From Candidatus Hadarchaeales archaeon (GTDB lineage: Archaea; Hadarchaeota; Hadarchaeia; Hadarchaeales; JAWBSP01), in the NCBI GenBank assembly GCA_038842485.1, contig JAWBSP010000006.1, forward strand, positions 1 to 55,301: 55,301 bases of DNA, given 5' to 3'. Below, in pieces: positions 1-55,301 of the stretch. Made by a program: the position numbers and the translations under genes. The notes under the pieces are model-generated. The model was not told where the DNA came from. It made no database searches and was given only the letters and a program-made list of their open reading frames with translations. The stretch's first letter is position 1. The number at the start of each line of letters is the position of its first letter.

Positions 1-2
1 TC

Positions 3-2228
3 AACCTCACCCTGAGCAACCCGCAGGGATACGTCACTCTGAAGAACCTCTCGGGCACTGTGAGCGGTCCGAACTCCAGCTTCAGCATCAGCGCGAACGT
101 TAAGGCGGGCGGAAGCGGAACCATCGGCGTTTCGGGAACCAAGACATTGAGCGAACTTCTGAGCGGGTTCGGCGGCGGCAGCAGCGGCAGCGGAACCGGG
201 CCGAATGTAACCGCCCAGCTAAAGGTGGAGGGAGGCAGGCTGGTTCTCTACCTGGGCATCGACACCTGGAAGCTTAACCCGACCAGCGGTCTGACGGTGA
301 GCATGCAGGTGCCGACCCTCAAGGTGGTGCTGAACAGCGTTAACCTGAGTCTTGGGAGCGGACAGGTGAGCGTGAGTGCGAATGTGGGCTTCAACGCCTC
401 GGACGTCGGGGTCTCGGTCAACTATTCGGGTAGCACCAGCATCCTCAACAAGGAGTTCACGATAGACGTCCCGGCTTTCGTGGTGCCGCTGGAGTTTGCC
501 GGTATACCGGTAGAGATAACCGTCTACGCTAGCGTTAGGATCTCCCAGCCGACCATTTCCATCCAGCTAGGTCCGGATCTGACCCAACAGCAGCTCAGCG
601 GTTCCGTCAGCTTCAGCTTCATCGGAGCGACTCCTGGCATAGGGGTGAGCGTGGTCGGGTACCAGGTCTTCAGTGCGGCAGGGGGTATAGGCTTGGGCTT
701 CAGCAATCCGAGCTTTGCCGTTGGCCACAATACCTCGGGATGGTTCGTCACCGTCGGCACGGGCCAGCTGGTGTTCACCACTGTAAGTATCAAGATCAAG
801 GTCCTCGGAGTGGAGGTAGGAACCATCAACGTGCCCCAGTGGAGCTACACGCTCTGGGGAGGCACCAGCAAGACCTGGAACCTGGGCACAGGATTCACTC
901 CCTCGCTCACCAACGTCACGGATCAGTTCAGCAAGTTCGCTGAGGGAGTTGGTGAGGGTCTCTACCGGTGGGTGAACGACTGCATAAAGAACCTCTCAGG
1001 CTGGGCCAACTCTGTAGGTCAGGCCATCAGGCAGATGGTGGCGCAGGGCCTGTACAACGTCAGCCAGGCCATCAACAACGGCTGGATAAGCCTGCAGGAG
1101 GCCCTCAACAATGCCTGGATTTCTGTGTGGGACGCCATCAGGTTCCACAACCACGAGGTGACCTACGTCGCCCCAGCATGGACTATGTCATACCCGAACG
1201 GCTGGACTTATACCGAGCTTGACCCGAGCAGGACCCTGAAGGCACCGGCGGGTGACTACAACGGCGACGGCAAGTGCTTCTATGTCTATGCCGAGCCGGC
1301 TTACCTGTCCACCGATACGCACGAGGCCTACTGGGAGAGGGACCTGCCGGATGGTCCAGTGCCGGCCGGAATCAAGATGGCCTTCAATGCGTTGTACACA
1401 TACTACGGCGACGGCGAGGTTGATGAGGAGGTAATCAGAATACAGGTCTTGGAGGGCGGAACCTGGAGGACGGTTGCAGAGAGGGCCGTGAGCGGCAGTC
1501 ACGCCGTCTCGGTAGGACAGTGGAGTTCAAGCGGGATAGCTGCCCAGTGGGTCACCACCGCTCCCACAACTAAGGTGAGAATCTACATGAAGGTCAGCGA
1601 TTACGAGGGCGCATTGGGAGGAGAGGAGTGCGGCATTGCTCTCGATGCCTTCCAGATCAAGTTCTCAAGACCCGGTGAGTTTAAGACCACCACGCTGAGC
1701 GCCACGGCCGCTGCAGCGGTTTCCCAGCTCAATCCCAACACCAACTACTCCGGGAAGATGAGGGTGGAGACCTATGACTGGCTCCTCACCCGCAGCGACT
1801 GGAGAACCTACGTGAAGTTCAGCCTGAGCAGCCTGCCCTCCGATGCCATCATCACCAAGGCCGTCCTGAGGATGTACTGCACGCAGGCCGATGGTGGCTG
1901 GCCGAGTGGGACCATCACGGTGGTCTGCCACTATGTCACGAATGACTCTTGGAGCAGCAGCGGAATAACTTGGAACAACCAGCCCATGAGCACTAGTCCT
2001 AACCCAACCTCCCTGATTGCGGACACGGTTGCCATCGGCGGAGGGTCGGAGCCACACAGCGTGAATAGCTGGATCAGCTGGAACGTGCTCGGGCCAGCCA
2101 TTGATGCCTTCAACACGGACAAGGTGGTGTCCTTCATGCTCAGGGACACCGACGAGGCTCAGTGGTGCTACGGAATCTGGGCCGAGTTCAGCTCGGCACA
2201 GCTGTACCTCGAGTACTTCGACCCTTAG
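3..2228 (+). CDS. Large putative surface/secreted protein (5'-truncated by window) with C-terminal DNRLRE/CBM96-like domain
   Basis: Frame is open from position 3 (NLTLSNPQGYV...). Ser/Gly/Val/Thr-rich beta-type sequence. The C-terminal TYVKFSLSSLPSDAIITKAVLRMY...WSSSGITWNNQP pattern is typical of DNRLRE-type domains. Confidence 0.6.
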   Translation, partial: NLTLSNPQGYVTLKNLSGTVSGPNSSFSISANVKAGGSGTIGVSGTKTLSELLSGFGGGSSGSGTGPNVTAQLKVEGGRLVLYLGIDTWKLNPTSGLTVSMQVPTLKVVLNSVNLSLGSGQVSVSANVGFNASDVGVSVNYSGSTSILNKEFTIDVPAFVVPLEFAGIPVEITVYASVRISQPTISIQLGPDLTQQQLSGSVSFSFIGATPGIGVSVVGYQVFSAAGGIGLGFSNPSFAVGHNTSGWFVTVGTGQLVFTTVSIKIKVLGVEVGTINVPQWSYTLWGGTSKTWNLGTGFTPSLTNVTDQFSKFAEGVGEGLYRWVNDCIKNLSGWANSVGQAIRQMVAQGLYNVSQAINNGWISLQEALNNAWISVWDAIRFHNHEVTYVAPAWTMSYPNGWTYTELDPSRTLKAPAGDYNGDGKCFYVYAEPAYLSTDTHEAYWERDLPDGPVPAGIKMAFNALYTYYGDGEVDEEVIRIQVLEGGTWRTVAERAVSGSHAVSVGQWSSSGIAAQWVTTAPTTKVRIYMKVSDYEGALGGEECGIALDAFQIKFSRPGEFKTTTLSATAAAAVSQLNPNTNYSGKMRVETYDWLLTRSDWRTYVKFSLSSLPSDAIITKAVLRMYCTQADGGWPSGTITVVCHYVTNDSWSSSGITWNNQPMSTSPNPTSLIADTVAIGGGSEPHSVNSWISWNVLGPAIDAFNTDKVVSFMLRDTDEAQWCYGIWAEFSSAQLYLEYFDP

Positions 2229-2430
2229 TCAACAGTATTTTAGCATCGAATGTATCCAGAAGCTACCGAGAACTGAGACGATTTTTTAGCCGTTAAGGTG
2301 CAAGGATTTGTTTTTCCGTCAAATGCTGTAGCTTCCGACCGATAATCAAAAGGAATGGAACGGGCAATAACGTTTTTCGACAAGATTCATCCAACAATAG
2401 GTGTGACTTGTGAAACCATTCAATAGGGCT

Positions 2431-2793
2431 TCAAACGGCCAGAAGACCTACGTATTCAAGTTTGCCCGTGATTGGATTCACCCTATATCCCAAACTTTCC
2501 AGCGCAACCACACCCAAAACCGGGGTGTCTTTCTCTTCGGCGAAAACAACTTCAACATCTGCCTCATGTTCATCGTATTTTATGGTTACCATGCCGACAT
2601 CCCTTTCCAATTCCTTCCCATCAATGGTCCTGAAGACCCTTTTCCTACGGGGTCTGAGATCTAGCTTGTTCAACACTCTCTTAGGGATCCAAGGAAGGAC
2701 AGAACCCGTATCCACTATCAACTCTACCTCTTGCTCCCCGAGTTCCGGTCTTTGTGGGTTGGTCAAACTTATTTTTATGGAGGTCAAACCCAT
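2431..2793 (-). CDS. Clan AA (retropepsin-like) aspartyl protease
   Basis: LIVDTGS catalytic motif and C-terminal PVLGVVALESLG; 120 aa. Confidence 0.8.
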   Translation of the reverse strand: MGLTSIKISLTNPQRPELGEQEVELIVDTGSVLPWIPKRVLNKLDLRPRRKRVFRTIDGKELERDVGMVTIKYDEHEADVEVVFAEEKDTPVLGVVALESLGYRVNPITGKLEYVGLLAV

Positions 2794-2927
2794 GCTCTTC
2801 TTGGTTTGTTGTTAGATAAATCTTCCAGCCGCCCCAACAGCCATTTTGGCACTATTATAAACCACTTCTCGTTACATGGTACCAACCTTCGCTTTTGCTC
2901 AGTGGGACTCGTAACCCAAGGTTTGAA

Positions 2928-3016
2928 CGCCGGGGAGGGGATTTGAACCCCTGCTCCCCCGAAAGGGGAACCGGATCTCGAGTCCGGCGCCTTGGACCTG
3001 GCTAGGCTACCCCGGC
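2928..3016 (-). tRNA. tRNA-Ser(CGA)
   Basis: Reverse complement reads GCCGGGGTAGCCTAGCCAGGTCCAAGGCG CCGGA-CT-CGA-GA-TCCGG, then a long variable arm and GGTTCAAATCC T-arm. Discriminator is G; CCA is not encoded. Confidence 0.93.
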
Positions 3017-3032
3017 ATCAAAAACTTGTTTG

Positions 3033-4154
3033 CTAGAGATTTACGGCTCGTCGGTAACTTTTTCTATAAACTGCTCTGTATTTGCCCCTCTTCCTCGGCA
3101 CGAGCTTTATGCCCCGGGAGAGCTCTTTCTTGCACTGCTTGCACACGAGCATGAGATTCTCCAGCGAAAATCCCCCTTCTGGATTCACCTTCGCGATTTC
3201 CAAATCCTCCTCACTAAGGCAGTATTCGCATCCATCCAGCTCCTTTTTTAGGAAGAGGAGAAGGAGCCCGGGTGCAAGCCTCTCTATCTTTTCTCTCCCC
3301 TCAACTTTTTTCAACCAGCTGGATGGGATGGCTCCAACTCCCAGAAGCGCACCCGATAGGGCGCCCGTCATGGATCCGATGGTGTCGGCATCTCCCCCAA
3401 GTGAAACGGCGGTGAGCACAGCCCCCTTGAAGTCGAGGGGATGGCTCAGGAAGCAGTAAAGGGCGGTCGGGACGGAGTTGAAGGCCTCCACCCCATTCCC
3501 AAGCTCTTGGACGATTCTGGACTGGAGTGGGGCCTCTGACAGGAGTTTCCTTAACCCCCTCAGCTTCTCTTGGAAGATTTGGGATTCCACAGATTTCTCC
3601 AATTCCCCGAGGAACGAAAGGGGGTCAAAGTTCCCGGGCTCGGAATGTAGGGCGAGATGAATGGCCCTCGCCTGCAACACCGCCCCCTCAATCCCGGCTG
3701 GGTGAGCATGTGTCAGGCGGCTGCACTCGCGCACCGCCTGAACCATCTCCTCTCCCTCCAGCACGAGGGCGAGCGGTGCCACCCGCATGGCTGCCCCGTT
3801 TCCGAAAGATCCCTCGCCCCCCATCGACTCCTGCGCGAGCCGTCTCCAGTCTCCCCCCTCTCTCACGGCCTGCAGGATTTGGAAGGTGTTGGGACCGTAC
3901 CCCCGTGTGGGGTCGAAGTTCAGGGCAAAGGTCCTGGCTGCATGCTCTGGATCAAATCCCCCTTTTTCCACAAGGGACTTTGCAAGATTCAGCGTCATTT
4001 CAGTGTCGTCAGTGTATCGCAGGATGCCTTCTCTTTCCGCGACCTCCTCAACCAGTCGAGGATCCACTAGGTCTGACCCCTCAAAGGGGCGGCCGATTCC
4101 GTCACCAATTGCTAGTCCCAGCAGACAGCCCTTGAACTTTTCCAGCAGATCCAT
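3033..4154 (-). CDS. ADP-ribosylglycohydrolase (DraG/ARH family) with C-terminal degenerate HNH-like zinc finger
   Basis: GLAIGDGIG, YTDDTEM, SFGNGAAMRVAP and GGDADTIGSM ARH motifs. C-terminal CEYC...GG...NL..VCKQC followed by a basic tail. Confidence 0.88.
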   Translation of the reverse strand: MDLLEKFKGCLLGLAIGDGIGRPFEGSDLVDPRLVEEVAEREGILRYTDDTEMTLNLAKSLVEKGGFDPEHAARTFALNFDPTRGYGPNTFQILQAVREGGDWRRLAQESMGGEGSFGNGAAMRVAPLALVLEGEEMVQAVRECSRLTHAHPAGIEGAVLQARAIHLALHSEPGNFDPLSFLGELEKSVESQIFQEKLRGLRKLLSEAPLQSRIVQELGNGVEAFNSVPTALYCFLSHPLDFKGAVLTAVSLGGDADTIGSMTGALSGALLGVGAIPSSWLKKVEGREKIERLAPGLLLLFLKKELDGCEYCLSEEDLEIAKVNPEGGFSLENLMLVCKQCKKELSRGIKLVPRKRGKYRAVYRKSYRRAVNL

Positions 4155-4936
4155 CAGACCACCTGTTCCTCCTTCCCGAGGTCGAGCTCGCTCTCGGTCC
4201 CAAAGGCTCTCTCTATGGCAGAGACGAGCTCCGTAATCCCCTGCCCGCTCGTGCTTGAGACCGGGAGGAGCTCACCTGGCAGTCCGACGCCGTGAAGGGC
4301 ATGGAGAAGGGAATAGGCCACCTCCCTTTGGAGCGGGTTGGGTTCCTCCTGTAGGGCATCCACGAGTTTCTCTTCATTCTCCCACCACTCGAGTATTGTT
4401 TCGAGTTTCTCCGGCTCGAGGAGATCGACCTTAGAGAGGGCGATGATCTGGGGGGTCCTGAACCGGACGAAAATGGAGGCTGAGAGCATGAGCAGGGAAA
4501 CAAAGGAGCAGGGACGCTGCGACATGAAGGAGTCCGCGAGGAAGATGGTGAGCTTTCGCTCCCCCAACTCCTGAATGACGGCAGGCCCCGTCTCCCGGAA
4601 GGCAAAGAGTTCCATTTGTCCAGGGGTGTCCACTAGGGCGTAGTCGGGGTGCATGCCCTTGATGAGCTCGCGCAGCCTGGGAAGGTGTTCGACCAGCATG
4701 TCGATGGCGGCAATCAGTCCACCGTTCGGCCCCAGCCTGTAGGTTCTCATGATCTCGGTGAGGGAGATGTCCTTCCGGATGTCTATCTCTGGAGTGTAGG
4801 GGAGCCACTCCGCTCCCGGGTCGAGGTTGATGGCGATGCAGTCCAGATCCATTCCCTCAAGGGTGTCCAGCAGGGTCTGGGTGAGGGTGGACTTTCCAGA
4901 GCCCGCCGGACCTAGAAGGTAGATGAGGTTCGTCAT
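4154..4936 (-). CDS. GPN-loop GTPase
   Basis: GPAGSGKST Walker A, NLDPG, LGPNGG (GPN loop), DTPGQMELF. Confidence 0.92.
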   Translation of the reverse strand: MTNLIYLLGPAGSGKSTLTQTLLDTLEGMDLDCIAINLDPGAEWLPYTPEIDIRKDISLTEIMRTYRLGPNGGLIAAIDMLVEHLPRLRELIKGMHPDYALVDTPGQMELFAFRETGPAVIQELGERKLTIFLADSFMSQRPCSFVSLLMLSASIFVRFRTPQIIALSKVDLLEPEKLETILEWWENEEKLVDALQEEPNPLQREVAYSLLHALHGVGLPGELLPVSSTSGQGITELVSAIERAFGTESELDLGKEEQVV

Positions 4937-4957
4937 CAGAAATTTCGCGGCGTCCGT

Positions 4958-7900
4958 TTAGGCGAGGAAATCGGCTAGGCTCAGCTGCTTGGAGGGTCCA
5001 CCCTCGAAAAGGCTCTCTATCTCCCCCTCCACCAGTTTCAGTCTCTGCCTCAGGTACTCGCTTATCTGGTATTTTTCGGCTATCTCGCGGGCCATCTTCA
5101 GGTATTTCTCTATCCCGCCCCTGGTCATGGTAAGGATCAGGTTCCCCCCGCATCTCACACATGAACCCGCGAGCGGAACCCTCCTGTATTTCTGGTTACA
5201 CGACACACACCTGAACTTCTGGCTGGCGAAGGTTCTGAGGTTGCCCTTGATGTCCCTTATGAAGTGGTGCTCCACCAACCTCTCCGCCACGTCCCTCTCA
5301 TCCACCGCTCTTATCCGCTCGGCCAGTTCAAGCTGGGATTTGGTTTTCTCTTCCATGCTCTCCAGCAGCTTGTACTTCGAAAGCGGAGGGCCGCCCGAGA
5401 TGTCCGAGGTATCGTGGTTGAAGCCGAACTCGTACTTCCTCTCCGTTTTGAGTCTCGATTCCATCACCTCCACCAGACCGAGCACCTCCGCGGGGGCACT
5501 CCCTTCCACCGCTTTCTGGTAGAACTCGAGGGGCAGTTCACTTGAGACCTCCACGTGGTGAGCCTCCTTGTCCACCTCCAAGGGATCTATCCTGGTGATT
5601 AGCATCAGGGGGGCATCCATGGTCCCACCCCTCTTTTCGGGCAGGAACCTTCGGCTGAAGTTGAGTAGCCCGTCCAGCAGGAGCATGACGGCATCCTGGT
5701 CGCCGTCGCAGTCCCTCCTCTTCGCCGCATGGAAGAAGGGACTAGCGAAGCAAACGCTGGCGTCGGTGAAGCCCACGATTCTGGCCACCACTCCGACCGA
5801 GGTGTGGGGGGCAATGGCTAGGAGCAGGTGCCCGACCAAGTCCTCCCTCGTTTTGCAGCGGTAGAAGGGCTGGAGGCCGTACAGCTTCTCCAGCAGCTCG
5901 TCCACGAACCTCGAGGCTTTGACCAAGTAGTCGGCGCACTCCTTCGAGATGATCACATCCTGAACCCTGAGTTCGAGCAGCTGGTCCTCCCGCTCAAGGG
6001 GTTCTCCCTGCCAGTCGGTTTCGTAGCCCAGCTCCCTCAGCTTTTCCACGCTCACCCCGACCTCCTTGGGCTTAAAGTGTGTGAGGGGCATGTTGGTCAG
6101 GTCGTATCTCACCGTCCCGTCCTTGAAGACGAAGACCCCATGCTTGGCTCTCAGAATTCCCTTCTCGAGCGGTTCGGGGAACTTGGAGGCACTGGTGAGT
6201 CCCTTTACACCCTTTATCTCCTCCGGAAGCTTCTCCCCCAACCTTTCCGCGGCTTGCTGGAGGAGGTCCTTGAGCGGGATGCTTCTCCGGTCGAAGTAGG
6301 AGGCCCTCTCCCCGTGAGAGGGGCAGCGCTCCCCCTTCGCCTCTCTCTTGCAGCATGGGAAAATCCTGACGTACTCCGTTTCGGCTCCACACTTTTCGCA
6401 CCTTTTCCTGATGGTCACCTCCCCGCAGTTCGGGCAGACAAGCCGCACCACTTCAACTAGGAGTTCCCCCTTGGTTTCCTCCAGCTTGCTCGCGGCCTTC
6501 ACCAAGTTTCTCGTGGACCCACCAGCGGTGGAAACTGGGAACAGAACGTGAGGCGGAGGTTTCATCTTTCTGGGACTGGCTTTCTCCGGTCTTCCCATTC
6601 TCGCCCCCACCACGGTGGGTGCCCTTCTCCGGATGGGAAAACCCGCTATTTTCTGCAGACCTTCAAGGGGGGGTAGGAAGGAGAGCGGGGCCCTCTTTTC
6701 TTTCTGGAAAAGGGAGAGGCACTTGGCGAGCACCAAGGCGTGATCGGTTAGGACGACCTCACCATCCTCCACCGAGTGCGGCACGCCTAGCAATTCGAGC
6801 ACCCTTTTGGGTTCCCCCATCTTCACCCGCAGGCTCTTGAGGACCCCTGCTTCGTACGAGGGAACCCCGGTTTCCAGCCAGTCGGCCAGTTCGCAGAGCT
6901 GTTTTCCAGTGACTGCCTCGAAGTCGTAGGTGTAGAAGGGGTGCAGTGGAATCCCATGTTTCTCCGAGAGCTCCACCGCGAGTTCAGGAGGGGGAGGCGG
7001 GAAGGGAGGATTCAGGTACGGCTCGATTTTCCCAAGTTCTTGGGGGGCGAGAATGGAGCGAACCTCTTTCGCCCACCATTCCTCGCACCAAGCGGGGGGG
7101 AGCAGGGGATGGTTGTTTTCCAAGAACTCACCGAAGCTCACGAGAAGGTCTCCAAGGAAGAGGATTTCCTCCACCTCTCCCTTGAGTGCTCTAGCCTGCT
7201 CGACGGAGTTCACCCTCACGACGGAGCCGTTCTTGAGCTTGAGGGTGGGTCCCTCAATACTGTCGACTGGGGCCACCGTGGCAGCTTTGCCTGGAAATTC
7301 GGTCTTGAGCTGGGTACCCACGGCTGGGAACTCCTCCAAGATGTACATGGTGGCTGGATGCATGCCCACCGTGGCGTAGCCCGTGTTCCTGGCTCTCCCG
7401 TACCTGAGTCTGAAGCCCCCCCGAGCGTGCGGGTGACAAAAGACGGGTCTGCCCCCGATTACCTCTTTGAGGTACCTCTCCTCACCCTCCTCCTCTTCCC
7501 CTTCTTCCTCCTCACCCTCCTCCTCTTCCCCCTCCTCTGTTTGGTCCCGCTCGGCTACTTGTAGCTTTTCCGCCACCTTGTGTAGCCAGTCCCAGCCGTC
7601 CAGTTCCAGCTTTTCCACGTATTTCAGGAGCTTGGGAGCCTTCTGGAGCACTCCCTCCACTAGGGCTAGAATCGCACCCCCTCTAACGAAGTTATGCCCA
7701 ACTCTCGGAAGGTTCCGGTGTGCCGTGACCACCGCCTCCTTGTTGGTGGGTTCTCCCGTGACCTCCACCGGCAGGTTCCTGACTGCGAGCCTGATGTCCT
7801 CGGGGGAGGGCGTGAACTGCAGGTGCTCCAGTTCGGCGTAGAGCTCTGCCTCTTCCACGTATCTCTCGATCTCCTCCTCGCTGGGGAGGAAGCGATCTAG

Positions 7901-8398
7901 GTGTAGTTTCCTCCTTATGACATCCCCCACCAGGATGGTCAGCGCGGCCGCCGTCCCCCCCGCGGCTCTGATGGGGCTGGCAAAGTGGAGGGAGAGGTAC
8001 CGAGTCCCGTTGGGGTTCCTCCTCACCTCGACCTTGGTTATCCCCTCTAGCACGGCGGCACCGGGGACTGCCTCCGTGATGATGGCGAGGGCCACCCTCA
8101 GGGCGCGCTCGGCTACCGCCTGCTCGTCCAGCTCGAGATCCCTAGAGGCCATGCGCGCAGCCACCGTGAGGGCGAGCTCCTCCCTGCTCCGGTCTCTCTC
8201 GAGTTGGCGTATCTCCTCGGCCAGACCCGGCAGACCCAGTAGCCTCTCCACCCTCTCTGCGAAGTCTCTGGTAAGGGGGATCTCAGGCTCGAGCTCAGGA
8301 TCGAATCCCAGCTTTCTTGCCTTCTTGGCCACTTCGAGGGCTCCCTGAACGCTTCTCTCCAAGTTCCCGAAGTACTTCTCAACTTCTTCGGTTCTCAT
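4958..8398 (-). CDS. polC: DNA polymerase D large subunit DP2 (no intein)
   Basis: IRAAGGT, GGFRLRYGR, GARMGRPEKA, FKDGTVRYD, catalytic HAAKRRDCDGDQD, Zn fingers and a C-terminal PIP box KQLSLADFL. Confidence 0.97.
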   Translation of the reverse strand: MRTEEVEKYFGNLERSVQGALEVAKKARKLGFDPELEPEIPLTRDFAERVERLLGLPGLAEEIRQLERDRSREELALTVAARMASRDLELDEQAVAERALRVALAIITEAVPGAAVLEGITKVEVRRNPNGTRYLSLHFASPIRAAGGTAAALTILVGDVIRRKLHLDRFLPSEEEIERYVEEAELYAELEHLQFTPSPEDIRLAVRNLPVEVTGEPTNKEAVVTAHRNLPRVGHNFVRGGAILALVEGVLQKAPKLLKYVEKLELDGWDWLHKVAEKLQVAERDQTEEGEEEEGEEEEGEEEEGEERYLKEVIGGRPVFCHPHARGGFRLRYGRARNTGYATVGMHPATMYILEEFPAVGTQLKTEFPGKAATVAPVDSIEGPTLKLKNGSVVRVNSVEQARALKGEVEEILFLGDLLVSFGEFLENNHPLLPPAWCEEWWAKEVRSILAPQELGKIEPYLNPPFPPPPPELAVELSEKHGIPLHPFYTYDFEAVTGKQLCELADWLETGVPSYEAGVLKSLRVKMGEPKRVLELLGVPHSVEDGEVVLTDHALVLAKCLSLFQKEKRAPLSFLPPLEGLQKIAGFPIRRRAPTVVGARMGRPEKASPRKMKPPPHVLFPVSTAGGSTRNLVKAASKLEETKGELLVEVVRLVCPNCGEVTIRKRCEKCGAETEYVRIFPCCKREAKGERCPSHGERASYFDRRSIPLKDLLQQAAERLGEKLPEEIKGVKGLTSASKFPEPLEKGILRAKHGVFVFKDGTVRYDLTNMPLTHFKPKEVGVSVEKLRELGYETDWQGEPLEREDQLLELRVQDVIISKECADYLVKASRFVDELLEKLYGLQPFYRCKTREDLVGHLLLAIAPHTSVGVVARIVGFTDASVCFASPFFHAAKRRDCDGDQDAVMLLLDGLLNFSRRFLPEKRGGTMDAPLMLITRIDPLEVDKEAHHVEVSSELPLEFYQKAVEGSAPAEVLGLVEVMESRLKTERKYEFGFNHDTSDISGGPPLSKYKLLESMEEKTKSQLELAERIRAVDERDVAERLVEHHFIRDIKGNLRTFASQKFRCVSCNQKYRRVPLAGSCVRCGGNLILTMTRGGIEKYLKMAREIAEKYQISEYLRQRLKLVEGEIESLFEGGPSKQLSLADFLA
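7478..7537. repeat. 2 x 30 bp tandem repeat encoding Glu/Gly-rich linker in DP2
   Basis: ctcctcaccctcctcctcttccccttcttc / ctcctcaccctcctcctcttccccctcctc (2 mismatches). Confidence 0.85.
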
Positions 8399-9159
8399 AG
8401 GAGATCCCCCAAGCTTTTCACCACAAGGTCCGGTTTGGGTCCTCTCCCAAGCTCTTTCGTCACTCCAGTGAGCACTAGAATCATTTTGAGACCCGCCCTC
8501 TTGGCCGCTTGGAAGTCGGTTTCAATCCTGTCCCCCACAAGAGCCGTGGTTCTGGGTTGAGAGCCGAGGGCCTTCAGAGCCAGCCTGATGAGGAAGGGCT
8601 CGGGTTTTCCTATTACCACATCGGGGGATCTCCCGCTGGCTGCCTCGAGGCTCGAAACTATCGCCCCGGCGCCGGGCAGGAGACCCCTCTCGCTGGGGAA
8701 GGAGCAGTCCCTGTTGGTGGCCACAAATTTTGCTCCGGAGAGGATGGCTCTCATGCCGGCCACCAGTTTGTTGTAGGTGAGCTTCCTATCCAAACCCACG
8801 ACCACGTGCGTGATCCCCCCCGCTTCCCCGTCGACCATTTTTATGCCTGCCAGTTTCAGCTCCTCTTTGAGTCCCCTCTCTCCTATGACATACACCCTCG
8901 CCGCGTGCTCTGCCTTTAGATAAAGGGCTGCCCCGTAGGAGGAGGTGACGATTCGCTCGAGTTCCACCTGGAGACCGAGTTTCCAGAGCCTCCTTTTGCA
9001 ATCCATTCTGGAGAGAGTGGAGTTGTTGGTCAGGAAGGCAAGTTTCTTTCCCCTCCTCTGAAGCTCCTGCAGGGCCTCGGCCGCCCCCTGAATGGGCTTC
9101 TTGCCCCACCAGAGGACGCCGTCCAGGTCCACGATCAGGGAGGAGATGTGCTCAAGCAA
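8395..9159 (-). CDS. HAD-IIA (NagD-like) phosphatase
   Basis: DLDGV motif I, LTNNS, IGKP, VGDRIETD, VLTGV. Confidence 0.9.
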   Translation of the reverse strand: MLEHISSLIVDLDGVLWWGKKPIQGAAEALQELQRRGKKLAFLTNNSTLSRMDCKRRLWKLGLQVELERIVTSSYGAALYLKAEHAARVYVIGERGLKEELKLAGIKMVDGEAGGITHVVVGLDRKLTYNKLVAGMRAILSGAKFVATNRDCSFPSERGLLPGAGAIVSSLEAASGRSPDVVIGKPEPFLIRLALKALGSQPRTTALVGDRIETDFQAAKRAGLKMILVLTGVTKELGRGPKPDLVVKSLGDLL

Positions 9160-10600
9160 AGTGCAACACCGTCACTTTTCCATTCTGGAGGTTCACCACT
9201 GGGACATATCCTGGGGTGGGGTTGATTCCCTGCTTCCTCATGTAGGAGGTTCTGCCTTGGAAGGTTCCTGAATTGAGGAGGAGCATTCCCTTGTACTCGC
9301 TCTCGCCGAAAATGTGCGCGTGGCCGCAGTGGAAGATGTTTGGCGGTTCGTCCACTACCATCAGGTCCTGGTTCTCTGGAGCGAGCGCCGTTTTGCCCCC
9401 GTAGAAGGGGCTCAGGTGCCTCTTCCGAAGGAGCATCCTCATCATGTTGGTCGGTTTGTCCCGGGGCATTCCCAAAACTGTGGCGAGATCGTCGAAGCTC
9501 CTCCCGTGATACATCAGCACCCTGATCCCTTCCAGATCGAGCACGCAGGGGTTGCCCACCATCTGATAGCCCAACTCGTAAAATCTTCCGGCCACCTCTT
9601 TTGGAATGGCGGGCTGGGGCTCCGCCGCCCGGACAGCGTCGTGGTTCCCAGGGGAAATGATGACCGTTATGTGATCGGGGATTTCTGAGAGAAGCTCGGC
9701 CGCGTACTCGTACTGCTTGAAGATGTCCGCTATCGCGAGTTCCCTCTCCTGCTGGGGGTAAATGCCGATCCCGTCCGTCACGTCGCCTGCGATGAGGAGG
9801 TACCTCACTCCTTCCGCCAGTTCTCTCAGCTTTCCTTCCCCCTCTCCCTTGAGCCAGCTTAGGAATTTTCTGAAGGTGCTCTCTAGGAACATCTGGCTTC
9901 CAATATGGAGATCGGAGATGAAGACGGCATAAACGGGCTCCTCCGGTCCCTCCCATGCTCTGGGATGGAGCTCGGGCCAGAGAATCTCTCTGGCGAAGAT
10001 GGAGGGTGACCCACCCCAGCTTTCTCTCACTCTTCCTATCACCCCCAGAACCTCGTCAGGAAGTATCTCTCTGGCCGAACTCGTCAGCTCGCTTGACTTG
10101 AAAATCCAAACCGAGGCTCTACCCGCGGGATCCTCAAGTTCCACCACTATGTGCCCCTGGGGAGTTTCCCTTTTGTCCGCAACCATTCCTATCACCCGAA
10201 CCTCTTCCCCCGGCTCCATCCTGGGGAGGCTGGAGAGTGGGACGGTCGGGTTTAGCGCAGGTCTGGATTTAAGCACGGATGCTAGGCGCTGGAAGCGATC
10301 CCGGAAGAGACTTATAAAATCCTTCAGCTCCCCCCTGCAGCTGCTTTTTCCGGTTATGTCCTTCAAAATCCTCACTGCGGGTTTTGCGGGTGGGAGCGCG
10401 GGTGAGACCTGCTGGGGCACCCCCTCTTCCCTCCGGAGGAGTTCCGAGACCACCTCCTGTGTCACGAAAATCTGGCCGCTGAGCTGGTTCATTACTGCAT
10501 CTGCCTTATCTGGGGGGAGCTCCTTGAGGAAAGCTAGGGCCTCAGGGGTCAGGCAGAGCCCAGCGTTCATGGCCTTCTGTAGAAGGTCTTCGGGCTTCAA
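9152..10600 (-). CDS. polB: DNA polymerase D small subunit DP1 (proofreading exonuclease)
   Basis: OB fold, then calcineurin-like motifs ISDLHIGS, AGDVTDGIGIYP, PGNHDA, YHGRSFDD, HCGHAH. TTG start overlaps the cdc6 stop. Confidence 0.95.
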   Translation of the reverse strand: MKPEDLLQKAMNAGLCLTPEALAFLKELPPDKADAVMNQLSGQIFVTQEVVSELLRREEGVPQQVSPALPPAKPAVRILKDITGKSSCRGELKDFISLFRDRFQRLASVLKSRPALNPTVPLSSLPRMEPGEEVRVIGMVADKRETPQGHIVVELEDPAGRASVWIFKSSELTSSAREILPDEVLGVIGRVRESWGGSPSIFAREILWPELHPRAWEGPEEPVYAVFISDLHIGSQMFLESTFRKFLSWLKGEGEGKLRELAEGVRYLLIAGDVTDGIGIYPQQERELAIADIFKQYEYAAELLSEIPDHITVIISPGNHDAVRAAEPQPAIPKEVAGRFYELGYQMVGNPCVLDLEGIRVLMYHGRSFDDLATVLGMPRDKPTNMMRMLLRKRHLSPFYGGKTALAPENQDLMVVDEPPNIFHCGHAHIFGESEYKGMLLLNSGTFQGRTSYMRKQGINPTPGYVPVVNLQNGKVTVLHFA

Positions 10601-11859
10601 GCTAAGAACCTGCAGAGTTTTGATTCCACCACAGGAGGCAATTCAAAGCGGCTCATCTCCTCGCTCAGCAGTTCCCTCATTTCTGGGTAGGTGAGGTCCC
10701 GGACTTCGGTAGTTCTTCCACCCCTTCCCTTACTGACCACGGTTGTGGTGATGATTCCCAGCATGTCGAGTTCATCGAGGTAGTTCTTCACGGTCCTGGG
10801 AGAAACCGCTGAAAGCTCGGGGTTCCGCTCGCATATCCTCTGGTAGTACCTGTAGATTTCTCCGAAGGAGAGCCGGCATCCATTTTGTTTGAGTGTCACA
10901 ATACCCAAGAGAACCAGCTTCTGATGGAGGGGGAGGGTCTGGAGCACCTCTTCCATTGCACTCCTTTGAAGCCTGTGCGAGGCCTCCCTGACGTGAGAAA
11001 TTTCCACCCTGGTGCAGCCCTTCTCTTCAGCCACCTCCCCAGCCGTTCGTAGGAGGTCGAGCGCTCTTCTGGCATCCCCATGCTCCTGGGCAGCCAAGGC
11101 GGCGCAGAGGGCCGTGACCCCTTCTTCCAGTGCTCCCTCCCGGAAGCTCATCCTCGCGCGCTCCTCGAGGATGTCTTTCAGCTGGGTTGCGTTGTAGGGC
11201 GGGAAAACCACTTGGATTTCCCCCAAGCTGCTCTTAACTCTTGGATCCAGTAGCTCGAGAAAGTTGGCACTATTTGAGATGCCGATCAGGCTGATTCTAG
11301 AGCGGCTCAGGTCGGAGTTGAGGCGGGAAAGCTTGTAAAGGATGTCCTCTCCGCCCCCCGCAATCCTGTCGATTTCATCCAGCGCAACAATCACTACCTT
11401 GCCCTCGTACTCGAGCGTTGCTACCATTGTATCCAGGAGCTGATCGGTCGGCCAGCCAGTGTTGGGGACCCTCTCGGGGAGTCCAGTGGTCTGGAACTCG
11501 AAGGGTCCTATTCTCTGCTTGAGGTCCTCTAGGAGGAAGGTTGTTAGCTTGGCGAGGATCCGGTACTGCGTGTTAGTGTTTTCGCAGTTGAGGTAGATTC
11601 CCACCACTCTAAGGGGGGTCCGGGCAAGCTCCAGTTCCCTGAGGAGAAAGCGCGCGACCGCAGTTTTACCCGTTCCAGTTTTGCCGTAGATGAGCACGTT
11701 TGAGGGTGCCTCACCCCTTAGGGGGGCGGCCAGGATCTTTGCAAGCTGCTGGATCTGCTCTTCCCGGTGGAGGAGTTTATCGGGCGTGTAGCTGTGACGC
11801 AGATACTCCTTGCAGGTGAAAATCTGACTCTCCCTGGGGAAGGAGTCGAAGAGACTCAT
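10597..11859 (-). CDS. cdc6: Orc1/Cdc6 replication initiator
   Basis: GKTGTGKT Walker A, VALDEID Walker B, FPPYNATQL, HGDARRALDLL and C-terminal winged helix (GRGGRT). Confidence 0.95.
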   Translation of the reverse strand: MSLFDSFPRESQIFTCKEYLRHSYTPDKLLHREEQIQQLAKILAAPLRGEAPSNVLIYGKTGTGKTAVARFLLRELELARTPLRVVGIYLNCENTNTQYRILAKLTTFLLEDLKQRIGPFEFQTTGLPERVPNTGWPTDQLLDTMVATLEYEGKVVIVALDEIDRIAGGGEDILYKLSRLNSDLSRSRISLIGISNSANFLELLDPRVKSSLGEIQVVFPPYNATQLKDILEERARMSFREGALEEGVTALCAALAAQEHGDARRALDLLRTAGEVAEEKGCTRVEISHVREASHRLQRSAMEEVLQTLPLHQKLVLLGIVTLKQNGCRLSFGEIYRYYQRICERNPELSAVSPRTVKNYLDELDMLGIITTTVVSKGRGGRTTEVRDLTYPEMRELLSEEMSRFELPPVVESKLCRFLA

Positions 11860-12287
11860 GGGTTTGTCCCCCGTTTCAGTTCCTCTTTCCAGCTCTCAAA
11901 GTCTGCCTCCATCAGGTTGAGCAGACGCACCTCCTCTGGAAGCATGTTTTTGTCCCTGTGCGGGAAGGCGGCCAGAATCTTCTGAACCCTTATTTCCATG
12001 AGTTCTTCGACCGCCTTCAGTAGCTGTGCTTGGTCGGGTGCACTCAGCGCGAGGAAGAGTTTGGGGATGAAGTCCTCTGGGAGTTCTCTGAGTTCCCGGC
12101 TGCGTTCTTCGGCCAAGATTAGTCTCTTTAGCTCCACTAGGTCCGGGACTCCAACGGGTTCGGCCATCCCTTTCCTGATCAAAGTTCTGGCAGTCCACTC
12201 CTCCACCTCCACCTCCTCGTGCGGCTCCACCGATTCAAGCTCCGGGAGTTCTGGGACGGCTTGGAGGAGGCGGATTTTCACCTTCAT
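11856..12287 (-). CDS. GINS subunit, Gins23 type
   Basis: N-terminal B-domain (EVEVEEWTARTLIRKG), then helical A-domain (ELPEDF, MLPEE); coupled to mcm by a 4-bp overlap. Confidence 0.75.
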   Translation of the reverse strand: MKVKIRLLQAVPELPELESVEPHEEVEVEEWTARTLIRKGMAEPVGVPDLVELKRLILAEERSRELRELPEDFIPKLFLALSAPDQAQLLKAVEELMEIRVQKILAAFPHRDKNMLPEEVRLLNLMEADFESWKEELKRGTNP

Positions 12288-14323
12288 GTTTTGATCACCC
12301 TCGCGTAGTAGATCTCCTCCTTCCCCTGCCGGATCTCCTGTTTCACTATGAAGATGTACCCACGTCTGATTTCCTCCTCAAGGAACTCTTGGACAAACTC
12401 CAACTTCAGCCCACAATTTTTCGCCTCCTCAAAGATTTCGCTTCTCGGGATCCCCTCGGGATACATCCTCTCCAGCTTCTTGACGATCTCGTAGAATTTG
12501 GCAATTTTCTCCCTCTGGGACGCGGGTTGGCCGGTGAGTATGAGGTCGATATCCACCTTGCGCGTGGCAACATCTAGTCCCACCTCTTTCAGGAAGTATT
12601 CCATGAGTCTTATGGCGCACGCCGCATCTTCTTCCGTCACTTCCTCGCTCAGTCTGAGCCTTGCGTTTGCTTTGGCCAGCCTGAGGATGGATTCGAGTTG
12701 TCTGGGGGTGATGGGGAGGGGATCCCCTGCTTGGGCAGCCCTGTGCCTCAACTTGATGTAAAAGTCCTTGATCTTTTCCTCAACCTCCTTGGACTTGATT
12801 TGCGGATGGATGTGTTTCTTTGCGTAGACGATGTACTTTCGGAGCAAATCGGGAGAGACAGGAGACTTGATTCTGACGGTTTTGCGGTGGAGGGATATCA
12901 TGTGCGCGGAGATTTTTTCATCCTGTTCAGGATGTGGGGTGTCTCTCACTGGGAAAATCAGATCGAACCTGCTGAGAAGCACGGGCGGGATGGTAATCTG
13001 CTGTACAATGGGGAGATTCTTATCTATCCTTCCTCCCTTCGGGTTGGCGGCTGCCAGGACCGAGGTTCGGGTGTTCAGGGTGGCCACGATTCCCCCCTTC
13101 GAAACGCTGATGGTCTGCTGTTCGAGGGACTCTAGGATGGCGTTGGCTTCCCGTTCATCCATTTTCTCGAACTCGTCCACGCAGGCTATCCCACCGTCCG
13201 CGATCACCAAGGCACCAGCCTCCAAAACCCACCCACCCGTGTATTCATCCCTGACGGCGGTCGCGGTGAGGCCAGCCGCGGTCGACTTCACCCCAGACGT
13301 GTAGAGTCCCCTCGGAGCGACTTCTGAGACCCATTTGAGTATGGCGGACTTGGCTACTCCCGGGTCCCCTATCAGCAAAATGTGGATGTCGCCCCTGATT
13401 CTGGTGCCATCTTCAAGCTCCACTGGATCGCATCCCATCAGCTGGAGCAGGATGCCCTCCTTCACCTGCTCATTCCCGTAGATGCTGGGGGCGATGGAGC
13501 GGATCAGCTTTTCCCTTAGGTTGGGATCCTGCGCGAGTTTTTTGATCTGTTTCTCGTCCTCCTCGCTGAGCTCAATCTCCTCCACCCCCTTGTGCTTGAT
13601 GTCTAGGTAGTTAATGAAGAACACCTTTCTGAAGACGGTTTTTCTCTGTCCCTCTCTCGTCCTCTCTGGTAGCGCCTGAAGGAACCCCGTGACCTCCACA
13701 TGGTTCCCTGGTACCGCCTTTTCGGTGAGGTCATCCCTGACGATGCAGTCGAGCTTCCTAGGCATCCTACCCCTCCCCAGCTGCTCTGGTCTTTCCTGTA
13801 AACCCAGGAATTGCCAGTCCCTGAACTTGGAGTTCTCTATGTCGAGCTCGAAGGGTCCCCCCCTCTGGGTGCAGTTCGGGTTTTCGCAGAGAACGGGTTT
13901 CTTCAGGATTTCCCCAGTTTGCTCTATCAGTTGGAGCTGCCCGCACCACTTGCACTTGAAGGCTGCCACCACCAGCTCCGGTCTGATCTCGCTGGCCCTA
14001 GTTACAATTCCTTCTATCTGGATGAACTTTTCGAGGTGGATTTCCCTGAGGTTTCTTATCTCCACCGTATTCTCCTTCCCTAGTCCGCACACCCTGAGCT
14101 GAAGGGGGCTCTCCGCTATTCCAGCCAGTTCCTTGGCGGCTTCCATGAAGAAATCCTCCGGGTGGTCCAGCAGGTACCTCGCTAGCTCCTTGTCGTGCTG
14201 CAACAGGTCTTCAAACCTAACCACAATAGATTTCTGCCCCTTGGCGACGGCAGACTTGATTTCGCTTCTTATCTCCCTCCGGTGAAGAAAATCATTGAGT
14301 TTCTCCCTCAGTTCTTTCTCCAT
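12284..14323 (-). CDS. mcm: MCM replicative helicase (no intein)
   Basis: Zn finger, IAPSIYG, GDPGVAKS, CVDEFEKM, AAANP, LLSRFDL, ITPRQLES. Confidence 0.97.
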   Translation of the reverse strand: MEKELREKLNDFLHRREIRSEIKSAVAKGQKSIVVRFEDLLQHDKELARYLLDHPEDFFMEAAKELAGIAESPLQLRVCGLGKENTVEIRNLREIHLEKFIQIEGIVTRASEIRPELVVAAFKCKWCGQLQLIEQTGEILKKPVLCENPNCTQRGGPFELDIENSKFRDWQFLGLQERPEQLGRGRMPRKLDCIVRDDLTEKAVPGNHVEVTGFLQALPERTREGQRKTVFRKVFFINYLDIKHKGVEEIELSEEDEKQIKKLAQDPNLREKLIRSIAPSIYGNEQVKEGILLQLMGCDPVELEDGTRIRGDIHILLIGDPGVAKSAILKWVSEVAPRGLYTSGVKSTAAGLTATAVRDEYTGGWVLEAGALVIADGGIACVDEFEKMDEREANAILESLEQQTISVSKGGIVATLNTRTSVLAAANPKGGRIDKNLPIVQQITIPPVLLSRFDLIFPVRDTPHPEQDEKISAHMISLHRKTVRIKSPVSPDLLRKYIVYAKKHIHPQIKSKEVEEKIKDFYIKLRHRAAQAGDPLPITPRQLESILRLAKANARLRLSEEVTEEDAACAIRLMEYFLKEVGLDVATRKVDIDLILTGQPASQREKIAKFYEIVKKLERMYPEGIPRSEIFEEAKNCGLKLEFVQEFLEEEIRRGYIFIVKQEIRQGKEEIYYARVIKT

Positions 14324-14725
14324 GTTCCCCCTCTGAGGATAGGAGGTTGGGGGTTAAGCGATTTTGGGGGAATTTTTGATTTTTGCTTAAATAGTTTAGA
14401 AAAAATTTCCCCCTCACCTAAAAAATTCTGGGAAAAATTTTCTCCTCTTCTCTTTATAAGCGATCTAGCTCTATCAATGTTTTTCTCCATACCCACCTCA
14501 AATCTTGCTCGCCGTTATACACCATAAAAAGGGAGAGAGATGGCGGTGAGTAAAGCGCACAAAAATGTACGTTCCCAGAACCAGTGGAAGCCCCCAACCG
14601 ATGCGGGAGGCGGGAATGCTGCGAGAGGTTCATGCCGAAGGCAGGTGCTCTCCACGAAGCGGGAACCAGATCTTGGGATGTTCAGATGGGTAGGCAATGG
14701 TTTAGGGCCTCTAACGAACTCCGGA
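14324..14725. promoter_or_regulatory. Divergent intergenic region with an A/T-tract-rich segment (promoters; candidate origin)
   Basis: About 400 bp with no convincing CDS. T-tracts at 14362-14384, A-tracts at 14400-14437, TTTATAAG at 14453. Confidence 0.45.
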
Positions 14726-15220
14726 ATGAGGTTTGTGGCCGATGGGATGCTGGGGAGGCTTGCGAGATGGCTAAGGCTAACGGGACACGATGTGGTTTAC
14801 ATCAATGAGCTTGACCTCCCTCCAGAGAAGCAGGATGAGTTTCTGCTGGCTCAGGCAAGCAAGGGGTTGGTTCTTCTGACTTCTGATTTACGCCTGTACC
14901 GAAAGTCGAGGAGATCGGGCTTCAAGGCGGTGCTGATTCAAGCCTCCAAACTCTCCGAGCAGTTGCTTGAGGTATCCAAGGCCCTCCCAGAGCTCGAGGT
15001 GGATCTGGAGAAATCGAGGTGTCCGGTTTGTAACGGGGAGCTGGAGGAGGCGGAGAGGGGTGAGGTCGAGGGACTCGTGCCTAGGACCGTGCTTGAAAGG
15101 CAGGAGAACTTCTGGAGGTGCGTTCAGTGCGGCAAGATTTACTGGCAGGGCACGCACTGGAGAAACATTTTGGAGACGCTGGAAGAGTTCAGAAGGAGGA
15201 GGAATGGATCTAACCCTTGA
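14726..15220 (+). CDS. Mut7-C RNase (PIN-like) domain protein
   Basis: MRFVADGMLGRLARWLRLTGHD, SRCPVCNG, FWRCVQCGKIYWQGTHW. Start moved to the ATG at 14726. Confidence 0.9.
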   Translation: MRFVADGMLGRLARWLRLTGHDVVYINELDLPPEKQDEFLLAQASKGLVLLTSDLRLYRKSRRSGFKAVLIQASKLSEQLLEVSKALPELEVDLEKSRCPVCNGELEEAERGEVEGLVPRTVLERQENFWRCVQCGKIYWQGTHWRNILETLEEFRRRRNGSNP

Positions 15221-15812
15221 GGAGGGGAAATTCCTAGTTAGGCTGGCGAGGGAGAGCATCCACAGTTCTCTGCAGGGAAAGAGGATGGAGGTGCCCCCCG
15301 TCAGCGGGCGCCTGAAGGAGAAGAGGGGGGCTTTCGTGACGCTGACCGAGGAGGGGGAATTGAGGGGGTGCATAGGCTTCCCCTACCCCCTTCTCCCACT
15401 GGCCGAGGCGGTAGCTAGGGCTGCGGTTAGTGCGGCCTTCGAGGATCCGCGTTTCACATCCCTCCGGCCCGAGGAGTTCTCCAAGATCCTGATTGAGGTT
15501 AGTGTGCTCGGTCCCCCCGAGATAATCAAGGTGAAGAATCCGCGAGACTATCCGAAGGCGGTCGTGGTGGGGAAGCATGGGCTCATCGTGGAGGCTCTGG
15601 GAACCAGCGGCCTCCTCCTCCCCCAGGTGGCAGTGGAGTGGGGCTGGGACGCGGAGGAGTTCCTCTCCCAAACCTGCATGAAGGCTGGCCTTCCGCCGGA
15701 CATGTGGCTCACCCGCGAGGTCAGGATAAGCCGCTTCACGGCGCAGATCTTCAGCGAGCTGGCTCCGGGCGGCGAGGTGGTGGAGAGGAAGTTATGCGAA
15801 TCGAAAGGCTGA
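15204..15812 (+). CDS. AMMECR1-domain protein (TIGR00296-like)
   Basis: GAFVTL, LRGCIG, AFEDPRF, GLLLPQVAVEWGW, KAGL. Start at MDLTLEEG. Confidence 0.92.
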   Translation: MDLTLEEGKFLVRLARESIHSSLQGKRMEVPPVSGRLKEKRGAFVTLTEEGELRGCIGFPYPLLPLAEAVARAAVSAAFEDPRFTSLRPEEFSKILIEVSVLGPPEIIKVKNPRDYPKAVVVGKHGLIVEALGTSGLLLPQVAVEWGWDAEEFLSQTCMKAGLPPDMWLTREVRISRFTAQIFSELAPGGEVVERKLCESKG

Positions 15813-16303
15813 AATATCTCTTCCTCCTCCTGGTGGTCTCGAGCTGGGTGCTGGCCGTCCTATGCTACGCGAGGGTCGGCGGCGAGCCCCCCGAGCTCTC
15901 CAAGCTTCTCACCGTCCCCACCGCCTCTTCCTGGAGACTTCCCGCTTACTTCGCTCTCACCGTGGTTGCGGCGTTTTTTCTCTCACAGATAGGGTTCGGG
16001 ATTGCGGCGGGCCCGCTCTCGTTCTTGAGAGGCCTTGCCGATGCGCCCATGCTTCAAGATTTGGCTGGCGTGCTGAGCCTGCAGGTCCCGGAGGGTGCCG
16101 TGTTCAAGGCCCTGGTAGTGGTTGGCAACTCCCCCCTTTTCCTCTGGTCCCTAGTGTTGGGGGCGGAGAGATCCCTCTATCTGCTTTGGAGGTTGTGGGG
16201 CAGGCCCGTCCCCCCAGCCGCCGGAACCTTCAAGGAGCTAGTTTCCTTGATTTCGGTGTCCCTTCTCGCCGGACTTATCTGCACGCTTGCTGGAGTTAAA
16301 TAA
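15794..16303 (+). CDS. Hypothetical integral membrane protein
   Basis: Several hydrophobic segments; ATG at 15794 overlaps the upstream gene. Confidence 0.6.
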   Translation: MRIERLKYLFLLLVVSSWVLAVLCYARVGGEPPELSKLLTVPTASSWRLPAYFALTVVAAFFLSQIGFGIAAGPLSFLRGLADAPMLQDLAGVLSLQVPEGAVFKALVVVGNSPLFLWSLVLGAERSLYLLWRLWGRPVPPAAGTFKELVSLISVSLLAGLICTLAGVK

Positions 16304-16319
16304 TCCTCCCCAATTTGTG

Positions 16320-16670
16320 ATGAAGCTGTTCAGGAGAATAGTGGGGAGGGAGAAACCAGCCAGCTTGGAGGGGGTGCAGGTGGTGAGAACCAGTGTGGAG
16401 GAGCAGATGAGAGGGATAGAGCCCATCTATGTCAAGAGGTTCGAACTCACCGCGCTGCCGGACGTCCAGTTGATTTCGGAGGAGCTGAGGAGGGGCAACA
16501 TCTTGGTGATAAGGATTACCTCCCTCCTGAACAAGGATCCAGAGGAACTCAAGGAGGCCATCGAGCAGCTAAAGGGAATCTGTCAGGCCATCGGAGGGGA
16601 CTTGGGGAGGCTGGATGAGGAGAAGATCATTGCCACCCCCCAGCACATCCTGATTCAGGTTAAGGAGTAG
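16320..16670 (+). CDS. sepF: Cell division protein SepF
   Basis: ELRRGNILVI and GGDLGRL...IIATP, the archaeal SepF pattern. Confidence 0.85.
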   Translation: MKLFRRIVGREKPASLEGVQVVRTSVEEQMRGIEPIYVKRFELTALPDVQLISEELRRGNILVIRITSLLNKDPEELKEAIEQLKGICQAIGGDLGRLDEEKIIATPQHILIQVKE

Positions 16671-18578
16671 CTACCTGAGCCTTATCGTTTCGAGGTTGAG
16701 GGGCACCCTCGTTTCGACCGAGAGGATTTTGTGCAGGGCCGAGGCTAGGCTGAGGCACTTTTTCTCCTCCCCGTGGCAGCAGATCACCCTCGAGGGTGTG
16801 GGTGACATCCTCCTCACATAATTGATGAGCTGTTGCCGGTCGGAGTGTCCGCTGAAGCCCTCTATGGTTTTGACTTCGAGCATCACCTTCACCACTCTGG
16901 TCTTGCCCCCAGGCTCCGGCAGGGCGATTTCCTGGCATCCCTGCTGGATTCGGTTTCCCAGCGAGCCCTCGGCCTGGTAGCCCACAAAAATCAGACAGTT
17001 CCTTGGATCTTGAGCCAGCTCCTTGAAGTACTCTATCACGGGCCCCCCTGTCATCATGCCGGAGGTGGTGATGATCACGCAGGGCTCGGGAGACTCGATG
17101 ACGGCCTTGCGCTCGTCCGGCGTGTCTACCCGCTTGAAGATGGGGGAGAGGAAGGGGTTCTCGTCCTTCGTTAAGATTAGCTCCCTCATTTCTGAGCAGA
17201 GGTACTCTGGGTAGAGGGCATGTATGGCGGTTGCCTCGAGGATCATCCCGTCCAGATAGACCGTCCCCTCGAAGAGCCCTCTCTTGTGCGCGTCGGCCAG
17301 AACTATCATGATCTCCTGAGACCTGCCCACGGCGAAGGCGGGGATGATGACCTTTCCCCCCCTCTGGAAGGTGGCGTTGATGGTCTGGATGAGCTCGGCC
17401 TCCGCCTGCTCTCTCGGGGGGTGCACGTCCTCGGGTCCCCCGTAGGTGCTCTCCAGCAGCAGGGTCTCCACCCGGGGAAAGATTCTGACCGCCGGCCAGA
17501 ACATCCTGGTCTTCATGAACTTCATGTCACCCGTGTACACGAGATTGTGCAGGCCCCCACCGATGTGGAAGTGCGTGACGCAGCTCCCGAGGATGTGGCC
17601 AGCATTGTGGAAGGTCATCTTGATGTCCGGGGAAATGTCGGTCACATTCTCGTAGTCCAGGGTGATGCAGTGTTTCATGAAGGCCTTCATCTCCTCCCTC
17701 CCGAAGGGTGGGGTCTTCCCCTGCTCCTCCGAGACCTTCAGGTAGTCCGCCGCCAGCAGAAGGACGAGATCCCTGGTCGGAGGGGTGCAGTAGACCGGCC
17801 CCTCATAACCGTACTTGTAGAGGGTCATGACGAAACCGGAGTGGTCCAGGTGTGCATGGGAAAGGACCACGGCATCCACTTGGGAGAGCGAGGCCTCGGG
17901 GATCTCCAGGTGTGGGTAGGCACGCTCGTCGGAGGCCACGTTAACCCCACAGTCCAGCAGAACCCTGCTCTCAGGGGTCTGGAGCATGATGGCCGATCTT
18001 CCCACCTCCCTAGCACCGCCCAGGAAGGTGAGCCTAGTCCAGTCCTGTTTGCCCAGCTTCTCTCTGTAGATCCTCCTCCCCACCTTCTTCAGAATGTTCC
18101 TCCGGTCCGAGAGATTGGTGAGAAGCGACTGCCTGAGGCTCTCCACAAAGGCGGATCTGAGGGGAGGAGTCCTCACCACCCGCGGCGCCCAGTGCGTCCT
18201 GCCAAGGATCTCCCTGAAGAAGATGCCCTCCTTTCCAACCACCATCCCTGGCTTGGCGGCCTCGATGATCACCTCCCCTAGCTCCTCGTTGAAGGTAATG
18301 CGGGAGATTTCCGCCTCGGGGGGAACCACCTTCCTTATCTCCTCCTCCGCCACCTTTGGGTCCGTGAGGAGCTCGGGGTCGGGTCTCAGGATGATGCGCT
18401 TTCTCAGCCTCCGCGCGAGGTCCTTCACTAAATTCCCGTCCTCCACGAAGGCGTTGAAGTCCTTGCAGTAAAGGGCGATGAAGGGCCCCTCCAGCTCAAC
18501 CTTGGAGATAGCCCCAGCTAGAGGGGTCTCATCCTTCAGTATCCGTTTTATCTCCTTCAGCATCTCCTCAGCCGACAT
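16671..18578 (-). CDS. fttA: aCPSF1 / FttA beta-CASP ribonuclease with KH domains
   Basis: N-terminal KH domains, LGGAREVGRS, SHAHLDH, AGHILG, FAVGRSQE, GFSGHSD, C-terminal NLETIRL. Confidence 0.95.
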   Translation of the reverse strand: MSAEEMLKEIKRILKDETPLAGAISKVELEGPFIALYCKDFNAFVEDGNLVKDLARRLRKRIILRPDPELLTDPKVAEEEIRKVVPPEAEISRITFNEELGEVIIEAAKPGMVVGKEGIFFREILGRTHWAPRVVRTPPLRSAFVESLRQSLLTNLSDRRNILKKVGRRIYREKLGKQDWTRLTFLGGAREVGRSAIMLQTPESRVLLDCGVNVASDERAYPHLEIPEASLSQVDAVVLSHAHLDHSGFVMTLYKYGYEGPVYCTPPTRDLVLLLAADYLKVSEEQGKTPPFGREEMKAFMKHCITLDYENVTDISPDIKMTFHNAGHILGSCVTHFHIGGGLHNLVYTGDMKFMKTRMFWPAVRIFPRVETLLLESTYGGPEDVHPPREQAEAELIQTINATFQRGGKVIIPAFAVGRSQEIMIVLADAHKRGLFEGTVYLDGMILEATAIHALYPEYLCSEMRELILTKDENPFLSPIFKRVDTPDERKAVIESPEPCVIITTSGMMTGGPVIEYFKELAQDPRNCLIFVGYQAEGSLGNRIQQGCQEIALPEPGGKTRVVKVMLEVKTIEGFSGHSDRQQLINYVRRMSPTPSRVICCHGEEKKCLSLASALHKILSVETRVPLNLETIRLR

Positions 18579-18588
18579 GGGTTGAGCT

Positions 18589-19221
18589 TCAGACCAGCTT
18601 TTTTATCTCGTCCGGGGTGAGGAAGCTGACCCCCGCAGAGGTGATGGTCGCGGCCCTTATTTCGTTTCCCGTGGCGATATCCCTCCTCATGGCTATCCTC
18701 ACCGCGTTGACCGCTAGGGGGAGGGCCTCCTCAACCTTCATCCCCTCACGATACTCCTTCTCCAAGATCCCATAGGCGGTGGGGGATCCGGACCCCGTTG
18801 CGGTCATCCTCTCCTCCGTCAGGGTGCCGTCAAGGTCGATGAAGAAGAGCCTGGGACGGGAGTCGTACCCGCCCACCAAGAGGTTGACGATGTAGGGAAA
18901 GAGGTACTGCGAGTTGAGGAGCAGGGACGCTATCCTCGAGAGCGGGAGAACCTCGATCTCCCTCCCCTCGCGCGCGCGGTAGAGTCCCGCCTCTGCGGTG
19001 AGGACTTCAACCAGCTTCTCGGCATCCCCGACCGCCCCAGCCACGGTGACCGCTATGTGTTCGCTAATTTTGTAGATCTTCCTCGCCTCCTTACTGGCGA
19101 TCAGGTACCCAGCCGTGGCCCGGGAGTCGCAGGCCAGAACCGTTCCATCGCTACACACAAGACCCACGGTGGTGGTGCCTCCAAACTTCTTTATTTTTTC
19201 CTCTGGTTTCAAATCAGACAT
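18589..19221 (-). CDS. psmB: Proteasome beta subunit
   Basis: Propeptide then G/TTTVG catalytic Thr, DSRATAG, ATGSGS, RDIATG. Confidence 0.95.
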   Translation of the reverse strand: MSDLKPEEKIKKFGGTTTVGLVCSDGTVLACDSRATAGYLIASKEARKIYKISEHIAVTVAGAVGDAEKLVEVLTAEAGLYRAREGREIEVLPLSRIASLLLNSQYLFPYIVNLLVGGYDSRPRLFFIDLDGTLTEERMTATGSGSPTAYGILEKEYREGMKVEEALPLAVNAVRIAMRRDIATGNEIRAATITSAGVSFLTPDEIKKLV

Positions 19222-19304
19222 TCTAGAATCCTTGACTCACCGTCTCCCTATAAAAGTCATCCGCCGCCCCGCCCCGCCCCAAGCGATCGGCAAAAGTGGT
19301 TTAG

Positions 19305-19593
19305 TGCACACGTGTGCAGTATTCAACTTGAACTCGAACCATTTCAGGCCCGACCCTTCGAAGCGCTTCAGCAGTTCCCTAAATCGTGAAGAGTTATTTT
19401 CCCTTACAAGATAGACCGAGCCACCAATCTTGGCCCAGCTTTCCGGTGGCAATTCACCAAGAAGGTTTTGGAGCCGCGCATAGAATCACCGCCTGCTCCT
19501 GGCTCTCTGGCGCAACTCCCAAGTGAACAGAACCCACCCACAATCCTGTACACGTGTGCACAATCGCAAGGAGCGCACGTGTACACGTGTGCA
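19305..19593. repeat. Cluster of 14-bp palindromic TGYACACGTGTGCA motifs
   Basis: TGCACACGTGTGCA at 19305-19318; TGTACACGTGTGCA at 19547-19560 and 19580-19593; overlapping inverted copy GCGCACGTGTACA at 19573-19585. Confidence 0.85.
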
Positions 19594-19700
19594 GTCAGCA
19601 CCGAGGACGTTGCCGTGCTAGCGAAATCAATTGCATGGACTCGTCACAGAAAAACGTGCGGGTTGCATCCGCCGCTTCAAACCTTCCCGTTAGATAGAGG

Positions 19701-20702
19701 ATGGGGGAGGCCGCCGTGTCTCAGGAACCCAAACGGATTTTTGAGCACCTGGACAAGCTCGCGTACGAGATTGGTCCCCGTCCGGCGGGGAGCAGGGGGG
19801 AGAGGCTGGCCCGCGAGTACGTGCGCGAAACCCTCCGGAAGCGCGGGCTGGAGGTGAAGGTGGTGGAGTTTAGCTTTTGGTTTCCCTCGTCCCACCTGTA
19901 TCTAGCACCCGTCTTCCCCGCGCTCCTGTTCGTTCTCTCCCCCTCCGCCGTTTTTCTGCTGTGGTTGTGTTTTTTGCTCTTCATCTTCTCTAAGAGGGTC
20001 AGGTCCGCCGATGTGCTAGGAACCTGCAAGGGGAGGCCGATTTTGGTCCTGGCCGCCCAGCTCGACTCCGGACCTCCTGCTGTGAGGGCCCTTTCACTCT
20101 TGGCCCCATACCTCCTTTTCCTTACGGTTCCCCTTTTCCTCAGGTTGTGGCGGACTTTTTCCCTCTGGCCGCTCCTCCCCCTCTGGGTTGTGCCCCCCCT
20201 GTGTTTTCGGGCCTTGAGAAACCCATCCTCTCCCGGGGCGAACGATGCCTCGGGGCTTTCGCTACTTCTTGAGCTTTCCGAGGTGCTGAGGGGGAAAAGA
20301 ATTTGGTTTGCGGCCTGCGGTGCCGTGGAGCGCTCCAGAAACGGGGTGAAGGCCATCACCAAGGTTCTCCCCAAGCAGGTTCCAGTCCTATGTTTGGAGA
20401 GAGTGGGAAGAGGCAGCTCCCTAGTGCTGAGGGGGTCCCAGCGGCTTTGTCCGACGGGAGTACAAAACGTGAGGGTTTCCTTCCCCCAGAAAACGGACAT
20501 GTGCTACCCCCTAATTTCGGCGGGTTTTGTCGCCGCCTCCTTGACGTTTGATTCTCCCCATCAGGATACTGCCGAGGATCTCCCAGAGCATCTTTCTATA
20601 AAAAGTCTGGAGATGGCCGGTGCGGCTGTTCTAAAATTGGTTGGGCAATTAACTGATGCATCCCTCGAAGCAGATTCTGGGAAGCAAGGGGACGGGACTT
20701 AA
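19701..20702 (+). CDS. Membrane-anchored M28 peptidase-like protein, probably catalytically degenerate
   Basis: IGPRPAGSRGE and internal TM segments. Metal motifs read LAAQLDS / GANDASG / GAVE rather than AHxDS / GAxDNASG / GxEE. Confidence 0.65.
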   Translation: MGEAAVSQEPKRIFEHLDKLAYEIGPRPAGSRGERLAREYVRETLRKRGLEVKVVEFSFWFPSSHLYLAPVFPALLFVLSPSAVFLLWLCFLLFIFSKRVRSADVLGTCKGRPILVLAAQLDSGPPAVRALSLLAPYLLFLTVPLFLRLWRTFSLWPLLPLWVVPPLCFRALRNPSSPGANDASGLSLLLELSEVLRGKRIWFAACGAVERSRNGVKAITKVLPKQVPVLCLERVGRGSSLVLRGSQRLCPTGVQNVRVSFPQKTDMCYPLISAGFVAASLTFDSPHQDTAEDLPEHLSIKSLEMAGAAVLKLVGQLTDASLEADSGKQGDGT

Positions 20703-21861
20703 AGGCAGGAAGATCGTGCTGGGGATATGCGGGAGCGTTGCCGCCTCCCTTTCCCCCGCCGTCGCCCGTGAACTCATGAGAAGGGGTGCGGAGGTCAGGG
20801 CAGTCATGACCCCCAGCGCCTGCAAGCTGATTTCCCCCCAGCTCATGCACTGGGCCACGGGGGGGCCTGTGGTCTGCGAGCTGACGGGGGAGGTCGAGCA
20901 CATCCAGCTGGCAGAGTGGGCGGATCTCCTCCTTATAGCCCCCGCAACGGCCAACACCCTCAGCAAGATAGCATGCGGGATTGATGACACTCCTGTGACC
21001 TCTGTTGCCTCTGCCATGCTAGGAAGGAAGCCCCTTCTCTTGGTTCCAGCCATGCATGCCTCCATGTACCAAAATCCGGCCGTTTGCGAGAACCTAAAGA
21101 AACTTCAGGGGATGGGGGTTCACCTGATGGTCCCAAAAATCGAAGAGGAGAAGGCCAAATTCCCCAGACCCGAGGAGATCGCAGACGAGGTGGAGAGGCT
21201 ACTCGGGCCCAAGGACATGCAGGGACTTAGGGTGATTGTCACGGCGGGTCCGACCATCGAGCGAATAGACCCGATAAAGATCATCACCAACCGGAGCTCG
21301 GGAAAAATGGGTATTGCTCTCGCGGAGGTGGCAAGAAGGAGGGGGGCGGAGGTTGTCTTGATTTATGGGCCTGGAACGGAACCTGCGCCTAGCGGGGTGA
21401 AGGTGGTTAGGGTGGAGACTACCGAGGAGATGAGGCGTGCGGTGGAGAGCGAGGCACGGCAGGGAGCAGACATGGTTTTCTTTGCCGCTGCACCCCAAGA
21501 TCTCATGCCGGAGCGGAGATTCGAGAGGAAGCTTCGGAGCGGAGAGGTCGTCGAGGTGAGGCTCGTCCCGGCTCCAAGGGTTTCGGGCGAGGTGAGGGGA
21601 CTGCTTCCCCAGGCGGTTCTGGTGGCGTTCAAGGCGGAGTATGGGGTGGGGGAGGAGGAACTTCTTCTGGCGGGGAGGCGAAAACTCGCAGAGGGGTTCG
21701 ATCTGGTGGTGGCGAACGATGTTTCGAAGGAGGGGCTCGGGTTCGGCTCGGACTGGAACGAGATCCTGTTGGTTGGGGCTTCGGGGGAGAGGAGGCTGAG
21801 GGGGAGAAAAACCGAGCTCGCAGAAGCGATCGTTGAAGAGGCCCTCAGGCTCAGAAAGTAG
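20656..21861 (+). CDS. coaBC: Phosphopantothenoylcysteine decarboxylase/ligase
   Basis: GSVAA, IAPATANT, PAMHASMY, TAGPTIERIDP, NRSSGKMG, VANDV. Confidence 0.95.
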   Translation: MHPSKQILGSKGTGLKGRKIVLGICGSVAASLSPAVARELMRRGAEVRAVMTPSACKLISPQLMHWATGGPVVCELTGEVEHIQLAEWADLLLIAPATANTLSKIACGIDDTPVTSVASAMLGRKPLLLVPAMHASMYQNPAVCENLKKLQGMGVHLMVPKIEEEKAKFPRPEEIADEVERLLGPKDMQGLRVIVTAGPTIERIDPIKIITNRSSGKMGIALAEVARRRGAEVVLIYGPGTEPAPSGVKVVRVETTEEMRRAVESEARQGADMVFFAAAPQDLMPERRFERKLRSGEVVEVRLVPAPRVSGEVRGLLPQAVLVAFKAEYGVGEEELLLAGRRKLAEGFDLVVANDVSKEGLGFGSDWNEILLVGASGERRLRGRKTELAEAIVEEALRLRK

Positions 21862-22768
21862 GCGCTGGGTTTTCGTCCCGGGGCACATCTCGGGTTTCTT
21901 CCAACCCTTTTTCCACCCCTCTCCTGCCAGAGCCGGCTCTAGGAACTTTGGACCGTGTACCTCGGTGGGTGTGTGGACAGGGGTCAGGAAGGGAAAGGGG
22001 GTGAGGATTCTGGTGAACGGGAGGGAGTTCCAGCCAGAGCCCACCCTGAGGATCCTTAAAAAACTGGGTGTCACGGGAGTTAAGATCGAGCACCTCTGCG
22101 AGGTTCCACCGGGGACAGGATTTGGGGTGAGCGCAGGCTGGGCGCTGGGGACGGCTTTAGCGGTCTCGAGGGCTTTTGGACCCGCTCTTCCAAAAGGAAG
22201 GTTGGTCTCACTCGCACATGAGGCCGAGGTTGAGAGTGGTACGGGCTTGGGGGACGTGGGCGCGCAGAACAAGGGCGGGGTTGTCCTGGGGCTCGAGCCT
22301 GGTGCTCCCCCCTACGGAAAGTGGAGAAGACTGCCAGTCAGGGGTTTCAGGCTTCTCTGCGCGGTTCTCGGCGCGCTCTCGACAAAGGGCCTGCTCGGGG
22401 AGGAGGAATTCAGGAGGAAAGCCAGCAGACTAGGGGGGGAGGCGGTGAGGGCAGTCATGGCCAGACCGAGCCTGAAGACGGCCATGGAGTCCAGCCTGAG
22501 GTTCGCCGAGGGGCTGGGTCTCCTTGATTCGGAGCTCAGGGAACTGATTCACCTCTGCCAGCGGGAGGGGGTCATGGCCAGCCAAATAATGCTCGGGAGG
22601 GGCATCTTCTCCTTCGTTCGCCCGGAGAAGGTGGAGAAGGTGAGGAGGGTTTTGGGGGGCGTGGTGGGGGAGGATAGGGTTCTGGTCTGCGAGATTGGGG
22701 GTCCCGCCCGCTTTACAGGTGCTCCTCGTGGCAGAGTCTTTCCAGCGGTATCCTTTCAGGGGCCCTAG
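21833..22768 (+). CDS. Pantoate kinase (GHMP family)
   Basis: FVPGHISGFF, PPGTGFGVSA, AHEAEVESGTGLGDV; directly follows coaBC. Confidence 0.88.
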   Translation: MKRPSGSESRRWVFVPGHISGFFQPFFHPSPARAGSRNFGPCTSVGVWTGVRKGKGVRILVNGREFQPEPTLRILKKLGVTGVKIEHLCEVPPGTGFGVSAGWALGTALAVSRAFGPALPKGRLVSLAHEAEVESGTGLGDVGAQNKGGVVLGLEPGAPPYGKWRRLPVRGFRLLCAVLGALSTKGLLGEEEFRRKASRLGGEAVRAVMARPSLKTAMESSLRFAEGLGLLDSELRELIHLCQREGVMASQIMLGRGIFSFVRPEKVEKVRRVLGGVVGEDRVLVCEIGGPARFTGAPRGRVFPAVSFQGP

Positions 22769-23234
22769 GTCTCTCGGCGGGCTTTCCGATGGGGATGATG
22801 GCCACCGGTCTTATTCCCCTGGGTGCACGGATAACCTTGGCAACCGCCTCATCGTCGAAGGCCCCAATCCAGCAGGTGCCGTAGCCGAGTGAGTGGGCAG
22901 TTAGGAGGAGGTTCTGGATGGCGGCGGCAGTGTCCTGCAGGCAGTACATCTGCTCCCCCCTCCTCCCGTACCTGCTTGCGGACCTCTCCAGGTTGGCGCA
23001 GACCACCACGACCACGGGAGCCTCGGTCAGGAAGTACTGCCCGTATGCGGCATCTGCCAGTGCCTCTTTTCCCTTCTCGCTCCTGACGATCACGAACTCC
23101 CAAGGCTGGCAGTTGCCCGCGCTGGGGGCCATGCATGCCGCTTCAAGCATAGTTTTGAGGTCTCGTTCGGGCAGTGGGTCGGGCCTGAAACTCCTGATGC
23201 TTCTCCTCTCGCTGATCGCCTTCAGGAGCTCCAT
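22713..23234 (-). CDS. Nitroreductase family protein
   Basis: RRSIRSF, APSAGNCQPWEF, GYGTCWIGAF. Confidence 0.92.
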   Translation of the reverse strand: MELLKAISERRSIRSFRPDPLPERDLKTMLEAACMAPSAGNCQPWEFVIVRSEKGKEALADAAYGQYFLTEAPVVVVVCANLERSASRYGRRGEQMYCLQDTAAAIQNLLLTAHSLGYGTCWIGAFDDEAVAKVIRAPRGIRPVAIIPIGKPAERPRAPERIPLERLCHEEHL

Positions 23235-23262
23235 CCCTTTTTCCTTTCCCGCTGAGTAAAAG

Positions 23263-23505
23263 ATGTACAGACCTGAGCTGGATGCCCTCCTTCAGCGGGC
23301 TTTTCAGGCCTTGGAGGACAAGGTGAAGGACGGACCCCTCACGGATGAGGACCTGAGGACCGTTTTTGAAATTCACATCGCCCCGCGGCTCCAGAGGATG
23401 GGTGTCAGCGAGGGGTTTGAGAAAAGACAGCTGGAGGATCTCATTTATTCCAAGCTCAGGGACAGATCCAAGCAGCTGAATTCCGAGCACTGGCAGCGGG
23501 TCTGA
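23263..23505 (+). CDS. Small hypothetical helical protein, first gene of the Ku operon
   Basis: 80 aa with host-like codon use; TGATG overlap with the next gene. Confidence 0.65.
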   Translation: MYRPELDALLQRAFQALEDKVKDGPLTDEDLRTVFEIHIAPRLQRMGVSEGFEKRQLEDLIYSKLRDRSKQLNSEHWQRV

Positions 23506-23765
23506 TGGCGGTGAGGGATGTCATCAGGTGGCTGGGGGAGAGCGAGCACGCCAAGAAGGTCTTCGAGGAGATAGGGAAAGGAAGGATTGGTGCCATGGAG
23601 CTGGGGAAATCCCTGGGCATGAAGTGGTGGCTGCTCAGGCACATTCTGGAGGAGCTGAAAGAGGAGGGGCTCGTGACCGAGGAGGAGGATGGGTACGTCC
23701 TCACCCAAAAGGGGGAGGAGGTGAGGGAGATTCTGGGCTCGTTGGAGAAGGTGAAGGAGGTTTAG
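23505..23765 (+). CDS. Small winged-helix DNA-binding protein
   Basis: ELGKSLG...LEELKEEGLV...YVLTQKG wHTH pattern. Confidence 0.72.
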   Translation: MAVRDVIRWLGESEHAKKVFEEIGKGRIGAMELGKSLGMKWWLLRHILEELKEEGLVTEEEDGYVLTQKGEEVREILGSLEKVKEV

Positions 23766-24572
23766 ATGCCCAAGGCCATTTTCAAAGGGAGCATCTCCTT
23801 CGGTCTGGTGAACATCCCCATCCGCGTTTACCCAGCGGTTAGGGAGCGGACGGTGGCTTTCAAAACTCTTCACCAGAAGTGCCACACCCCCCTCCAGCAC
23901 AGGCGCTGGTGCCCCAAGTGCAACCAGGAGGTCCCTCTAGCGGAGGTGGAGCGCGGATTCCCGCTCTCCAAGGATCTGGTGGTGCCGATAACCGAGCAGG
24001 AGCTGGAGGCGCTTCAGCTCAAAACGATAAAGATGATCGAAATCCAGGGCTTCACCGATAGCGCCGAAATAGATCCGCTCTATTTCGGCTCAACCTATCT
24101 GCTCGAGCCCGAGGAGGGCGGGGAGAAAGCCTACACTTTGCTGAGGGAGATCCTCTCAAGGGTTGGTAGGGTGGCGATAGGGAGGGTGGTGATGAGAAAC
24201 AAGGAGTACGTGGTTGTCATCCGCCCCTATCAGAAGGCACTGCTCATGGTCACCCTTCACTACCACGAGGAGCTCACGAAGCCGGAGGAGCTGGAGAACC
24301 TGAAAAAGGTGGTGGTGGTTAGGGAGCAAGAGCTTCAGTTGGCCCAAGCGCTCATCCAGCAGCTGGCTCAGGAGTTCAGGCCCGAGGAGTTCCAAGACAG
24401 GTACAGGCAGGCGGTCTTGGAGTTGGTTAAGAAGAAGGCCGAGGGGGAGGCAATTCCCCTCCTTAGGGCGAAAGAAGTGGGGGCGACCGTGGATCTGATG
24501 AAGGCGCTGGAGGCTAGCTTGGAGGAGGCCAAGAAGAGGAAAGCCCTTCAGACCCAGGCCCAAACAGCCTAG
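23766..24572 (+). CDS. ku: Ku protein (prokaryotic NHEJ end-binding)
   Basis: KGSISFGLVNIPIRVY, IDPLYF, YLLEP, AIGRVVMR, FQDRYR, VDLMKALEASL. Confidence 0.95.
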   Translation: MPKAIFKGSISFGLVNIPIRVYPAVRERTVAFKTLHQKCHTPLQHRRWCPKCNQEVPLAEVERGFPLSKDLVVPITEQELEALQLKTIKMIEIQGFTDSAEIDPLYFGSTYLLEPEEGGEKAYTLLREILSRVGRVAIGRVVMRNKEYVVVIRPYQKALLMVTLHYHEELTKPEELENLKKVVVVREQELQLAQALIQQLAQEFRPEEFQDRYRQAVLELVKKKAEGEAIPLLRAKEVGATVDLMKALEASLEEAKKRKALQTQAQTA

Positions 24573-25538
24573 TTGCAGCCGCTCAACTGGATGGAGGCAA
24601 AGCTCAGCCCCATGCTCGCCCACTCGGCGGAGCCCTTCGACTCCCCGGAGTTTGTCTTCGAGCCCAAGTTCGATGGAACGCGCTGTCTTGCGTTCGTTGG
24701 GGAGGGGCTGAGGCTCCAGAACAGGAGGCTGCTGGACATCACTGGGCGGTACCCCGAGCTGGCCCCCATGAGGAAGAGGGTGAGGGCGAGGGAGGCCATA
24801 CTGGATGGCGAAATCGTGGTCATGAGGGAGGGCAGGCCTGACTTTAGGCTCCTGCAGGTGAGGGAGCACGGGGAGGCGAGGAGGGAGATCCTCTCCGGGC
24901 TCTATCCCGCCTCCTACGCCTGTTTCGACCTCCTTTACCAGGACGGGGAACCGCTGGTCCACCTGCCCCTTCTGGAGAGGAAGAGAAGGCTGGCCGAGAT
25001 AATAGAGGAGGGGGAGGAAATCTTCCTCGTGAGGCATTACCCGGAGAGGGGGAGGTGGCTTTTCCAGCAGTTCAAGGAGAGGGGGTGGGAGGGCATAATG
25101 GGGAAAAGGGCTTCGAGCACCTACCAGCTGGGAAAGAGGAGCAGGGACTGGCTCAAGATCAAGGACTTCAAAACGCTCGACTGCGTCATCCTGGGCTACA
25201 CACCCGGGGAGGGGAGGAGGGAGGACACCTTCGGGGCTCTCGTTCTCGGGGCGTACAAGGATGGGAGGCTCATCTTCGTGGGCAGGGTCGGCACGGGCTT
25301 CGATGAGCCCCTGCTGAGGGAGCTGAAGGAGAGGCTGGACGGGATGAGGGGGCCCAAGCCCATCGCGGAGGAGATCCCCCTGGAAGTGACCTGGGTGAGG
25401 CCGGAACTCGTCTGTGAGGTTCAGTATTTGGAGATCACCCCAGATCTCAAGCTGAGGGCTCCCTCCTTCCGCAAACTAAGGGAAGACAAGGAGCCTGCCG
25501 AGTGCGAACTCACGCCGCCGGAAGCTACTCCACTATGA
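24573..25538 (+). CDS. ligD: ATP-dependent DNA ligase, LigD ligase domain only
   Basis: SPMLA, motif I EPKFDG, LDGEIV, FDLLY, EGIMGK, RSRDWLKIK, GRVGTGF, LRAPSF. Start is TTG 24573 or ATG 24591. Confidence 0.9.
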   Translation: MQPLNWMEAKLSPMLAHSAEPFDSPEFVFEPKFDGTRCLAFVGEGLRLQNRRLLDITGRYPELAPMRKRVRAREAILDGEIVVMREGRPDFRLLQVREHGEARREILSGLYPASYACFDLLYQDGEPLVHLPLLERKRRLAEIIEEGEEIFLVRHYPERGRWLFQQFKERGWEGIMGKRASSTYQLGKRSRDWLKIKDFKTLDCVILGYTPGEGRREDTFGALVLGAYKDGRLIFVGRVGTGFDEPLLRELKERLDGMRGPKPIAEEIPLEVTWVRPELVCEVQYLEITPDLKLRAPSFRKLREDKEPAECELTPPEATPL

Positions 25539-25752
25539 GAGCAGTTTCAGTGCTCTGGACCCCGCCAACCTTCTGAATCCCGTTGACCACCGTTTCTCCC
25601 AGCTTCTTCACGTCCTCTGCCTCAACTAGGACCACTAGGTCGAACCTCCCCGTGGTGGCGTAAACCTCGCTCACCCCCTTGACCTTCCGGATTTTGTCTG
25701 CAATTCCAAGCGCCTTTCCAGCGGCTGTTCTAACATATACCAGCGCTCTCAT
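25525..25752 (-). CDS. Stand-alone Lrp/AsnC ligand-binding (RAM) domain protein
   Basis: GVSEVYATTGRFDLVV...GVQSTET; no HTH. Confidence 0.85.
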   Translation of the reverse strand: MRALVYVRTAAGKALGIADKIRKVKGVSEVYATTGRFDLVVLVEAEDVKKLGETVVNGIQKVGGVQSTETALIVE

Positions 25753-25807
25753 CCTTATTTCAGCTTTTTAAATAAAGCCAAAAGGAGAGTCGGAAACTTT
25801 CTTGAGA

Positions 25808-25879
25808 GGGCCCATAGCTCAGTGGTAGAGCGCTCGCTTCGCAAGCGAGAGGTCGCGGGTTCGAATCCCGCTGGGTCCA
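25808..25879 (+). tRNA. tRNA-Ala(CGC)
   Basis: GGGCCCA/TGGGTCC acceptor stem with G3:U70, CTCGC-TT-CGC-AA-GCGAG anticodon arm, GGTTCGAATCC. Confidence 0.96.
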
Positions 25880-25926
25880 CCTTCCCCTGTAGTTCGGTAG
25901 TTTAGTTTGGGGACAAAATTTCTAAT

Positions 25927-26004
25927 GCCCCGGTGGTGTAGCCCGGTCAATCATACAGCCCTTTCGAGGCTGCGACGTGGGTTCAAATCCCGCCCGGGGC
26001 ACCA
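25927..26004 (+). tRNA. tRNA-Glu(TTC)
   Basis: GCCCCGG/CCGGGGC acceptor stem, CAGCC-CT-TTC-GA-GGCTG anticodon arm, GGTTCAAATCC, encoded CCA. Confidence 0.96.
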
Positions 26005-26443
26005 AATTTCAATTTAAACTTAGCTCCCTTTGATTGCGTTTTCCCAGTATTCTTCTGTTTTCCAATAGTGCGCTTGTCCAAAACTCTCTGGCCGCGTTTG
26101 GAAAAGCGGGGAGGCTTTTACTGTGGTAAGAAAGCGAGAAGTGCTACCCCCGATAAACCGAAACTCGAGGTTCGCTGGCTGAAAAAGGACAGCCATTCAT
26201 CCTTGAGTTTGACCCTCAACTTCGTCCTGTTGCTATTGCCACTCTTTTGGGCTTGGCCAGATGAGCGCAGAGCGTACTCACCAAAACACTCACCAGAGGT
26301 TATTGAATTAGTTCTTTTCGCTTTGCTCTTCTCCACGCTGGGCCATATACTCAACCAACTCTCGAATGCTTTGCGCCTGCATCTTCATCACGCTCGTGAA
26401 GGTGTTACTTCGCCACTATTTCAGCTCGGGGGCGAAGTGGTGA

Positions 26444-27607
26444 ATGAGGGCGAGAAGGGCCCTGGCGGCGATCACGCTCCCCCTCCTGGCGTACTTTCTC
26501 ACGGTCCTCTCGCTGGGTCTCTTCTGGTCCTCCGTTGAGGATCTCTCCCTGTCCATTTTTGTCTCCGTGACCTCGGGGATACTGGCCGCGGCGTGCATCG
26601 GGAAGGTGGCCTTCTCGAGGGGATGGGTGGGGGACAGGAAAAAGTTCCTCTCAGGGTTCGGGGTGGCTGCAGCGGTGGTTCTCGCCGTGCTCTGGGCGCC
26701 CTGCATCTACTTCATTCTCAGACCGGAGGCCTTCCCGAAGTGGGTCTCCACGGTTCTCTTTGTGCTCGCCCCCGTGGCAGCCGTTGGGGCGGGGCACAGG
26801 TTCTCTGGAAAGGGTGCGGTAATGGGTGGGGTGAGCCTCCTGCTCGCCTTCAGCATGACCCTTCTGCCCGTGGTCATCGCCACGGAGTCGGAGGTCTGGT
26901 TCATGATACAAGGGTACTTTTATTACCTGGGGGATCCCGGGAAGTCCCTAGAGAACTCCAACCCGATGGAGAACGTCATGATCTCCTTCATGCTTCCATC
27001 CATCGTTGACAAGCCCCCTGACACACCGCAGAAGGTCTCTAGCGACTGGTTCTTGCTCTACATTGACAACCACGGGATCGAGAACCTAGACAACCTAGAG
27101 GAGGTGGAGGCGAAGATCTTCATGGCACCCGTGAGCCTAGTTTACCAAGAGAGGCCGACGGGGTTCTTGCTCGGCCTGACCAACCCCAGTGGCACCCGAC
27201 CAGCTGTGCTACCGAGGAACTCACCACCAGTCATATTGAAGAGATGGATGGATGTTGAATATGCGGAAAGTGATCCCGTTCCAGTAGTTTCTATGGTGGT
27301 GGACAGGATCTGGCCAGGGGAGGTGTTCTCGATCCGTGCGGTGGCAGGCCCTTTCCCCGCGAGGGAGGCCAAGAATATTTCCATTGTTAGGCCTTATGGA
27401 GACAACCAGTGGGGATATGCTGGATATACGGAGGAGTTTCCGTTTCCTCCCCCCCCACCAGGATCCTATCTTATGAACCCGAAGATACATAGGGTGGCGT
27501 TCAGGGAGGTTCTTTACCAGCTGAGGGACTACATCCCCGAAGAACTCATCGACTCAGTTCAAGAAGTCGCCTGTGATTCATCTGGCTTGTATGTCTTACA
27601 TCCCTAA
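26444..27607 (+). CDS. Hypothetical protein: about 5 N-terminal TM helices plus a soluble C-terminal domain
   Basis: 387-aa ORF; hydrophobic N-terminal ~150 aa; no family recognised. Confidence 0.65.
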   Translation: MRARRALAAITLPLLAYFLTVLSLGLFWSSVEDLSLSIFVSVTSGILAAACIGKVAFSRGWVGDRKKFLSGFGVAAAVVLAVLWAPCIYFILRPEAFPKWVSTVLFVLAPVAAVGAGHRFSGKGAVMGGVSLLLAFSMTLLPVVIATESEVWFMIQGYFYYLGDPGKSLENSNPMENVMISFMLPSIVDKPPDTPQKVSSDWFLLYIDNHGIENLDNLEEVEAKIFMAPVSLVYQERPTGFLLGLTNPSGTRPAVLPRNSPPVILKRWMDVEYAESDPVPVVSMVVDRIWPGEVFSIRAVAGPFPAREAKNISIVRPYGDNQWGYAGYTEEFPFPPPPPGSYLMNPKIHRVAFREVLYQLRDYIPEELIDSVQEVACDSSGLYVLHP

Positions 27608-27613
27608 ATCCAA

Positions 27614-29854
27614 CTAGGTAGTCCTTCTGGTCTTCTTTGGATTCACATACCCGTAGTAATCCTTCAGGGTGCCGTAGTCCCTCGCTTGGATGAGATTGGT
27701 GACATCCTTCTTGATCGCGGATTCCAGTTCTTGTGAAAGCCCCCAACCAGCGGGAAGAACCAGAGGGTTCATTTTAACCTGTCTCGCAGGTAAGGCACGC
27801 GTCTGTGGCTGTTCCTTCTTGCCGATGTAGAAGTTATATTCATAGCAGATAGATCCCCCAATACCAACATACTCTCGTCCTTGTCCGGTGAGTGGGTAGG
27901 GGGGCTCCGTGTAGGGGTTGTTCGCCAGGGGTTTCGGCTTCTCGTTCCTGCTCCCGACCCATCCCAGGGGATTCCTGTTCACCAAGGTCTTCTCCGTCCT
28001 GCTGGGGGGAGACGAAGGTGCGGTCCCCCCGACGAGGAAGACCCTGTTCTCCACGGGCCTGCCGTTCCCGTCCCACCCCCTCACCTCGAACCCGTAGGTC
28101 CCCAGCCAGGGGATGGAGCACCTGAAGGGGACCCTGACGGTTCCGCGGTTGAGGAGGGCCTCGTACCTCCCCGTCCCGACCGAGGCGGTCGGTGCGAGGG
28201 GAACCACCTCTATCCTCGCCGTGTTCTCGTAGCCGTTCCTGGGGACGATCCTGATCCCGGCCTCGGCCTCGGGAAGGCTCAGGGTGTGGAAGCGGTGCAC
28301 CAGGTGGTAGTTGTCCAGGGTCTTCACGAGGATCCTGTACTTGGTGACCCTGACGTTCGAGTACCTGCGGGTCGAGCTGTTCTTCGGTTCGGAGGCGAAG
28401 GTCTGCCTGCCCTTCGGGACCCAGCCGTAGATGCAGCGATCTCCGACGTATACCCTTTTCAGCTTTTGCCTGTAGCAGTACCAGTAGTACCTCTCCACGG
28501 TCTCCTTATAGGAGTTGCCGGTCTTCACCCAGCTCACCGTCGTTGTGAAGCTCTTCCCGTGATCCTTATTGCACACGACCCAGAAGTGATCGTAGTAATT
28601 GATGCTCTCGTACCACCATTTTCCCCCTTGCTTATGGTGGTATTTCACCGTCGCCTGGAAGCTCTCGGGCGGGCCCTCCCCCCATCTCGTGTCCAGATCT
28701 ACTATCTCCCCCTGAGGGCAGGTGCCCCTGTACTCGTAGTAGGTGATGGTTTCATATTCTAGCACCCCTTTCTTCATGTTCTCGTACCACTGGTCTCCAA
28801 CCTGGTACGGGCCGGAGTAGTAGGTCCCGGTCTTGCGGTCTGGATTGGGCAGCTTGCAAAGGAACTCCCAGTCCCCGACGGGATCGTAACGGTAGACGAG
28901 TTCCTTGCTGGTGACCCCCCACTCCTCGACATCGGCCTCCCACTCGCAGGGCTCCAGCTTGGTATCCGGGCCGAGGGTCAGGCCGGAGGTGGCCTCCGCG
29001 TAAACCGGCTGCCAGTCCGTGACGGGGCAGGTCCCGAGGGGGTAGGCAAGAACATCCCCTTCTTTGAAGGGTGGCCAAGACCCATAGTTCCGCCAGTCCT
29101 CGTCCGGGGGCAGGGTCTCCTCGATGGTTACCCCAGCCCATGTGTAGGTTATCCTCCACCCATCGTGCCACTCTTCACCATCCGTGAAGCTCTCCCCCTG
29201 CCAAGTGTGGAGGTAGACGGTCCCCTCGTCCTTCAGCTCCCAGTCGCTCCAACCGATGGTTATCCCTATCGGCCAATTGAACTTGAGGGTGATGTGCCTG
29301 ACTTCGTGCTTGTAGCGGTAGACGGGGAGATTTCTCCGCCTCCGGTACCCGATCAGGACCTTCTCGGCACGTTCGAGATCCTCCGCCGAAACGACCATGT
29401 TCTCCACCCAGTTCTCCTCCTCGACGTTCCCCAGGTCCACCACCCGCTCCTGCCATGAGCCCTGAACCGTCACATTCTCGGGCTCGAGGTCGAAGGGGTC
29501 GTACTCCAAGCCCGCCTCAACGTACCGGTAGCCCGCGACTCCGATCTCCCCCGAGAGCCTCTTGTTTTCGTAACCCGGGTGGCCGAAGCCCAGCTCGTAG
29601 CTGAAATTCTCCCGCTGGAGGATGAACCTGAACCTCCCGTCCTCATCAGCCCGACCCCAGACGAGGTTCTCCCCCGAAACCGAGAGGAGCCTTAACGAAA
29701 CGCTGGCTGGAAGGGGTTCCCCGCTTGCCCCGTCAAAAACCCTTCCCTCGATCACGGGATAAAGCCTCACCACGTATGCGCACGGCTCCCACTGGTAGGC
29801 GGCCGCGCAGGCCGGCACGAGCGCGAGGAGTAGGAGGGGCGCGAGGATCCTCAT
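27614..29854 (-). CDS. Secreted protein with signal peptide and carboxypeptidase-regulatory-like (Ig/transthyretin) N-terminal domain
   Basis: MRILAPLLLLALVPACAAA signal; IEGRVFDGASGEPLPASV...ADEDGRF...HPGY pattern; remainder is Tyr/Trp/Cys-rich. Confidence 0.65.
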   Translation of the reverse strand: MRILAPLLLLALVPACAAAYQWEPCAYVVRLYPVIEGRVFDGASGEPLPASVSLRLLSVSGENLVWGRADEDGRFRFILQRENFSYELGFGHPGYENKRLSGEIGVAGYRYVEAGLEYDPFDLEPENVTVQGSWQERVVDLGNVEEENWVENMVVSAEDLERAEKVLIGYRRRRNLPVYRYKHEVRHITLKFNWPIGITIGWSDWELKDEGTVYLHTWQGESFTDGEEWHDGWRITYTWAGVTIEETLPPDEDWRNYGSWPPFKEGDVLAYPLGTCPVTDWQPVYAEATSGLTLGPDTKLEPCEWEADVEEWGVTSKELVYRYDPVGDWEFLCKLPNPDRKTGTYYSGPYQVGDQWYENMKKGVLEYETITYYEYRGTCPQGEIVDLDTRWGEGPPESFQATVKYHHKQGGKWWYESINYYDHFWVVCNKDHGKSFTTTVSWVKTGNSYKETVERYYWYCYRQKLKRVYVGDRCIYGWVPKGRQTFASEPKNSSTRRYSNVRVTKYRILVKTLDNYHLVHRFHTLSLPEAEAGIRIVPRNGYENTARIEVVPLAPTASVGTGRYEALLNRGTVRVPFRCSIPWLGTYGFEVRGWDGNGRPVENRVFLVGGTAPSSPPSRTEKTLVNRNPLGWVGSRNEKPKPLANNPYTEPPYPLTGQGREYVGIGGSICYEYNFYIGKKEQPQTRALPARQVKMNPLVLPAGWGLSQELESAIKKDVTNLIQARDYGTLKDYYGYVNPKKTRRTT

Positions 29855-29997
29855 AAAGTGATGGGACTGCGGGGAATATTTGAGTGAGAAGCTCGTCGGG
29901 CCCCGGCACTTACCGAATCGGTGTGTTCCTATATTTTATATTTCATTCTTCCCCTTGCCAAAGAAGCCATGGGGAGCTGAGGCACGGATCGGGGAGT

Positions 29998-30249
29998 CTA
30001 CCCTACCAGTTTGACTTCCTTGAGTTTGGCAATAATCTCCGAAACCGCAGGTTTGACCTGTTCCAGACTCAGACCGCTCTGGGAGGCCACCTCTTTCAGC
30101 ACCTCGTCCTCCGTCCTCTTCTCGCACATCTCCCAAACCACCACCACGACTTCGTGCACCTTGAAGACCTGCTTGTCTTCGTTGACGAGCAGTAGCGCAC
30201 CGTCCTCGCCTCTGAGCATCTGCCCCATCCGTTTGAGTTTTTCACCCAT
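29998..30249 (-). CDS. PqqD / RiPP recognition element-like protein
   Basis: 83 aa; beta-strands (LLLVN..VFKV), then VWEMCEKRTEDEV...IIAKLKEVKLV helices, the PqqD pattern. Confidence 0.6.
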   Translation of the reverse strand: MGEKLKRMGQMLRGEDGALLLVNEDKQVFKVHEVVVVVWEMCEKRTEDEVLKEVASQSGLSLEQVKPAVSEIIAKLKEVKLVG

Positions 30250-30293
30250 CGGTAAGGCATTTTATCCTTTAATATGGGCGGGGGCTCGGGCGA

Positions 30294-31079
30294 TTAGAGG
30301 ACGCTCTTCCCCCTGTTTAAGGAATCAAGCCTAGCAATGTCATCTTCCGGAAGCTCCCAGCCGAAAACCTGAAGGTTCTCCCTTAGGTGCTGCTCAGTGC
30401 TGGCCTTGGGGATCACGGCCGCACCCTTCTGAAGCGCCCACCGAAGGCAGACCTGGGCGGGCGTTTTCCTGTGCCTGCGCGCAATCTCCAGAACCACCGG
30501 GTCCTGAAGCACAACCTTCCTTCCGAGGGGGGAGTAGGCCGTCACGCTGATCTCATGTTTCCTGCAGAACTCCAGCACCTCCTTCTGGTATAGGTAGGGA
30601 TGAAACTCGATTTGGTTGTTCACTACCAGATCCCCCGCAACCTTAAGCGCTTCCCTCAGCTCCCGAATCCCGAAGTTGCTCACACCCACGCTCCGGACCG
30701 CTCCCCTTTTCTTCAGCTCCTCCATGGCTTCCAGCGTCTCGCGCACAGGAACCTCCTCGCTCGGCCAGTGGATGAGGTAGAGATCGAGGTAATCGGTGTC
30801 CAGCTCCTCAAGCGTCCTCTCGCATGCTTTCAGCGTTTCCTCATAGTGCAGGTGGTTCGTCCAAACCTTGGAGGTCACAAAGATTTCCGATCTCTCGAAG
30901 CCCTTGAGCGCCTCCCCAACCTCCCGCTGGTTGCCGTAGATCTCGGCCGTATCCACGTGCCGGTATCCCAGCTCAAGGGCGCGGCGCACCACTTTGGTGC
31001 AGAGGGGTCCGGTTAGCTGCCAAGTTCCCAGACCCAGCGCAGGCATGCGGTTTCCGTCCTTCAGCGCTATGGTTTCCAT
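30294..31079 (-). CDS. Aldo/keto reductase
   Basis: MPALGLGTW, GYRHVDTAEIYGN, DLYLIHWP, GVSNF, AYSPLG, IPKA. Likely start is METIALK at 31079. Confidence 0.93.
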   Translation of the reverse strand: METIALKDGNRMPALGLGTWQLTGPLCTKVVRRALELGYRHVDTAEIYGNQREVGEALKGFERSEIFVTSKVWTNHLHYEETLKACERTLEELDTDYLDLYLIHWPSEEVPVRETLEAMEELKKRGAVRSVGVSNFGIRELREALKVAGDLVVNNQIEFHPYLYQKEVLEFCRKHEISVTAYSPLGRKVVLQDPVVLEIARRHRKTPAQVCLRWALQKGAAVIPKASTEQHLRENLQVFGWELPEDDIARLDSLNRGKSVL

Positions 31080-31139
31080 CCACTTGGAGGAAGGCGACGA
31101 AAAACGCCTTCCCCTTTTACTGCAAACTCCAAACGAAGG

Positions 31140-31550
31140 ATGTATCCGGAGGATCTCTACTACACGCGGGAGCACGAATGGGTGAGGGTCGAGGGGAGGA
31201 TGGCGAGGGTGGGGGTGACAAGTTACGCGCAGCGGAAGCTGGGGGAGGTCGTCTACGTGGAGCTGCCGGAGGTTGGGAGGAGGGTTCGCCAGCTGGGTAG
31301 GGAGAAAACGAGGGAGATGGAGCTCGGGGCCGTGGAATCCATCAAGGCCGTCTCGGTGGTGTACAGCCCGCTCACGGGGGTGGTGAGGGAGGTCAACGAG
31401 GAGCTTAGGACCAAGCCGGAGCTGGTGAACTTGGATCCGTACGGGAGGGGATGGATATGCTTGCTGGAACCCGAGAGCCTCGAGGCGGAACTCCCCAACC
31501 TCATGAACTCCAAGTCCTATCGGGAGTACTTGGAGAAGCTTGGGGAATGA
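31140..31550 (+). CDS. gcvH: Glycine cleavage H protein
   Basis: YTREHEWV, lipoyl site VESIKAVS, VNLDPYGRGWI. Confidence 0.95.
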   Translation: MYPEDLYYTREHEWVRVEGRMARVGVTSYAQRKLGEVVYVELPEVGRRVRQLGREKTREMELGAVESIKAVSVVYSPLTGVVREVNEELRTKPELVNLDPYGRGWICLLEPESLEAELPNLMNSKSYREYLEKLGE

Positions 31551-32884
31551 ATCCATACCTTCCCACCCCCCTACCAGCACGCAGGGAGATGCTGAAGGAG
31601 CTGGGCCTTCGGGAGGTGGAGGAACTCTTCTCGGACATCCCCCCGTCCTGCAGGTCGGGGCCACCCGAGCTTCCCGCAAGGTCGGAGGAGGAGGTGATGA
31701 GGTTTTTCAGGGAGATCCTCTCAGAAAACATGACGCTGCGCTGCTTTGCTGGCGGAGGCGTGTGGCCCCACCACTCTCCCTCTCACGTGCGTTATCTGCT
31801 CGGGCTCCCAGGCTTTCGCACCTCCTACACCCCTTACCAGCCGGAAATTAACCAAGGTCTCCTTCAGGCGATATTTGAATATCAAAGCCTGATGGCCGAG
31901 CTTCTGGGCCTTGAGGTGGTCAACGCCTCCATGTACGACTGGGCCACAGCCCTGGGTGAGGCCGCCCTGATGTGCTCCCGCCTGACCGGCCGGAAGAGGT
32001 TCCTAGTTCCGCAGTGGATGGGTCCGGAAAGGTACTCCGTGCTCTTGAACTACGCCAAGGGGCCGGCGATTGAGGTGGTCAAGATCCCGCACCACCGGGA
32101 AACGGGGTGTTTGGATCTGGGGCAGCTGGAGCAGGAGCTGAAGGGTGAGGAGGCGGGAGTGTACCTTGAGAACCCCTCCTACCTGGGCGTGCTGGAAACT
32201 CAAGTTGAGGAGATCGCGGAGATGGTTCACCGCCACGGTGCGCTGTTTGTGGTGGGGGTGAATCCCATCAGTCTGGGCCTGCTCAGGGCTCCGGGGGATT
32301 ATGGGGCAGACATAGTGGTGGGAGAGGGGCAGCCTTTGGGGCTTCCGATGGCTTTTGGGGGTTTCTCGCTCGGGATTTTCGCCTGCAGGAAGGAGCTGGT
32401 CAGGCAGATGCCTGGCAGGCTGGTGGGTCTCACCAAAACCCTGGAAGGCGGGCGGGCCTTCTGTTTGGTCCTCCAGACGCGGGAGCAGCACATCAGAAGG
32501 GAGAGGGCGACTTCAAACATCTGCACGAACGAAACTCTCTGTGCCATCGGCGCCGCGATTTACCTCGCCTCGCTGGGGGCGGCCGGGCTGAGGAAGGTGG
32601 CCGAGAGGTGCGTCCTGAATGCGAGGTACCTCATGGGCGAGCTGCGGAAGATAGGCTTTCCTCCCCTCTTTGAGGCGCCCCATTTCAACGAGTTCGCCGT
32701 TCGCTGCCCGGTTCCCGCGGAGGAGCTCAACCGCAGGCTGCTCAGGTTTGGGGTGCTGGGAGGGAAACCCCTGAGGCGCCACTTCCCGGAACTCGGTGAT
32801 TCCGCGCTCGTGTGCGCGACGGAGCTCCACTCAAAGGAAGACCTCGACGGTTTCGTGAGGGCCCTGAAGGAGTGCGCGGCATGA
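31547..32884 (+). CDS. gcvPA: Glycine dehydrogenase subunit 1
   Basis: YTPYQPEINQGLLQAIFEYQS, NASMYD, LQTREQHIRRERATSNICTN. ATGA overlap at 31547. Confidence 0.95.
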   Translation: MNPYLPTPLPARREMLKELGLREVEELFSDIPPSCRSGPPELPARSEEEVMRFFREILSENMTLRCFAGGGVWPHHSPSHVRYLLGLPGFRTSYTPYQPEINQGLLQAIFEYQSLMAELLGLEVVNASMYDWATALGEAALMCSRLTGRKRFLVPQWMGPERYSVLLNYAKGPAIEVVKIPHHRETGCLDLGQLEQELKGEEAGVYLENPSYLGVLETQVEEIAEMVHRHGALFVVGVNPISLGLLRAPGDYGADIVVGEGQPLGLPMAFGGFSLGIFACRKELVRQMPGRLVGLTKTLEGGRAFCLVLQTREQHIRRERATSNICTNETLCAIGAAIYLASLGAAGLRKVAERCVLNARYLMGELRKIGFPPLFEAPHFNEFAVRCPVPAEELNRRLLRFGVLGGKPLRRHFPELGDSALVCATELHSKEDLDGFVRALKECAA

Positions 32885-34359
32885 GCTACCGGCAGGCGAG
32901 GTGGGAGGAACCCCTGGTGTTCGAGCTCGGGGGGAGGGAGGATTTCGCCCCAGATTTTGAGGCGCTGGGAATCCCCGAGGCGCTGAGAAGGGAAAAACTG
33001 GGGATCCCGCGGGTGTCTGAGCCGGAAGTGGTCAGGCATTACACTAGGCTGGCGGAGATGAGCTTCGGGAGGGATTCGGGTTTCTATCCTCTGGGCTCCT
33101 GCACCATGAAGTACAACCCCCTTTTCTGCGAGGAACTGGCGCAGGGGGAGGGAGTGCTATATCTTCATCCAGACCAGCCGGAGGAGAGCATCCAGGGCGT
33201 GCTGAAACTCCTCCACCTTCTCGCGTCCCTGCTGGCCGAGATAGGGGGCATGCACAAGGTTTCCCTGCAGCCAGCCGCCGGGGCCCACGGTGAGTTCGTT
33301 TCGATGCTCATAGTCAGGGCCTACCACGAATCCCGGGGGGAGGTCCAGAGAAAGGAGGTGATCGTTCCCGACTCTGCGCACGGAACGAATCCGGCGAGCG
33401 CGGCCATGGCGGGTTTTGAGGTGGTGGTGGTCCCCTCTGATGCAAGGGGAAGGGTGGATCTCCAAGCCCTGCGCGCCGCGGTTTCAGAGCGCACCGCAGC
33501 CATGATGCTCACCAATCCCAACACGCTCGGGCTGTTTGAGGACAGAATTCTGGAGATAGTGGAACTGGTTCACGGGGTTGGGGCGCTCATGTTCTACGAC
33601 GGCGCCAATCTCAACGGCATCATGGGTAGGGCGAGACCGGGGGACATGGGGTTCGATCTCGTTCACTTCAATCTGCATAAAACGTTCGGAACTCCCCACG
33701 GCGGCGGCGGTCCCGGTGCCGGGCCGGTTGGAGTGAGAAAGGGTCTTGAGGACTTTTTACCAGTGCCGACCATCGAGCGGGATGCAAAGGGCAGATACTA
33801 TCTGGACTACGACAGACCCAAGTCCATTGGGTGGGTTCGCCACTCACCGGGTAGCCTCCCTGTGCTTCTGAAGGCTCTCGCATACCTCCTGAGGCTCGGG
33901 GGGGAGGGGCTGAGGGAGGCCTCCGAAGTTGCCGTTTTGAACGCAAACTATCTGGCCAAAAAACTCTCCACCCTGAAGGGTCTAGAACTCAGGTTTCCAC
34001 TCCCCTGCAAGCACGAATTCGTGTTGAGCGCCGAGCCCCTCAAGCGGGAGACGGGCGTGGGGGCAAGGGAGCTTGCGAAGGGACTGATGGACTTTGGGTT
34101 TCATCCCCCCACCTGCTACTTCCCCTCCATCGTTCCCGAGGCACTCATGATCGAGCCAACGGAAACCGAGAGTAAGGAAGAATTGGATAGGTTCGCCGAG
34201 GCCATGAGAAAACTCGTCGAGAAGGCGAGATCGGAGCCCGACCAATTCAAAACCCTGCCCAGAGGTGCCTCGGTGGGAAGGGTGGATGAGGTCACCGCCT
34301 CCAGAGCTCCCGTGCTCAGCTGGATGATGATGCGCCAGCAGGCTGTCCAAACTGCATGA
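32881..34359 (+). CDS. gcvPB: Glycine dehydrogenase subunit 2
   Basis: YPLGSCTMKYNP, SAHGTNPAS, HFNLHKTFGTPHGGGGPG, IEPTETES. Confidence 0.95.
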   Translation: MSYRQARWEEPLVFELGGREDFAPDFEALGIPEALRREKLGIPRVSEPEVVRHYTRLAEMSFGRDSGFYPLGSCTMKYNPLFCEELAQGEGVLYLHPDQPEESIQGVLKLLHLLASLLAEIGGMHKVSLQPAAGAHGEFVSMLIVRAYHESRGEVQRKEVIVPDSAHGTNPASAAMAGFEVVVVPSDARGRVDLQALRAAVSERTAAMMLTNPNTLGLFEDRILEIVELVHGVGALMFYDGANLNGIMGRARPGDMGFDLVHFNLHKTFGTPHGGGGPGAGPVGVRKGLEDFLPVPTIERDAKGRYYLDYDRPKSIGWVRHSPGSLPVLLKALAYLLRLGGEGLREASEVAVLNANYLAKKLSTLKGLELRFPLPCKHEFVLSAEPLKRETGVGARELAKGLMDFGFHPPTCYFPSIVPEALMIEPTETESKEELDRFAEAMRKLVEKARSEPDQFKTLPRGASVGRVDEVTASRAPVLSWMMMRQQAVQTA

Positions 34360-34389
34360 CTTCGTTTTACGGCACCTCCGGAGAGTAAG

Positions 34390-35481
34390 ATGGAAACCAG
34401 CGGCCCGCTAAACAGGCTCCCCCTACACGAGTGGCACCGCTCCAGGGCCCAGATGTTCGAGTTTGCGGGCTGGGAGATGCCCCTGCAGTACACCGGCATT
34501 AAGGAGGAGCACATGTGCGTCAGGGAGAGGGTGGGACTTTTTGATATCTCGCATATGGGAAGGCTCAGGATAACCGGGCCCGATGCGGAGGAAAAGCTGG
34601 ATAGGCTCCTCACGAGGAGCGTCGGTGGAATGCCAGAGGGGAGCTGCAGGTATTCATGTATGTGCAACGAGCGTGGAGGAATCATAGATGATGTGGTGGT
34701 TTCCAGACTGGGGAAGGAGGATTTTCTGGTGGTGGTGAACGCCGCCACGAGAGAGAAGGATCTCGCTTGGATGGAGAGGAACGGGATCAGGCCTGAGGAT
34801 CTCACGTTCCGGACCTTCATGTTCGCCCTGCAAGGACCGCTTTCGGAGAGCGTGCTCGGAAGGTTCGCGCCCCTGCCTGAGAAACGCTTCACTCTCATCA
34901 GGGTTAAAATGCTGGGCGCCGAGCTGATGCTCTCTAGGACGGGGTACACGGGTGAGGACGGGTTTGAGCTGATCGGACCTAGGGAGGTGGCCGCAAAGGT
35001 CTGGGCTCTGCTTCTGGAAGGAGGGGAGGAATTCGGCATCCAGCCATGCGGGCTTGGGGCAAGGGATACCCTCAGGCTCGAGGCCGGGTACTGTCTGTAC
35101 GGGGAGGACATAAACGAGGACACCACACCGCTGGAGGCGAGGCTTGAGTGGGCTGTGAATCTGGAGAAGGACTTCATCGGCAGGGAATCCCTTTTGAGGC
35201 AGAAGGAGGAGGGATTGAAGACGGTAAGGGTGGGCTTCATCTCGGAGGCAATTCCGAGGAGGGGATACATGCTCGAAGCGGAGGAGGGACAGGGGAGGGT
35301 GACGAGTGGCTCCTACTCGCCTCTTCTGAGAAAGGGGGTGGGGATGGGCTACATCAGCCCTCAGTGCTCGACGCCCGGGAGCAGGCTGACTTTGTGGGTC
35401 CGGGGAAGGGGTTTTCCGGCCACGGTGGCAGAGTTTCCCTTCTACGATCCTGCGAGGTATGGCTATACAAGGAAAAAATAA
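34390..35481 (+). CDS. gcvT: Aminomethyltransferase (T protein)
   Basis: FAGWEMPLQY, LFDISHMG, SRTGYTGEDGFE, GLGARDTLRLEAG. Confidence 0.95.
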   Translation: METSGPLNRLPLHEWHRSRAQMFEFAGWEMPLQYTGIKEEHMCVRERVGLFDISHMGRLRITGPDAEEKLDRLLTRSVGGMPEGSCRYSCMCNERGGIIDDVVVSRLGKEDFLVVVNAATREKDLAWMERNGIRPEDLTFRTFMFALQGPLSESVLGRFAPLPEKRFTLIRVKMLGAELMLSRTGYTGEDGFELIGPREVAAKVWALLLEGGEEFGIQPCGLGARDTLRLEAGYCLYGEDINEDTTPLEARLEWAVNLEKDFIGRESLLRQKEEGLKTVRVGFISEAIPRRGYMLEAEEGQGRVTSGSYSPLLRKGVGMGYISPQCSTPGSRLTLWVRGRGFPATVAEFPFYDPARYGYTRKK

Positions 35482-36565
35482 GGTGGGGCTCATCGTCAAC
35501 CCCATCGCGGGAATGGGGGGGAGGGTGGGGCTGAAGGGGACAGACGGGGAGGAAGTACTTGCCAGAGCCCTAGCTCTCGGGGCGCGGCCAGTTTCGCCCT
35601 CCAGAGCAGTGGATTTTTTGCGGGAACTCCTGAGACGGAGGGTTCCAAGGCTCCTGACCCCTGCTGGACAGATGGGTGAGGAGGAGGCCAAGGAGGCGGG
35701 CATGCAGCCAGAAGTGATAGGGAGGATTTACGGCAGAACCTCAGCGGAGGACACCAAGCGCGCGGCTCGTGAGATGGTGAAGCTCGGTGTTGATTTGATC
35801 GTGTTCGTGGGAGGGGATGGAACCGCGAGGGATGTGCTGGACGTGGTAGGATCCTCCCTCCCCGTTCTTGGCGTGCCCAGCGGTGTTAAGAATCACTCCG
35901 CGGTCTTTGCCTCCTCCCCCTCGGCTGCGGCAGAACTGGTTGACAGGTTCTTGGGAGGGGGACTGCCGGTGGAGGAGGCGGAGGTTCTGGATGTGGACGA
36001 AGAGGCGTACAGGTCGGGGGAGCTGAGGGTGAAGCTATACGGGTACCTGCGCGTCCCTTACGAGCCGGTTCTGATGCCCGGGTGCAAGGAGGTGAGTGCC
36101 GAGGAGGAAAGCGAGCAGCAGGCCGCAATCGCCAAGTATGTGAAGGAGTTGATGCAACCGGGCGTGAGTTACATCCTGGGCCCGGGAACCACCACGGCAG
36201 CGGTGGCAAGCGAGCTTGGGGTGGAGAAGACCTTGCTGGGTGTGGACATCGTTAGGGAGGGGGAACTTGTGGCGAAGGATGTAAACGAGGAGGGCCTCCT
36301 GAGGGAGGCTGGGCCGTGCGTGATAATAGTTTCGCCCATCGGCGGTCAGGGTTTCATCCTGGGCAGGGGCAACCAGCAGATAAGCCCTCGGGTGGTGAGA
36401 AAGGCGGGGATCGAGAACCTTTGGATTGTCGCCACACCCAAGAAGCTGCAGGAAACCCCGGTCCTAAGGGTCGACACGACCGACGCGGAACTGGATGAGC
36501 AGCTGAGGGGATACAGGAGGGTGATAACTGGGTACCGTCAGTGGCGCGTCTGCAAGGTTTTGTGA
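35459..36565 (+). CDS. ATP-NAD/AcoX kinase family protein
   Basis: VNPIAGMGGRVGLKGTDG, GGDGTARD, GVPSGVK, GRGNQQIS. Confidence 0.85.
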   Translation: MAIQGKNKVGLIVNPIAGMGGRVGLKGTDGEEVLARALALGARPVSPSRAVDFLRELLRRRVPRLLTPAGQMGEEEAKEAGMQPEVIGRIYGRTSAEDTKRAAREMVKLGVDLIVFVGGDGTARDVLDVVGSSLPVLGVPSGVKNHSAVFASSPSAAAELVDRFLGGGLPVEEAEVLDVDEEAYRSGELRVKLYGYLRVPYEPVLMPGCKEVSAEEESEQQAAIAKYVKELMQPGVSYILGPGTTTAAVASELGVEKTLLGVDIVREGELVAKDVNEEGLLREAGPCVIIVSPIGGQGFILGRGNQQISPRVVRKAGIENLWIVATPKKLQETPVLRVDTTDAELDEQLRGYRRVITGYRQWRVCKVL

Positions 36566-37896
36566 ATTCTCTGGAGCTTCCTGAGCAGCACTTCGGAGAG
36601 CGCGCATAGGGGTTCAACTGCCTCCCCCGTCAGCGGGTGGTAGCCCGTCTCCATGGACGCCAGCCATCCGACATCCTTCCCCGAGGCGATGAGGGAACTC
36701 AGCATCTGTGCCCTGAGCTGGGCCTCGGCTGGGCCTATGATCTGTCCCCCTATCAACCTCCCATCGCGTGCCGAGATCAGCTTGATTCTAAGCCTGAGTT
36801 TCTCGGGGCTGTATCTGGGCCTGCAGTCCATCTCGGCGGAGACCGAGACGCACTCAATCCCGAGCCTTCCAGCTCTCCTCTCGGTCAGCCCCGTAGAGGC
36901 TATTTCCAGTCCTGGCAGCCTGCACACGAGATTTCCCACGAGAGGGGGAAAAATTGCGCTCCCGCCTGCCGCGTTTATCCCTGCGACTCTCCCCTGTCTC
37001 ACCGCTGTGGTACCGAGCTGACTTGAAACCGCCCCCCCGAAATGGGACGGGGCCACCGCGCAGTCGCCGGCGGCATATATTCCCTCCCTGCTTGTTTCCA
37101 TCCTTTCGTTCACGAGGATTCCCCTCGTCTGCTCGTCGATCTTCAGGCCGATGCGTTGCGCGAGTTCGATTTGCGGCCGCGTTCCAACGGCCACGATTGC
37201 AAGCCCGCAGGCTAGATGCTTTCCGCCAGCCACCACCCCCTCGACTTTACCGGAGCCTTCCACGGCCTCGAGCGGTGAGTTTAGGAGGAGGTGAATACCC
37301 TTCTTCGCCAGATGCTCCTCTACCTCTCGGGACATCTCCGGATCTAGCCAGCCCTCCAAAACTTGGGGGAATCTCTCAACCACCCTAACTTCCAAACCCC
37401 TCTGGTTGAGGGCAGACGCAACCTCTAATCCGATGGCCCCCGCTCCCACGATCACCGCTGAGCGATGCGATTCCATCGCCTCCGAAATTTTGATGGCATC
37501 CTCCAAACTTCTGAGCACAAACACATTTTCAAGGTCAACACCCGGCACGGAGGGAATCACCGGTAACGATCCAGTACACAGAATCAGCGAGTCATAGTGG
37601 ATCTCCTGCGGATTGCTCCCTCCCAGTCTCACTTTTTTCGCGCCCGCTTCCACTTCCTCCACGGGACTCTGTAGAAGAAGCTCGAGCCTGTTCAGCCTGT
37701 ACCAATCAGGGCTGGCGAACAGCAAATCCTCCGGTTTCTTGACCTCGCCGCTCAGGAGGAGGGGGAGGCCGCACCGGGAATAGGCCGGAAACCGCCCTCC
37801 CTCGGCAATGATGATTTCCGCGTCCGGGTTGGTCCTCCTCGCGTAGCTTGCAGCCGTCAGGCCAGCTGCCCCGCACCCAGCAATTACTATCCTCAC
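36538..37896 (-). CDS. FAD-dependent pyridine nucleotide-disulfide oxidoreductase (CoA-disulfide reductase / NADH oxidase-like)
   Basis: GCGAAG FAD motif, single-Cys YSRCGLP, GAGAIGLE, YAAGDC. Start set to GTG 37896. Confidence 0.85.
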   Translation of the reverse strand: MRIVIAGCGAAGLTAASYARRTNPDAEIIIAEGGRFPAYSRCGLPLLLSGEVKKPEDLLFASPDWYRLNRLELLLQSPVEEVEAGAKKVRLGGSNPQEIHYDSLILCTGSLPVIPSVPGVDLENVFVLRSLEDAIKISEAMESHRSAVIVGAGAIGLEVASALNQRGLEVRVVERFPQVLEGWLDPEMSREVEEHLAKKGIHLLLNSPLEAVEGSGKVEGVVAGGKHLACGLAIVAVGTRPQIELAQRIGLKIDEQTRGILVNERMETSREGIYAAGDCAVAPSHFGGAVSSQLGTTAVRQGRVAGINAAGGSAIFPPLVGNLVCRLPGLEIASTGLTERRAGRLGIECVSVSAEMDCRPRYSPEKLRLRIKLISARDGRLIGGQIIGPAEAQLRAQMLSSLIASGKDVGWLASMETGYHPLTGEAVEPLCALSEVLLRKLQRIHKTLQTRH

Positions 37897-37935
37897 GAAA
37901 GTCTCGCTCTTTTTCCTTAAACTACCAGCACTGAA

Positions 37936-38208
37936 ATGAGAGCCGAGCTCAAGGCACCCAAGGGGGTAATTAAGGTGGAACTTGAGACCGCCGCCGGGAA
38001 GATTCAAAAGATAAGGATAACCGGCGATTTCTTTTTGTATCCGGAGGAAGCCCTCGAGAAATTGGAGGAATCCCTCAAAAATGTCCCGCTGGAGGAGGCG
38101 GAGCTCATGAAGGTCGTCCGCAACTTCTTCGAGTCCGAACGCGTGCAGGCCCCCATGCTTGGACCGGAACACTTTGTGGAGGCGATTCTGAGGGCAGCCA
38201 GAGGATGA
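37936..38208 (+). CDS. lplB: Lipoate-protein ligase accessory subunit (LplB)
   Basis: ITGDFFLYPEEALEKLEESL; coupled to lplA. Confidence 0.85.
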   Translation: MRAELKAPKGVIKVELETAAGKIQKIRITGDFFLYPEEALEKLEESLKNVPLEEAELMKVVRNFFESERVQAPMLGPEHFVEAILRAARG

Positions 38209-38960
38209 GGTGGAGAGTACTTCCGCTCAGGAGGGACGACCCATTCATGAGCATGGCTTTAGACGAGGCAATTCTCAAGCTGAATTCTCTCGGAAAATCC
38301 CCCAACACCCTGAGGTTCTGGACCTGGTGCCCCTCGGCAGTTTCCATCGGATATTTCCAGAGTGTTGAACTGGAGGTGGACCTAGAGGCCGCCAGGGAGA
38401 GGGGGGTAGAGGTGGTGAGGCGCATAACGGGTGGAGGTGCGGTCTTCCACGACAAGGATGGGGAGCTCACCTACAGCCTGGTTTGCGGGGGCGAGGACCT
38501 GCCGGCCGACATTCTCGAATCCTACCGAAAAGTTTGTGCCGGTCTGGTTGCGGGGTTGCGGAAACTAGGGCTACAGGCGGAGTTCAGGCCCGTCAACGAT
38601 GTTCTCGTCGGGGGTAGGAAAATTTCCGGAAGCGCGCAGACGAGGCGCTGGGGGTCCGTGCTCCAGCATGGAACCATACTTCTTGATCCGGATTTCCAGG
38701 TCATGTTTCAGGTTTTGAGGGTGGGCAGGGAGAAAATATCCGACAAGGGGATCGCCTCCCCCCTTGAGAGGGTCACCAGCGTGGCAAGGGAGCTGGGCAG
38801 ACGCCCGGCAGTGGAGGAGGTCAGGGAGGCGATGATCATGGGATTCTCGGAGGCTCTGGATGTGAGGTTTGAGGAGGGGGACCTCTCGGCCGAGGAAATG
38901 GAATTTGCCCTTCAGCTGAGGGAAAAGTACAGCTCGAGGGAATGGACCCACAGGCGATGA
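38205..38960 (+). CDS. lplA: Lipoate-protein ligase catalytic subunit
   Basis: MALDEA, VSIGYFQS, RRITGGGAVFHD, KISGSAQ, LQHGT. Confidence 0.92.
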   Translation: MRWRVLPLRRDDPFMSMALDEAILKLNSLGKSPNTLRFWTWCPSAVSIGYFQSVELEVDLEAARERGVEVVRRITGGGAVFHDKDGELTYSLVCGGEDLPADILESYRKVCAGLVAGLRKLGLQAEFRPVNDVLVGGRKISGSAQTRRWGSVLQHGTILLDPDFQVMFQVLRVGREKISDKGIASPLERVTSVARELGRRPAVEEVREAMIMGFSEALDVRFEEGDLSAEEMEFALQLREKYSSREWTHRR

Positions 38961-39805
38961 GAAAATTTCTCGCATGCTACCCGCAGCCAGCCTTTCCCTC
39001 CGTCTCGCTCACCGGCACCAGATGCGATCTCTCCTGCAAGCACTGTATGGGGAAGTACCTTCGCTTTATGATTCCATGCGAGAAGCCGGAGGAGCTCCTG
39101 AGGGTGGGATTTGAACTCGCTGCACAAGGGGCAAAGGGCCTGCTCATCAGTGGGGGATATAACTCTGCCGGACACGTTCCGCTCGAGCCCTTCTTGGGCG
39201 CCCTCAGACTGCTGAAAAAAGAGACGGGTCTCTTTCTGAACCTGCACACTGGCCTGGTTCCCAAGGGGCTCGTTCAGGAGCTGGCCGAGATCGAGGTGGA
39301 CATGGTGAGCTTCGACCTCGTCGGCGATGGGGAAACGGTCGAGATGGTTAGCGGGATTAGAAGGGAGCCGGAGGAGTACGGGGCGGTCCTGGCTGAACTC
39401 CTCTCATCCATTCCGCACGTGGTACCCCATATCTGCCTCGGTCTGCACGCGGGGAGGATGGTTGGGGAATCGAGGGCGATCCGGATGTTGATGGAGCTGG
39501 AGGTGAGATCAGTGGTTTTCCTTGTACTCATTCCAACGAGGGGCACTCCCTTTGAAAGAGTCCCCCCTCCCCAGCTGGTTGAGGTTGAGCGGATTTTTAC
39601 GGAGGCTAGGGAGAGACTTCCCAAGGCCGAGCTCATCCTAGGCTGCATGAGGCCAGGGGGAAGGTACAGGGAAAAATTGGATGAGCTGGCGCTCCGGAAG
39701 GGGTTCAGTCGAATAGCCTTACCGAGCCCCCGAACGGTGGGGCTGGCGAAGGAGATGGGTCTGGAGGTGGAGAGGCTTGAGGGCTGCTGCGCCATTCCCA
39801 TCTGA
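38957..39805 (+). CDS. lipS1: Radical SAM lipoyl synthase subunit LipS1
   Basis: CDLSCKHC, GCMR and C-terminal CC motifs; adjacent to lplAB and gcv. Confidence 0.82.
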   Translation: MRKFLACYPQPAFPSVSLTGTRCDLSCKHCMGKYLRFMIPCEKPEELLRVGFELAAQGAKGLLISGGYNSAGHVPLEPFLGALRLLKKETGLFLNLHTGLVPKGLVQELAEIEVDMVSFDLVGDGETVEMVSGIRREPEEYGAVLAELLSSIPHVVPHICLGLHAGRMVGESRAIRMLMELEVRSVVFLVLIPTRGTPFERVPPPQLVEVERIFTEARERLPKAELILGCMRPGGRYREKLDELALRKGFSRIALPSPRTVGLAKEMGLEVERLEGCCAIPI

Positions 39806-40754
39806 GGTTAGGGTTGCCTTCGGTACCGGAGTGCTCCTAGGCTTCTGGCAGGCGAGGCTGTCGGTAGCACCCACCACGGCCCACTTGTTGGTGTATTCGC
39901 CCGATGGATGCTCGGCCAACTGTGGGTTCTGCGCTCAGGCGAGGGGGAGCAGGGCCAATCCCGACCTGCTTTCCAGGGTTCCCTGGCCCGTGGTGAGGTT
40001 TCGGGAGGTGGTGGAGAGGCTGAAGGGTTGCTCGGTTTTCAGAAGGGTCTGCTGTCAGGGCATGAACTTTCCAGGCGCCGTCGACGTCCTGTTTCGGATG
40101 GTTTCGGAGCTACAATCCTGCGGGCTTCCCCTTTCCGTTTGTTGCCAGCCTCTCAGTCCGGAGGAGATGGAAAGGTTCCGGGAGCTCGGGGTGGAACGGG
40201 TGTGCGTCCCCCTCGATGGAGCCTCGCCGGAAATCTTCGACAAGGTGAAAGGAGAAAGGGCAGGCGGGCCCTATCGGTGGGAGGAACACTGGAACTCCCT
40301 GCGGGAGGCTACAACGATCTTTAGGGGAAGGGTGACCACGCACCTCCTCGTGGGCCTGGGGGAGACCGAGGAGGAGATCTTCAACTGTCTGCTGCGTTTG
40401 CGTGAACTGGGCGTGGAGGTCGCCCTCTTCGCCTTCACCCCCATCAGGGGCACGGCCTTGGAGCACCTTTCCCCCCCATCCCTCAAAACTTACCGGAGGG
40501 TTCAGATGGCCAGATACCTACTCTCCAAGGGGGAGGGCGGGGTCAATCTGAGAAACGGCAGGCTGGTATTCCAGGGGGAAAGGGCGTGGCGGGCGGTGGA
40601 GTCGGGAGAGCCTTTTCTGACGAGTGGCTGTCCAGGGTGCAACCGGCCCTTCTTTAACGAGTCGCCTAGGGGTCCCATCTATAACTTCCCCCGCATGCCC
40701 ACCCGGGAGGAACTGAGAGAGATAAGATCCCAGCTGGCCCCCGCGATGGAGTAG
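39777..40754 (+). CDS. lipS2: Radical SAM lipoyl synthase subunit LipS2
   Basis: CSANCGFC and TSGCPGCNRP motif. TTG start preceded by GGAGGTG. Confidence 0.85.
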   Translation: MRAAAPFPSEVRVAFGTGVLLGFWQARLSVAPTTAHLLVYSPDGCSANCGFCAQARGSRANPDLLSRVPWPVVRFREVVERLKGCSVFRRVCCQGMNFPGAVDVLFRMVSELQSCGLPLSVCCQPLSPEEMERFRELGVERVCVPLDGASPEIFDKVKGERAGGPYRWEEHWNSLREATTIFRGRVTTHLLVGLGETEEEIFNCLLRLRELGVEVALFAFTPIRGTALEHLSPPSLKTYRRVQMARYLLSKGEGGVNLRNGRLVFQGERAWRAVESGEPFLTSGCPGCNRPFFNESPRGPIYNFPRMPTREELREIRSQLAPAME

Positions 40755-40799
40755 TTGGGTATTCTGCCTCCCAGAGTCATGCGTTAAGAGATTGAAACT

Positions 40800-41840
40800 T
40801 TATTCCAGTTGTAAGGTAGCGGTAATGCAGTAATCCGGTGGGAGATTGAAAATCTCTCTGAATATCCTTTCACTCAGTTCAGCAGCCTCCTCGACCTCAA
40901 CTCTTTTGTTATATGTGTATCCCATGAGGGTTCCTACTCTCACAGTCGCCAATCTTGAAACGGCGAAAACTACCGCGGGGAAGAGTTCCTTAGAATCTGA
41001 GACTCTACATTTTGGGTTTCTAAGAAGCTTCTCGGATATTCTCACTACAGTCTCCAAGAACTTTGGATCGCGCTTTCTCCCCATCTCGTTGAGGGTTTCG
41101 GGAGCGATTGACTCTTCCTCTAGTATTTTCTGGACCTCTTTCTCGAAGGGGTGAAGCCCGCTCCTCATCTCTTGGCGTGAGAACCCTTCACTCACCAGTT
41201 TCTCTGTTTGGTCGCGAGTTAACTGTTGGCCAGGTATATCACAGAGCACGGTTTGTTTCCCTCTCTCACCAGCAAACTGGATGAACTTTCCAGTGGTCGG
41301 TTCTTTGAAGATCACGAAATTTCCGGAACCTCCTTCTCGGGTGATTTTTAGCAGTCTTTCTTTAAAAACTTCAATTCTCTCTTCTCTTTTCATTTTTCTT
41401 GCTTCAGGTTTATTTTCTCCTCTCTTTCGGATTTTCTCGTATAGCCTCCCACCCGGTAACCAGTCCTTTACTGTTTGTATGTTGGGTTTCCATATACGTT
41501 GTTTGATTCCCAACCCTTCTAAAATCTTCCAGATTTCCTCTTTCTCCTTTTCGTCGCAGTAGACGCACATCACCATGCGTCCTCTCCCTAACGAGGAGGG
41601 TTCACGCAAGTATTTGACAGCAGGAATCTTTCCAGACTCAACATACGGCTCAAGTTTCTTAGCGAGTTCATCCAGTTTAGGCCGTTCCCGCCCGAAAACC
41701 AGCCACTTACCCCCACGAACAATGAAGTCCTTTTTGGTGGGCCACTTTTCCCTTATCTTTTTCTTATCTGAGGGCAAGACGAAAATCCAGGGACTCTGAG
41801 GCTCGTCGACTATCACATTTGTCTTGGCGCAGCAGGACAA
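40800..41840 (-). CDS. Hypothetical two-domain protein, AT-rich (likely acquired)
   Basis: 346-aa ORF, visibly lower GC than flanks; N-terminal GKWLVF...MCVY...WKP motif. Confidence 0.65.
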   Translation of the reverse strand: MSCCAKTNVIVDEPQSPWIFVLPSDKKKIREKWPTKKDFIVRGGKWLVFGRERPKLDELAKKLEPYVESGKIPAVKYLREPSSLGRGRMVMCVYCDEKEKEEIWKILEGLGIKQRIWKPNIQTVKDWLPGGRLYEKIRKRGENKPEARKMKREERIEVFKERLLKITREGGSGNFVIFKEPTTGKFIQFAGERGKQTVLCDIPGQQLTRDQTEKLVSEGFSRQEMRSGLHPFEKEVQKILEEESIAPETLNEMGRKRDPKFLETVVRISEKLLRNPKCRVSDSKELFPAVVFAVSRLATVRVGTLMGYTYNKRVEVEEAAELSERIFREIFNLPPDYCITATLQLE

Positions 41841-41896
41841 ATATCCCCTGGCTTATCTAACACCCTTTTCGGTACCAATTAGTGAAAAAAGTCAGT

Positions 41897-42898
41897 CTAG
41901 CTTATCCTTAAAACCCCGCTTCCCCTGTACTCTCCTCTCTTGAGAGCAATAAGGGCCCTGTTGGCCTCCTCCAGCCTGAACTCCGTCACCTCGGGCCTGA
42001 TCGGAATTTCCGCCGCCACCTTTAGGAATTCTCTCACGTCCTGGCGGGTAATGTTGGCCACGCTCTTCACCTCCTTCTCCTGCCAGAGGTGCATGACATA
42101 GTCGAGCTCTGGGATGGGCGATTCCTTTCTTATCAGGTTCATCACCAGCCTTCCCCCCCTTTCGAGGTTCCTTAAGGCCTCTCTTACGGTTTCCCCCGAG
42201 GGCGCGGTGTCGAGGGCGCGGTGGAGCTTCTTGGGAGGCGTGTCCCCAGTTTCCCCCACCCAGTCAGCACCCTGTTTTTTGGCCAGTTCGCTCGCCCTGT
42301 CTCCCCTTCTCTTGGTGAACACGTAGACCTCGGAAGAGGGGAAGAAGTGCCTAATGAGCTGATGGACTACATGGGCAGAGGATCCGTATCCATATAACCC
42401 TATCACCTCGCCGTCCTTCATTCCCGTGAGTCTCAGTGCCCTGTACCCGATGGCCCCTCCGCAGAGGAGGGGGGCGGCTTCCGCATCGGAGAAGATGGGA
42501 GGAAGGGGATAGGCGAACTCCCTCGGCACCACCATGTATTCAGCGTAGCCCCCGTCGACGTCGCATCCCGTCCCCCTGAACTGGGGGCAGAGGTTCTCCA
42601 TCCCCTGCAGGCAGAACCTGCACTTTCCGCACGCCCAGTAGATCCAAGCCACCCCCACTCTCTCCCCCCTCTCGTAGCCCGCTCCCTCCTCCACCCTTCC
42701 CACCACCTGATGACCGGGGATGACGGGGAGCTTGGTTTTGAGTCTCCCCTCCACCTCATCAAGCTCCGTCCTGCAGATCCCGCAGACCGAAATTCTGATC
42801 AGAATCTCTCCCTCGGCCGGTGAAGGCGCGGGTAACTCCTCCAGCGAGAGGGGATATTCCTCTATGTTGGCGGTTCTTCTCAGAACTGCCGCTTTCAT
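41897..42898 (-). CDS. Zinc-dependent alcohol dehydrogenase family protein
   Basis: CGICRT, IPGHQVVG, CGKCRFC...ENLC, GGYAEY, APLLCGGAIGYR. Confidence 0.9.
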   Translation of the reverse strand: MKAAVLRRTANIEEYPLSLEELPAPSPAEGEILIRISVCGICRTELDEVEGRLKTKLPVIPGHQVVGRVEEGAGYERGERVGVAWIYWACGKCRFCLQGMENLCPQFRGTGCDVDGGYAEYMVVPREFAYPLPPIFSDAEAAPLLCGGAIGYRALRLTGMKDGEVIGLYGYGSSAHVVHQLIRHFFPSSEVYVFTKRRGDRASELAKKQGADWVGETGDTPPKKLHRALDTAPSGETVREALRNLERGGRLVMNLIRKESPIPELDYVMHLWQEKEVKSVANITRQDVREFLKVAAEIPIRPEVTEFRLEEANRALIALKRGEYRGSGVLRIS

Positions 42899-42904
42899 CC
42901 TCTC

Positions 42905-43552
42905 TCACTTTCTCCTGCTCCGCTCGACGAACCGCAACCAGTAATCGATATCCTTTGGAGGTTTGTACTTGGGAGGCTTGTAGGTATACCGCGGGACCGA
43001 GTACTTTGGGGCAGTGTACCTAAGCTTGGGGAGAGTAAACCCCTTCCAACTCACCCCCAGGCCCCGGCGGAGCTTGGGGCGAAAGGAGGGCAGCCTGAAG
43101 CGTGGGACTGAATACTTTGGGGGAGTGTATCTAACTCGTGGGAGAGAAAATCCCTCCCATACCACTTCTGGGCCCCCGCGTCTGAGCTTGGGGCGAAAGG
43201 AGGGCAGCCTGAAGTGAAAGGAGGGCAGCTTCCACTCGGCCGGTGAACCCCACCCCAGAAGCACACCCACCAAGGAACTTAGGAACCAGAGGAACATCGT
43301 ACCCACCGCCGGGGACGCCTGCATCCATGCGCCTGCCAGCGGAGGGCCGAAGATGATGGCAACGAAAAGCGGTGCGAACAGAAGGCCTGTGATGACCGTC
43401 GCTACCATGCGTCCCAGCCCTACCCCCATCACCATGCTCCCCACGGCGCCCATCACCGTGTGCACGAGATGAGGCTGTCCACCCCTATAAATGAGTACAA
43501 TGGTTACAGCAATCAGGATCAAGCCCAGTATGAAAAGATTTCTCCCCCTCAT
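42905..43552 (-). CDS. Membrane protein with repetitive basic Pro/Tyr-rich C-terminal tail
   Basis: About 4 TM segments, then two ~38-aa repeats FRLPSFRPKLRRG...RYTxPKYSVPR. Confidence 0.65.
   Translation of the reverse strand: MRGRNLFILGLILIAVTIVLIYRGGQPHLVHTVMGAVGSMVMGVGLGRMVATVITGLLFAPLFVAIIFGPPLAGAWMQASPAVGTMFLWFLSSLVGVLLGWGSPAEWKLPSFHFRLPSFRPKLRRGGPEVVWEGFSLPRVRYTPPKYSVPRFRLPSFRPKLRRGLGVSWKGFTLPKLRYTAPKYSVPRYTYKPPKYKPPKDIDYWLRFVERSRRK
43070..43229. repeat. Internal direct repeat, period 114 bp
   Basis: GAGCTTGGGGCGAAAGGAGGGCAGCCTGAAG at 43070-43100 and 43184-43214; partial third copy at 43216-43229. Confidence 0.85.
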
Positions 43553-43576
43553 CCCCTTTCATTTTTCGATTTGAAA

Positions 43577-44959
43577 CTAATAGCTCTTCGCGAGTAGGGC
43601 GCTCTCCCCTTCCCCGCCGCACATCAAGCATTTTCCCCGCGTTCCCCCGACCTCGGTTCCCAGCACGCTCATCCCGCTCTCCACCTCCATCCGTTCCGCA
43701 CACTCCCTCCTTCCGCACCAGAAGACCCTGAGCACCCTCCCCTCCTTCCTCAGCTCCTGCGGCGAACTTACCTCGATGAGGGAACTCTCGAGCTTCTGCT
43801 TGGCCCTCTCCTTCAGGCGTCTCTCGATTTCGCCCAGTGTCTGCTCCACCTTCTTCTCCAGCTCGTTCATCGGCACCTCGGTCCTCTCCCTTGTGTCACG
43901 GGGGACCAAGGTCACCTTTCCCTCCCGAAGCTCCTTGGGCCCCACCTCTATTCTCAGGGGCACACCCTTCTTCTCCCAGAAATAGAATTTTTCCCCCGGT
44001 CTCCGGTCTCCCTCGTCCAGCTCCACTCGCAGGCCAGCCGCTTGGAGCCTGTTTTTCACCTCCCTCGCGAGTGGTGTCGGGTTGCAGTCCGCGTAGGGTA
44101 TGGGGACCACCACCACCTGAACGGGTGCCACGAGAGGCGGGAAGCAGGGACCCAGCTCGTCCCCGTGGATGAAGATGAGCGAGGCGATCACCCGCTCCGA
44201 GATTCCGTAGCAGGTCTGATGCACGAACTTGTGCGTTCCGTCCTTGTCGAGGTACTTGATGTCAAAAACCTTGGAGAACTTCTGCCCTAGGTTGTGGACG
44301 GTTCCTATCTGGAGTGCGTTACCCTCGGGGGAGAGGGTGTCGAAGGCGATGGAGTACTCGGCGCCGGCGAAGGTGTCCCAGGGCGGACGGCGCGTGATGA
44401 GGTAAGGGATGCCCAGCAGGTCGAAGAACTTCCTGTATATCTCCAAAGCCTCCCTCACCTGATTTTCAGCCTCCTCGGCTGTGGCGTGGACGGTGTGAGC
44501 CTCCTTGAAGGTGGTGACCTCCCTGACCCTTATGAGCGGCTTGGTCATCTTGGTTTCGCACCTGAAAACGCTGACGATCTGGTAGAGCTTGAGCGGGAGG
44601 TCGGTGTGCGAGCGGATCCAGAGGGCAAACATGGGATACATGGCCGTCTCGCTGGTGGGCCTGAGCACCAGCTTCACGTCCAGATCAGCCCCTCCTCCCC
44701 TGGTCACCCAGAACACCTGATTTTCGAAGCCCCTTATGTGCTCAGCCTCCTTTGAGAATTGATCCTCGGGGATGAGGAGGGGGAAGAGAACCTCCTGGTG
44801 GCCGCTCCGGTCCAGCAATTCCCTAATGAGTCCAACAACTAGGTTCCTGAGCTTCATCCCGTACGGGAGCCAGACATACATTCCCTTTCCGGGATACCTA
44901 GTGTCGACGAGTTCGGCCTCGGTCAGCACTCTCTCGAACCACTCGGTGAACTCCTTCAT
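43577..44959 (-). CDS. proS: Prolyl-tRNA synthetase (archaeal/eukaryotic type)
   Basis: [30 protein letters not shown]-terminal AKSY. ATG 44959 overlaps the peptidase stop. Confidence 0.95.
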
Positions 44960-46008
44960 AGGTGACCCGTGAGCGGGAGGCACCCGTCCTTCTTCACCAG
45001 GAACATATCCTCCCACCTTGCCCCGCCTCTTTTCGGCACGTAAAGTCCCGGCTCGAGGGTTATCACCATCCCCTCTCTCACCACATCCTTTGACCCTGGT
45101 CCGAGGCTCGGGCGCTCGTGGATTCGCAGCCCCACCCCATGTCCGAGTCCGTGTGCGAAGAACTTGGCGTCCTTCCCAAGTTTCTTCCTGGCGAGCGAGT
45201 CCAGATCACCGGCCTTCGCGCCCTCCCTGACCTCCTCTCTTATCTGCTCCTGTGTGGTCCTCACCTTCTCTATCAGCGGGGAGCCCTCCTTTCCCACCCT
45301 GAACGTTCTCGTAAGGTCGGAGCAGTATCCCTGGTAGATGGCACCCAGATCCACCACCACATGATCTCCCTTCTGTAGAACCCTATCGCTGGTTGTGGCG
45401 TGCGGAATCCAGGAGTTTGCACCAGAGGCCACGATGGTGGGGAAGGGTGTTCCCTCTGAGCCGCTTTTCCTCATGAGGTATTCCGCCTCGGCTGCTATCT
45501 CCCTCTCCGTTCTTCCGGGTTCTATCAGCTCGGATGCTCTTTTCATGCCCGCCTCGGCAATCCTCGCGCTCCTTTTCAGGAGTTCTATTTCGTGTGGGAG
45601 CTTCACCATCACTAGGTCCTCCACTAGGGCGGGGAGCTCTAGGCATTCCACCCCCTCCGCCCCAAGCTTCCTCACCATCTCTAGGGAAGCGTGTTCAATC
45701 CCAATCCTTCTGGCTTTTATCTCTTGCAGGCAGGAAAGCAGGAATTTCCAAAATTCCCCCACGAAGAGCCTCTCCTCCTCCCGGCTGGGAACCTCCACCT
45801 CGCAGTACGTTCTGACATCCTTGAAGGGCCCCCTCCGAAGCAGCTCGAAATCCACCCTGCTGGAGAGGACGATGGGAGTCTCCTGCGCTGGGACCACTAG
45901 GCAACCCGAAGGAAGGCCGAAGTACCTAACGCTCCTGTTTATCACAAAGGCGTCAAGGTTTTCGGAAACGATTTTCTCCCTGAGCCCTCGCAGCCTCTCC
46001 CGAATCAT
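44956..46008 (-). CDS. Xaa-Pro peptidase (M24B, prolidase-like)
   Basis: PHAT, VDLGA...[34 protein letters not shown]. Confidence 0.92.
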
Positions 46009-46041
46009 TTCAATGAAGCTCTGGGGAAGTTATTATCATGA

Positions 46042-46593
46042 ATGGGAGGGGAGGCCAAGAAAAGGGAGATAAGGGAATTATACGATCAGACAGCGGTTTT
46101 CTACGACCGGCGCTACAGGGAAATCCAGCTCCAGAAATACAGGCTGGCGGAACGGTATCTCTCCCCCTGCGAGCGCCTGCTGGAGGTGGGCTGCGGGACG
46201 GGGCTTTACCTCCGCCGGCTTCGCAAGCTTGCCAAGGTGCTCGTGGGAATTGACCTCTCGGGTGGCATGCTGAGGAGAGCTAGGGGCAGGGGCACGCTCC
46301 TCGTCCTAGCAGATGCGGAGCAGCTTCCCTTCAAAGATGGGACGTTTGATGAGGTTCTGTCCATAACAACCCTCCAAAATCTCCCAGATCCGGTTCGGGC
46401 GTTGGCGGAAATGAGGAGGGTTCTGCATGCGGGCGGGAGGCTGGTGGTAAGCTCCCTTAGGAAAAAGCATTCTTTACGAACTCTTAAGGAGATGGTGAGG
46501 GATGCGGGTCTCAGAATCCTAGAAGGGATTGACGAGAAGGGTTGCGAGGATGTGTTTGTGATCGCAACTAAAGAGGACGGGGGGAAGCTATGA
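46042..46593 (+). CDS. Class I SAM-dependent methyltransferase
   Basis: LLEVGCGTG, GIDLSGGML, ADAEQLPFKDGTFD. Confidence 0.9.
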   Translation: MGGEAKKREIRELYDQTAVFYDRRYREIQLQKYRLAERYLSPCERLLEVGCGTGLYLRRLRKLAKVLVGIDLSGGMLRRARGRGTLLVLADAEQLPFKDGTFDEVLSITTLQNLPDPVRALAEMRRVLHAGGRLVVSSLRKKHSLRTLKEMVRDAGLRILEGIDEKGCEDVFVIATKEDGGKL

Positions 46594-47375
46594 TGGGCAG
46601 GCCAGATTTCTCGAGCCTCGGAAGGTTGACCGTCAAGATAGGAACCAGCAGCCTCACGGACAGCGCTTCCAAGCTGGACGAGCGGAAGGTCAAAAAGTTC
46701 GTTCAGGACATCATGCAGGTCAGGAAGGGAAGGGAGATCCTGATCGTGACTTCAGGAGCCATAGGTGCTGGGATGGGGAGGCTCGGGCTGAAGGAGAGGC
46801 CCAGGCGGCTGGACATGCTCCAAGCAGCAGCGGCTGTGGGGCAGGGAATCCTGATGCAGACGTATGAAAAGTACTTTCTGACCCATGGACAGTCGGTTGC
46901 TCAGCTTCTTCTCACGGGAGAGGATTTCACGAATCCGCAGAGGCTGGAGAATTTCAAGGCCACCCTGCGCACCCTCCTCGGCTGGGGCGTGATACCGATC
47001 ATAAACGAGAACGACACCGTCGCCACGGAGGAGATAAAGATAGGGGACAACGACATACTTGCTGCATACGTCGCCATTCATTCGGCATCCCAACTGCTGG
47101 TGATACTGTCCGATGTGGATGGGCTCTTTACGGAGGATCCAAAGAACAGTTCTAAGGCACGGCTTGTGAGGGTGATCGAAAAAAGCTCTTCCCAGCTCGA
47201 CGACATCCTAAGACGTGCGCCCAAGAAGTTCGGGGGCATCTACAGCAAGATAGTGGCGGCTAGGATGGTGGGCGACCACGGAATTCCGACTCTCTTGGCA
47301 AATTTCGCCGAGAAAGATGTGCTTGGGAGAATTTTGAGGGGGGAGGAGATAGGAACCCTCATCCTGCCCAAATGA
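46590..47375 (+). CDS. proB: Glutamate 5-kinase (no PUA domain)
   Basis: VKIGTSSL, TSGAIGAG, QAAAAVGQ, PIINENDTV, GDNDIL. Confidence 0.95.
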   Translation: MMGRPDFSSLGRLTVKIGTSSLTDSASKLDERKVKKFVQDIMQVRKGREILIVTSGAIGAGMGRLGLKERPRRLDMLQAAAAVGQGILMQTYEKYFLTHGQSVAQLLLTGEDFTNPQRLENFKATLRTLLGWGVIPIINENDTVATEEIKIGDNDILAAYVAIHSASQLLVILSDVDGLFTEDPKNSSKARLVRVIEKSSSQLDDILRRAPKKFGGIYSKIVAARMVGDHGIPTLLANFAEKDVLGRILRGEEIGTLILPK

Positions 47376-48694
47376 GCGTTATAGAAAAGGCAAAGGAGGC
47401 GAGGGGAGCCGCCCTGAAAATGGGTACGCTTCCGCTGGGGGTCAGGAACAATGCCCTGCTGAGGGCTGCCGAGGAAATAGCAAGGAGGAAGGAAGAGATT
47501 CTCGCGGCAAATGCACGGGATGTCAGGAGGTGCGAGGAACTTCTCAAGAAGAGAAAAATCAGCAAGCCTCTTGTTGACAGGCTCAGGCTCTCTGACAGGA
47601 AGTTGGAATCCATCTGTGAAAGCATGAGGAGCGTGGCCATGCTTCCCGACCCCCTTGGAAGAACCCTCTACGCGGTGAGAATGGACAGGGATCTGGATTT
47701 GTACAAGGTGACCTGCCCCATAGGGGTGATAGGGGCAATCTTCGAGTCGAGACCCGACGTGCTTCCTCAGATCTCTTCCCTCTGTCTAAAGTCGGGAAAT
47801 GCGGTGCTCCTGAAGGGGGGGAGCGAGGCGAGGGAATCCAACAGGGCGCTCTTCTCCATAATAAAAGAGGCCACGGAAAGGGAAGGGGTACCGAAGGGCT
47901 GGATTCAGCTGATTGAGGAGAGAGCGGAGGTGAGGGAGCTCCTGAAACTGGATGAATACATTGACCTTTTGGTGCCCCGGGGAAGCAGGGAGTTTATAAA
48001 ATACATCCAGCAGCACACAAAAATTCCCGTTCTGGGGCATGCTGAGGGGATCTGCCACATATACGTGGACGCCAGCGCCGATCTGAAGAAGGCGGTAGAG
48101 GTGTGCTACGACGCCAAGGTACAATATCCCGCAGTTTGCAACGCGGTGGAAAAAATCTTGGTGCACAAGGCCGTTGCGGAACGCTTTCTCCCCATGCTGG
48201 CAGAGCGGCTCCAACAGGCAGGCGTAGAGATTCGGGGCTGTCCTGTAACTAGGAGAATTATAAAAGTGAAACCTGCCACTCAAGAGGACTGGAGAACGGA
48301 ATACTTGGACCTCATCGTCGCGGTTAAGGTTGTGGGGAGCCTGCAGGAGGCGGTGGACCACATCAACACTTACGGTTCAAAGCACACGGATGCCATAGTA
48401 ACGGAAGACCGCAACGCGGCGATAGAGTTCTTGGAAAGGGTGGACTCCTCCTCCGTTTTCTGGAACGCCTCAACCCGCTTCAGCGACGGTTACAGATATG
48501 GACTGGGCGCGGAGGTGGGGATAAGCACAGGCAAGATACACGCTAGGGGGCCGGTTGGGCTTGAGGGGCTGACCACCACCAAATACTATCTAGTGGGGAA
48601 TGGTCACGTGGTGGCCGATTACATCGAGGGAAGGAAAAAGTTTATACACGAACCGCTCTCTAAAACTTGGAAGGACTTCAAGACGGGTGCATGA
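47372..48694 (+). CDS. proA: Gamma-glutamyl phosphate reductase
   Basis: IFESRPDV, VCNAVE, NASTRFSDG, GISTGKIHARGPVGL. Confidence 0.96.
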   Translation: MSVIEKAKEARGAALKMGTLPLGVRNNALLRAAEEIARRKEEILAANARDVRRCEELLKKRKISKPLVDRLRLSDRKLESICESMRSVAMLPDPLGRTLYAVRMDRDLDLYKVTCPIGVIGAIFESRPDVLPQISSLCLKSGNAVLLKGGSEARESNRALFSIIKEATEREGVPKGWIQLIEERAEVRELLKLDEYIDLLVPRGSREFIKYIQQHTKIPVLGHAEGICHIYVDASADLKKAVEVCYDAKVQYPAVCNAVEKILVHKAVAERFLPMLAERLQQAGVEIRGCPVTRRIIKVKPATQEDWRTEYLDLIVAVKVVGSLQEAVDHINTYGSKHTDAIVTEDRNAAIEFLERVDSSSVFWNASTRFSDGYRYGLGAEVGISTGKIHARGPVGLEGLTTTKYYLVGNGHVVADYIEGRKKFIHEPLSKTWKDFKTGA

Positions 48695-49461
48695 AGATAG
48701 GGATCATTGGAGCGGGCAGGATGGGCTCCGCCTTGATAGAGGGGCTCATAAGGGCGGGTGTCAAGCCGGGTGACATTTGGGTCAGCGAGAAGGATGAAGC
48801 CAAGGCGGAGGAGGTGAGAAAAAGGGGAGTGAAGATGGTATCAAAAAAAGAGTTTCTGAAATGTGACGTCGTTTTTTTGGTGGTTAAACCGAAGGAGGTT
48901 CAGGAGGCCCTCGGGGATTTCCCGCGCGATTTTCAAAAATCGTTCGTTTCTTCGGTGGCGGGCGTGCGGCTTGAAACCTTCAAGATGCTGGGAAAGGCCA
49001 AACTTTTCAGGATCATGCCAAACATCTTCTGCCGGTGGGGTGAGGGGGCGATTGCCCTTTGCGCCGAGAGGGCAGACGAGAAATCCACCGCGGAGGTGGA
49101 AAGGGTTCTCTCCCGGCTAGGAAAAGTGGTGAGGGTGGATGAGGAACTGATGGATGTGGTGACTGCCCTGAGCGGAAGCGGTCCGGCATTCTTCTCTCTC
49201 CTTTTGGAGGCCGCAGTTGATGAGGCGGAAAGGCTGGGGCTTCCCAGAAGGACTGCCCTCATTCTGGCCGCTCAAACCTTGAGGGGACTGGGGACTGCGG
49301 TGGAGGGAGGGGAAAGTCCGGATGAAATCATACAAAAGGTAGCGTCACCCGGAGGAACAACCGAGGCGGGACTCCAAATCCTGGCACCAGCAAGCGAAAT
49401 CGTCAGGAAGGCCATTAAAAGAGCCTTTGAGAGGGCGGGTCAGCTTTGTTCAAAAAAGTAG
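48691..49461 (+). CDS. proC: Pyrroline-5-carboxylate reductase
   Basis: IGAGRMG, RIMPN, TALSGSGPA, VASPGGTT. ATGA overlap at 48691. Confidence 0.95.
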   Translation: MKIGIIGAGRMGSALIEGLIRAGVKPGDIWVSEKDEAKAEEVRKRGVKMVSKKEFLKCDVVFLVVKPKEVQEALGDFPRDFQKSFVSSVAGVRLETFKMLGKAKLFRIMPNIFCRWGEGAIALCAERADEKSTAEVERVLSRLGKVVRVDEELMDVVTALSGSGPAFFSLLLEAAVDEAERLGLPRRTALILAAQTLRGLGTAVEGGESPDEIIQKVASPGGTTEAGLQILAPASEIVRKAIKRAFERAGQLCSKK

Positions 49462-49922
49462 CTGTCGGTGGAACCTTTGATCACCTTCATGAGGGGCACA
49501 TAGCCCTACTCACCACCTGCTTCAAGGTGGGCGAGCAGGTACTGGTGGGGGTGTCTTCCGGAAAGCTCGCTAGGGGCAAGGGAGCCGAGCAGGGCTTTAG
49601 GGTTCGTTTGCAAAATCTCAGAAACTTTTTGAAGTCGCGGGGATGGTTGGAGAGGTGCCAGTTTGAGGAGCTTCATGATCCCTTTGGGTCAGCCCTCAAT
49701 GACCGGGAACTTGAAGCAATCGTGGTGAGTCCGGAAACTAGGGAGAGAGCCAAAGAACTCAACTTCAAAAGGCGGGAGAAGGGGCTGCCAGAGCTGGTAA
49801 TCGTGGAGGTGCCGTGGGTTCTTGCAGAAGATGGATTCCCCATCTCCTCTGAGAGAATCAGAAGGAAGGAGATCGATATTCACGGCAGGGTGATTAAGAG
49901 GTCGAGGCGGATTTCGGGATGA
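49446..49922 (+). CDS. coaD: Phosphopantetheine adenylyltransferase (archaeal type)
   Basis: VGGTFDHLHEGH, IVVSPET, PISSERIR. Confidence 0.92.
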   Translation: MFKKVAVGGTFDHLHEGHIALLTTCFKVGEQVLVGVSSGKLARGKGAEQGFRVRLQNLRNFLKSRGWLERCQFEELHDPFGSALNDRELEAIVVSPETRERAKELNFKRREKGLPELVIVEVPWVLAEDGFPISSERIRRKEIDIHGRVIKRSRRISG

Positions 49923-50446
49923 GGGCAGACACCAGACCCACCAAGGACGAGTACTACCTGGAGATAGCAAGGGCCGTGGCTTTCAGATCCCCCTGTCTCA
50001 GAAGGAGATTCGGAGCCATCATAGTGAAGGAGGACACCATCGTGAGCACGGGGTACAACGGGCCGGCTAGGGGCGTCATAAACTGCCTAGAGGTGGGGTG
50101 CATAAAGGAGGAACTGAATCTTCCCCACTATTCCGCCTACGAGTTCTGTCCTGCGACCCACGCGGAGGAAAACGCGATAATAAACGCGGCAAGGCACGGA
50201 GCGAGCGTTCTTGGGGGAATTCTGTATCTTTACGGAGTGGGGCCAGATGAGAGGCCAGCGGAGGCCAGACCCTGCGAGAGGTGCAGGAGGGTGATAATAA
50301 ACGCGGGGATAGAGAGAGTGGTCATACGGAGGGAGGATGGAAGCGTTTTCAAAATCGATGTGCAGGATTGGGTCAGGGAGGATACCGAGCTTTACAAGAA
50401 GAGGTTGGCGGAGGCGAGGAAGGGTGCGGGCCAAGTTAAAGGTTGA
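49919..50446 (+). CDS. dCMP deaminase family protein
   Basis: STGYNG, HAEENAI, PCERC. Confidence 0.9.
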   Translation: MRADTRPTKDEYYLEIARAVAFRSPCLRRRFGAIIVKEDTIVSTGYNGPARGVINCLEVGCIKEELNLPHYSAYEFCPATHAEENAIINAARHGASVLGGILYLYGVGPDERPAEARPCERCRRVIINAGIERVVIRREDGSVFKIDVQDWVREDTELYKKRLAEARKGAGQVKG

Positions 50447-51047
50447 GCTGGTGGCTTACACGCCGAATCCTGTCGAGCTCTGCGGGAGGGCGGCAGGGGT
50501 TTCGTATGACAAGGAGGAGAAGGAGGACTATGGAGCCTTCATCCGCAGAATTGTTGCGTTAGGCCACGAGAGCGTCTTGGAGCACGCTTCCTTCACTTTC
50601 CGGGTGGAGGGCATCAGCCGGGCCCTGAGCCACCAGTGGGTGAGGCACAGGATTTGCTCCTTCACCCAGCGGAGCCAGCGTAGGGTCGATGAGAGCAGGG
50701 GAGGATATGTTCTCCCCCCTCTCGACTACTTGGAGGAAAAGAAGAGGGAGGAGGTGAGGGGGAAGATGGAGGCGTTCATCAAGAGCTCCTTCGATCTCTA
50801 CCGGGAACTCAGGGAGGCTGGGGTGAGGGCCGAGGATGCACGCTACGTCCTTACCAATGCGACCGAGACCAAGATTTACTGGACGGCAAACGCCAGGGAG
50901 CTCAGGCATTTCTTTAGGCTGAGGCTCCACAAGGAGTCCCAGTGGGAAATCAGGCAGATGGCCCAGCAGATGTTTGATCTGGTCTACAGGGTCGCCCCGC
51001 CACTGTTCGAGGATCTCAGACGCCTGAGGGAGACCGGGGAACCCTAA
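50424..51047 (+). CDS. thyX: Flavin-dependent thymidylate synthase
   Basis: GHESVLEH, RHRICSFTQRSQR, EDARYVL, NARELRHF, QWEIR. Start set to GTG 50424. Confidence 0.95.
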   Translation: MRAKLKVELVAYTPNPVELCGRAAGVSYDKEEKEDYGAFIRRIVALGHESVLEHASFTFRVEGISRALSHQWVRHRICSFTQRSQRRVDESRGGYVLPPLDYLEEKKREEVRGKMEAFIKSSFDLYRELREAGVRAEDARYVLTNATETKIYWTANARELRHFFRLRLHKESQWEIRQMAQQMFDLVYRVAPPLFEDLRRLRETGEP

Positions 51048-51061
51048 TCGCAGCCGATACG

Positions 51062-51757
51062 TCAGGCCCCCAGCATCCGGCTGTCTTGGGGGTACTTGGT
51101 GTACACGTAGTCTAGGAGTTTTTTGAGCGGCATCTGACCGAACTTCCTCAGGCTAAGCAGGGCGCTCTTCACCTCATCTGGCTGCGACTCGAAGACCTCC
51201 TTCGCCACCTTCTTGCCATCCTCCGTAAGGGAGACCAGCAGGGGTTCAGCAAGTTCCCTCACCGAGCTCACCCAGCCGGCGTTCTCCAAATCCATGAGGT
51301 CTCCGTAAATCTCCCCGCAGAAGGGTCCGTGGTGGAAGGGGAGGTGGGTGTAGGGGGTCGCAATCCCTCCCTCCTTCTTCAGCAGGAAGAGCAGTTTCTG
51401 AAGCCGCACCGCGCTCTCCAAGCTTCCCCCCATCACGTGCAGGAGGGAAAGCAGCCACTTCCCCTTCTCCTTGAGTTCCCTCTCACTGAGCTTTTTCCGC
51501 TTTCCCACCAGGGTCGTCTCCAGCCTGAGCATCTCGGCGATTTTTCTCCCCTTTTCCGTCAGCGTGAGCAGCTTCTTGTAGGGCCAGCTCTTGGACTCCT
51601 CCTCCTTTATCAGGCCAGCCCGCTCCAGCTCTATAATCCTCAACCCGATGGTGTTGGGGCTCCCTCCTATCGCTTCCCGGAGTTCCCTCACCCCCCTCGG
51701 CTTCGAGAGCAGGGCAAGCAGGATCTCCGTCGCTTTCTCTCTCCTTACTTCCTCCAT
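51062..51757 (-). CDS. Putative transcriptional regulator: N-terminal wHTH plus Panacea/DUF4065-like C-terminal domain
   Basis: GVRELREAIGGSPNTIGLRIIELERAGLI...LTEKG (wHTH); RLQKLLFLL...PFHHGPF...DLMDLENAGWV...YVYTKYP. ATG at 51757 chosen as start. Confidence 0.7.
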   Translation of the reverse strand: MEEVRREKATEILLALLSKPRGVRELREAIGGSPNTIGLRIIELERAGLIKEEESKSWPYKKLLTLTEKGRKIAEMLRLETTLVGKRKKLSERELKEKGKWLLSLLHVMGGSLESAVRLQKLLFLLKKEGGIATPYTHLPFHHGPFCGEIYGDLMDLENAGWVSSVRELAEPLLVSLTEDGKKVAKEVFESQPDEVKSALLSLRKFGQMPLKKLLDYVYTKYPQDSRMLGA

Positions 51758-51764
51758 TGTTATT

Positions 51765-51885
51765 TGGTATGTAAACCGTAACATTTAAATATTTCGGTTC
51801 CAAGTAAAATCAAACCCATTGGGGCGGGATTTAAAAGATTGTTACACTAACCGTAACACTTATATGTGGTATGATTGCTGTAACA
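51765..51885. promoter_or_regulatory. Three 19-bp palindromic operator-like boxes in a divergent promoter
   Basis: TGGTAT-GTAAACC-GTAACA at 51765-51783; TGTTAC-ACTAACC-GTAACA at 51840-51858; TGGTAT-GATTGCT-GTAACA at 51867-51885. TATA-like TTTAAA at 51784 and TTATAT at 51860. Confidence 0.8.
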
Positions 51886-51898
51886 TTGGGGGTAAAAA

Positions 51899-52603
51899 GT
51901 GTTCGAGCATGTGAAGGGACTTCTCAAAACCTCTCTGATCGACTATCCGGGCAAGGTCGCCGCAGTGCTGTTTTTGGGCGGCTGTAACTTTAGGTGCCCG
52001 TACTGCTACAACACAGACCTCGTCCTCAACCCCTCCTCCCTCCCCTCGCTGACTCAAGAGGAACTCTCTAGGTTTTTGGCCTCAAGAAAGGGGTGGCTAG
52101 ACGGGGTGGTGATCTCCGGGGGGGAACCTACCATACACGAGAACCTCCCCCAGTTTCTCGCTTGGATCAAGGAATTCGGGTACGCAGTCAAGCTGGACAC
52201 AAACGGCTCCAACCCCTCCATGCTCCAATCCCTTATCGAGCGCGAACTCGTAGACTATGTTGCCTTGGATGTGAAGGCTCCTCTGGTTCATGAGAGATAC
52301 GTGACCTTCTCCCAGCTCAACGGGGGGGAGGAGGTGAGGAGGGCGGCGGAGATCCTCATGGGTTCCTCCATCGATTACGAGTTCAGGACCACGGTCGTTC
52401 CTGGTCTGCTCTCGAGGGAGGACATCCTCATGATCGCCGAGCAGCTCAAGGGGGCCAAGAGATACTACCTCCAGCAGTTCAGGCCTTCGGAGAAACTGGT
52501 GGACCCGGTGTTTTGCTCGGTCAGGCCCTATCCCCTCGAGTTCCTGCAGAAGTTGAGGGACGAGATCTCAGCCTACTTCAAGGTCTGCAGGGTGAGGTTC
52601 TAG
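51899..52603 (+). CDS. nrdG: Anaerobic ribonucleotide reductase activating enzyme
   Basis: SLIDYPG, GCNFRCPYCYN, SGGEPT, KLDTNG, EFRTTVVP. Confidence 0.93.
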   Translation: MFEHVKGLLKTSLIDYPGKVAAVLFLGGCNFRCPYCYNTDLVLNPSSLPSLTQEELSRFLASRKGWLDGVVISGGEPTIHENLPQFLAWIKEFGYAVKLDTNGSNPSMLQSLIERELVDYVALDVKAPLVHERYVTFSQLNGGEEVRRAAEILMGSSIDYEFRTTVVPGLLSREDILMIAEQLKGAKRYYLQQFRPSEKLVDPVFCSVRPYPLEFLQKLRDEISAYFKVCRVRF

Positions 52604-52604
52604 C

Positions 52605-54674
52605 ATGCCGCTGGTCAAGGTGATAAGGAGGGACGGAACGGTTGTGCCCTATGACAGGGAGAGAATAGCCAATGCCATATGGAAAGCAGCCCAAGCGGTG
52701 GGTGGAAAAGACAGGAAGAGGGCGGAGAGGCTAGCTGAGGAGGTCGAGGCTTACCTGATCGAGCAGGGATTCGGACCTGAGAACCCACCCCACATCGAGC
52801 AGATTCAGGACGCCGTAGAGAAGATACTCATCGAGCGGGGGCATGCTAGGACGGCAAAGGCCTTCATTCTGTACAGGAGGCAGAGGGAGGAGCTGAGAAG
52901 GGTTGGGGTGGAGGTCCAAGTCACGAAGCTGGTGGACGACTACCTGAACCTCCGCGACTGGAGGGTGAAGGAGAACAGCAACATGGGGTTCTCCCTTTCC
53001 GGCCTCCTCTTCCACATCGGGACCTCCGTGATTGCGAAGTACACCCTGATGAAAGTCTATCCCCCCGAGATCGCTGCCGCCCACGTCCACGGAGATTTTC
53101 ACATCCACGATCTAGGCTTTGGCATCTCCGGCTACTGCGCGGGCTGGTCCCTCCAGCAACTCCTACTCGAGGGCTTCAACGGTGTCCCCGGCAAGGTCTC
53201 CTCCAAGCCACCCAAACACCTGGACACCGCGCTCCTCCAGATGTCCAACTTCGTGGGCTCGCTTCAGAACGAGTGGGCGGGGGCCCAGGCCTTCAATGCC
53301 GTTGATGTTCTGCTTGCCCCCTTCGTCAGGACCGACGGGCTCTCTTACCGGGAGGTGAAGCAGAAGATCCAGCAGTTCGTCTACAACCTCAATATTTCTT
53401 CCCGCTGGGGAGGGCAGACCCCCTTCACCAATATCTCCCTCAGCCTTACCGTGCCCGATGACCTTGCGGGAACCCCTGCCATCGTGGGGGGACGGCCCTT
53501 AGACAAGACCTACGAGGAGTTCGGGGAGGAGGTGGAGCTGATTGACAGGGCCTTCATAGAGGTGATGACGGAGGGAGACGCGCAGGGGCGCCCCTTCACC
53601 TTCCCCATCCCCACCTTCGGCCTCACCCGGGACTTTGAGTGGGACAACGGAATCTCCTCGCTCCTTTTCGAGATGACCGCCAAGTACGGCCTCCCCTACT
53701 TCCAGAACTTCATCAACTCCCACCTCAGCCCGAGCGATGTGCGGAGCATGTGCTGCCACCTGAGCCTGAGGCTGGACGAGCTGAGGCGCAACGTGACGGG
53801 AGGGCTCTTCGGCTCGGGAGACAAGACGGGGTCTGTCGGGGTGGTAACCATCAACATGCCTAGGATAGGCTACCTCTCGGAGGACGAGTCCGAGTTCTTC
53901 GAGAAGCTGGAACACCTCATGAACCTTGCCAAGGTTTCGCTTGAAATCAAGCGGAAGGAGGTAACGAGGAAGATGAACTCGGGTCTGCTGCCCTACACCA
54001 AGCGATACCTCGGAACCCTCGACTTCCACTTCTCCACCATCGGGCTTGTTGGGATGCATGAGGCCTGCCTTAACATGGGGATTGAGGGCGGCATCGTCGG
54101 GCAGGAGGGGAGGAACTTCGCGCTGAAGGTTCTCAGGTTCATGCTCAGGAAGATAAGGGAGTTCCAGCAGGAGACCGGCCATCTGTACAACCTCGAGGCC
54201 ACGCCCGCCGAGGGGACCAGCTACCGGCTTGCGCGAATCGATAAGCAGAAGTATCCCAGCATCCTGACTTCGGGCGAGAGGGCTCCCTACTACACCAACT
54301 CCACCTGCCTTCCAGTGAACGCGGACCTCGACCTCTGGGATGCCATCAGGCACCAAGAACCCCTCCAGACCCTCTACACTGGCGGGACGGTCTTCCACAC
54401 ATACCTGGGGGAGAGGTTGGAGGACGGGGAGAGCTGCAAGAACCTGATCAGGAAGATGGCCGAGAGGTCAAGGCTCCCCTACTTCACGGTGACCCCCACC
54501 TTCTCCATCTGTCCCGACCATGGCTACCTTCCGGGCGAATATCCCCTCTGCCCATCCTGCGGCGCGGAAACCGAGGTCTACTCTAGAGTGGTGGGGTACT
54601 TCAGGCCCGTCAAGAACTGGAACGAGGGGAAGCAGGAGGAGTTCAGGCAGAGGAGAACCTTCGAAAGGGGGTGA
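52605..54674 (+). CDS. nrdD: Class III ribonucleoside-triphosphate reductase with ATP cone
   Basis: N-terminal ATP cone (VIRRDG...EQIQDAVE), HIHDL, YCAGW, RSMCC, EATPAEG, C-terminal Zn site and YSRVVGY glycyl-radical motif. Confidence 0.96.
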   Translation: MPLVKVIRRDGTVVPYDRERIANAIWKAAQAVGGKDRKRAERLAEEVEAYLIEQGFGPENPPHIEQIQDAVEKILIERGHARTAKAFILYRRQREELRRVGVEVQVTKLVDDYLNLRDWRVKENSNMGFSLSGLLFHIGTSVIAKYTLMKVYPPEIAAAHVHGDFHIHDLGFGISGYCAGWSLQQLLLEGFNGVPGKVSSKPPKHLDTALLQMSNFVGSLQNEWAGAQAFNAVDVLLAPFVRTDGLSYREVKQKIQQFVYNLNISSRWGGQTPFTNISLSLTVPDDLAGTPAIVGGRPLDKTYEEFGEEVELIDRAFIEVMTEGDAQGRPFTFPIPTFGLTRDFEWDNGISSLLFEMTAKYGLPYFQNFINSHLSPSDVRSMCCHLSLRLDELRRNVTGGLFGSGDKTGSVGVVTINMPRIGYLSEDESEFFEKLEHLMNLAKVSLEIKRKEVTRKMNSGLLPYTKRYLGTLDFHFSTIGLVGMHEACLNMGIEGGIVGQEGRNFALKVLRFMLRKIREFQQETGHLYNLEATPAEGTSYRLARIDKQKYPSILTSGERAPYYTNSTCLPVNADLDLWDAIRHQEPLQTLYTGGTVFHTYLGERLEDGESCKNLIRKMAERSRLPYFTVTPTFSICPDHGYLPGEYPLCPSCGAETEVYSRVVGYFRPVKNWNEGKQEEFRQRRTFERG

Positions 54675-54678
54675 GAAG

Positions 54679-54813
54679 ATGAACTGCCCAAACTGCGGGT
54701 CCCCGCTCCGGGTCTTCTGCGTGGCGGTTGAAAGGAGGCCACGCTGCAAAGCCTGCGGGAAGCCCCTAGATGAGATGGGAATAGCGCACAACGGGGGAGA
54801 GGTAGAGTACTAG
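54679..54813 (+). CDS. 44-aa zinc-ribbon protein
   Basis: MNCPNCG...RCKACG; GGGGTGA SD-like motif just upstream; 4 bp after the nrdD stop. Confidence 0.6.
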   Translation: MNCPNCGSPLRVFCVAVERRPRCKACGKPLDEMGIAHNGGEVEY

Positions 54814-55301
54814 GGGGTCGGTGGCGGGACCCTCTTGTGCTCGGTCTGCCTCTCCCTCTGAATGATATCCCTCACCGTCCGGATGCTAACCCCGAGTTCT
54901 CTGGCAATTTGCTGGGGGCTTTTCCCTTCATCCAAGCGCATATATATCCCGTCCAGCTTTTCGTAGGAGATCCCAAGCTCTCCCTCGTCCGTCTGCCCGG
55001 GCCAGAAGCCGGCGCTCGGAACCTTCTGGATTATCCTTTCTGGAAGGCCGAGCTCCCTCGCCAGCTCTCTGACCTGCGTTTTGTACAGCGAGCCGAGGGG
55101 GAGAAGGTCGGAGGCCCCGTCCCCGTACTTGGTGAAATACCCGGCCCTCAGCTCGCTCCTATTGCTAGTGCCCACGACCAAGTAGCCCAATAGGTTAGCG
55201 TAATAGTAAAGGATAGCCATTCTAATTCTGGCCTTCAGATTTCCAAGTGCGATCTTCGACTCCCCCAGCCTTGGCAGTACCCGGAAGGCCCGGACGATGG
55301 G
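54810..55301 (-). CDS. nadE: NH3-dependent NAD+ synthetase (5' part outside window)
   Basis: Frame open to the window edge: GNLKARIRM, GTSNRSE, GYFTKYGDG, KVPSAG, QTDEGELG. Confidence 0.93.
   Translation of the reverse strand, partial: PIVRAFRVLPRLGESKIALGNLKARIRMAILYYYANLLGYLVVGTSNRSELRAGYFTKYGDGASDLLPLGSLYKTQVRELARELGLPERIIQKVPSAGFWPGQTDEGELGISYEKLDGIYMRLDEGKSPQQIARELGVSIRTVRDIIQRERQTEHKRVPPPTP

Follow-up and report, generated by a model that had tools for sequence, protein, structure and literature searches.

The window, a stretch of 55,301 nucleotides of DNA from a member of the Hadarchaeota, carries a regulator gene that stands divergent from an operon for a class III ribonucleotide reductase (RNR). 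The regulator gene (51062..51757, minus strand, stop codon at 51062-51064) encodes a protein of 231 aa. Its longest reading frame begins at 51784, but in the alignment every homologue starts level with the ATG at 51757, and 28 homologues begin at the aligned methionine. A database search gave 22 relatives. Across a gap of 141 bp lies the GTG of nrdG at 51899, and both start codons fall where a previous reading of the sequence only (the sequence-only reading) had placed them. The product of nrdG (51899..52603, plus strand, 234 aa) is the class III RNR activase, a radical-SAM protein (TIGR02495, E 1.7e-60, 203.7 bits with the cut-off at 131), and that of nrdD (52605..54674, plus strand, 689 aa) is the class III ribonucleoside-triphosphate reductase itself (NRDD, 4.6e-183), with an ATP-cone at residues 5-96 (52617-52892, plus strand, 2.9e-22). 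A possible zinc-ribbon ORF of 44 aa (54679..54813, plus strand) starts 5 nt past the nrdD stop codon and gives weak zinc-ribbon matches only, all below cut-offs; a 97-aa ORF from 54520 overlaps nrdD. On the other side, thyX is convergent with the regulator at a distance of 15 nt, and no same-strand gene lies downstream of the regulator. The calls of nrdG, nrdD, thyX (Thy1, 7.2e-65) and dCMP deaminase (4e-19) were all confirmed; thyX, dCMP deaminase and Ham1 ITPase are the dNTP-metabolism neighbours of the regulator loci. A weak hint comes from RNA-library contigs of a relative of about 94% identity, which cover the 3' part of the regulator gene and nrdGD, and not thyX.

The proposal that this operon is controlled by something other than NrdR is supported: TIGR00244 passes its cut-off in none of the 66 genomes of the phylum. 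In the genome of the window the NrdR model has no match, and the sole ATP-cone is that of NrdD. Class I or class II RNR was not found there either, where absence means "not found" because the genome is 88.9% complete. The genome also holds a second class III nrdDG pair, overlooked in the sequence-only reading, which is unregulated by the system described here. Many Hadarchaeota run an ATP-cone nrdGD without the regulator, so the latter is dispensable for RNR control.

The gap between the two divergent genes contains three boxes, whose sequences and coordinates are as originally described. Box 1 (TGGTAT-N7-GTAACA, 51765..51783), the presumed autoregulatory operator, lies 7 nt from the regulator ATG, between this start codon and the TATA-like TTTAAATA of the regulator promoter (51784..51791, minus strand), the place of the TTTAAA noted beside it before. 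An equivalent of TTTAAATA adjoins the box in relatives too. Since the element is located 27-34 nt upstream of the ATG, the regulator mRNA is predicted to be leaderless or nearly so, with a putative transcription start site to match. Box 2 (TGTTAC-N7-GTAACA, 51840..51858) is a perfect palindrome and is situated directly upstream of TTATAT (51860..51865, plus strand), at the position expected for a BRE. This TTATAT, the likely nrdG TATA, stands between boxes 2 and 3, as claimed, and both further genomes of the genus (L002, L003) keep an A/T-rich element at its position. Box 3 (TGGTAT-N7-GTAACA, 51867..51885) comes after TTATAT and before a Shine-Dalgarno-like GGGGGT (51889-51894) that precedes the nrdG GTG. 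The sequence-only reading did not mention another TATA-like element, TTTAAAAG (51831-51838), which box 2 directly follows and which is an alternative nrdG TATA.

The originally proposed pattern occurs in the window at three places (four matches if the palindrome is scored on each strand), with 0.00 expected from 100 dinucleotide-preserving shuffles, and a scan of the 943,141-base genome showed these three places to be its only matches. The exact core GTTAC-N7-GTAAC has two copies in the genome, box 2 and a site before top6B, against about 0.6 expected from base composition. Boxes 1 and 3 have one perfect half-site each, the other half carrying two mismatches to the core. Core sites with up to two mismatches number 9 in the window versus 6.26 expected, which is chance level, so the reality of boxes 1 and 3 rests on their position. 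At the orthologous positions in L002 (offsets 9, 83 and 113), the sites show 0 or 1 mismatch to the core, and the counterpart of box 3 is an exact core.

The N-terminal part of the regulator (residues 7-83; 51509..51739, minus strand) is a winged helix-turn-helix of HxlR type, as the sequence-only reading had recognised in general terms. It matches PF01638 above the cut-off (E 3.9e-6, 27.1 bits against 20.8), as do 28 of 28 regulator homologues. The predicted structure (pLDDT 86) consists of three helices, a beta wing and a further helix at residues 68-83. YodB (5hs7) matches this domain in a profile comparison (E 5e-6) and in Foldseek (3.8e-4), and other Foldseek winged-helix matches include 1yyv (5.2e-4) and 4hqe (1.2e-3). 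The latter is QsrR bound to DNA, an example of the HxlR/MarR-type repressors solved on palindromic DNA that match the N-terminal domain. In the recognition helix G32, S33, T36 and R40 are invariant among the 28 homologues, which fits the conserved half-site of the box. No conserved cysteine was found in the alignment of the regulator family. The 231-aa protein is most likely a Hadarchaeota-specific transcription factor, probably dimeric on DNA.

The C-terminal domain (residues 92-224; 51086..51484, minus strand), Panacea-like or YwgA-like by its profile, model and structure matches, is modelled with helices and short strands (pLDDT 91.5), a winged-helix-like core being followed by C-terminal helices. 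The name "YwgA-like" derives from the JGI annotation of a relative, P0005. Residues K121, F124, L125, Y136, G144, P145, L177, T178 and G181 are invariant; G144-P145 forms a G-P motif, the next residue being F, Y or H. The assignment to Panacea/DUF4065 made by the sequence-only reading stands with respect to this motif and a link via relatives, but the direct match to PF13274 is absent: the window protein has none at E <= 0.1, nor has any of the 28 family members at E <= 0.05. A profile search with the domain retrieved 6,866 representative proteins at E <= 1e-3. Among 69 scanned stand-alone forms, drawn from the best 150 profile matches (all E <= 1e-25), 29 match PF13274, with a best value of 1.4e-8, and one such carrier, P0019, matches the query regulator at 1.8e-7. 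By these sequence comparisons, homology to SocA_Panacea/DUF4065 is traced through intermediates. The best fold match is the DarG chain of the M. tuberculosis DarT-DarG complex (PDB 7yk3; VIA Z 11.0, 133 residues aligned, rmsd 4.3; Foldseek TMq 0.60; profile E 0.086; identity 14-17%), which we take to be the toxin-binding, non-macrodomain part of DarG. The PADLOC model PDC-M19A matches the domain at 3e-12. The Panacea domain is a protein-binding module of toxin-antitoxin (TA) systems, known as a "hyperpromiscuous" antitoxin module.

A search for the exact core across the phylum's 66 genomes gave 67 sites in total. In each of the 28 genomes with a full-length homologue, at least one site is no more than 500 bp away from the regulator gene; the regulator-bearing genomes have 53 sites, 36 of them within that distance. 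The 38 genomes without the regulator have 14, two of which represent the conserved g7 site in incomplete genomes. The wider operator consensus is YGTTAC-R-n-WWW-n-Y-GTAACR around the core palindrome of 17 bp. At 24 of 28 loci the regulator gene stands divergent to nrdG-nrdD, or to nrdD, and G024 makes a 25th, where an insertion separates it from nrdG and nrdG retains its own box; the nrd linkage and dNTP-metabolism neighbours expected for homologues were found. Loss of the boxes despite synteny, named beforehand as evidence against the proposal, was not what the comparison revealed: they are kept across five families whose regulators are 40-69% identical. All 25 syntenic loci have a box at the orthologous position by the regulator start, at most 23 nt upstream of the aligned start in 24 of them and, in the remaining one (L027), 63 nt away from the codon at which its alignment begins, equivalent to query residue 20. 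A second box follows 30-39 bp further on in 12 of the 25, and in those 12 the pair flanks one TTTAAATA-like element common to both divergent genes. The nrdG-side box is decayed in two of the 25 (L015, L023), and in five of six loci of family f5 the nrdG-side element is divergent, its half-sites GTTAC and ATAAC lying 14 nt apart around TTTTAAAAA. The box is absent from ATP-cone nrdGD loci in genomes without an nrd-linked regulator (0/12) and from nrd paralogues without an ATP-cone (0/9), and it accompanies the regulator also beside non-nrd neighbours. This strict co-occurrence supports the view that regulator and box form a cognate pair.

Further boxes occur in some lineages, for example at topoisomerase VI genes; before top6B the order is TATA-box-ATG, with no upstream box, in all three genomes of the genus. 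In the three genomes of genus g15, a homologue adjoins a convergent DUF5615/PIN_10 gene bearing the box, and in the tree this PIN-linked group is a long branch beside an nrd-linked sequence of its own family (support 85/94). A 39%-identical relative is divergent from BilA/BilC-like genes. The relatives by the PIN-like gene and the Bil-like defence operon have the same or a near-identical operator. Stand-alone relatives of the C-terminal domain are followed by a same-strand gene that overlaps or lies within 20 nt, as in TA pairs, in 35 of 47 cases. The sequence-only reading missed these additional targets, as well as the TA or defence settings in which distant relatives lie.

We consider it probable that the protein is an autoregulated dimeric repressor of the ATP-cone class III RNR operon, one of two such operons, acting via GTTAC-N7-GTAAC. 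A dimer would bind the 17-bp palindrome through its HxlR-type winged helix. Occupancy of box 1, between the regulator's own TATA and start codon, would lead to self-repression, and boxes 2 and 3 would clamp the TATA of the divergent nrdG-nrdD, so that the operon would be repressed as well. The bound protein may block TBP/TFB binding or recruitment of RNA polymerase. Dissociation from DNA is presumably governed by the C-terminal Panacea-like domain, the candidate signals being a small ligand, proteolysis or binding of a partner protein; no result points to ATP, dATP or other dNTPs as what the domain senses. It is from the position of the boxes, between TATA and start or beside the TATA, that we infer autoregulation and repression; relative to TATA-like elements and start codons, these positions would be compatible with the operator of an archaeal local repressor.

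The same arrangement can be read differently. The protein could be an activator or dual regulator of nrdGD that represses only its own gene and would recruit TBP/TFB through the box immediately preceding BRE/TATA. Archaeal activator sites lie just upstream of the TATA, and the box-TATA-box unit does place one box directly upstream of each gene's TATA; each promoter, however, also has a box between TATA and start codon, and the top6B targets have no upstream box at all, which makes this reading rather unlikely. It would be more surprising still if the palindromes were bound by another factor, or reflected the structure of a bidirectional promoter, while the winged-helix protein has a different target. 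The box occurs in all 28 regulator genomes and at chance level elsewhere, it moves with the regulator to non-nrd neighbours, and nrd promoters without the regulator lack it; we regard this explanation as very improbable.

A third view is that the regulator is essentially a TA or defence-island HTH-Panacea antitoxin, whose linkage to nrdGD is incidental or related to conflict, e.g., a transcriptional shut-off of dNTP supply during infection and not housekeeping control. The TA-like gene order of the stand-alone relatives, the box-bearing PIN_10 neighbour in g15, the Bil-like neighbours and the PDC-M19A match all favour it, as do the 343 PanA antitoxins with an HTH given in PMC8832971. Nevertheless, in the window the regulator is followed by no same-strand gene, thyX being convergent; nrd synteny and nrd-promoter boxes are kept across five families; the neighbours are housekeeping genes of dNTP metabolism; and the PIN-linked g15 sequences branch beside an nrd-linked one of their own family. 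Taken as a whole, this view appears improbable, somewhat less so than that of a different binding factor. A related idea, which we put forward tentatively and think unlikely though less so than any of these alternatives, is that a Panacea sensor of a conflict system has been recruited in Hadarchaeota to make DNA-precursor synthesis answer to a protein partner or to a signal of damage or infection, with topoisomerase VI, a helicase, the c-di-AMP cyclase DacZ or a metal exporter as further targets of the regulator in some lineages. If so, the regulator would head a small archaeal replication-stress or antiviral regulon and be a counterpart in function to LexA or Crt1/RFX, or else provide dNTP-depletion defence at the level of transcription, in place of plain feedback on nucleotide pools.

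As a repressor, the protein is likely to be the switch for the genes of the anaerobic, oxygen-sensitive RNR in archaea without NrdR, the regulator customary in bacteria. To our knowledge, RNR transcription control in archaea without NrdR is largely unknown. Our literature search, which covered the articles themselves, gave papers on NrdR or on general aspects of RNR, but no archaeal RNR repressor of this kind and nothing linking Hadarchaeota to RNR control. Hadarchaeota are almost uncultured. The locus offers a sharply defined protein/operator pair (231 aa, a 17-bp palindrome and a box-TATA-box layout), with natural controls in genomes that have the same operon but neither regulator nor box. 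A Panacea-type antitoxin domain on the regulator of a core metabolic operon is also a concrete case for how antitoxin-type regulators get redeployed.

Some archaeal repressors bind between TATA and start site and sterically block the pre-initiation complex, and the eukaryotic winged-helix protein Crt1/RFX represses RNR genes; the regulator may resemble both in function, with no homology claimed. With the HxlR/DUF24 redox regulators YodB, QsrR and HypR it shares DNA-binding fold, family and palindromic operators. Those proteins have about 100-120 aa and sensing cysteines, whereas the Hadarchaeota family lacks a conserved cysteine and has a further domain, some 140 aa long. DarG binds a toxin, DarT, and no toxin is present at the Hadarchaeota locus. 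HTH-Panacea antitoxins (PanA, DUF4065/SocA-like) are described in PMC8832971 as having an N-terminal HTH and a C-terminal Panacea domain, whose conserved motif, of G-P-V type, lies in a small beta sheet that surrounds a central helix. On that description, the regulator is similar in combining an HTH with a Panacea-type domain bearing a G-P motif and in its likely autoregulation. It differs in that the window has no adjacent toxin gene and no two-gene operon with a toxin, such pairing occurring only in relatives, that its putative target is a housekeeping operon, and that its C-terminal domain is outside the reach of the Pfam model, in a YwgA-like branch. The bacterial RNR repressor NrdR consists of a Zn-ribbon and an ATP-cone. 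According to PMC9110341 and PMC13584703, it is a dedicated regulator of RNR promoters with paired palindromic boxes and is often autoregulated. The Hadarchaeota regulator is unrelated to NrdR, having neither of these domains and no TIGR00244 match, and the promoter logic is archaeal (TATA/BRE). NrdR uses two 16-bp boxes with a linker of 15-16 bp, as compared to the 17-bp GTTAC-N7-GTAAC, and in both systems palindromic boxes lie over RNR promoters.

The 141-bp gap between the start codons of the regulator (ATG 51757, minus strand) and nrdG (GTG 51899, plus strand) contains the three boxes that the sequence-only reading had reported, and their coordinates are confirmed in the window sequence. 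Box 2 (51840-51858) is a perfect inverted repeat, TGTTAC-N7-GTAACA, while box 1 (51765-51783) and box 3 (51867-51885) share the half-degenerate form TGGTAT-N7-GTAACA. In 100 shuffles of the window 0.00 matches to this pattern were expected by chance, and a search of the whole 943,141-base genome revealed no further copy outside the gap. The core GTTAC-N7-GTAAC with up to two mismatches occurs at nine sites in the window vs. 6.26 expected, so that only position, together with conservation in relatives, lends credence to boxes 1 and 3. The gene identities given by the earlier reading also hold: nrdG (TIGR02495, E 1.7e-60), nrdD (NRDD, E 4.6e-183; N-terminal ATP-cone, E 2.9e-22), thyX, and dCMP deaminase. 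As listed, the plus-strand frames of dCMP deaminase (49919-50446) and thyX (50337-51047), spanning 49919-51047, share about 110 nt; translation of thyX probably begins at an internal codon. A possible 44-aa CxxC...CxxC zinc-ribbon ORF (54679-54813, plus strand) begins 5 nt past the nrdD stop. In one related genome (G057), a duplicate of the nrd-side box stands ahead of a 70-aa zinc-ribbon ORF on a separate contig (locus L071, 2564-2832).

The window's genome comprises 27 contigs and is 88.9% complete; the sequencing runs that contain window DNA (rows with a small share being left out) are labelled as hot-spring metagenomes. A word-indexed protein database yielded 22 matches to the regulator, 18 of them full length, and a second search with the C-terminal domain only gave one weak addition (P0023). 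Among the 66 species genomes of the phylum in the collection, 32 have a match, which is full length in 28. The full-length relatives found in the genome collection are all titled Hadarchaeota or Hadesarchaea, except one 'uncultured archaeon' record, and the remaining matches there are confined to the C-terminal half. In 24 of the 28 full-length loci, the regulator and nrdG-nrdD (or nrdD directly) are divergently oriented. In a further genome (G024, locus L070) about 1.7 kb is inserted, followed by nrdG with a box of its own, which brings the nrd-linked total to 25/28. The three exceptions all belong to genus g15, where the regulator and a 105-aa DUF5615/PIN_10 gene point towards each other (L074, 2678-3047; L075, 3133-3496). 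Elsewhere the downstream neighbour is thyX or dCMP deaminase (families f1 and f5, genus g5), a Ham1-type ITPase (genus g7), or a DUF434+DUF5616 protein (genus g3). The region therefore constitutes a small dNTP-metabolism island, and the expected association of homologues with nrd genes is borne out.

Comparison of the intergenic regions of relatives defined the core GTTAC-N7-GTAAC, and a symmetrised count of 41 distinct boxes gave the wider consensus YGTTAC-R-n-WWW-n-Y-GTAACR. The exact core occurs 67 times in the 66 genomes. All 28 regulator genomes carry at least one exact core within 500 bp of the regulator gene, and 36 of their 53 sites lie within this distance. In the 38 genomes that lack a full-length regulator there are 14 exact sites, a number close to that of the reversed-pattern control, and two of these represent the conserved g7 site in incomplete genomes. 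Could the box simply belong to nrd genes? Boxes are found at 8/8 of the ATP-cone nrdGD loci listed from genomes with an nrd-linked regulator. None was seen at the ATP-cone nrd locus of G023, a genome in which no regulator was found, at any of 12 ATP-cone nrd loci in genera g10, g13, and g15, or at any of nine nrd paralogues lacking the ATP-cone. The presence of the box therefore tracks the regulator and not nrd in itself.

The placement of the boxes is likewise conserved. Measured from the aligned regulator start, the distance upstream to a box is at most 23 nt in 24 of the 25 syntenic loci; the exception is L027, whose box stands 63 nt away from the first codon in the alignment (query residue 20). 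In 12 of the 25, a second box follows 30-39 bp further on, and the pair encloses a single TTTAAATA- or TATAAATA-like element able to serve both divergent genes. In five of the six f5 loci, the nrdG-side element consists of the half-sites GTTAC and ATAAC, 14 nt apart, around TTTTAAAAA, and two loci, L015 and L023, have a decayed box on the nrdG side. The window's genus shows a stretched layout. On the regulator side stand a separate TATA-like element (51784-51791) and box 1, and the nrdG side runs box 2, TTATAT, box 3, a GGGGGT Shine-Dalgarno-like element, and GTG. A second candidate TATA, TTTAAAAG (51831-51838), stands just ahead of box 2. Whichever nrdG TATA is used, a box is predicted to lie between the TATA element and the expected start site in both promoters. 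As a rule, a site in this position blocks polymerase recruitment in archaea.

The full regulator model has a pLDDT of 86.1. An HxlR-type winged helix occupies residues 7-83 (PF01638 above cut-off), with YodB and QsrR as best matches. The C-terminal domain, modelled alone, reaches a pLDDT of 91.5. The Panacea-like assignment made from the sequence alone is partly supported, through the relatives of this domain, although the domain itself has no direct match to PF13274 (SocA_Panacea). Its profile finds 6,866 representative proteins, and 69 stand-alone proteins from the best 150 were scanned, of which 29 match SocA_Panacea and 15 match PadR. The 'GPV' signature of Panacea proteins (PMC8832971) has its counterpart in residues G144-P145. 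By fold, the domain's best match is a DarG chain in complex with DarT (7yk3; VIA Z 11.0 over 133 aligned residues, Foldseek TMq 0.60); the available portion of the review PMC8120803 does not state which part of DarG forms this chain. Behind this chain rank ordinary winged-helix proteins, matched over about 90 residues with Z no higher than 9.2. Taken together, the profile links, the GP motif, and the fold matches argue for a winged-helix-derived Panacea-superfamily module outside the current Pfam model. A literature search on YwgA gave nothing useful on function.

Stand-alone relatives of the C-terminal domain are encoded in tight two-gene operons in 35 of 47 cases, which fits the published picture of Panacea antitoxins; of the 37 partner proteins scanned, a few belong to the PIN type, and for most no family match was obtained. 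Metagenome relatives of the full-length protein are nrd-linked and box-bearing at 8/13 loci. In three others, with a regulator 39% identical, it is divergent from BilA/BilC-like ubiquitin-like and JAB genes, and ATTAC-N7-GTAAG and CTTAC-N7-GTAAT boxes surround a TATA element, as on the metagenome contig L192 (169-1750), where the two variant boxes lie on either side of a TATATATAAA element. Locus L202 has overlapping exact boxes, adjoining genes of unknown function, and a dCTP-deaminase-like gene roughly 2 kb away from its start; no clear box is seen at L194. The g15 group, which is PIN-linked, falls in the tree on a long branch next to an nrd-linked member of the same family (support 85/94). 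Since the backbone is poorly supported and rooted at the midpoint only, we make no claim as to whether nrd linkage or toxin-antitoxin and defence linkage came first.

The proposal of non-NrdR control agrees with the ribonucleotide reductase inventory. No NrdR match was found in the window's genome, and 0/66 phylum genomes pass the cut-off, the weak matches to the NrdR model being ATP-cones of other proteins. The window's genome revealed no class I or class II large subunit. It has a second nrdD-nrdG pair (G000:C4:23040-25435; L110), in that order and without a box; its NrdD is 60% identical and lacks the ATP-cone, and its radical-SAM activase is 34% identical to nrdG. Both class III types are present in many phylum genomes. 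The regulator is therefore predicted to govern one of two class III systems. In relatives, the NRDD match of the regulated nrdD falls into two or three pieces within stop-free frames of 1,000-1,662 aa (G063:C1:31424-35644; G062:C2:61985-65851; G059:C2:66413-69265; G011:C14:6645-9263), a pattern suggestive of NrdD inteins, of which the window's nrdD is free.

Apart from box 2, the window's genome has a single exact core, which separates a TATA-like element from the ATG of top6B; top6A follows downstream (G000:C16:17374-18918; L031, 972-2521). This site is kept in all three genomes of the window's genus, g1 (exact, exact, one mismatch), and is absent from the 26 other scored loci (scoring covered 29 of 30 loci). 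It is therefore lineage-specific and points to a genus-specific extension of the putative regulon to topoisomerase VI. One f5 locus, L035 (G061:C170), has only a degenerate top6B box; its Top6B is 77% identical to the window's vs. about 43% for other f5 genomes, and the contig may be misbinned from a g1 organism. Seven genomes of g7 (L063-L065, L076-L079), two of them with the regulator not assembled, share a perfect TGTTAC-N7-GTAACA flanked by a cation-efflux gene (PF01545, cation-diffusion-facilitator) and a divergent gene for a protein of about 230 aa without a Pfam match. G011 has boxes ahead of DEAD/XPB-like helicase and DacZ-type diadenylate cyclase genes. In g15, an exact box occupies the promoter of a PIN-like gene in 3/3 genomes, and the upstream region of the regulator homologue itself (L074, L075) has none. 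A one-mismatch site at G000:C25:7613, with no gene start nearby, was treated as chance because five such sites were found vs. about 20 expected. The predicted core targets are only nrd and the regulator itself.

The conserved gene-box pairing and the positions of the boxes are best accounted for by a dimeric, autoregulated repressor of nrdGD and its own gene. We infer that the protein binds DNA, that it represses, and that it acts as a dimer, which would occlude the nrdGD promoter; at its own promoter the same occlusion would give autoregulation. The homodimer prediction (0.36 vs. a mark of 0.42) counts neither for nor against binding. As to the signal, the likeness to YodB brings to mind a thiol redox switch; however, the regulator family alignment has no conserved cysteine, which makes such a switch unlikely. 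Sensing of ATP or dATP by the C-terminal domain was also considered, and no result supports it. Judging from what the Panacea superfamily does, a protein partner would be the foremost candidate, followed by proteolysis and then a small ligand. In a close relative, contigs from RNA libraries extend over the regulator and nrdGD, not thyX; being assembled contigs, which give no starts, strand, or level, they are at most a weak hint of expression. The gap in this cover at 51526-51893 was set aside as evidence of nothing.

HTH-Panacea proteins are already known, 343 PanA proteins with an N-terminal HTH being reported in PMC8832971, as are palindrome-binding winged-helix repressors. New here are a class III ribonucleotide reductase operon as putative target, in a phylum where no NrdR was found, a defined candidate operator, and a Panacea-type regulator at a housekeeping operon, with sister proteins at toxin-like and defence genes.
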